IMG/VR virus record: IMGVR_UViG_3300040985_001478 | Coordinates: 1-30,964 of that record | Source: a virus | Lineage: Duplodnaviria; Caudoviricetes | Length of the DNA: 30,964 nucleotides | Reading direction: 5' to 3' (one strand) | In this document: positions 1-30,964 of the stretch, in pieces | Position numbering within the stretch: the stretch's first letter is position 1 | Layout of the letters: every line of letters begins with the position of its first letter | Translations under genes and position numbers: made by a program | Notes under the pieces: model-generated | The model's input: only the letters and a program-made list of their open reading frames with translations | What the model was told of the DNA's origin: nothing | Databases searched by the model: none

Positions 1-836
1 ACCAACCTACCACGAGACTTAGTTTTGATCTCGTTAAGTCTCTCTTTCAACTTAAGCTTCACAAGGGGCTTTTCTTTCAAGTCCTTATTGTTAAGGTCGG
101 ATAAGACGGAATCGAATCTTCCGGCAATCTTATCCTCAGACATCTCCAAGGAAATGTAAAGAACATTCTTACCGTCTAGAATGGCTTGTGCGCCTTGGTT
201 AACAAGATAAAGAGATTTACCTACACCAGGAGGGGCAGCTACCATCGCAAGCTCCTTCCTAGCCAGACCACCCTCTAAGTGCCGATTATGAGTAACAAAG
301 GCTGTTGGAATTAACTGATCCTTCTTGTTGTTTGCATCCCTTTGAAGCCTATCAGATACATCCGTAAAGTAATCCTGCCCTACGTCTACGCTGCGGTTCA
401 CCAGTAGTGCAGACTTAACCAGCTCCTCTACCTCACCCGTGTCTCCATCATTATTAAGGATTCCGACTGCTTTTCTGATTGCCTGCTCCATAGCCTTTTG
501 ACGAGCAAACGTCTCAACTGTATCTAGCAGGAACTCACGATCATCTAGGCATGACTGGTCGAACGAATTGATCTCCGCGATAGTATTTTCGTAATCAATG
601 CCATCCTCAGATGCCCCTGACACATTGTTAAGAACGTAATCGGGGAGAGAGGCATCGGAGGGGAGTTTCCGATACTTGTCGTAATAATTACTGATACCAA
701 CAAACAAGTTCTTGTATGCAGGGAAGTCGAAGAATTCAGGCTTAATTAAAGGCATGATCTCCGAGAAGAACTCAAGGTCGTGCTTTAAAAGATACAGGCA
801 CCCTTTCTTGGTGTTGTCAGAAATGTGATATGGCAT
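1..836 (-). CDS. Replicative helicase, T4 gp41/DnaB-like (3' end truncated by window edge)
   Basis: Not in the ORF track. Manual translation from ATG at 836 gives MPYHISDNTKKG...EGGLARKELAMVAAPPGVGKSLYLVN (Walker A)...NVLYISLEMSEDKIAGRFDS, typical SF4 helicase motifs. The frame stays open to the window edge. Confidence 0.92.
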   Translation of the reverse strand, partial: MPYHISDNTKKGCLYLLKHDLEFFSEIMPLIKPEFFDFPAYKNLFVGISNYYDKYRKLPSDASLPDYVLNNVSGASEDGIDYENTIAEINSFDQSCLDDREFLLDTVETFARQKAMEQAIRKAVGILNNDGDTGEVEELVKSALLVNRSVDVGQDYFTDVSDRLQRDANNKKDQLIPTAFVTHNRHLEGGLARKELAMVAAPPGVGKSLYLVNQGAQAILDGKNVLYISLEMSEDKIAGRFDSVLSDLNNKDLKEKPLVKLKLKERLNEIKTKSRGRL

Positions 837-842
837 AGTTTT

Positions 843-848
843 ATACTA
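843..848 (-). promoter_or_regulatory. Putative -10 element (TAGTAT) of a leaderless helicase transcript
   Basis: TAGTAT lies 6 nt before the ATG, with no SD; same geometry as at 11610, 11628, 12692 and 15691. Confidence 0.5.
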
Positions 849-859
849 GGAGTTGGAGT

Positions 860-1465
860 TTACTTTCTACGAGAAGCTTTTCCAATGGTTCCATCTTTTG
901 TTACGGATCTGTTAATGTTTTTCAAGTTTTGAATTTTGTCTGCTCTTTGCTGATCATTCAGCCTCTTAACCTTACCTTGCTGCCTCAACACTTCGTAATT
1001 AGGTACTACCTTTTTATAGTGCTGCTCTCCTGATTTTACCCGATCTTTCGAAGCTTCGCAAGACTCCTTTAAGAATTGCTCGGCTTGAGCCTTGTCCATG
1101 CCGTCCCTTGCATACCTTTGACGCTCCTTTAAAGACTTGTAAGAATTTCTACCTTCACCTACACTAAAGTAATAGATAGATGCTCTCTTATCCGTCTCCT
1201 TCTTGCAGGTAGGACACTCAATGGTATCGAAATACTCCATGGACCATACCTTTTCATATTTGTGCCAGTAAGTGGAGTCACCATCCCAATCAGGGTAGTA
1301 GTTATAATCTTCAGTTCCGTCATGCTTAGGGACTTTGTCCTCGTGGATTTTTCTACCTACTCTTTTTTCGTAATAGAACAACCCTGTGTCTTCTGAACGC
1401 TCTATGAAGGTAGAGCATTGACCACACTTTTTGCAGTTGTAAGTTTCTAAGATTGCGTCAGTCAT
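860..1465 (-). CDS. Zn-ribbon (CxxC...CxxC) protein, loosely FmdB-like, basic C-terminus
   Basis: YNCKKCG and ECPTCK. Start moved from the track's TTG (1495) to ATG 1465, which overlaps the RNR stop as TAATG. Confidence 0.6.
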   Translation of the reverse strand: MTDAILETYNCKKCGQCSTFIERSEDTGLFYYEKRVGRKIHEDKVPKHDGTEDYNYYPDWDGDSTYWHKYEKVWSMEYFDTIECPTCKKETDKRASIYYFSVGEGRNSYKSLKERQRYARDGMDKAQAEQFLKESCEASKDRVKSGEQHYKKVVPNYEVLRQQGKVKRLNDQQRADKIQNLKNINRSVTKDGTIGKASRRK

Positions 1466-3369
1466 TATGCTCCACACTCCCCGCCAATGTTGCATACTTG
1501 CTCAGGCATCTCCGACTCAACAGTATCTTCAGCAATAACTTTCTTTGCCAACTCAATATTTTCATCAGTTAATGGGAGTGCCTCTAGAGGCTCCATACCT
1601 TTGGACCCGGCTCGATACACCGTCATACCCTTTAAATACGGGGCAAACTTCAGTGCCATTCGAGAGACTTCCTCATGGCTGGCATCTTCCGGCAGGTTGA
1701 TGGTCTTACTAATTGCGTTATCGGTATATCGCTGGATACAAGCTTGGACTGCCATATGCTCTTCCGTTCTAACATCATAAGCACCTACGATATGCCTGCC
1801 ATCACTACCATTCATTAAAGCTTCCTTAAACATAGGGTCTAATACTAGAGTTTGCTTCCAAGTGTTTCCTTCACGGTATCTGCGGTTATACATAGGAGCA
1901 AAGATAGGCTCAATACCCGTAGAAACCCCGTGAACCATACTTACAGTCCCCGTAGGAGCGGCAGTAAGCATCACAGCATTGCGAATACCAAACTCCTTGA
2001 TAAGCATCCGAATACGAGCAGGGAGCGTTTTAGCGAACTCCTCTGATAGGTATTTCTTGGAGTTAAACTCAGGGAAGGAACCCTTCTCACGAGCAATATA
2101 CATCGAAGCCAAGTAAGACTCATCACGGATAGTAGCGTAAAGACGATCTAAGAACTCAATGCACTTCTCACTTCCGTATTTAATACCAAGTTTAATCAGC
2201 ATGTGGTGAAGACCCATAGTCCCAAGACCAATACGACGGGATCTCTCCCCAGCAATCTTGCACTCTTCAATAGGGTAGTGATTGACCGTAAGAACATTAT
2301 CGAGGAATCTAATACCTGTTCGAATAGTCTTAGCCAATCGAGGCCAATCAATATCCTTACCTTCCTCATCTATCATATTAGAAAGATTAACATGACCAAG
2401 GCAGCAATTAGCATATGAGTCCAAAGGAATCTCTCCACAAGGGTTAGTGGCATTCATCTCAAGGAAGTACGACATATTGGTGTATCTGTTCGTCAACGAT
2501 ACGTTAAAGATACCCGGCTCACCTGACTTGACTGCGTTTTCCCACAAACGATCCCATAACTCGATAGCAGAGAACTTAATCTCTTGAACATCTTCAAACT
2601 TATCATCCCAAAGACGAAGATGGTGCTGCTTTGCTCTCTCCAAAGCATCCTCTTCCGAAAGAGCCACAATGTTAATTATCTCGCTGTGACCATCGCTAGA
2701 AATACGATTCGCTTGGTAAACAAGATAAACTTTATTGTTGAAATTAAACTCCCAATTATCACCATTCTCACAAGCTTCAATAAACTTATCAGTAATGGCT
2801 ACTGAAATATTGAAATTAGTTAACTGAGAAAGATCCAACTTAACGTGTAAAAACTCCAGAAGATCAGGATGATCGACGTTAAGTTCAGCCATGAGTGCGG
2901 TTCTTCTATTTTTTCCTGCTTTAACATGATTTCCAATCTCATTAATCATTTGCATAACCGACACAGATCCTGGTGCCGAGTTCTTCACATTCCCAACATC
3001 ATCGCCCTTGGGCCGGATCTTTGAGAAATTAAATCCAATACCACCTCCACCACAGGAGATGCGATACATGTCTTGAATAGTCTTACCAATGGACTCTACA
3101 GTATCTTCAGGTTCGATCACATAACAGTTTAAAAGGTTCTGGTGATTCCTACCTGATCCGTAAATAATACGACCACCGGGAACCAAATCACCAGTGCTCA
3201 AGGCATCATAAAACCTCTTCTCATACTTCTCTACGTCCTCTTCCTTCTCAGCAGAAGCTACATGCTTTGCCATTGCCTTGGAACGCTCTGAGTATTTCGT
3301 TTCGCCTGGGTAGGCGTAACGCTGCATGAAAATTTCTTGACCCAGACCCTCTAGATTCTTAATTGCCAT
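1465..3369 (-). CDS. nrdJ: Class II (adenosylcobalamin-dependent) ribonucleotide reductase
   Basis: PGGRI, LNCYV, GGGIG, TNPCGEIPL, CCLGHVNL, RRIGLG, APTGT and SKTIN are present. KGMTVYR lacks the class I YY pair; C-terminal Cys pair CNIGGEC; no nrdB in the window. Confidence 0.9.
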   Translation of the reverse strand: MAIKNLEGLGQEIFMQRYAYPGETKYSERSKAMAKHVASAEKEEDVEKYEKRFYDALSTGDLVPGGRIIYGSGRNHQNLLNCYVIEPEDTVESIGKTIQDMYRISCGGGGIGFNFSKIRPKGDDVGNVKNSAPGSVSVMQMINEIGNHVKAGKNRRTALMAELNVDHPDLLEFLHVKLDLSQLTNFNISVAITDKFIEACENGDNWEFNFNNKVYLVYQANRISSDGHSEIINIVALSEEDALERAKQHHLRLWDDKFEDVQEIKFSAIELWDRLWENAVKSGEPGIFNVSLTNRYTNMSYFLEMNATNPCGEIPLDSYANCCLGHVNLSNMIDEEGKDIDWPRLAKTIRTGIRFLDNVLTVNHYPIEECKIAGERSRRIGLGTMGLHHMLIKLGIKYGSEKCIEFLDRLYATIRDESYLASMYIAREKGSFPEFNSKKYLSEEFAKTLPARIRMLIKEFGIRNAVMLTAAPTGTVSMVHGVSTGIEPIFAPMYNRRYREGNTWKQTLVLDPMFKEALMNGSDGRHIVGAYDVRTEEHMAVQACIQRYTDNAISKTINLPEDASHEEVSRMALKFAPYLKGMTVYRAGSKGMEPLEALPLTDENIELAKKVIAEDTVESEMPEQVCNIGGECGA

Positions 3370-4960
3370 TGGTAATCTTACTTATTCCTTTCTTCTTTAC
3401 AACTGTAATACTTTGCGAGTCTCCCATCAAATCTTGTAACAAACTGTTATGCGTAATTACAAGAACTTTCTTCTCAGGGTTGTGGGAGTTCAACGTCAAG
3501 AGAAGATTGTTAACAGCCAAGATTCCAGGGTCATCTAAGTTATCACAAACCTCGTCAAAGAACAAGAGATTGCAATCTGTTCTAGAGATTTTAGAGCTTA
3601 AATCTTGGAGAGCTAACATTATAGACAGGTTAACCTTCCTTTTCTCACCTCCAGATAAAGAAATATACTTAGTAGGGATTCCGTTGTTAATTATCGTTTC
3701 GGAAAGTTCGTCGTTAAACTTTAAAGAGAATTGATTGTTGGTTAGAATCGAAACATATTCATTAGATTTTAAATTAAAGTAATCCAAGATATTCCTAATA
3801 ATATAACGAATTAATCCCTTCTCGGAGAATGCGGTCTCCCAGAACTTCATAACTTCCAACAATGACTCTAGGTTACTTTTACTCTGATAATACTCTTCAA
3901 GCAAAGAGGTAACTTGACTTAGTCTATGTATGCTGCTTTGAGCATTTTCGATCTGTTTATTTTTCTTATTATATTTGGCCCATTCTGATGAAGAAATATC
4001 GGGCATTAAAGAATTATTAACATCTTTTAAAGATTGGATTTTCTCTTCCTTATCTGAGATATTATCGGACAAAGATCGTGATTCCTGGGTGAAGCCCTTA
4101 ATATCATTCAAGCTTTGAGACTTTTTAAATGAGTTCTTGCAGACAGGGCAGTCCTTTTCAGTCTCATATACACCCTCTTTAATTGAGTCGTTCACCCTTC
4201 TGAGCTTATCCCTTTCCTTCTTAGAAGCTCTCTGTATATCTCTAATCTCGCGATCATTATGAGCTATTTTAGATTCTGAATCTAGGATAGATTCGAGACT
4301 AGGAAGGGTGACCAATTTATACTTCTTGTCAGGGAGATTACCCTCTAGCTCCTTCTTCTCTTTAGCCAGATTATCTATCAGAGCGGTTATCACTTTAAGT
4401 TCTCCTTGGTATGAAGACTTTAAGTATTTAACCGATGATCTCTTAGAAAATAGATCATCCAAATTAAAACAATTCTTAATAATCTTACGCTTATCCTCAG
4501 GGCTTGAGTCTAAGAACGTGAAGGATGCATGTTGGCCGAATACGACTGATGCCAAAAAGGATTTGTAATCAGTCTCTAACAACGATTCAAGGCTAGACTG
4601 AATCTCTGAGGTTCTCTCCCCCTTTATCTCTTTACCGTCTACAGTAACTACCAATGAAGAGGGCTTCTTAGATCTCGTAATCACTACAGACCCTACTCCC
4701 GGCTTCTCTAACATAACCGTTACAGAGCAATCAGATCCCGCTTGAGAGTTTATCAGAGCAGCATCGGTAGACTTGCGAATTGTAGTGCCAAATAAGCCCC
4801 AAGTGATAGCTTCAAAAATTGCACTCTTACCAGCACCATTAGATCCTGATGAATCTTTGTTTTTCCCTAAAATCCTTACAACCCCTGAGAAAGGGGAAAG
4901 ATCTAGTTCTAAGCTTTTAAAAGAGTAGAAATTATTAGCCGAGATCTTCTGTATCTGCAT
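3359..4960 (-). CDS. SbcC/Rad50-like ATPase (T4 gp46-like recombination nuclease subunit)
   Basis: Walker A GSNGAGKS, Zn hook CPVC within a coiled coil, signature LSGGE, Walker B LLFFDE, H-loop VITH. Confidence 0.93.
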   Translation of the reverse strand: MQIQKISANNFYSFKSLELDLSPFSGVVRILGKNKDSSGSNGAGKSAIFEAITWGLFGTTIRKSTDAALINSQAGSDCSVTVMLEKPGVGSVVITRSKKPSSLVVTVDGKEIKGERTSEIQSSLESLLETDYKSFLASVVFGQHASFTFLDSSPEDKRKIIKNCFNLDDLFSKRSSVKYLKSSYQGELKVITALIDNLAKEKKELEGNLPDKKYKLVTLPSLESILDSESKIAHNDREIRDIQRASKKERDKLRRVNDSIKEGVYETEKDCPVCKNSFKKSQSLNDIKGFTQESRSLSDNISDKEEKIQSLKDVNNSLMPDISSSEWAKYNKKNKQIENAQSSIHRLSQVTSLLEEYYQSKSNLESLLEVMKFWETAFSEKGLIRYIIRNILDYFNLKSNEYVSILTNNQFSLKFNDELSETIINNGIPTKYISLSGGEKRKVNLSIMLALQDLSSKISRTDCNLLFFDEVCDNLDDPGILAVNNLLLTLNSHNPEKKVLVITHNSLLQDLMGDSQSITVVKKKGISKITNGN

Positions 4961-5993
4961 GTTCTTTGATTAGGTTTAAGCCTTCTTCTAACTTTGAAGT
5001 AGGTATTTGAGAGGCTTGTTCCTCAATATACTTTTTAATTACATCACCATCAATAGTAGTTAAGGGAGTGTTTGGATCGTAATTAGATAAGCGGTTATTC
5101 AAATCTGCATTATATACAGGTTTAAATTTGAGGTCTACAAATCCAACTTTAAATTCTTTCTCTATCTCAGATCTAAGAATGTTAGGAGGAGTCTCAGTAA
5201 ACTTATCAATCAATACCCTAAGCATTGTAAAGTAGTTAGTGTCAGAAATATCCTCTCTCATCGGATCTAAAGCATCATAAGGAGCTTCATAATATCGGGG
5301 TCCTATAGATGTTTTAACTGTCTTTAAAGCTCCCCACCCATCTTTAGTCTTATTAAGAATTCCTACATAATGATCGTAGTCACATTCCCCGTAATTAGTA
5401 GACCAGGGAGTGCCTAGTATTGTAACTTTATCTTCTTTGAGATATTTGTGAATATGTCCTAGGATAGTGCGACACTTAAAGTCGCTAGACTTCAGACTAG
5501 ATTCATATCCATATATTTCAAAGCATTCTGGGGTATAGCTGAAGTGCCCAAATGCAATAGTCCTTCTGTTAGGGGCAGAGGCTAAATGCTTCTTAATAAC
5601 CTCCTCATCCTCGTAATGGGGGATAAAGAGCATATTCAACTCCTCATCTAAATAGGTTTGGGTTACAACCTTAACCTTAGAACCTGGATATTCTAAGACC
5701 TCTAAAGAGGTTAGCCCATCGTCACTCCTATTTTGAGAGTCGTGATTACCTCTAAGAACATAGATATTAGATAATCCTGGGACCGTAGTCGCCAGTCTTT
5801 TAAACATCTTATGAACCCCTACAACAACCTCAGGGGTTGGCTTTCGGTGATGGAAGATATCCCCTAGAAATACAAGATACTTAGGAGAGTGCTCCTTAAC
5901 TATCTTAACAGTAGATTCTAGTTGATTCTTTAAATACCCATCACATTTAACATCGTAGTGAGTATCTCCTATGATGAGACACTTATCCGTCAT
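4935..5993 (-). CDS. SbcD/Mre11-like metallophosphoesterase nuclease (T4 gp47-like)
   Basis: IIGDTH, GDIFH, GNHD and GHIH motifs; adjacent to the SbcC gene. Confidence 0.92.
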   Translation of the reverse strand: MTDKCLIIGDTHYDVKCDGYLKNQLESTVKIVKEHSPKYLVFLGDIFHHRKPTPEVVVGVHKMFKRLATTVPGLSNIYVLRGNHDSQNRSDDGLTSLEVLEYPGSKVKVVTQTYLDEELNMLFIPHYEDEEVIKKHLASAPNRRTIAFGHFSYTPECFEIYGYESSLKSSDFKCRTILGHIHKYLKEDKVTILGTPWSTNYGECDYDHYVGILNKTKDGWGALKTVKTSIGPRYYEAPYDALDPMREDISDTNYFTMLRVLIDKFTETPPNILRSEIEKEFKVGFVDLKFKPVYNADLNNRLSNYDPNTPLTTIDGDVIKKYIEEQASQIPTSKLEEGLNLIKEHADTEDLG

Positions 5994-6775
5994 AAGTCTT
6001 CCTTAGATAGTCCGAGCTTGCAAAGATCATCCTTTACTAGTTCGTAAATACCTTCTGCTAACTGTTGAATCTCCCACTGTGCGTCCGACTTTAATCTTTG
6101 ATGTAAGAACCAGATTACACTCTGAAGGCTAATCGTCCACGTAGCCTTAGTATACATGTATTGGGGCAGTATACCTCTCGCCATTTCTTTTGCGACTCCA
6201 TTGTCAACGAGCCTTTGATAGAGGTAGATGGCTCGTCTGCATTGATCCTCCATATGCTCTTGAAGTTCACCCTCATAAAGGTACCCCATAGCATACTCGT
6301 CCATGGGATTAATATACTCCCCTGAGGACTGCTTATTTCCATGCCCTGGATTAGACCTCATCTTGGAGGGAATATAATAATCATTGGAAGTTTGCGTATA
6401 CCTACCTGAGACCTCATTCCAAGAGCATCCCTTATCTACATCATAAATATGATCAAACTCCTCAATGGTAATCTCTTCCCCGTTAACCTCAGTAGTCCTA
6501 AAAGTGGACCCCACCTGATACTTCATCAGTTGCCTAGCTATAATAAGAGGTAGCTTAATCTGAAAAGTATAGTAGGAATGTCGGAAAGGGCTAGTATGCT
6601 CATGTGTCCATAGGAACTTAGTGAGCTTCTTATCCTTGTCCGTAAACTCATCCTTTTCTGTGTCGTAAGATACCCTAGCAGCATTTGTTACCTTAAGGGC
6701 ATGATCGTGTTTCATCTTGTCGATAAGGGACACAAAACTTTTATTATCTTGCAGGAAGTCTATTTTATCAGTCAT
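5990..6775 (-). CDS. thyX: Flavin-dependent thymidylate synthase
   Basis: NAARVSY, HTSPF, ARQLMKYQVG, WNEVSGRY, GVAKEMARGILP and AQWEIQQLA motifs. Confidence 0.92.
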   Translation of the reverse strand: MTDKIDFLQDNKSFVSLIDKMKHDHALKVTNAARVSYDTEKDEFTDKDKKLTKFLWTHEHTSPFRHSYYTFQIKLPLIIARQLMKYQVGSTFRTTEVNGEEITIEEFDHIYDVDKGCSWNEVSGRYTQTSNDYYIPSKMRSNPGHGNKQSSGEYINPMDEYAMGYLYEGELQEHMEDQCRRAIYLYQRLVDNGVAKEMARGILPQYMYTKATWTISLQSVIWFLHQRLKSDAQWEIQQLAEGIYELVKDDLCKLGLSKEDL

Positions 6776-6793
6776 ATTTTATGAAAAGAAGAG

Positions 6794-6799
6794 TAAATA
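6794..6799 (+). promoter_or_regulatory. Putative late promoter core TAAATA upstream of ORF 6832
   Basis: Matches the core of the T4 late promoter TATAAATA; recurs upstream of structural genes. Confidence 0.4.
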
Positions 6800-6831
6800 A
6801 CTATAGCATTATAGGCTGTAGGTAACAAGTT

Positions 6832-8709
6832 ATGAGCACTAAAAACACAAAAGACAACAGAATCTCCAATCAACTAAGCGAAGACCTTTTAGATGAGATA
6901 GACTTTAAATTAGAAGAAAATGAGTTTTTTAATTACCTTTACGAACAAGGTATTGATGCTGAAAAACTTACAGAAGAAGAATTAGATGAGCTATTTGGCT
7001 TTGGTATGGATAGACAAACTTCTAGAGATGCTGCTAGAGACTCTCGAATGGCATCAAAGGAACGAAGAAGGAAACGAGGAATTCAAAGCGATGCTCAATC
7101 CTCCCGTCAACGCAGAAGACAGGCAATGAAGGATCGTGTTGCTAGCCTAAGCAAGAAAAAACCCGAGGGTCCATATAGAGGCAGCAATTTTACTGATGAA
7201 GACTATAAAAAGCTAGGAGAAACGCCCCCAGTGGCTAAGGCTCCGACTCTAAAAAAGACTCCGACTCCAAAAGAGACTCCGACTCCAAGAGGAAGATTCA
7301 ATCCTACCACAGGAAGAGGAGGTGACAACATGATCAGACCTTCTGTTCGTGCCAAAAGACTAAAGTCTAGACAAGGAACCGCAAAAGCAAAGGCTGCAAG
7401 CAAATTATATAACCCGAGTATGGCAGGTGGGACATCATCAAACACAATCGCTGCCAGCACTGACCTCGTTCGTGGTGCTCGTTTAGCGTTAGCAGAAGCT
7501 TGTTGGAAAGGCTATAAGGCTAGAGGGTTAAAAAAAAAATCCGGTAAGTTAGTCCCTAACTGTGTTAAAGAAAACAATAAAAACCTAAGTGTTAATGATC
7601 AGTTAGACCAAATGGATGCAGATCGAGCAGCTCGGCAAGCGAAAGTAAAAAAAATGAAGGAACCAGGAGGACCTCTTAGCACCCATCCGAAAGACATGAC
7701 ACCCCGAGGAGCAGATGGAACTCCTAAAACCTACAAAACCCAAAGCCCTTCCACCAAAACCCAAAGCCCTTCCACCAAAACCCAAAACTCTTCCACAGAA
7801 CTCGTTAGAAACTCTCGAATAGCTCTTGCTGAGAGGGTTTTAAGTGAAATCACCCGTTCTGAAGAGCATAGACTGTCGAAGGGTGGTGTTACAACAAATG
7901 CCATTAAGGCCGAAAGAGCTAAACGAAGGAAGACTGATCCAAAAGCTCAAAGGTATAGGGCGCGGGGTGTGACGCGATCACGAGGGAAAGAGGATGATAA
8001 CCCAGCGGCAGGCCATATCCGACGTTTGGCAGGACAAAAAGCAGAAACCAAACGACAGAATAAAAAATACGCTGATGCCAGAGCCGCAGGTAACGTCACA
8101 AAGGTAGTGACGGCTTCAGACAGCACAGAAATCATTAAGAAGGGTCGAATGGCTCTTGCTGAAAGGGTTTTAGAGGCGCGGCTTGGGAAAGCTCCAGTCG
8201 ATACGAAAAATCCTAAGAATAGAGTAAAGCTTATGAAGAAGGGTGCTAAAGCTGTTAAGAGCAGAGCAGATAATGTTGTCAACAAGGCAGCAGCACCTAA
8301 GGAAGAAGAACCACAACCAACGGTAAAAGCCACCAAACATAGTTCAGAAGGACCACTGGGCTATAGTAGATCAAATACATTGGACCACACAATGGCTGCC
8401 CACCGCACTAGATCAGGAGAACCCGTACCAAATCCAAGATCTACTAAAAGTTCTACAACTGCCCATGGTGGGAAAGCAGGTAGCGAAGAGAATAAGGTTA
8501 ACAGAGCAACCCCGGACGAAATCAATAGATCTAGATCAGATAATCCAGGTGAAGTGTTTAAGAGAGCAGGAAAGCAAAAACCCAAGGAACCAGCAGCATT
8601 TGGAACCTCTAAGAGAGCAGTTAATAGAGCTAAGAAAAAAGCTGCTAAGAAGAAGGTTTCAAACTACGCGGATGAGGTGGTGAGTGACCTTACGCCAAAA
8701 GACTATTAG
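6832..8709 (+). CDS. Highly basic modular protein, probable capsid-packaged internal protein processed by the prohead protease
   Basis: Acidic N-terminus with LxE sites (LSE, LDE, LEE, LYE, LTEEELDE), K/R-rich low-complexity segments, three copies of ST(D/E)(L/I)(V/I)(R/K)xxRxALAE and a CWKGY...GKLVPNCV motif. Confidence 0.6.
   Translation: MSTKNTKDNRISNQLSEDLLDEIDFKLEENEFFNYLYEQGIDAEKLTEEELDELFGFGMDRQTSRDAARDSRMASKERRRKRGIQSDAQSSRQRRRQAMKDRVASLSKKKPEGPYRGSNFTDEDYKKLGETPPVAKAPTLKKTPTPKETPTPRGRFNPTTGRGGDNMIRPSVRAKRLKSRQGTAKAKAASKLYNPSMAGGTSSNTIAASTDLVRGARLALAEACWKGYKARGLKKKSGKLVPNCVKENNKNLSVNDQLDQMDADRAARQAKVKKMKEPGGPLSTHPKDMTPRGADGTPKTYKTQSPSTKTQSPSTKTQNSSTELVRNSRIALAERVLSEITRSEEHRLSKGGVTTNAIKAERAKRRKTDPKAQRYRARGVTRSRGKEDDNPAAGHIRRLAGQKAETKRQNKKYADARAAGNVTKVVTASDSTEIIKKGRMALAERVLEARLGKAPVDTKNPKNRVKLMKKGAKAVKSRADNVVNKAAAPKEEEPQPTVKATKHSSEGPLGYSRSNTLDHTMAAHRTRSGEPVPNPRSTKSSTTAHGGKAGSEENKVNRATPDEINRSRSDNPGEVFKRAGKQKPKEPAAFGTSKRAVNRAKKKAAKKKVSNYADEVVSDLTPKDY
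7241..7288 (+). repeat. 18-bp in-frame tandem repeat (about 2.7 copies, ctccgactc core; xPTxKx)
   Basis: ctccgactc occurs at 7241, 7259 and 7277. Confidence 0.8.
7735..7797 (+). repeat. 21-bp in-frame tandem repeat x3 (KTQSPST, KTQSPST, KTQNSST)
   Basis: aaaacccaaagcccttccacc at 7735 and 7756; degenerate copy at 7777. Confidence 0.9.
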
Positions 8710-8738
8710 GATCCGATTTAGAAAAGTCTACAGTTAAG

Positions 8739-8744
8739 TAAATA
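8739..8744 (+). promoter_or_regulatory. Putative late promoter TAAATA, 5 nt before ATG 8750
   Basis: gTAAATAtaatcATG, with no SD. Confidence 0.45.
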
Positions 8745-8749
8745 TAATC

Positions 8750-9001
8750 ATGGCTTTAGCAAATTACATCCAAACAAGTTTCCCCATACAGGCAGAGCAG
8801 TTTGAAGTGTCTCGTACTCCTTGGCCCACAGGTGTTACTCTAGATGAAGAAAGTGGGATCTACTATATTGCTACAGAAATAGGTACCGTTGTAATAGAAG
8901 ATAGTGACTGGGTTGTGATCAACGAAGGGCGCACTAGAGTATGGACAGATCCTAACTTTAATTACGCATTCACTCCAGAAACTACTTTACCGGATCCATA
9001 G
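8750..9001 (+). CDS. Small hypothetical phage protein
   Basis: The pattern IQAEQF...IATEIG...DSDWVV resembles a common small phage beta domain (IxTxEG...GDWII); resemblance only. Confidence 0.65.
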   Translation: MALANYIQTSFPIQAEQFEVSRTPWPTGVTLDEESGIYYIATEIGTVVIEDSDWVVINEGRTRVWTDPNFNYAFTPETTLPDP

Positions 9002-10059
9002 GCTACACCATTACCAAAGCTAGAACCAACTTCAACATCAACTGCCAAAGGTGCTCTAAGATTGATGTTGAAGTTTTCTTTTAGGTAATGGTAATTCACC
9101 ATCTCATCCTTCACGATCTCCACAACCTTTCGAGTCTCATCCTTCGGGGCGATAAGTTCAATAGAGTCGTGGACAGTCGCTACTACCTTTGCCTTCATGC
9201 CTTTAAGTCTGTTGATTACCCCCATCATACCACATAGCAAAATATCGCTAGCAGCCGATTGAATCGTAAAGTTAAGACCCTGCCTAAATGACTCTCTTCG
9301 AATGTTCTTAAAGGGAGATCTTACATTAGGCAAGTGACGGTATCTTCCAAAGATTGTTTTAGCGTATCCAAACTGCTTAATGTAATCGTCAATCGTATTC
9401 ATGTAACGACCAACTCCAGGGAAAGCTCGCATCCACGAGTCAATAATCTCTTGGGCACGATCTTCAGGCATATTGTGCTTGGACGCAAGAGTAAAAGCTG
9501 TGCCTCCATATACTGTTAGGAAGCTTACAGCCTTAGCAATCTGGCGTTCAAGTTTGGTTACCTCACTAGGATCCTTATTAAAGGTTAACCCTGCTGAGTA
9601 GCTGTGAAGGTCCACACCAGTCTCGAATGCCTTGATCATATTAGCTTCGCGAGCTACATGGGCAAGAACTCGTAGCTCCATACCTGAGTAGTCAACAGTA
9701 ATAAAATCATGCCCCTTGGGTGCTACAACGTAATCCCTGATATTAACATCCAAGGACTCTCTGGGTAACGTATGGAAACTAACTCCAATCTTGTCAGACT
9801 TCTTTCTACCGATACTCGCACCAGAATTGGAAATACGTCCGGTAACAGTCCCGGTAATATTATAATTACAGTAGATCCTACCAGTTCCAGTATTCTTTAA
9901 GGAGTCTCGAACCCCCTCAATATAAGTTGAGTGTAACTTGTTATACTTCTTATACTCAGACAAACGATCAAAGAACTGCTTGGCTGAAATAACATCCTCG
10001 TCAGACATCCCAGCCAAGACAGACTTCGCGATTGCTACTTCCTCATTACCTCTAGCCAT
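8962..10059 (-). CDS. Family A DNA polymerase, part 3 (C-terminal thumb, palm and fingers)
   Basis: EYKKYNKLHSTY, TVTGRIS, motif A DYSGMELRVLAH, DLH, motif B RQIAKAVSFLTVYG, NFTIQSAASD and motif C TVHDS; SD-like GAGGT 7 nt before the ATG. Confidence 0.93.
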   Translation of the reverse strand: MARGNEEVAIAKSVLAGMSDEDVISAKQFFDRLSEYKKYNKLHSTYIEGVRDSLKNTGTGRIYCNYNITGTVTGRISNSGASIGRKKSDKIGVSFHTLPRESLDVNIRDYVVAPKGHDFITVDYSGMELRVLAHVAREANMIKAFETGVDLHSYSAGLTFNKDPSEVTKLERQIAKAVSFLTVYGGTAFTLASKHNMPEDRAQEIIDSWMRAFPGVGRYMNTIDDYIKQFGYAKTIFGRYRHLPNVRSPFKNIRRESFRQGLNFTIQSAASDILLCGMMGVINRLKGMKAKVVATVHDSIELIAPKDETRKVVEIVKDEMVNYHYLKENFNINLRAPLAVDVEVGSSFGNGVAYGSGKVVSGVNA

Positions 10060-10579
10060 TGTTGAGACCTCTAGAAATGTATTCCTCTTCTACCATGTTT
10101 TTAACTTTTGAAAGAGTCTCCTCGTTAGTAGAGGGTGCTCCTTTCTTAGTAAACTCAAAAGGATAGAGCTTAAGCCCAAAGTCATCCGATTGCATCCACT
10201 TACCCTCATCATCTTTGAAAAAAGAGTAAATAACATTAATCAACTGAGTTGTCGAGTTTAAGTTAGTCCCCTCTTCTAGTCCTGCTGCTAGTCTAAGATC
10301 AGCGTCAGCGTGCTTAATCTTCTCCTGCAATTCCTGATCTAATTGATTTAGCTTTGCCTCATCAATCAATAGACCTTCAAATTCCATGTCTCGAAAAACG
10401 AGAGATAAAGGTGAGATCAACTTTTCATACAGCTTCTCCAGTCCCTTCTCCTTAACCTCCTCCAACAGCTTTGCATACACTCTGGCTGTAAGGTCTGTAT
10501 CTTTAGCATTACCCTCTACACAGTCTTTGAGGGGTATGTTTTTGAAATCGAACTTGCTTGCGTTTTTAACTGATAACAT
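10052..10579 (-). CDS. Family A DNA polymerase, part 2 (ExoIII helix and N-terminal thumb)
   Basis: GNAKDTDLT (ExoIII-like), LYEKLISPLSLVFRDMEFEGLLID, NLNSTTQL and TKKGAPSTNEETL are collinear with the Pol I middle region. Confidence 0.88.
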   Translation of the reverse strand: MLSVKNASKFDFKNIPLKDCVEGNAKDTDLTARVYAKLLEEVKEKGLEKLYEKLISPLSLVFRDMEFEGLLIDEAKLNQLDQELQEKIKHADADLRLAAGLEEGTNLNSTTQLINVIYSFFKDDEGKWMQSDDFGLKLYPFEFTKKGAPSTNEETLSKVKNMVEEEYISRGLNNG

Positions 10580-11610
10580 TAGAAGGTCTCATTGGGGAAG
10601 TAATACTTTGCAAGGTCTGCTAAACTCTTAGGAATGTTCTCGTCAATAAAGTGTTGGAGAATCTTAGTATCAAAGACGTTATACACCTCCTCAACCCCAT
10701 ACCTCTTAAGAAACTTAAGATCGAATCCACAGTTCTGCATTACCTTCCTATTGGTTTTACTCTTCATCATATCGCATACGAACTTCATGAAAGCACCTTT
10801 CGCAGCATACCCAAGTTTAGCCTCTTTATGATCAATAGGCAACACTAAAGTCCCATGCAACTCCCCAGTTTCCCTATCCACTAGCGTCATAGAAACTGTA
10901 TGAATCGTATCGTGAAGAAAGTCTAAACCAGTAGTCTCCAAGTCTAAAGCAACATCAAACTCTGTATTGAGATATGTCTCCTTCACCTTGTTCAAATCAT
11001 CTATGCTAAGGCATAAAGTATATGGCGTGTGAGCCTCTACAGACCTCCCTAGTAGCTCGTTTTCAAAGGCGACACTTATATCCTTTGAGAATAGAAAGGC
11101 GTTCTTAGGCTCTGCTACGACCTGGAAAGGGTGAATAATCGGCACTACCTTGAACTTATGGCCGTTATCGGTCTCCATGAAGTCCGTCTTACCTCTGACC
11201 TTCCCTGATTCCTTGTTTCTACCATAAAGCATGTTGGTGGCTACGGCTCCACATGCAAACACCAGCTTAGGCTGGTAGCGATCAATAGTATCGAATAGGT
11301 GTGCCTTGCAAGACTTTCGAATGCCTGCACTTAAATTGTCCGCTGTAATGCTAGGGCATTTAACAGCAGTCGTAAATGCAACCTCCCAGTCACCTTCTTG
11401 GCGACTCAACTCTTCTCTAATGACCCTATACTCATTAGGTCGAAAGGCAGTATACTCCCCCTCAAACATCTTAGGTGAGTCAGATAAAAACAAGACATCA
11501 CAAGGCTCCCCATACTCGTAGTCTAAGATTGTGTGTTTTGGGAGCGGCATTTTCAAAGCAGGGCACCCCTCGCATTTGGGATTCTCGCCTTTGAAACTTA
11601 AGTTGGACAT
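10579..11610 (-). CDS. Family A DNA polymerase, part 1 (UDG family 4-like Fe-S domain plus ExoI/ExoII of the 3'-5' exonuclease)
   Basis: CEGC...VLFLSDSP...AVKC...C...IIHP (UDG4-like); ALDLETTGLD (ExoI), QNCGFDLKFL (ExoII), DTKIL and SLADLAKYY. Confidence 0.88.
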   Translation of the reverse strand: MSNLSFKGENPKCEGCPALKMPLPKHTILDYEYGEPCDVLFLSDSPKMFEGEYTAFRPNEYRVIREELSRQEGDWEVAFTTAVKCPSITADNLSAGIRKSCKAHLFDTIDRYQPKLVFACGAVATNMLYGRNKESGKVRGKTDFMETDNGHKFKVVPIIHPFQVVAEPKNAFLFSKDISVAFENELLGRSVEAHTPYTLCLSIDDLNKVKETYLNTEFDVALDLETTGLDFLHDTIHTVSMTLVDRETGELHGTLVLPIDHKEAKLGYAAKGAFMKFVCDMMKSKTNRKVMQNCGFDLKFLKRYGVEEVYNVFDTKILQHFIDENIPKSLADLAKYYFPNETF

Positions 11611-11627
11611 AAGACTATGATAGTGTA
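11611..11627. promoter_or_regulatory. Putative bidirectional leaderless promoter, palindrome ACTATGATAGT (11614-11624)
   Basis: TATGAT (+) and TATCAT (-) each lie exactly 6 nt from the divergent start codons GTG 11628 and ATG 11610. Confidence 0.65.
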
Positions 11628-11993
11628 GTGGGAAATTATATTGATAATGTAAAATTCGAAGAACTTATTCAAGAATTCAAAGGTGGAGATAGAAGCCACG
11701 AAAATGAACTCTTTGAAATGTTTGATGTGCTTATTGGTCGATTAATGCTTTCCTTTAGGTTTAACGTAGACCATGAGGAAGCAAAACAAGAATGCTTCCT
11801 ACTTATAATAAAGGTTCTGAACAACTTCAACAGGGAATCTGGTCAAGCGTTCAATTACTTTACTACAGTTATACTCAACAACTTAAGACTCATCTACTCT
11901 AAAAATAAGAAGTATAATGAGAAACTTGAGGCTTACAGGTGCCACAAAACCGGGAACTATATTCCCAGTTCTGCTCCGATCGCACCATTGTAA
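11628..11993 (+). CDS. Late-transcription sigma factor, T4 gp55-like (short)
   Basis: NYIDN...EAKQEC...NNFNRESGQAFNYFTTVILNN resembles the gp55/sigma region 2 pattern (NYVNN...NFD...PFAYFT); GTG start. Confidence 0.78.
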   Translation: MGNYIDNVKFEELIQEFKGGDRSHENELFEMFDVLIGRLMLSFRFNVDHEEAKQECFLLIIKVLNNFNRESGQAFNYFTTVILNNLRLIYSKNKKYNEKLEAYRCHKTGNYIPSSAPIAPL

Positions 11994-12388
11994 GAAACCA
12001 GTCTTGGGAATGATTTATGAACAACCACTAGTAAAGGGAGTTGATCATAAGATTGCAAGCATAAAGTGGAAACAGTCTCTCGATGAGACTTAATCACCAT
12101 ACGAATTGCAGCCAACGGGTCCCGATAATTAGGATAGTTTCCTGGATTACTGTTTTGAATGTCCGACCTAATATCAAACAGGTCAATAACATTAAGATCA
12201 ACAGAATCCTCCTCATAAGGACCGTCCCAATCTAACTTCGAGTTAAAGTAGTTGCAGACTTTATCCCATTGATTTACAATGAGATAATATGCTGAATTCT
12301 TAGACTCAATGTTATCTTTAACAATGGACTTTAAGTGTCCAATGTTTCGGATCTTAACTGGTTTGAAATTAGTCTTCTGCTTTTGCAT
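11957..12388 (-). CDS. Hypothetical protein, possible degenerate thioredoxin fold
   Basis: YYLIVNQWDKVC (WCxxC-like, first Cys lost), LNVID strand and QLPLLVVV (cis-Pro-like). Confidence 0.55.
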   Translation of the reverse strand: MQKQKTNFKPVKIRNIGHLKSIVKDNIESKNSAYYLIVNQWDKVCNYFNSKLDWDGPYEEDSVDLNVIDLFDIRSDIQNSNPGNYPNYRDPLAAIRMVIKSHRETVSTLCLQSYDQLPLLVVVHKSFPRLVSYNGAIGAELGI

Positions 12389-12692
12389 CCGTAGCTTCCT
12401 CTACAGGAGTTTCGGTATCGACTGCTCTCTCTGACTCTAGAGCTTGTTCAGCCTGTTCCTTTTGATTCTGTTCAACCAAACTACGAATTTGCTCTGTCAT
12501 CTGGTTACAGCCAGCAAAGAAAATCTGCTTATAAAAAGTCTCATCCTCTAGTTCTGGTGGCTTGAGCTTGCAAAAGTTCTTGAAACCTTCGGCTTCTTCT
12601 TTGGAAAATTTAATCTGAATCTTCATGCGTCCTCTCGATCTTTCGGTTAATTTAATTTTAGCATCTTTTAACGAAAATGATACTGAATCCAT
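12369..12692 (-). CDS. Hypothetical protein
   Basis: 107-aa ORF preceded by TATAAT at 6 nt; overlaps the downstream gene start. Confidence 0.75.
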   Translation of the reverse strand: MDSVSFSLKDAKIKLTERSRGRMKIQIKFSKEEAEGFKNFCKLKPPELEDETFYKQIFFAGCNQMTEQIRSLVEQNQKEQAEQALESERAVDTETPVEEATDAKAED

Positions 12693-12695
12693 GGA

Positions 12696-12706
12696 ACTAT
12701 TATAGT
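12696..12706. promoter_or_regulatory. Second palindromic bidirectional promoter candidate, ACTATTATAGT
   Basis: TATAAT (-) lies 6 nt before ATG 12692; TATTAT (+) is followed by AGGAG (12709-12713) and ATG 12722. Confidence 0.6.
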
Positions 12707-12721
12707 CTAGGAGTTTTCGAA

Positions 12722-13243
12722 ATGAAGGATAATTTTGACGTTACGCCATTGAAAAAGAAGAAGAAGGTTAATTCAAGAGCGAAAGGTAATAGATTTGAGA
12801 ATAAGATAGCAAAGATCTTGAATGATAGATTTAAGACCAAGGAGTTCTGTAGGAGTCCTGGGTCAGGTGCATTTGCTACTACCCATACTCTCCCTTCTTA
12901 TTTAAAGATTTATGGAGACCTTATAACCCCAGAGAAATTTAAATTCGTTCTTGAAATCAAGAAGGGATACAACGAAGAAAAAGTAAGTGATCTACTAAAT
13001 CCTAAATCTCAAATATTTAATATGATAGCTCAAGCTCATCGAGATTCTAAAAAATCTTCTAGAAAGTTTATTTTAATTATTGGGCAAGATCGTAGAGAAC
13101 CCGTGGCTATAACTAATGAATTAAATCTACCAGTCAAAGGTCCGAGTTTTAAAGGATCATTTGAAGACTTAGAAGTTTCAATGTTTAGGTTAAGTGATTT
13201 ATTGAGTATTAAGGATTCTTACTTTTTCCTTAATGATGTCTAA
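12722..13243 (+). CDS. Holliday junction resolvase, Hjc-like PD-(D/E)xK
   Basis: NSRAKGNRFE, RSPGSGA, GDLI and EIKK motifs; start revised to ATG 12722, after SD AGGAG. Confidence 0.82.
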   Translation: MKDNFDVTPLKKKKKVNSRAKGNRFENKIAKILNDRFKTKEFCRSPGSGAFATTHTLPSYLKIYGDLITPEKFKFVLEIKKGYNEEKVSDLLNPKSQIFNMIAQAHRDSKKSSRKFILIIGQDRREPVAITNELNLPVKGPSFKGSFEDLEVSMFRLSDLLSIKDSYFFLNDV

Positions 13244-15691
13244 AGCTTCCGTGAGCTTAAACAAATCATCAAGCACGGTAGCAGCGTCCTCTCTACTTTC
13301 CTCCTGACCCATTGATGCATTTCTAGTTGAAGCATTCTTAATAGAAGTTGCGGATCGGTAAGCAATCCACTTGCCATCTTTATAGGTTACAGAAATAGTT
13401 CTATTTGGATCAGAAGCATAGCTAAAAGTTAAAGATCCCTTACTAGGTTGAAAGTTCCATCTGCCATCTTTGGCCTTTATGGAATCAAGGGCAGATTGCA
13501 TCTCACCATTTTGAGTAGACACGTATGAAGCCATCTCATCTAAAGCATCGACCTGGAATACTGTACTGTTCCTAGCAGACCCTCCAGCAACATTAAATAC
13601 GGAAAGAGCATACAAAGCAGCTTTTCGATTCTCTTTCTCACCCTTCGCTGCCATTGTTTCAATCTTTGAAAGAGTGGTCATTTTGAACAGTTTATCCTTT
13701 ATCTTATCCTCAAACTTCTTGTCGGTCATCTTGGGATCACTAGCTTTCATGGCTTTGATGTATTCTTTCAACTCAGATAAATCGACATTCTCTTTTATCT
13801 CTTTAAAAGTCTTGTTCCTTTCAAGATGTGATACTAAACTATTAGCATAAGTTTTTAAAGAATTCTCAGTTATGACTCCATCCTTTGTCTTGATCTGAAC
13901 TTTAGACGATAGTTTATCGACGCTACCACTAATAGAGTTTATTTCTCTTTGAATTGCCCTGTTTGAAGCTTGATCGGGTTTAGAGATTTTACTATTAAAG
14001 TTTTGAGCACGGGGATCCTCACCCTTTAAGATAGTTTCACTAACCATACTAGCAGTAGTTTCCCCCTGTTTAGCAGAGCTTAGTCTGAGTAATGTCTTCA
14101 AGCTTACCTCAGAAGTATACAACATCTGGTCCTCGCTCTTAATAACTCCTGCTTTGATATACCTACCCAGAAGTTTAGGGTTATTCTTGAATACCTCAGA
14201 GGCAGGTGCTTCTGCAATATCATCCTCTGTGACTCGGGATTTTGTCTCTCCCCCAATCTGATACTCCTCACTCTTACGCAAACCCACTAATGCCTCTTCA
14301 CGGGATCCCCAACATTCTAAAACGTCCTGCTTATTCCCCTTTCCAACCTGTTCAGCGACTTGCACTGTAACCAGTGGCTTTCTTAATCTAGATGTTGTCG
14401 CCGCCATGGTAAGTATAGCAGTCATGAACCTCATAGTTTTTTCTTTATCACCTACAATTTCGGAGATAGTTTCAATCTCTGCTTGCTCTTCCTCGCTAAC
14501 AACCGCACCCTGCGATTTATCAATCCAAGACTCTCGCTGCTCATTGAGGTTTGAAAGTAAGTCTAAAACTTCTTTTGATTTTTCCACTACTATTTCTTGT
14601 AAGGCTATGATCTCTGGGGTTTCTACACCCTTTCCAGCAGCAGCCTTCGCTCTCACAAGGCTTGTAAGGTCCGTGCCGACCACCTTAGCAATCTCCCCTA
14701 ACGTCCCTCTAATATTACTTTCAGCCCCTACACTCCCTGCCACAACCGCTTTAGTAGCCGACTGAGGTTCTAAAGAACATCCCGCCATACCCATTAGACC
14801 CTTAAGAGATCTGCTAGCAGACTCAGAGTTAAACACCCTACCGGACCACCCTCGACCCTCTTCATCCATTTCAGTGTAAACGGTTACACCAAATAAACCA
14901 CCACCCTCAGTCACTTTAAACTTACCACAAGCCTCTTTTTTAGAAGACTCGTCACCAGTTGCCGCTTTTGCTAGGATAGTTAAAGCTTTTGATATTTCCA
15001 AGGACTGGCTAGCAATCGCAGGCTCAGAGCCAATAAGGTATTGACCTGTTACCCCGTCGAACCTTAATACAGGAACATCGTTTACGAGTTGTCTCTCGAC
15101 GTTACCTACTTGATTTCCCCTTAAAAATTGTAGGTGCTTTTTGCAAGAATCCCACTCAGGTCCGGGCCTGAACTTTACCACCCCCTGATAGTCTGGATTT
15201 ATCTGACCGTCCTCAGTGCATAAGGCTTGGGTAGCAAGCTGTTCAAACTCATTAACATTTGACACTAACTCCTCAACAATTTCAGGATTATTTTTTGCCA
15301 TGCCCGACTTAAAAACAGACTGAAGCCTCTTACGGCGATCTTTCCTGTCCTTCTCTTCTTTACTTGTACCTCCTTCTCCAAATAGACCAACAAACTCAGC
15401 CCATCCATCAGATGTCGTTAAGTCATGTGGATGAAAGTTATTGACCTTGCCGTCCGAGCCTACAAGTCCTCCAATCGGATGCTTATCGCTGCCTTTGATA
15501 TATACTCCTATAGTCTTCCCATTAGATGCCACTACTTTGGCGGGGTTGCTAAAGGAAGCCTTATTCGCAATTGCAGTATCCTTAAGTTGTGTAGCCTGCA
15601 CTTCAGGATCTAAGCCCTCCTCCTCCAATAGCCTAAGCTTGCGACCTTTAACTCGACTAAAACTTTCCAATAACTCAGTGAAAAAATCCAT
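13199..15691 (-). CDS. Large hypothetical protein, possibly virion-packaged, with PD-(D/E)xK-like motifs
   Basis: N-terminus MDFFTELLES...LRLLEE (LxE sites); internal RGTLGE...KQDV...EVSLK. Confidence 0.55.
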   Translation of the reverse strand: MDFFTELLESFSRVKGRKLRLLEEEGLDPEVQATQLKDTAIANKASFSNPAKVVASNGKTIGVYIKGSDKHPIGGLVGSDGKVNNFHPHDLTTSDGWAEFVGLFGEGGTSKEEKDRKDRRKRLQSVFKSGMAKNNPEIVEELVSNVNEFEQLATQALCTEDGQINPDYQGVVKFRPGPEWDSCKKHLQFLRGNQVGNVERQLVNDVPVLRFDGVTGQYLIGSEPAIASQSLEISKALTILAKAATGDESSKKEACGKFKVTEGGGLFGVTVYTEMDEEGRGWSGRVFNSESASRSLKGLMGMAGCSLEPQSATKAVVAGSVGAESNIRGTLGEIAKVVGTDLTSLVRAKAAAGKGVETPEIIALQEIVVEKSKEVLDLLSNLNEQRESWIDKSQGAVVSEEEQAEIETISEIVGDKEKTMRFMTAILTMAATTSRLRKPLVTVQVAEQVGKGNKQDVLECWGSREEALVGLRKSEEYQIGGETKSRVTEDDIAEAPASEVFKNNPKLLGRYIKAGVIKSEDQMLYTSEVSLKTLLRLSSAKQGETTASMVSETILKGEDPRAQNFNSKISKPDQASNRAIQREINSISGSVDKLSSKVQIKTKDGVITENSLKTYANSLVSHLERNKTFKEIKENVDLSELKEYIKAMKASDPKMTDKKFEDKIKDKLFKMTTLSKIETMAAKGEKENRKAALYALSVFNVAGGSARNSTVFQVDALDEMASYVSTQNGEMQSALDSIKAKDGRWNFQPSKGSLTFSYASDPNRTISVTYKDGKWIAYRSATSIKNASTRNASMGQEESREDAATVLDDLFKLTEALDIIKEKVRILNTQ

Positions 15692-15708
15692 AACTTATAA
15701 TAGACAAA

Positions 15709-15740
15709 TAGCCCTCTCCCTTATTTAGAGGAGAAGGCTA
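15709..15740 (-). terminator. Hairpin after the tail tube gene (probable terminator)
   Basis: Minus strand TAGCCTTCTCCT-CTAAATAA-GGGAGAGGGCTA then TTTGT: 12-bp stem with two G-U pairs. Confidence 0.65.
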
Positions 15741-15762
15741 CTCGGATTAGGCTAAGAGGTTA

Positions 15763-16353
15763 CTAGTTATTTACCTTACCGTAGTCTACAAAGTCGTAGC
15801 GGAAAGTAACTTCAACTGTTGAGAAATCATTCGTTGAGTAGTTCTTTTCAGAGAATCGAACACCCGTTGGGTAAACACCGTAAACCTCAACAAACGAGTG
15901 TGGTTCATTAGTATTATCCAACTCTAGGATAGTCATCTTAGAAGCCTTGAATGACTTGTTGCCTGGACCACCTGGAGCAGATAACTTAGTCATATCCCCC
16001 GTCATCGGGTCGTAGATCGACTTAAACCAGTTCCAAAGGGCTGGGGTATTTTGAGACAATAATTGGTTATCAAAAGTAACTGTAACATTGTCAGGAGTAA
16101 ATTTACCTGGGTAGAATACCTTATCGTTTAGACGATCCACAACAATGTCATCTACTGAACCTCCAATAGGACTCACTTGCTTTGCAGCCGCAGTTAATTC
16201 TTGTTGCTGAAGCGTAAACTCAGGTGGTAACCCGAAGAATTTTACTTCAAACTGATAAGCCCTAATGGAATCCAGCTTAGTGGAAACCTTAGGAAGACTC
16301 TTCCCAGGCTCAAAGTTTGCTCTGTAATCGTTTTTTAAGAAACTGTCTACCAT
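15763..16353 (-). CDS. Tail tube protein, T4 gp19-like
   Basis: RAYQFEV, YPGKFT...VTVTF, LWNWF, GVYPT and EVTFRYD; directly downstream of the sheath gene. Confidence 0.88.
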   Translation of the reverse strand: MVDSFLKNDYRANFEPGKSLPKVSTKLDSIRAYQFEVKFFGLPPEFTLQQQELTAAAKQVSPIGGSVDDIVVDRLNDKVFYPGKFTPDNVTVTFDNQLLSQNTPALWNWFKSIYDPMTGDMTKLSAPGGPGNKSFKASKMTILELDNTNEPHSFVEVYGVYPTGVRFSEKNYSTNDFSTVEVTFRYDFVDYGKVNN

Positions 16354-16358
16354 AATAA

Positions 16359-18341
16359 TTACCCGTTAAGTGTAGCCGATTGGCTTGTAAGGTTGACCTC
16401 GAAGACAATGGTCTCAGCAGCCTTAGTAGGCTTGATGGTAACCGAACACCATAGCTCGTTCCGATCAACTCTTAGTGGTGTATTCGTAGTAGAGTCGCAC
16501 TTAACTGCACCCTCCACGATAGCTCTTCGAGCAAGCAGATCATCCAAGAAGGGGTTGATTGCATCCTCTACAAGCTCCCAAGTAAACTGATCATTAGGCT
16601 CGAATTGGAAAGGCTTACCAAGTTGTAGCAACACCTTCCGAATGTAAATCATAAGTCTACGAGTATTAATTCTATCAAGAGCAGTTGGAGTTCTTTGCGT
16701 AGTTCTCTGCCCGAAAATAGTGATACCCGTTGTTGGATCGTTTGCTACCGGATTTATTGAGTTAGAGTATAGAGCATCTCTATCACCCTGATTCAACACG
16801 ACTTCAGTAGCCGTAGGCTTAGTTAACCGACCTCTTCGGAAACCAGCAGGAGCAAACCACGGATCTGAAACAGCATCCGTAAATACGCATTGTCTAGCTG
16901 CAAAGATTGCAGGGTCATACCACTCTTCCGCTGCTGCGAAGGGGTTGAAGACTTGAACCCAAGGCCAGTTACAGGCAGCATACGAGGAGTTAAGAGCAGC
17001 CGCTCTTGTGCTTTGATCCTTACCGTTAATCCAGTCCGTAGCGTCTTGAACCTCACCCAATGCCAAAGGAGGGGAAACCAATGCTAAGAAGTTTTTAGAA
17101 CTTTCAGCCAAAGTGATTAAAGCGTTTTGGATAATATCCTCAGTGACCCCAGGAATGACTGCTAGTGAGATATTCAAAGAATCATCATCCAAAGCGTGCA
17201 TACCCGTTTTAGATGCTGCGTTCCCAACCATAGATTGAACATTACCAGCCCCACTGTCACCACCAGCAAGACTATAGGTACCTTCAATAACCTTTACAAA
17301 TCTTGGGGTTCCAGTATGACTATTCTCAGTACCTAATGCTCCTCCAGCAAACCCAGCCGCAGTAGCGGTAGCACCAAACTGATCAGGAGCAGCATAGCTA
17401 GCAGTGCCTGACATTAACTCAGTGTAAATGTATTCCGACTTGTTGTTATTGACATCGTCAATCAATAGGAATTCTACAGAATTAGGACTGGAAGGGCTTA
17501 ACTCAGTGTCGTTAAATGATTCTGCCTGAGCACCTTCACTGTTTACAACAACCTGATCCCTAACTGAAAGATTGTTAATCTCCACCGAAACACCTTGAAT
17601 AGACCCATCTCTAAGGCTACTAAGATTGTATCCTGTCCCTGGGTATACCGAGTATGCGTCTAAGGTTACGCTAGAAGAAGTGAACCCCTTCGTAGTGACT
17701 GAGGACCCTCCCGTTGCGGAAGCATTCCCTGAAACATCCAGGCCAGAAAACACAATACCTGAATCCGCTGCACTAACCTGTAAGGAGGCACCTGAACCTG
17801 CATAACGAGAAGCTAAGTAAATGTCTGAACCATCAACATACGAGAAGATTGGTTGATCATTTAAGATACCAGGGTTAAAAGCATTTTGGAAGATCGCAGT
17901 AGACGTTCCAAAGGAAGTAGAACTGACAAGCTCAACAGTTCCCGTCACAGTGGTAGTTGCTGCATTGTCAGTCAAAGAGTAGTAAATTGAAGAGGCTGCG
18001 GTTGTAGGAGTGTAGCCTTCAACCTTAACAGCAGGGCAAGCTCCTACAGCAACAGCAGCAGAAGCAGCAGCAGCAGAAGAAGAAACGGATCTTACAAAAT
18101 AAATCTGATTAGTGGCTTCAAGAATTTCCAATGCACCTTCTAGACCCTGACCTTCTAGGTTAGAATCCGGCTTGCCGAACACTCTAAGTAAGTTTTCTTG
18201 GCTTGTAATAAGAGTTGCTTTATCAGTTGGGCCTTTATTAGCAAAGCCTACTAAACCTACAACACTTGAATTAATATTTGGAGTGTAGATTGAAACATCG
18301 TTTTCAAGAACTACAACAGATGGACTGGTTGGGATTGCCAT
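16359..18341 (-). CDS. Contractile tail sheath protein, T4 gp18-like
   Basis: SPSVVVLEND, GFANKGP, SSYAACNWPW, PWFAPAGFRRG, IFGQRT, LDRINTRRL and FQFEPND. Confidence 0.95.
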   Translation of the reverse strand: MAIPTSPSVVVLENDVSIYTPNINSSVVGLVGFANKGPTDKATLITSQENLLRVFGKPDSNLEGQGLEGALEILEATNQIYFVRSVSSSAAAASAAVAVGACPAVKVEGYTPTTAASSIYYSLTDNAATTTVTGTVELVSSTSFGTSTAIFQNAFNPGILNDQPIFSYVDGSDIYLASRYAGSGASLQVSAADSGIVFSGLDVSGNASATGGSSVTTKGFTSSSVTLDAYSVYPGTGYNLSSLRDGSIQGVSVEINNLSVRDQVVVNSEGAQAESFNDTELSPSSPNSVEFLLIDDVNNNKSEYIYTELMSGTASYAAPDQFGATATAAGFAGGALGTENSHTGTPRFVKVIEGTYSLAGGDSGAGNVQSMVGNAASKTGMHALDDDSLNISLAVIPGVTEDIIQNALITLAESSKNFLALVSPPLALGEVQDATDWINGKDQSTRAAALNSSYAACNWPWVQVFNPFAAAEEWYDPAIFAARQCVFTDAVSDPWFAPAGFRRGRLTKPTATEVVLNQGDRDALYSNSINPVANDPTTGITIFGQRTTQRTPTALDRINTRRLMIYIRKVLLQLGKPFQFEPNDQFTWELVEDAINPFLDDLLARRAIVEGAVKCDSTTNTPLRVDRNELWCSVTIKPTKAAETIVFEVNLTSQSATLNG

Positions 18342-18343
18342 AA

Positions 18344-18604
18344 TTAACTACTCTCTTTTCTTATATATTTACGTGTGGGCTTAACCTCGGAAACAGGCTC
18401 TACGGGCTTGACAGGCTTGGGGGTATCGACCACATTAATAACTTTAGCCATCCTTCTCTTTACTAAATTCAGTAGCACCTTACTCGTCCACGAATCAGGA
18501 ACATCGCATTGTGACTTTGGAGACAAGAATATCGACTTAATCCCTTCAGGAGTTTTGAAGGAAATAGATAATCCTTGGAGGCTTGTGTTCTTTACAATCT
18601 TCAT
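18344..18604 (-). CDS. Small hypothetical protein in the tail module
   Basis: Start revised to ATG 18604 (MKIVKN), just downstream of TAAATATAAATA. Confidence 0.65.
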   Translation of the reverse strand: MKIVKNTSLQGLSISFKTPEGIKSIFLSPKSQCDVPDSWTSKVLLNLVKRRMAKVINVVDTPKPVKPVEPVSEVKPTRKYIRKESS

Positions 18605-18606
18605 TG

Positions 18607-18618
18607 TATTTATATTTA
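18607..18618 (-). promoter_or_regulatory. T4-type late promoter TATAAATA (tandem TAAATA)
   Basis: cTAAATATAAATAcaATG on the minus strand; another TAAATA at 18366-18371 precedes the sheath gene. Confidence 0.6.
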
Positions 18619-18649
18619 GCTTACTAGACTTGAACTCATTCAATATAAA

Positions 18650-19351
18650 TTAGGTTCGTTTTACCGATTCGACTACTTTTGGATCGTCATCTATAGTAAT
18701 ATCGAACATATCGAAATCTTTTATCTCCCCTGTATTAGTTACTTGAAATCTGGGGGTGGGAATATAAGTCTCCAAGGTGATCCCTATAGTCTTTTGAAGG
18801 ATCCTATCTCCCGTATCTAAAGCTTCAACTGACCCTATTTCTCTCTCATCAGTAATAAATGCTTTACTAAAGGAGGAGTGCTTAGTCACAATATCCACAT
18901 CGGGGTTAAACAGGGAAAAAATATTAGATCTAAGCATATCTAAATCTGATTTGTATTTAGACCAAATATTAATGTCGTAACTAATATTAATAGGTCTTGG
19001 AGGAAGGCTTAACACTCTCGTAGCCCGTAAAGTTTTTGGATCCCATTTCTTATCAATTATAATATTTTGATATCTAGCCCGATCAGGATCGGGTTTTGTT
19101 TGGGTTTCCACCACAGTAATCATGGGAAGTATTAAAGTATTATCTGCCTTTATCTTACCTGCTATTCTTTCTGGATTGCCGTGAGAAGATTTCACCCTAA
19201 GTCTATTGCCATTACCATCGATGTAGTAAAAGTTTCCGAAAGTATGAATCATGCTTCTAAGGCTTTCCCTATAAACATTATCACTAGTTGCTGCTAGTTT
19301 AGGGCTTGATAGCTGCATTACCTTATTGCGGAGGTTTACATTAATTGACAT
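18650..19351 (-). CDS. Tail terminator/sheath stabiliser, T4 gp15-like
   Basis: LPMIT...DPDR and PRPINISYDINIWSK...FNP; position after gp13/gp14. Confidence 0.75.
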   Translation of the reverse strand: MSINVNLRNKVMQLSSPKLAATSDNVYRESLRSMIHTFGNFYYIDGNGNRLRVKSSHGNPERIAGKIKADNTLILPMITVVETQTKPDPDRARYQNIIIDKKWDPKTLRATRVLSLPPRPINISYDINIWSKYKSDLDMLRSNIFSLFNPDVDIVTKHSSFSKAFITDEREIGSVEALDTGDRILQKTIGITLETYIPTPRFQVTNTGEIKDFDMFDITIDDDPKVVESVKRT

Positions 19352-19896
19352 CAGTATCTACCTCCAAGATCATCAGGTCTTTCAAACGTATCTTCGTTAT
19401 GAATTTCCTGAGTATCTCGAAGCAGTTTAGCATGAACTAACAAATGGTAGACTCCATAGGCTTCAAAAGAATCCTCTTGAACTTCAAACACTTCAAACTT
19501 CATCTCTTGGAACTCAGGCTCTAAAACGTCTCCAATAGCTATAGGTCTTCCTAGTATGTTTTCCGTATAGCTCTTGTTGAATATAAACACCTGATCTATT
19601 TGCATCTCAACTCCAAACTGAGTTAGATTCTCTTCAATAGGTCTAGGATCGTAGTGCGCCCAGATTGTTACAGGCTCAGGAGCTATTGTCTTTTGTCTAC
19701 TCTCCTGGTAAACCTCATCAATATCATTGGATGGAATATACTCATATACTCTTATCTTAGATCCTGATAGCTTTATGTTTTCAGAGTCAATAAGATTGAA
19801 TAGATTCTTATCATTCTTCTTCTTAAATAAAGACAGTCTAGTGTCCCTATCTTCAGGAAAGTTTGAAGGTGGTGTATTTACTTTAAATCTACTCAT
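19351..19896 (-). CDS. Neck/head-closure protein, T4 gp14-like
   Basis: DEVYQE, LTQFGV, GDVL and FEVFEV; start revised to ATG 19896, 1 nt after the gp13 stop. Confidence 0.75.
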   Translation of the reverse strand: MSRFKVNTPPSNFPEDRDTRLSLFKKKNDKNLFNLIDSENIKLSGSKIRVYEYIPSNDIDEVYQESRQKTIAPEPVTIWAHYDPRPIEENLTQFGVEMQIDQVFIFNKSYTENILGRPIAIGDVLEPEFQEMKFEVFEVQEDSFEAYGVYHLLVHAKLLRDTQEIHNEDTFERPDDLGGRY

Positions 19897-19897
19897 C

Positions 19898-20761
19898 TTA
19901 GAATATATCGAAGAGTGCTGGACCTTCAATCTCCGACTGTAGCTCTTCTATAAGGGCTGCCTTCTCTTCTTTGGCCTCAGAGACTAACTCAGACCCGTTG
20001 AGCCTTGTGCCTCCTCCTGGGCCTGGGAGAGTTGCATACTTGCCTCTTATGCCTCCTAGAATCTCCTTTGATAATGCTAAGGAGAACCTCTGCACCCACG
20101 ACTTATAAGCATGGTGGACAGTGTTAGGATCGAAAGCTCTAAACTCAAGAATAACTGCTTCATCATTTGCCTCAGGCTTAGGCCAGATATGCAAATGCCT
20201 ATTGTTAACTAATTGCCACGTAGACATTTGACCTAAAACATTCTTAACCTGTTTTAGATATTGCTGCATGAGAAGATACTGACTAACATTATAATTATTA
20301 AATAGTCCAGTATTCGTAAAAAACATGATAGCAAAGTCATACTCCAGCGAACCCGGCGAGGCTCCGAATTTGAAGAAGTCTCTCCTGTACCAAACGTCAT
20401 TTAAGTTATCCGCAACTTCAGGTGGAAGCTCATATACGTTTACTCCTGCGCTAGTATCAAACACTGCATACTGGGTCATCCAATCAGGAGCATGATACTC
20501 AAGCTTGGAAATAGCTTCATCAATACAAATCTGTATTTGAAAATCATCAAGCTCAACATCAACAACAGGATATCCTAATTTAGCTAGAACCCAATCCTTT
20601 ACCGTCCTGTTAAATGTTTTAAATTCGTTTACATCTTTCGCATCTTTGTTGTTTAAGTCAGTATCTTTTGGGGAACTGTAATCACTTAAACGAGATCCAC
20701 CATAAGTTCCATAAGATGATCCGTAAGATTTAACGATTGGCTTGCCTAATTTATCACCCAT
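19898..20761 (-). CDS. Neck/head-tail adaptor protein, T4 gp13-like
   Basis: LAKLGYPVVDVELDDFQIQICIDEAI, WVQRFSLALSKE and LPGPGGGTRLNG. Confidence 0.85.
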   Translation of the reverse strand: MGDKLGKPIVKSYGSSYGTYGGSRLSDYSSPKDTDLNNKDAKDVNEFKTFNRTVKDWVLAKLGYPVVDVELDDFQIQICIDEAISKLEYHAPDWMTQYAVFDTSAGVNVYELPPEVADNLNDVWYRRDFFKFGASPGSLEYDFAIMFFTNTGLFNNYNVSQYLLMQQYLKQVKNVLGQMSTWQLVNNRHLHIWPKPEANDEAVILEFRAFDPNTVHHAYKSWVQRFSLALSKEILGGIRGKYATLPGPGGGTRLNGSELVSEAKEEKAALIEELQSEIEGPALFDIF

Positions 20762-20769
20762 ATCATTTA

Positions 20770-20775
20770 TATTTA
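20770..20775 (-). promoter_or_regulatory. Putative late promoter TAAATA before the gp13-like gene
   Basis: gTAAATATAAATgatATG, immediately downstream of the capsid-gene terminator. Confidence 0.55.
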
Positions 20776-20786
20776 CCTATGAAATA

Positions 20787-20821
20787 GAAAAAGGGTTCAG
20801 ATATAATCTGAACCCTTTTTC
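20787..20821 (-). terminator. Intrinsic terminator after the major capsid gene
   Basis: Perfect inverted repeat gAAAAAGGGTTCAGAT-ATA-ATCTGAACCCTTTTTc, with T-tracts on both strands. Confidence 0.9.
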
Positions 20822-20842
20822 CCGTTGTTAGTTACTAGCTAT

Positions 20843-22471
20843 TTATGCCGTGTAACCAGTATCATAACCACCAGGACCATCGAATGAGTTACCACCCGCT
20901 CCCGTTTGACGCAAGATCTCAGGCGTAAGGTAATCAGCACCCGTACCAATCAAGCGAATCACACGGTAGAATCTCGATGCAGGCTGAACCGCAACCTTGC
21001 CGTAACGAGTCAGGATACCCTTTCTCGGTTGGAAGGTCTCAGGATCAGTAACCGTATCCAGAGGTTGCAGTGGAATGTAAGGGCAGTAGAAGAAGCCCGC
21101 ATCCATTGCATTGCTACCCTTGTAGCCGACGATGATCTCATCTTCTGGGAACATCGGGTCCACAACCAGATCATACTTACCAGCAAACTTACCAACGTAT
21201 TGGATTTGGTTGCCAGCCATGTTGGTTGGACCATCCTTCTCAGAAAGACCACCTTCAAGCTTCGCAGCCGACTCAAGCATCGAAGCGATGACCGGAGACG
21301 TAATCAGGACGTTACCCGGACCTCTAAGGGTCGTGCGGTAGATATCCGTGCTCGCGAAGTTAATCAGAGCCAGGACATTCGAGTAGATGTGACCCAGCGT
21401 TTGAGGAGCAAAGCCAGTGCCCCCTCCGCTAAATCGGTTCAGATCCATGACATAAATGTTGGAGTATCTACGGGAGATACCACTAGCATCCTCATCTTGC
21501 AAACCAGTAGAGAAGTCATACTCGTAAGAACCACCAACAAACGTGCCACCCGTGCTGGAAGTGGAATTAGTACCTGCGAGGGCTGGGAAAGCATCAGCAC
21601 CACCTCGGTAAAGCTCATCAAGCGACCAGCCACCAAAGCTACCTAAGGCACCGGGACCATAGGCAATCATGCGAATGTCTTCGATAAGCTCACGATCAAT
21701 TTCAAGGTTCATCTCCTTCGAGAGAAGATCCGTTAGTTCTTTCTCCATGTCAAGGTTGTGATAAGCCTTAAGGTCTTGAGCCGCTTCGAGAGTCCAAAGT
21801 GCTCTCATCTTACGCTCACGAGCTTGAACGGTTTGCTTCTGAATGTGAAGGTTGACCTCGGGGATCGCGGTCCCACGGAGTCTTTCACCAGCCGAAACCG
21901 AGTAGCCCAAGATCGTAGTCGAAGTTGGGAATGCAGCAAGCTGACCACCCATCGTAGTCGAAGGCGAACCCGCATTAGCAGCAAGCACGTTTGACAGGTC
22001 GAAACCATTGGCTGCTGTTTCACCGTAGGTCAATGCACTAGTGCCATCAGCCGGATCGAAAGTTGCACCCACAGCACTAATAGAGCCAATCTTACCTGCA
22101 ACAAGGTTGCGAGGCGTGATGTTGAACTTCGAGTACATGATCTGCTCATCCGAACCGATAGCACGCGAGTTACCCATGTAGAAGATTTGCGAAACCGGAC
22201 CATCCATGGTCTGAGTCGCGCCGATCTTGTTGAACACCAACTCAGGATACATCCGACGAATCATCGGGAATGCAAACTTTTGGAAGGTGCCAATCTTACC
22301 AGTGGTCGTAGCCGCTGGGCTTAGTGCCTCTTCGTTCAGTTGCGAGTTTTGGAAAGCCTTAGCTTGGTTCTCAAACAGTCTTGCCGTTTGATACGCGATG
22401 TGATCATCTCCGATCCCTTCAAGGAGTGGGTCCCAACGCTTCAGTAATTGATCTCTGTCTAATGCAGTCAT
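20843..22471 (-). CDS. Major capsid protein, T4 gp23-like
   Basis: RWDPLLEG, LFENQ, FPMIRR, QTMDGP, WTLEAAQDLKAYH, EIDRE, GYKGS..DAGFFYCPYIPL and FQPRKGILTRYG; SD GAGAGGA. Confidence 0.96.
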   Translation of the reverse strand: MTALDRDQLLKRWDPLLEGIGDDHIAYQTARLFENQAKAFQNSQLNEEALSPAATTTGKIGTFQKFAFPMIRRMYPELVFNKIGATQTMDGPVSQIFYMGNSRAIGSDEQIMYSKFNITPRNLVAGKIGSISAVGATFDPADGTSALTYGETAANGFDLSNVLAANAGSPSTTMGGQLAAFPTSTTILGYSVSAGERLRGTAIPEVNLHIQKQTVQARERKMRALWTLEAAQDLKAYHNLDMEKELTDLLSKEMNLEIDRELIEDIRMIAYGPGALGSFGGWSLDELYRGGADAFPALAGTNSTSSTGGTFVGGSYEYDFSTGLQDEDASGISRRYSNIYVMDLNRFSGGGTGFAPQTLGHIYSNVLALINFASTDIYRTTLRGPGNVLITSPVIASMLESAAKLEGGLSEKDGPTNMAGNQIQYVGKFAGKYDLVVDPMFPEDEIIVGYKGSNAMDAGFFYCPYIPLQPLDTVTDPETFQPRKGILTRYGKVAVQPASRFYRVIRLIGTGADYLTPEILRQTGAGGNSFDGPGGYDTGYTA

Positions 22472-22491
22472 ATACTTAATCCTCTCAATTA

Positions 22492-23139
22492 TTACTTATT
22501 ATTGAGCTTGTCTAACACGCCTTGATTGATCCACTCATTACGGTGGGCCTCGACGTTTTCATTTAACCGAGCATCAGCTTCCTTCACTTCGAAGTTATCT
22601 TCACTGATGACGAGTGCTTGATCAGAAAGTTTCCTCTCTGCACTAGCGGATTCCCTAAGATCTTCAACCTGAGTTTGGATCGTTTGAAGGGATTCTTCTA
22701 GCTTTGTATTTTTATCTTGCGTAACCTTGGACTTGCGCTTCAAGCTGACGTTCTCTCTTAGGAGCTTATCAACCTGACGCAGGAGAGCTTCGTTCTTCTC
22801 TTCCTGTTGTTCACCGAGACTAGCAAGGGCTTCCATGCCGTTAATTTCATCTTGGCTAGTGTTTTCCAAGACAAACATAGAGCGCACAGTTTCAAACATT
22901 TGAGCGTTACGGAAAGTTTCGTTTTGCAATTCAAGTTCCTTGATTGCTTGTTCCTTTAACTTTTCAATGTTTCCACGAATAAATGACTGGACCTTCGTGG
23001 TTAGATCCTCTACTCTTTCTTCGACTCTTTGCTCAATAATTACAGCAACAAGCTCAGATACCTTCTCAAGGGTGCCTTCATCAAGACCCTCGGGTAGATA
23101 CTGAGCCACCGAGTCTAAAACTTCCTTACTCTGTGACAT
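22492..23139 (-). CDS. Prohead core scaffold protein, T4 gp22-like
   Basis: Acidic coiled-coil protein between the protease and capsid genes; SD GAGGT; TAAATA at 23158-23163. Confidence 0.72.
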   Translation of the reverse strand: MSQSKEVLDSVAQYLPEGLDEGTLEKVSELVAVIIEQRVEERVEDLTTKVQSFIRGNIEKLKEQAIKELELQNETFRNAQMFETVRSMFVLENTSQDEINGMEALASLGEQQEEKNEALLRQVDKLLRENVSLKRKSKVTQDKNTKLEESLQTIQTQVEDLRESASAERKLSDQALVISEDNFEVKEADARLNENVEAHRNEWINQGVLDKLNNK

Positions 23140-23189
23140 GGTTAACCTCTATGTATGTATTTAGGTAGTTGTAACAATTTTATTGCTAA

Positions 23190-24455
23190 TTATTTTGGAG
23201 ACTCCCCTCGATCTCGCTGCCTGCCTGCCATGCGAGCATTCATTGCTTTGGCATGGTCTTTAGCGGCTTTGCCCGTAGCTTGGCGTTGTCTGCCCTTGAG
23301 ATATTCAAAGCTGGCGCGTGCCCCTTGGCTACCAGCGGAATCTCCGAGAGCGTCTTCTACTGACATATTATTACTCATCTGGTCGGCGTCTTTTTGGCGG
23401 CCCCTTACGACAGCCGCTCTGCGCTGGATTCGTAGATTTGATGTGTCTTTCTTATCATGAACGTTGGCCTCATAAATATCCTTAAGCTTATTCACTACAG
23501 CGTCTCTAAAGAGTTCTGATTCCCTTTTACCCAGGCCGCTAAGATCTTCTGATCCCCCTCTCCTTAGCGCAGCCTCTTGGTTATCGATATCAATATCTTT
23601 AAATTTGCCTCTCTTAGTCTGTGCAGTAAATGGCAGTTCCTGTTGTCTATTGTCTTGTTGTCTAGCATCTATAGCTGCTTTATCAGCCTTTATTTTATCA
23701 GCTCTTTTTTTTCCGGCTGCCAATTCCTTTGACTGGATACCCCTAAGTCTCGCCGCTTGTGGCCTATTCCCCCTCTTATTTGCAGTCTTTACGGCATTGT
23801 TGACATCATTCTGTCTCTGGGCGGCGGGGCTGAGTCCTACTACTGCCTCAGTGAGAGAATCTCTAATCTTACTCTCAAGCATCGTAAGAAGAACTCTATC
23901 CTTCTTATGCTTTGAAACAATCTCTTGAGCACGTTGACTGTTTTCTCTCATGGACTCAGACATAGCAGGGAATGCACCCTTAGTTGAAGGATCAGATACA
24001 AGGTCAAAAGTGATAAGCTTGAAATCCTCGTTAACAACCTTACCATTGGTGCCCTCGGATACGCTACCAAGTCCACGGCTAGAGATACCAATCTTAACTC
24101 CATCGTTAAGAAGAGCTTCTACAATCTTTCCATTGGGAGTAGAAAGGATCTCACACTCACCCATCACATCACCATTCTTTTCAACCCAAAGATTGGTAAT
24201 CAAGTGAGATGCTTGAGAAAGGTGGATAGCGTCATTGGACGGGTGATCCAAAGCACCTACCAAAGAACGATCATCAATCTTTTCCTTAATAGCCTTTACT
24301 TGATTTTCTAGAATCTTTCTAGGGTAAACTCTCCCGTTATTATTCTGCTCGTCACACTTCTGGAATTTGCCTCTAAGCTTCTTCCGCTGGTTTTTACCTT
24401 TACCTTCAGTGATGACCTGAACCTTCTCCAAAACATTGTATTCAACAAGTAACAT
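23190..24455 (-). CDS. Prohead core protease, T4 gp21-like, with long C-terminal extension
   Basis: NNNGRVYP, GALDHP, STPNG, GISSRGLGS and FDLVSDPST in the first ~165 aa. Confidence 0.92.
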   Translation of the reverse strand: MLLVEYNVLEKVQVITEGKGKNQRKKLRGKFQKCDEQNNNGRVYPRKILENQVKAIKEKIDDRSLVGALDHPSNDAIHLSQASHLITNLWVEKNGDVMGECEILSTPNGKIVEALLNDGVKIGISSRGLGSVSEGTNGKVVNEDFKLITFDLVSDPSTKGAFPAMSESMRENSQRAQEIVSKHKKDRVLLTMLESKIRDSLTEAVVGLSPAAQRQNDVNNAVKTANKRGNRPQAARLRGIQSKELAAGKKRADKIKADKAAIDARQQDNRQQELPFTAQTKRGKFKDIDIDNQEAALRRGGSEDLSGLGKRESELFRDAVVNKLKDIYEANVHDKKDTSNLRIQRRAAVVRGRQKDADQMSNNMSVEDALGDSAGSQGARASFEYLKGRQRQATGKAAKDHAKAMNARMAGRQRDRGESPK

Positions 24456-24463
24456 AGTAATTC

Positions 24464-24868
24464 CTATTTTTGTTTACGGGACCAGTATTTTTCACTTTTG
24501 AATTTACCAGTCTTTTGCTTACCATGCCGAAGAAGGGTTCTCACAGCATACTTTTTAACATCAGTGAATTTAGAGGGGATCGTCCCTGGAGAGAACCCCT
24601 TGGCGACTCTGCCTCCGACTTCCTGCTCGTCATCAGTCCCCCACTTACGCTTAGTAACCACGTAGAGACGGTCTGAGTTCTTAGTAGAAAATATCTGACC
24701 TACGTAACCATTTCGAAGAGCATCCGTTATGGATTTAAAAACCTTTACACGAGATTTAGATGCTTTTGAGTGGGACTTCTTAGAAGAAGATAAACCTTTG
24801 CTACGACCTTCTTTAGATCCTTGTCCACCTTCTGCCCTAGCTTCTTTAATTAACTTAACGAGATCCAT
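24464..24868 (-). CDS. Basic hypothetical protein, probable internal head protein
   Basis: Start revised to MDLVKLIKE (ATG 24868); very K/R-rich; lies in the head module. Confidence 0.6.
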   Translation of the reverse strand: MDLVKLIKEARAEGGQGSKEGRSKGLSSSKKSHSKASKSRVKVFKSITDALRNGYVGQIFSTKNSDRLYVVTKRKWGTDDEQEVGGRVAKGFSPGTIPSKFTDVKKYAVRTLLRHGKQKTGKFKSEKYWSRKQK

Positions 24869-25259
24869 TCTTTTTACTCTTTTTCTTAGACTTCGGAGGG
24901 TAAGGATCACTCCTTACCCTTCCCATTTTCTTAGCAGGACCTACACCCAAACAACCGCCAGAAGTCATTTCCTGCATAAGATCCTTAGCTTCTTTGATAA
25001 TACCTTTTAATTTATTAACAAGAACTTTTCGCCTTTCTCTAAGGATAGCAACTTCATCGATTTTGTGAACTACAGGCTTTGGAGTCTTACCCTCATTAAG
25101 GGCACCAGCAAAGCCAAGAACCTGATCAACGTAGGAATCAGGAACTTTCACAGCTTTTAAGCCATCGTCAATTACAGAAGTCTTAGGAGTAACAACCTCT
25201 TCAACAGAAGGAGTCGCTAAAATCCTTTCCGTAATAGAAATTAAATCCTTAGTATCCAT
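24855..25259 (-). CDS. Hypothetical protein, prohead-core-like
   Basis: Several (L/I)xE sites (ITE, LNE, IDE, IKE) and a basic tail; lies in the head module. Confidence 0.6.
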   Translation of the reverse strand: MDTKDLISITERILATPSVEEVVTPKTSVIDDGLKAVKVPDSYVDQVLGFAGALNEGKTPKPVVHKIDEVAILRERRKVLVNKLKGIIKEAKDLMQEMTSGGCLGVGPAKKMGRVRSDPYPPKSKKKSKKNGSR

Positions 25260-25274
25260 AGGTAGCTACTTGGA

Positions 25275-25568
25275 TTACTCCTCTTCTTCAAAATCTTCGT
25301 CTTCGTCCTCTGACTCGTAAAGCTCGTCACCAACTTCTGCACTAGCTTCATTGATGGTTTCGAGAATCACATTCACACAGGCATTCCACGAATCTTCCGA
25401 AATGGCTTCCTCAAGACTAGTTTCGCACAAGGGGCAGACATGCTCCTCGGACTCCACAATCTCTTCGTATTCCATAGCGTCAGACTCCTGAAGCTGAAGG
25501 GATTCTCCTAGCTTGTTAGCAACAAGGACATTCATGACGTAATCGTCATCCACATTAAGGTATCTCAT
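25275..25568 (-). CDS. Small acidic protein with CxxC, prohead-core-like
   Basis: Very acidic, many LxE/IxE sites, HVCPLCE; SD GGAG; TATAGATA at 25581-25588. Confidence 0.65.
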   Translation of the reverse strand: MRYLNVDDDYVMNVLVANKLGESLQLQESDAMEYEEIVESEEHVCPLCETSLEEAISEDSWNACVNVILETINEASAEVGDELYESEDEDEDFEEEE

Positions 25569-25621
25569 AATAAACTCCGTTATCTATATGTATTCTTTCT
25601 GTATGAATAAGAATGATAAAA

Positions 25622-28201
25622 TTATATCCTAACTCTGGTAACATTATACCGATCCTCGAAAGTCACAATAGTTTTTGAATCCTCGGGAATGATCCTTGAT
25701 AAGGTATCATAGCCTCCTTCAATATGCTTAAAAGTAATATTATTACGTAGTCCTTTAGCAATATCTAGGATTAGGTCCTTATCGCTATCATAAAACATCC
25801 GACCTACTTGACTCACTGGCATTCGACTGAAAACATCGAACCACGTTAACGTTGTCGAACTGTAGGTGTCTGAAAGATAATCAATAACATCTTTTAAAAG
25901 ATAAGAGGTTCCGTAAGAGGAGGCAGGAGCCGAGCTTGTCCCATACCCTCGGGCACTAGCCGAGTAGAAGGTATTAGTGAAGTTATCCTCTACGTATCGG
26001 TATCCAATATTTTGATTGCTCTCAGGTTCCGAAGCTCCTACACGATCTACCCCATCCACTAGGTTTAAATTGTACGCTTCAAACAGGGGTAAAGGAGATT
26101 CGTCTATCGTGGCATTTATAGCGGGTAAGACCGATAAAGACCTTACATGAGTATCCCCGTAGTTTAAAAGTTTCGAACTACCATTAAGGGGGTTAAACAT
26201 CCCTCCTGCTACAGGAGTTACCACAATCCCGAAAGGTATATTTTTAACAAATCTAGAACCTAATGAGGAAAGACCTTGATCAGGAAATGCAGCTAAGTTA
26301 AAATCATTTAAAGATACCGTAACGGTTGAGGTGTCGAGAATATACCGATACAAGGGGTCCCTGTAATCAATAGCCAGCATTGCAGTATTAAGAGCGTTAT
26401 TATTCATATGCACTTGTATATCTTCACTGTCCGTAAGAAGGGAGTATGTTCCGCCGTAATTCTCTACTAAAGGGTTTTCTGTGTAAGCCCCTTCTACAGA
26501 ACCAAGATTAAGAGCGAAGAACAAAGGTTTAGTGGCAGATGAACCTAAATCTCCAGATGCAAACTCGTGCTTATTAATCAATGAAGAGGCAGTGAATGTT
26601 AAAGTGGGGTCAACATTTAACATATCTAAAACTTTCATTCTAACAGGAGGGGGAGCGTAGTAAGCTTGGGTTATAATATTGGTGCTCGGAATGGCTCGTT
26701 CTTGGGACTGTAGGTCTTCACCGTTAATGTAATAACCCCCTCCATTTCCAATATTAAGACTACTAGGGCTTCCAACACTAGGTACCGTTAGTTGTTCTAA
26801 CTTAGTAATCTTATCCACTTCAATACCTTGATTAGGGATACGAAGATTTTTCACTTCACCCGTTAAGGTTGTAACTTCTACACCTAAGTTAAGGTCTTGA
26901 TTTAAAGGTCTAGCTCTATTTATTTGAAAGTTTCTCCAAGTTGATGGTTTAGTGTTTTCAAAAGTATGTAGGTTATTAGTTAAGTATTGGATAGCAAAAC
27001 GTTCCGTATACTCAGTATTCTCTGAGCCTTCAATAACCTCAAAGGAGGATTCAAATTGCCCTAACGAAGCGGCCCTAAAATAGTCGTAATCAAACTCATC
27101 AATCGTTCCTTCCAATAAATGCTTTCGAATGACGTTCAATAAAGTAGTAACCCCTACTGGCTTACCTCCAGGATATCTTAAGTATTGAAAAGAATTAACA
27201 ATCCCTGGACTTAAACTGGCTAACAACTTGTCATCGGACAAATTTTGAAGAGAAACCTCATCCCAGGCTATGTTAGAGTTTTGAATGCTTAACAACTTTG
27301 AAATCTCAGGAGCCATTTCACGATTAAATACCAAGGTATTAGTAGTGTAGTTTCTTTCCAACTCAGTGTTAGTATCAGGCCCCACTTTAAAGAAGTTTAA
27401 ATTAGGATCATATAACTGAGGTTGAGTAGTTCCTCGCTGCTGTTGCCGATAATCTTCAGGGCTAATTACTTCGTTCGCAGTTATGACCTTAGCATTCATA
27501 GATTCTTGGTTACTTATTATTTGTTCAGATTGAACTTCCTTTTGAATACTTAAAGGTGTAATTTCGTTAGTAAGGGTAGCGATTCCTTGTCCTGTATTGA
27601 TAGAGCCAGCAGCCCCCAGAACACTCCCTAAGCCAGAATTAGGGTCTTGAGGATCTACTCCATTTAATTGACGTAGGACAGGCAACGCACCTCCAGGGCA
27701 AACTAAACCAGTAGAGACGTTTGCTGTACAAGCAGCTTGACAAGCAGCTAAAGAAGGATGAATGCATTCAGTATCAACAATTACCTCTCCGTTAGCATTT
27801 AAGTAGGTAGGACTGCAAGTAACACAATTAAACTGAAAAGATATTGGAGTGATTTGATTTAGAGGAACATATTCCTCCCCAGGACATACATTTACACTTA
27901 CAGCTACGCACTTATGGTAGGTGACAGGTCCTCCAACGTTGGTAGATGTTGGTCCTTGGCCTGGGATGTTAGGAACGTTGGTGAATGTTGGTCCTTGGCC
28001 TGGGATGTTAGGAACGTTGGGAGGCTCGATTACTGGGGTATTAGGGATCCAGGGAGGGTCCCAAGGACCGCTAGGAGGAGGAGTAGTAGTGGGAGTCAAT
28101 ATGACTGGAATTATGGGGGGTTCTGACCCACCTGACCCTTGACCTTGTGTCCCAGGCAGATTACCACGACCACAAGGATATACAGTTGTGAAGCCAGTCA
28201 T
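25622..28201 (-). CDS. Large hypothetical (probably virion) protein with Pro-rich and Cys-rich N-terminus
   Basis: 859-aa ORF in the structural module; no family recognised. Confidence 0.7.
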   Translation of the reverse strand: MTGFTTVYPCGRGNLPGTQGQGSGGSEPPIIPVILTPTTTPPPSGPWDPPWIPNTPVIEPPNVPNIPGQGPTFTNVPNIPGQGPTSTNVGGPVTYHKCVAVSVNVCPGEEYVPLNQITPISFQFNCVTCSPTYLNANGEVIVDTECIHPSLAACQAACTANVSTGLVCPGGALPVLRQLNGVDPQDPNSGLGSVLGAAGSINTGQGIATLTNEITPLSIQKEVQSEQIISNQESMNAKVITANEVISPEDYRQQQRGTTQPQLYDPNLNFFKVGPDTNTELERNYTTNTLVFNREMAPEISKLLSIQNSNIAWDEVSLQNLSDDKLLASLSPGIVNSFQYLRYPGGKPVGVTTLLNVIRKHLLEGTIDEFDYDYFRAASLGQFESSFEVIEGSENTEYTERFAIQYLTNNLHTFENTKPSTWRNFQINRARPLNQDLNLGVEVTTLTGEVKNLRIPNQGIEVDKITKLEQLTVPSVGSPSSLNIGNGGGYYINGEDLQSQERAIPSTNIITQAYYAPPPVRMKVLDMLNVDPTLTFTASSLINKHEFASGDLGSSATKPLFFALNLGSVEGAYTENPLVENYGGTYSLLTDSEDIQVHMNNNALNTAMLAIDYRDPLYRYILDTSTVTVSLNDFNLAAFPDQGLSSLGSRFVKNIPFGIVVTPVAGGMFNPLNGSSKLLNYGDTHVRSLSVLPAINATIDESPLPLFEAYNLNLVDGVDRVGASEPESNQNIGYRYVEDNFTNTFYSASARGYGTSSAPASSYGTSYLLKDVIDYLSDTYSSTTLTWFDVFSRMPVSQVGRMFYDSDKDLILDIAKGLRNNITFKHIEGGYDTLSRIIPEDSKTIVTFEDRYNVTRVRI
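27935..28020 (-). repeat. 39-bp in-frame tandem repeat (2.2 copies; NVPNIPGQGPTxT)
   Basis: aacgttggt(ag/ga)atgttggtccttggcctgggatgttagg at 27935 and 27974; partial copy at 28013. Confidence 0.9.
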
Positions 28202-28210
28202 ACTATTTAA

Positions 28211-30877
28211 TTATATGCAGTTGATAGTTGGACCAAAATTTCTAAGAGTTCCAGTGGTTCCCTTACCTTTATTGACAGAATCTAGAGTTAGCCCGACCAC
28301 TTGGAAGGTGACCGAAGGGTAAAGTAAAGGATGCATTGCAGTCAACCAATCCACAGATGCATAGCCTGCATGGTTCGAAGCTATTCCATTATTTACAACT
28401 TCGTTAAAGAACACAGAGTCACGGTATCCCGACTGAGTATCTGGGCCACCATCAACCATATACGTTTTTATAGATCTAGGAGGTGTTCGTTTAAATGGAG
28501 AATTACCTATAAGGGGGATTTCTGGGAGAGTAAATCCAGTGAACGCTTCAACATCGTTTCGATTTGCCCACGGCTTATTTTTAATTCCAGAATCTATGTC
28601 TCCCCAGGAATTACCGATCCAAGCAACATTTATAACAAAGTAATCCTTGTATTTATTAACCCATACGTTGCTTGATTGTGCATTTCCATTGCTGCCAGTA
28701 GCTCCCGTTGACAACGGGATGCAATTTAGAAGATCAACATTTACCTGATAGTCACTAACCCATGGAGTATTATCGAAATTCAAATTAATCCTCTTCTTTA
28801 CAAAGAAGATCTGAGCCATATGTCCCTCGTTTAAACGCCTTGAGTTACCATTATTAAGACCAACGGGAGTAGCTCCTCTTATTTCTCTTGTGCTATTTCC
28901 AAAGGATTGCTCGTATGCAACTCTTTGACCAGCAGCCCATCGGAAGTTGGCAATGCCTTCTGGATAAGCACCCCTAATTTCGTTAATCGATCGCTGTGAG
29001 AACCCTCCTTTTGCAGGAGGAAGCAGGGCGGCCCGACCTTCCGCACCGTCAGGCTCAGAACACCATCCAAGACCTACGTTAATGTAGTCATTAATTCCAT
29101 CGCCTGTAAACCCTGCTTCAGTATACCAGTCCGCTTTATCCCATTGAGGGAGTTGACCAATACTTCCAGGGGTGTAGGAAAACTCGTCTTCGATTATATC
29201 TGCGAACACGTTAAAACTAAGAGGCTCTATCCCTCCACCAATGTTAATCGCGGCATGTCGCATAAGGGCACCTTCAGGTCCAAAATTACCACCAGTTAGT
29301 TGACCAGTAGCAATAATCCTACTTCCTTCACCAACAGACTGAGTAGAAGGTGAAGGAGAGGGAGTTTGAATGCCTTCAATCTTATTATTTAAGGAGGTAT
29401 ATAATTCGCTTCTAACTTGATCTAAATAAGTCTCGGTAACTACAGGATTAACAATAGAAACTTGAGGAGTTGCGGCGGCAATACCTGCACGCTCATTATA
29501 TGCTAACTCTGTAGTTCTAAAGAACGGTCTAATATCTATAATATCCTCTTCTGTAATTAAATCAGCAATAGGACCCGCAGCAGTTTGAACTCTAATATAA
29601 GCAATCGGAAGAATAGATTGACCTATTAAAGGAAGCGCATTGGTTTCTAAATTCTCAGACAATACCGGGGCCAGATTCATTAAATCATCAGGAGAGGGGA
29701 AAGACCCTTTAATAAATCCCGCTGAAGTAGAGAATCCTACATCACTCCCATTCTCATCCCCAGGATGAGCTAACATTAAAGGAGTTCCATCCAAGCTTTG
29801 TATATCTACAAGATCTTTATATATCTCAGTACTATTAGAAGCAACAACTTCCCTGCTAAGACCAACGCCTGCTCCCTTGACGATACCTAATTCTGCCCTC
29901 GTTATTTTAGTTGGAATACCGTTGACAAACTTATTAATTGTAGTTGAACTTTCGTCAATTGCTTTAGTGTATATAAACAACAGGTCAATTCTTTGATTAC
30001 TAGCCAAAGGTTGCCTTACCCCATTTGAATCAAAATAGAAGAAGTCATTCGGATCGTAATCTGGGATCGTAATTTCTAACTCTTCAGGGATATCAACAAC
30101 GGAGGTCCTAATCGCACCCCTCCATCTTTTTATAAAAGTTGACTCCATTCTTCCTTGATTTTTAGCGGCTGAGTATCGAATTGCATTCTTAGATTCTTCA
30201 CGGGAACTATCTATATTAAATGCAGGTTGGCTACCTTGATAGTTTGGGTAAGGAGCAAATTGAAAATTATTAGTAAAAGGTAGCCCTCTTCCGTAATCCC
30301 CATACCCAGGAGTCGAAACATTTAAAAACTTGAAAGGATTAGCAGGGTTATCAATTCCGTTTAAATCTCCAATAGGATATACAAACGCTCTTTCATATAA
30401 ACCATTCATCATGAATGCCGCACCTAAAAGCCCTTGTTGAAACTCGTCCAATGAAGCTTTCACTACGTCACCATGTATAGTTTCACTCTCCCATACCTTA
30501 TACTGACCATTCAGGGTCTCGCCTAGATTCCCGGTGACGGAAAACCCAGCAATTTGCTCCACAGTCTGTAAAGGAGTTAAATCATAGGCGTTGTTAACCC
30601 TAGCTGTATATTTACCCGGCTTAACCCTAACCTTACGATCATTTCCCGTGGCATATGGCTTTAGCTCCGAGAACCCCTTCCTATCGATTTCAACATTTAG
30701 ATTGTCTTTAAAGTTTAATAAACCGTCTACCTGATCCTTAAGAAACTTAGAACTTTCCTCTAATTGCTTAATTGGAATATTATCAACTTCATAGTAGTAG
30801 GGGTCGTTAGCCTTAAAATACCTAACAGGGTCGATAAACGTGTAGGGTGTGTCAAAATATGAAAATTCGTTAGCCAT
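28211..30877 (-). CDS. Large hypothetical virion structural protein
   Basis: 888-aa ORF with QRIDLL and IIDIRPF patterns reminiscent of phage tail/baseplate-associated beta domains; upstream TATAAATA at 30903-30910. Confidence 0.7.
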   Translation of the reverse strand: MANEFSYFDTPYTFIDPVRYFKANDPYYYEVDNIPIKQLEESSKFLKDQVDGLLNFKDNLNVEIDRKGFSELKPYATGNDRKVRVKPGKYTARVNNAYDLTPLQTVEQIAGFSVTGNLGETLNGQYKVWESETIHGDVVKASLDEFQQGLLGAAFMMNGLYERAFVYPIGDLNGIDNPANPFKFLNVSTPGYGDYGRGLPFTNNFQFAPYPNYQGSQPAFNIDSSREESKNAIRYSAAKNQGRMESTFIKRWRGAIRTSVVDIPEELEITIPDYDPNDFFYFDSNGVRQPLASNQRIDLLFIYTKAIDESSTTINKFVNGIPTKITRAELGIVKGAGVGLSREVVASNSTEIYKDLVDIQSLDGTPLMLAHPGDENGSDVGFSTSAGFIKGSFPSPDDLMNLAPVLSENLETNALPLIGQSILPIAYIRVQTAAGPIADLITEEDIIDIRPFFRTTELAYNERAGIAAATPQVSIVNPVVTETYLDQVRSELYTSLNNKIEGIQTPSPSPSTQSVGEGSRIIATGQLTGGNFGPEGALMRHAAINIGGGIEPLSFNVFADIIEDEFSYTPGSIGQLPQWDKADWYTEAGFTGDGINDYINVGLGWCSEPDGAEGRAALLPPAKGGFSQRSINEIRGAYPEGIANFRWAAGQRVAYEQSFGNSTREIRGATPVGLNNGNSRRLNEGHMAQIFFVKKRINLNFDNTPWVSDYQVNVDLLNCIPLSTGATGSNGNAQSSNVWVNKYKDYFVINVAWIGNSWGDIDSGIKNKPWANRNDVEAFTGFTLPEIPLIGNSPFKRTPPRSIKTYMVDGGPDTQSGYRDSVFFNEVVNNGIASNHAGYASVDWLTAMHPLLYPSVTFQVVGLTLDSVNKGKGTTGTLRNFGPTINCI

Positions 30878-30964
30878 TAATTATCCTTCTTAAGATCAAA
30901 GTTATTTATAGATGCAAGACCTAAACCGTAATCATAGTTATTATAGGAGTCTCCACCAAACGCG
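30877..30964 (-). CDS. 3' end of an upstream gene (truncated)
   Basis: Open frame AFGGDSYNNYDYGLGLASINNFDLKKDN*, whose TAA overlaps the next ATG (TAATG). Confidence 0.6.
   Translation of the reverse strand, partial: AFGGDSYNNYDYGLGLASINNFDLKKDN

Follow-up and report, generated by a model that had tools for sequence, protein, structure and literature searches.

A family A DNA polymerase encoded in three separate conserved genes in an uncultured marine T4-like phage and its relatives

Family A DNA polymerases are textbook single chains, and the locus studied here raises the question of how three consecutive ORFs of 343, 175 and 365 aa, all on the minus strand and collinear with one UDG-exonuclease-PolA, are to be read. 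They lie in a stretch of phage DNA of 30,964 nucleotides (the window), in which the following features were annotated:

8962..10059, minus strand: subunit 3 gene, 365 aa (Pfam PF00476, DNA_pol_A, E 8e-76)
10052..10579, minus strand: subunit 2 gene, 175 aa (no Pfam match; alignment to Klenow)
10579..11610, minus strand: subunit 1 gene, 343 aa (Pfam UDG and DNA_pol_A_exo1)
10577..10581, minus strand: junction 1, TAATG stop/start overlap, preceded by TTC (from the sequence)
10052..10059, minus strand: junction 2, ATGGCTAG start/stop overlap, with GAGGT 7 nt before (from the sequence)
10067..10071, minus strand: Shine-Dalgarno-like GAGGT for subunit 3, within the last codons of gene 2
11615..11623, no strand assigned: near-palindromic CTAT(C/G)ATAG, a -10-like box (from the sequence)

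The layout given in a preliminary description of this DNA, three consecutive ORFs collinear with a UDG-exo-PolA, agrees with both Pfam and the order of PHROG 17, which is matched in turn by parts 1, 2 and 3 (profile positions 544-785, 796-912 and 930-1237); instead of a single polypeptide, three ORFs carry the Klenow fold. Cut 1 lies inside the proofreading domain, before ExoIII, with ExoI and ExoII in part 1 and the ExoIII Asp in part 2, just as that description had placed it, and cut 2 lies at the thumb tip. Parts 1 and 3 have a common reading frame, which would fit a sequencing or assembly artefact made of two compensating indels, a caveat raised at the time, or a decaying pseudogene. Across part 2, the two other frames hold 10 and 24 stops. 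Contigs from four runs in four studies (one of these runs may be the source sample) span both junctions without gaps, and a search of relatives found the same breakpoints recurring in over 100 distinct loci, at identities as low as about 35%, which excludes the compensating indels.

Among the matches listed, there were 128 distinct related loci, 117 with all three parts and none fused, these loci being the closest relatives; fusions of parts 2 and 3 exist further out and make up 58 of the 80 loci of a wider search. The middle gene is of constant size, 49 of 54 part-2 homologues having 169-178 aa, and 81 of the best 98 library matches to part 2 are 150-185 aa long, with 78 of those 81 beginning Met-Leu. 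All three genes are under purifying selection: in six close pairs pN was 0.02-0.08 and pS 0.31-0.67 across the three genes, and 38 of the 40 strain variants listed were synonymous. Word-index searches for longer forms returned just Pol I (29-36% identity) and single-chain UDG-PolA (23-26%), which is weak evidence of absence since one of these searches missed the two-gene forms described below. No cultured members were found by tblastn against 50,697 phage records, the best identity among the matches listed being about 24-36%. Five long related records each have one PolA match and no PolB, and in two of them, which are 99-100% complete, the split PolA is the only polymerase found. The sliding-clamp profile PF09116 gave no match, in the controls either, and so is uninformative. 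Given the purifying selection and the lack of another polymerase in relatives, together with the gap-free contigs and the recurrent breaks, we regard an artefact or a pseudogene as hardly credible. One relative lies on a phage contig of 130.6 kb from a Prochlorococcus single-cell genome; no photosynthesis genes were named among the 130 of its 154 ORFs that were scanned and the record turned up in no paper, so Prochlorococcus was not accepted as the host.

How the three genes are expressed can be read in part from the junctions. Both the TAATG overlap and the GAGGT-preceded ATGGCTAG overlap were confirmed, and the new frames open late, as previously noted, with just 3 and 10 sense codons upstream of their ATGs. 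Among the matches listed, the same -1 overlap at junction 1 occurs in 103 of 122 distinct loci and overlaps of 4-44 nt at junction 2 in 118 of 120. The TAATG is likely a site of termination-reinitiation coupling, and 88% of 52 gene-3 starts show anti-SD pairing at least as strong as -4 kcal, against 29% of 1040 internal sites. Furthermore, the CTAT(C/G)ATAG box lies 6 nt before the gene-1 start and likewise before the divergent start at 11628, and precedes 75 of 111 gene-1 starts compared with 30 of 1230 random sites, so that gene 1 and the divergent gene are likely transcribed as leaderless messages from it. Where junction 1 holds an insert that is on the opposite strand or lacks an ORF, a -10-like box also stands before gene 2 in 4 of 7 loci, against none of 109 coupled loci and none of 6 with same-strand inserts; being near-palindromic, it may after opposite-strand inserts serve the inserted gene instead. 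A sigma-70 scan of 8600-12100 gave no excess of sites, no terminator was found in the same interval, and no tRNA genes were found.

The junctions also bear on whether a single chain is restored by programmed frameshifting, translational bypass, RNA splicing or protein trans-splicing. The majority geometry among the matches listed, -1 at junction 1 (106/122) and then +1 at junction 2 (110/120), would suit such a mechanism, and two-gene relatives show that a chain running on from part 2 into part 3 is viable. On the other hand, each of the three frame relations is seen at both junctions among those matches, and both junctions can carry inserts (274-663 nt at junction 1 in 13 of 122 loci, 585 nt at junction 2 in 1 of 120), the unrelated cargo including an HNH nuclease, a 2OG-Fe(II) oxygenase, DUF6445, a 91-aa hydrophobic protein and opposite-strand genes. 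A start codon is retained at every scored junction, the SD before gene 3 is conserved, and XXXYYYZ slippery heptamers were seen in 0 of 52 loci at junction 1 and just 8 of 52 at junction 2. The claim that inteins and an intron-sized gap are lacking held: there was no Pfam intein match, Rfam gave no match at all in the window or in 17 insert-bearing loci, and the overlapping junctions of the phage leave no room for an intron. The lack of indels and, among the closest relatives, of fused loci, the variety of frames and the inserts are together a strong argument against artefact, frameshifting and splicing, and a single chain appears very improbable. Breaks conserved to about 35% identity, variable junction frames, foreign genes in the junctions and conserved initiation signals all point to three separately initiated genes, and it is strongly supported that PolA is encoded by three separate conserved genes in this uncultured marine T4-like phage and in many of its relatives.

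Subunit 1 consists of a family-4 UDG-like domain and the N-terminal part of the 3'-5' exonuclease. The UDG fold is supported by PF03167 (E 1.6e-6), by PDB 4zbx (E 3e-13) and by Foldseek, which with the AF2 model (pLDDT 85) matched phiLo PolA 9qhs (top), family-4 UDGs and Klenow. Four invariant Cys (13, 16, 85 and 101) likely form a 4Fe-4S site. Active family-4 UDGs have a GE(A/G)PG motif A and a uracil-binding Asn before KC. This domain has neither: motif A is SDSxK (SDS, not GEG) and the Asn is replaced by T/S/A, while the Phe, the HP motif and the four Cys are kept. Of the UDG-exo-PolA architecture first proposed, the UDG fold stands, but judging from these residues the domain is probably not an active uracil glycosylase and is probably a structural or DNA-binding module.

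Subunit 2 holds the ExoIII helix (G23-N24-A-K-D27), the exonuclease-to-palm helices, the first part of the thumb and a C-terminal helix extension, its residues 8-159 aligning to Klenow chain positions 159-294. Predicted alone it is a string of helices (pTM 0.49), and Foldseek gave no match at E 0.001 or better, the top rows all being Pol I. Invariant across 53 sequences are M1, L2, G23, N24, D27, T31, E66, G69, S109, P140, E166 and R170; the conservation of R170 and E166 is in part bound up with translation starts (an AGAGG SD in one subgroup, a cGTG start codon in another), so that it is weaker evidence for a protein interface than it seems. Subunit 3 comprises an added N-terminal amphipathic helix, the remaining thumb, the palm and the fingers, with motif A D123, motif B R172/K176/F180/Y184 and motif C H297-D298-S299 (HDS, not HDE); D123, R172, K176, F180, Y184, H297 and D298 are invariant in 53 sequences.

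Since PolA is encoded by three conserved genes, the enzyme is likely a three-protein complex, and the preferred reading, which we hold with considerable confidence, is that the products probably assemble non-covalently into one replicative PolA, with D27 predicted to complete the proofreading site. Translation would start on a leaderless mRNA for gene 1, by reinitiation at TAATG for gene 2 and by way of the SD inside gene 2 for gene 3, and these three modes could give roughly equal subunit amounts. Subunit 2 would be the scaffold that supplies subunit 1 with an ExoIII helix and subunit 3 with thumb helices, and some 30 additional residues near the thumb cut may form a new helix-helix contact. 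We infer a heterotrimer with a two-chain exonuclease site. A different and rather unlikely possibility is that the separate genes yield no stable proofreading holoenzyme, parts 2 and 3 being the polymerase, and subunit 1 binding transiently or the exonuclease being weak or inactive. The ExoIII Tyr (YxxxD) is indeed replaced by Gly in 153 of 154 proteins beginning at break 1, compared with its presence in 257 of the 260 long proteins in which the motif is internal, and with this Tyr lost proofreading in the split lineage may be weakened; the SDS in place of GEG and the distant, apparently Cys-depleted gene 1 of the two-gene group (below) point the same way. However, the exonuclease fold includes the ExoIII helix as an integral element. 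The four exonuclease carboxylates are spread over two chains, part 1 carrying D223 and E225 (ExoI) and D297 (ExoII) and part 2 carrying D27, and every one of them is invariant in the 53 sequences; Met1-Leu2 of subunit 2 is invariant, and PolAs are described as needing the exonuclease domain for stability (PMC10201439).

In family B, separately encoded pieces are found in gp43A/B of some T4 relatives and in Methanothermobacter PolB. The PhiKZ polymerase, likewise of family B, is split into DNAP-N and DNAP-C according to its report (PMC13648687). These family B systems, with two chains each, show that a replicative polymerase can be encoded in pieces and still come together as a stable 1:1 complex. 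That PolA enzymes are single chains, as the preliminary description had it, does not hold universally, because a two-gene exo|pol PolA is described in S-SBP1/S-TIP37-like (clade B) T7-like cyanophages (Czernecki et al. 2023, PMC10201439; PMC12695635) and Kuura has a cut inside the exonuclease. As described there, the S-SBP1 type is likewise a gene fission in which stop and start overlap and no intein is present, is predicted to reassemble and is the phage's replicative enzyme, but it has one cut, parting exo and pol domains, belongs to the T7 subfamily and lacks UDG, whereas the three-gene PolA has two cuts inside domains, a UDG domain, a T4-like myovirus background, junctions that take foreign genes, and residues added at the thumb cut. 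Single-chain UDG-PolA is described in N4-like cluster 17, SPO1/SP-10, SP15-like phiLo and YerA41 (PMC10201439; PMC13697223; PDB 9qhs); it shares the UDG-exo-pol order, and 9qhs heads the subunit 1 matches, but it is one chain, the nearest such proteins are 23-26% identical, and UDG motif A reads LLVGE in phiLo and LFLSD in the three-gene PolA, with the Asn of NxxKC changed to T/S/A in the latter. The word "split" occurs in neither version of the phiLo paper. Caulobacter podophage Kuura (OQ067476) is a cultured phage with PolA in two genes (GenBank record; PMC9959647), one with UDG and ExoI/II and one with ExoIII and pol, the cut falling in the same loop and a further two genes lying between; the consulted part of its report (PMC9959647) does not mention the split. 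Unlike our phage, Kuura has two PolA genes alone and keeps the ExoIII Tyr, so the notion that break 1 depends on losing this Tyr was rejected; it is remote (part-3 profile E 3e-6, no match with the part-2 profile), and its split is likely of independent origin. MEP401-like OM43 phages, also marine but of a different phage group, are described as having a polymerase divided over two genes that flank a small ORF, the authors leaving an intron open (PMC10580990). No three-gene PolA was found in the literature searched, and the present case goes beyond the published two-gene split polymerases.

The wider search revealed a two-gene sister group with the first cut only (forms of 515-563 aa), in which gene 1 lies up to 3.7 kb away and its Fe-S Cys appear lost in the sequences examined. 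In quick trees with SH-aLRT support alone and long outgroup branches, all split forms grouped against single-chain outgroups (SH-aLRT 100), and the main three-gene clade had support of 86-89. As the sister group has the first cut only, the proofreading cut is the older: it would have come first, in the ancestor of the two-gene and three-gene forms, together with loss of the ExoIII Tyr, and the thumb cut later. The thumb cut underwent more than one change of state (AU p=0.004). In both trees P0348 falls within the three-gene clade, but placing it outside is not rejected (AU p=0.43), and so it may be a pre-fission long-linker form rather than a re-fusion. In a bolder version of the heterotrimeric replicase, which we consider doubtful, chain ends would now be working parts, the invariant Met1-Leu2 of subunit 2 replacing the ExoIII Tyr in a two-chain proofreading site and the helices added at the thumb cut latching DNA or docking. 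On that version the subunits would evolve as separable modules, the thumb cut having arisen, been moved by recombination (L315 group) or closed up again inside a single lineage.

A three-chain PolA cut in two domains and kept under selection shows where the Klenow fold tolerates breaks, and the presence of one-cut, two-cut and long-linker forms in the lineage makes it possible to study in what order the fissions took place. Subunit-omission and domain-swap work on proofreading, thumb movement and the UDG module becomes straightforward, and natural split sites are offered for engineered polymerases. Length filters in polA surveys would drop the three genes as truncated. Moreover, these widespread marine phages form a T4-like group with PolA in place of the expected PolB.

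The three separate ORFs claimed in the preliminary description are found on the minus strand at 8962..11610, and parts 1, 2 and 3 match PHROG 17 in order, as expected of pieces collinear with one UDG-exo-PolA.

10579..11610, minus strand: gene 1, 343 aa
10052..10579, minus strand: gene 2, 175 aa
8962..10059, minus strand: gene 3, 365 aa
Junction 1 (gene 1 to gene 2), minus strand: TAATG, read in the sequence
Junction 2 (gene 2 to gene 3), minus strand: GAGGT-7 nt-ATGGCTAG, read in the sequence

Part 1 matches the Pfam families UDG and DNA_pol_A_exo1, and part 3 matches DNA_pol_A. Positions 8-159 of a part-2 profile align with positions 159-294 of the Klenow chain, with D27 at the ExoIII Asp position and G23 at the ExoIII Tyr position (D501 and Y497 in E. 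coli labels). With D27 on the ExoIII Asp, this alignment puts break 1 in the loop that leads into the ExoIII helix, while the second break falls at the tip of the thumb, which agrees with their earlier placement inside the proofreading domain and the thumb. The neighbouring genes (gp23, sheath, tube, SbcC/D, NrdA, ThyX) mark a T4-like myovirus; the source record, a linear fragment, is 26% complete. In the structural region, three proteins (13199-15691, 25622-28201, 28211-30877; 830-888 aa) match neither Pfam nor PHROG. Two plus-strand genes (625 aa, basic and of low complexity; 83 aa) occupy 6832-9001, between gene 3 and ThyX, the smaller overlapping the end of gene 3. This slot varies among close strains, since contigs X4 and X7 from other strains part to the left of 9005.

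Both junctions are overlap-type gene boundaries, as had been claimed. The caveat that two compensating indels might have created them does not hold, since both junctions are crossed gap-free by contigs from 4 runs of 4 studies (one possibly the source sample) and part 2 contains 10 and 24 stops in the two other frames. Among the strain variants listed, 38 of 40 are synonymous (12 further variants lie beyond these), and in six close pairs of relatives pN is 0.02-0.08 vs a pS of 0.31-0.67 in all three genes. Part-2 homologues measure 169-178 aa in 49 of 54 matches when the search is limited to 96-307 aa; of the top 98 matches without a length limit, 81 measure 150-185 aa (78 of them starting with Met-Leu), 14 fall below that range and 3 above it. 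Judged from these homologues, part 2 is a protein of its own size.

Matches were found in 264 loci, or 128 after removal of near-identical copies; two of the searches behind this count took the best 80 of 271 and the best 80 of 360 relatives, so it describes the closer relatives. All three parts are present in 117 of the 128 loci, and in none are two parts in one frame. Junction 1 is a -1 overlap in 103 of 122 loci and holds inserts of 274-663 nt in 13; at junction 2 (n=120) the genes overlap by 4-44 nt, except for one 2-nt gap and one 585-nt insert. All three frame relations occur at each junction, and ATG, GTG or TTG is kept at every one scored. Junction cargo includes HNH nuclease, 2OG-Fe(II) oxygenase, DUF6445 and opposite-strand genes, and a 91-aa hydrophobic protein with TAATG coupling at both ends. 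An XXXYYYZ heptamer is present close to the gene 2 end in 8 of 52 loci and close to the gene 1 end in none of 52, and Rfam gave no match, either in the window or in 17 loci with inserts. Frameshifting, bypass or splicing would not easily bridge junctions so varied in frame, insert and overlap. The reading as three separate genes is strongly supported. Among individual loci, an HNH endonuclease fills junction 1 of L140 (2853-3470), leaving no space for an intron core; in L150 (2274-2831 and 3360-3986) a 2OG-Fe(II) oxygenase occupies junction 1, and junction 2 has a DUF6445 gene; and in L101 a 17-nt direct repeat matching the gene 1 end by eye (1472-1488 and 1762-1778) flanks one of two inserted opposite-strand genes.

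The three genes appear to start translation differently. A -10-like box lies 4-9 nt upstream of the gene 1 start in 75 of 111 loci vs 30 of 1230 random sites; this adjoining box suggests leaderless initiation. Gene 2 would be translated by reinitiation, and gene 3 by SD-led initiation from an SD inside gene 2. Anti-SD pairing of -4 kcal or better is found at 88% of 52 gene 3 starts vs 29% of internal sites, at 40% of gene 2 starts and at 6% of gene 1 starts. None of 109 coupled loci has a -10-like box before gene 2, nor does any of the 6 whose insert lies on the same strand; where the insert is opposite-strand or holds no ORF, 4 of 7 loci do. Gene 2 would thus gain its own promoter once cut off by an insert, though a near-palindromic box there may serve the inserted gene instead. 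Two features lie upstream of gene 1:

Within 11611-11993, divergent from gene 1: 121-aa gene, 17 nt from gene 1, weak Sigma70_r2 match (E 0.008)
6 nt before the starts of both gene 1 and this divergent gene: near-palindromic CTAT(C/G)ATAG box

The stretch between the two divergent genes would thus be a two-way leaderless promoter, as seems likely. The 12692 start, too, has a similar box before it, and the Sigma70_r2-like gene also adjoins gene 1 in loci L001, L002, L101 and L265.

Across 53 sequences the polymerase motifs are invariant, and so are the carboxylates of the exonuclease, of which part 1 supplies three and part 2 the fourth. The predicted fold of part 1 (pLDDT 85) matches the phiLo UDG-PolA (9qhs), family-4 UDGs and Klenow. 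Predicted alone, part 2 is a string of helices (pTM 0.49), a model that fits, and does not prove, a chain needing partners. Junction 1 is about as long as in the single-chain protein P0409; junction 2, by hand count, is ~30 residues longer than in the two-gene locus L275; the extra residues make up a helical extension of part 2 and an amphipathic helix in part 3. Invariant residues of part 2 include M1, L2, E166 and R170, but in some subgroups the E166 and R170 codons overlap initiation signals. The UDG domain retains four cysteines, Phe and the HP motif, but SDS takes the place of GEG and T/S/A that of the Asn preceding KC, replacements by which uracil excision is probably lost, as is reported for N4-like enzymes.

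Proteins of 480-563 aa begin at break 1 and continue through the polymerase. With these as queries, parts 2 and 3 are fused in 58 of 80 loci (gene 1 separate in 54), 18 are three-gene and 4 partial, and parts 1 and 2 are fused in none of the 80. L274-L339 form a large two-gene sister group (UDG-exo | rest), with inserts at the junction in 31 of 43 distinct loci, the longest of 3732 nt and several holding a recurring ~330-aa gene; their subunit-1 sequences, among those listed, are without the CxxC and KC cysteines. In quick trees with long outgroup branches, all split forms group against single-chain outgroups (SH-aLRT 100). Single clades of three-gene rows (AU p=0.004) and of two-gene rows (p=0.009) are both rejected, in tests chosen after the first tree was seen and run on 41 of its 92 rows. 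L315, L320 and L328 are three-gene forms nested in the two-gene group. In these, it is solely the stretch around the thumb cut that lies at least as near to the main three-gene clade, possibly through import by recombination or convergence; this stretch alone leans to that clade in L315 and L320, whose cut fits recombination and a second fission alike. P0348 (563 aa) keeps both thumb extensions with parts 2 and 3 in one chain, and may be either a re-fusion or a pre-fission intermediate; its placement outside the three-gene clade is not rejected (AU p=0.43). The simplest order is break 1 first and break 2 later. At the ExoIII Tyr position, 153 of 154 break-1 proteins carry Gly, and 257 of 260 long proteins in which the motif is internal carry Tyr; the change to Gly counts as a single ancestral event rather than many. 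A similar cut, probably of independent origin, occurs in phage Kuura, which keeps the Tyr.

In its available text, Czernecki et al. 2023 (PMC10201439) call the two-gene exo|pol split the first seen among PolAs, and UDG-PolAs appear there as fused chains. Two-gene splits are mentioned in the available portions of PMC12695635 and PMC10580990, and PMC13648687, as available, describes a stable two-chain PolB in PhiKZ. The word "split" is absent from the accessible text of the phiLo/YerA41 paper and its preprint, and the accessible text of PMC7824862, PMC11348598, PMC9959647 and PMC5628999 has nothing on a three-gene PolA layout. No three-gene PolA came up among the papers listed from the literature covered (main texts, mostly open-access); such pieces could appear in the polymerase tables that belong to PMC10201439 and PMC11348598. 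The three-gene PolA works like the split enzyme of the T7-like cyanophage S-SBP1, yet falls outside the S-SBP1 group.

A Prochlorococcus single-cell genome contains a whole T4-like phage contig of this lineage (L265 on G001:C3, 130,604 nt), through either infection or contamination, with primase, DnaB, SSB, UvsX, a UvsW-like helicase, two dCMP deaminases and a sugar-modification gene block. One PolA match and no PolB is seen in each of five long records, of which two are 99-100% complete, so the three-gene PolA is probably the replicase. This PolA is real, under selection and present across the lineage, and it very probably assembles as a heterotrimer with a proofreading site built from two chains.
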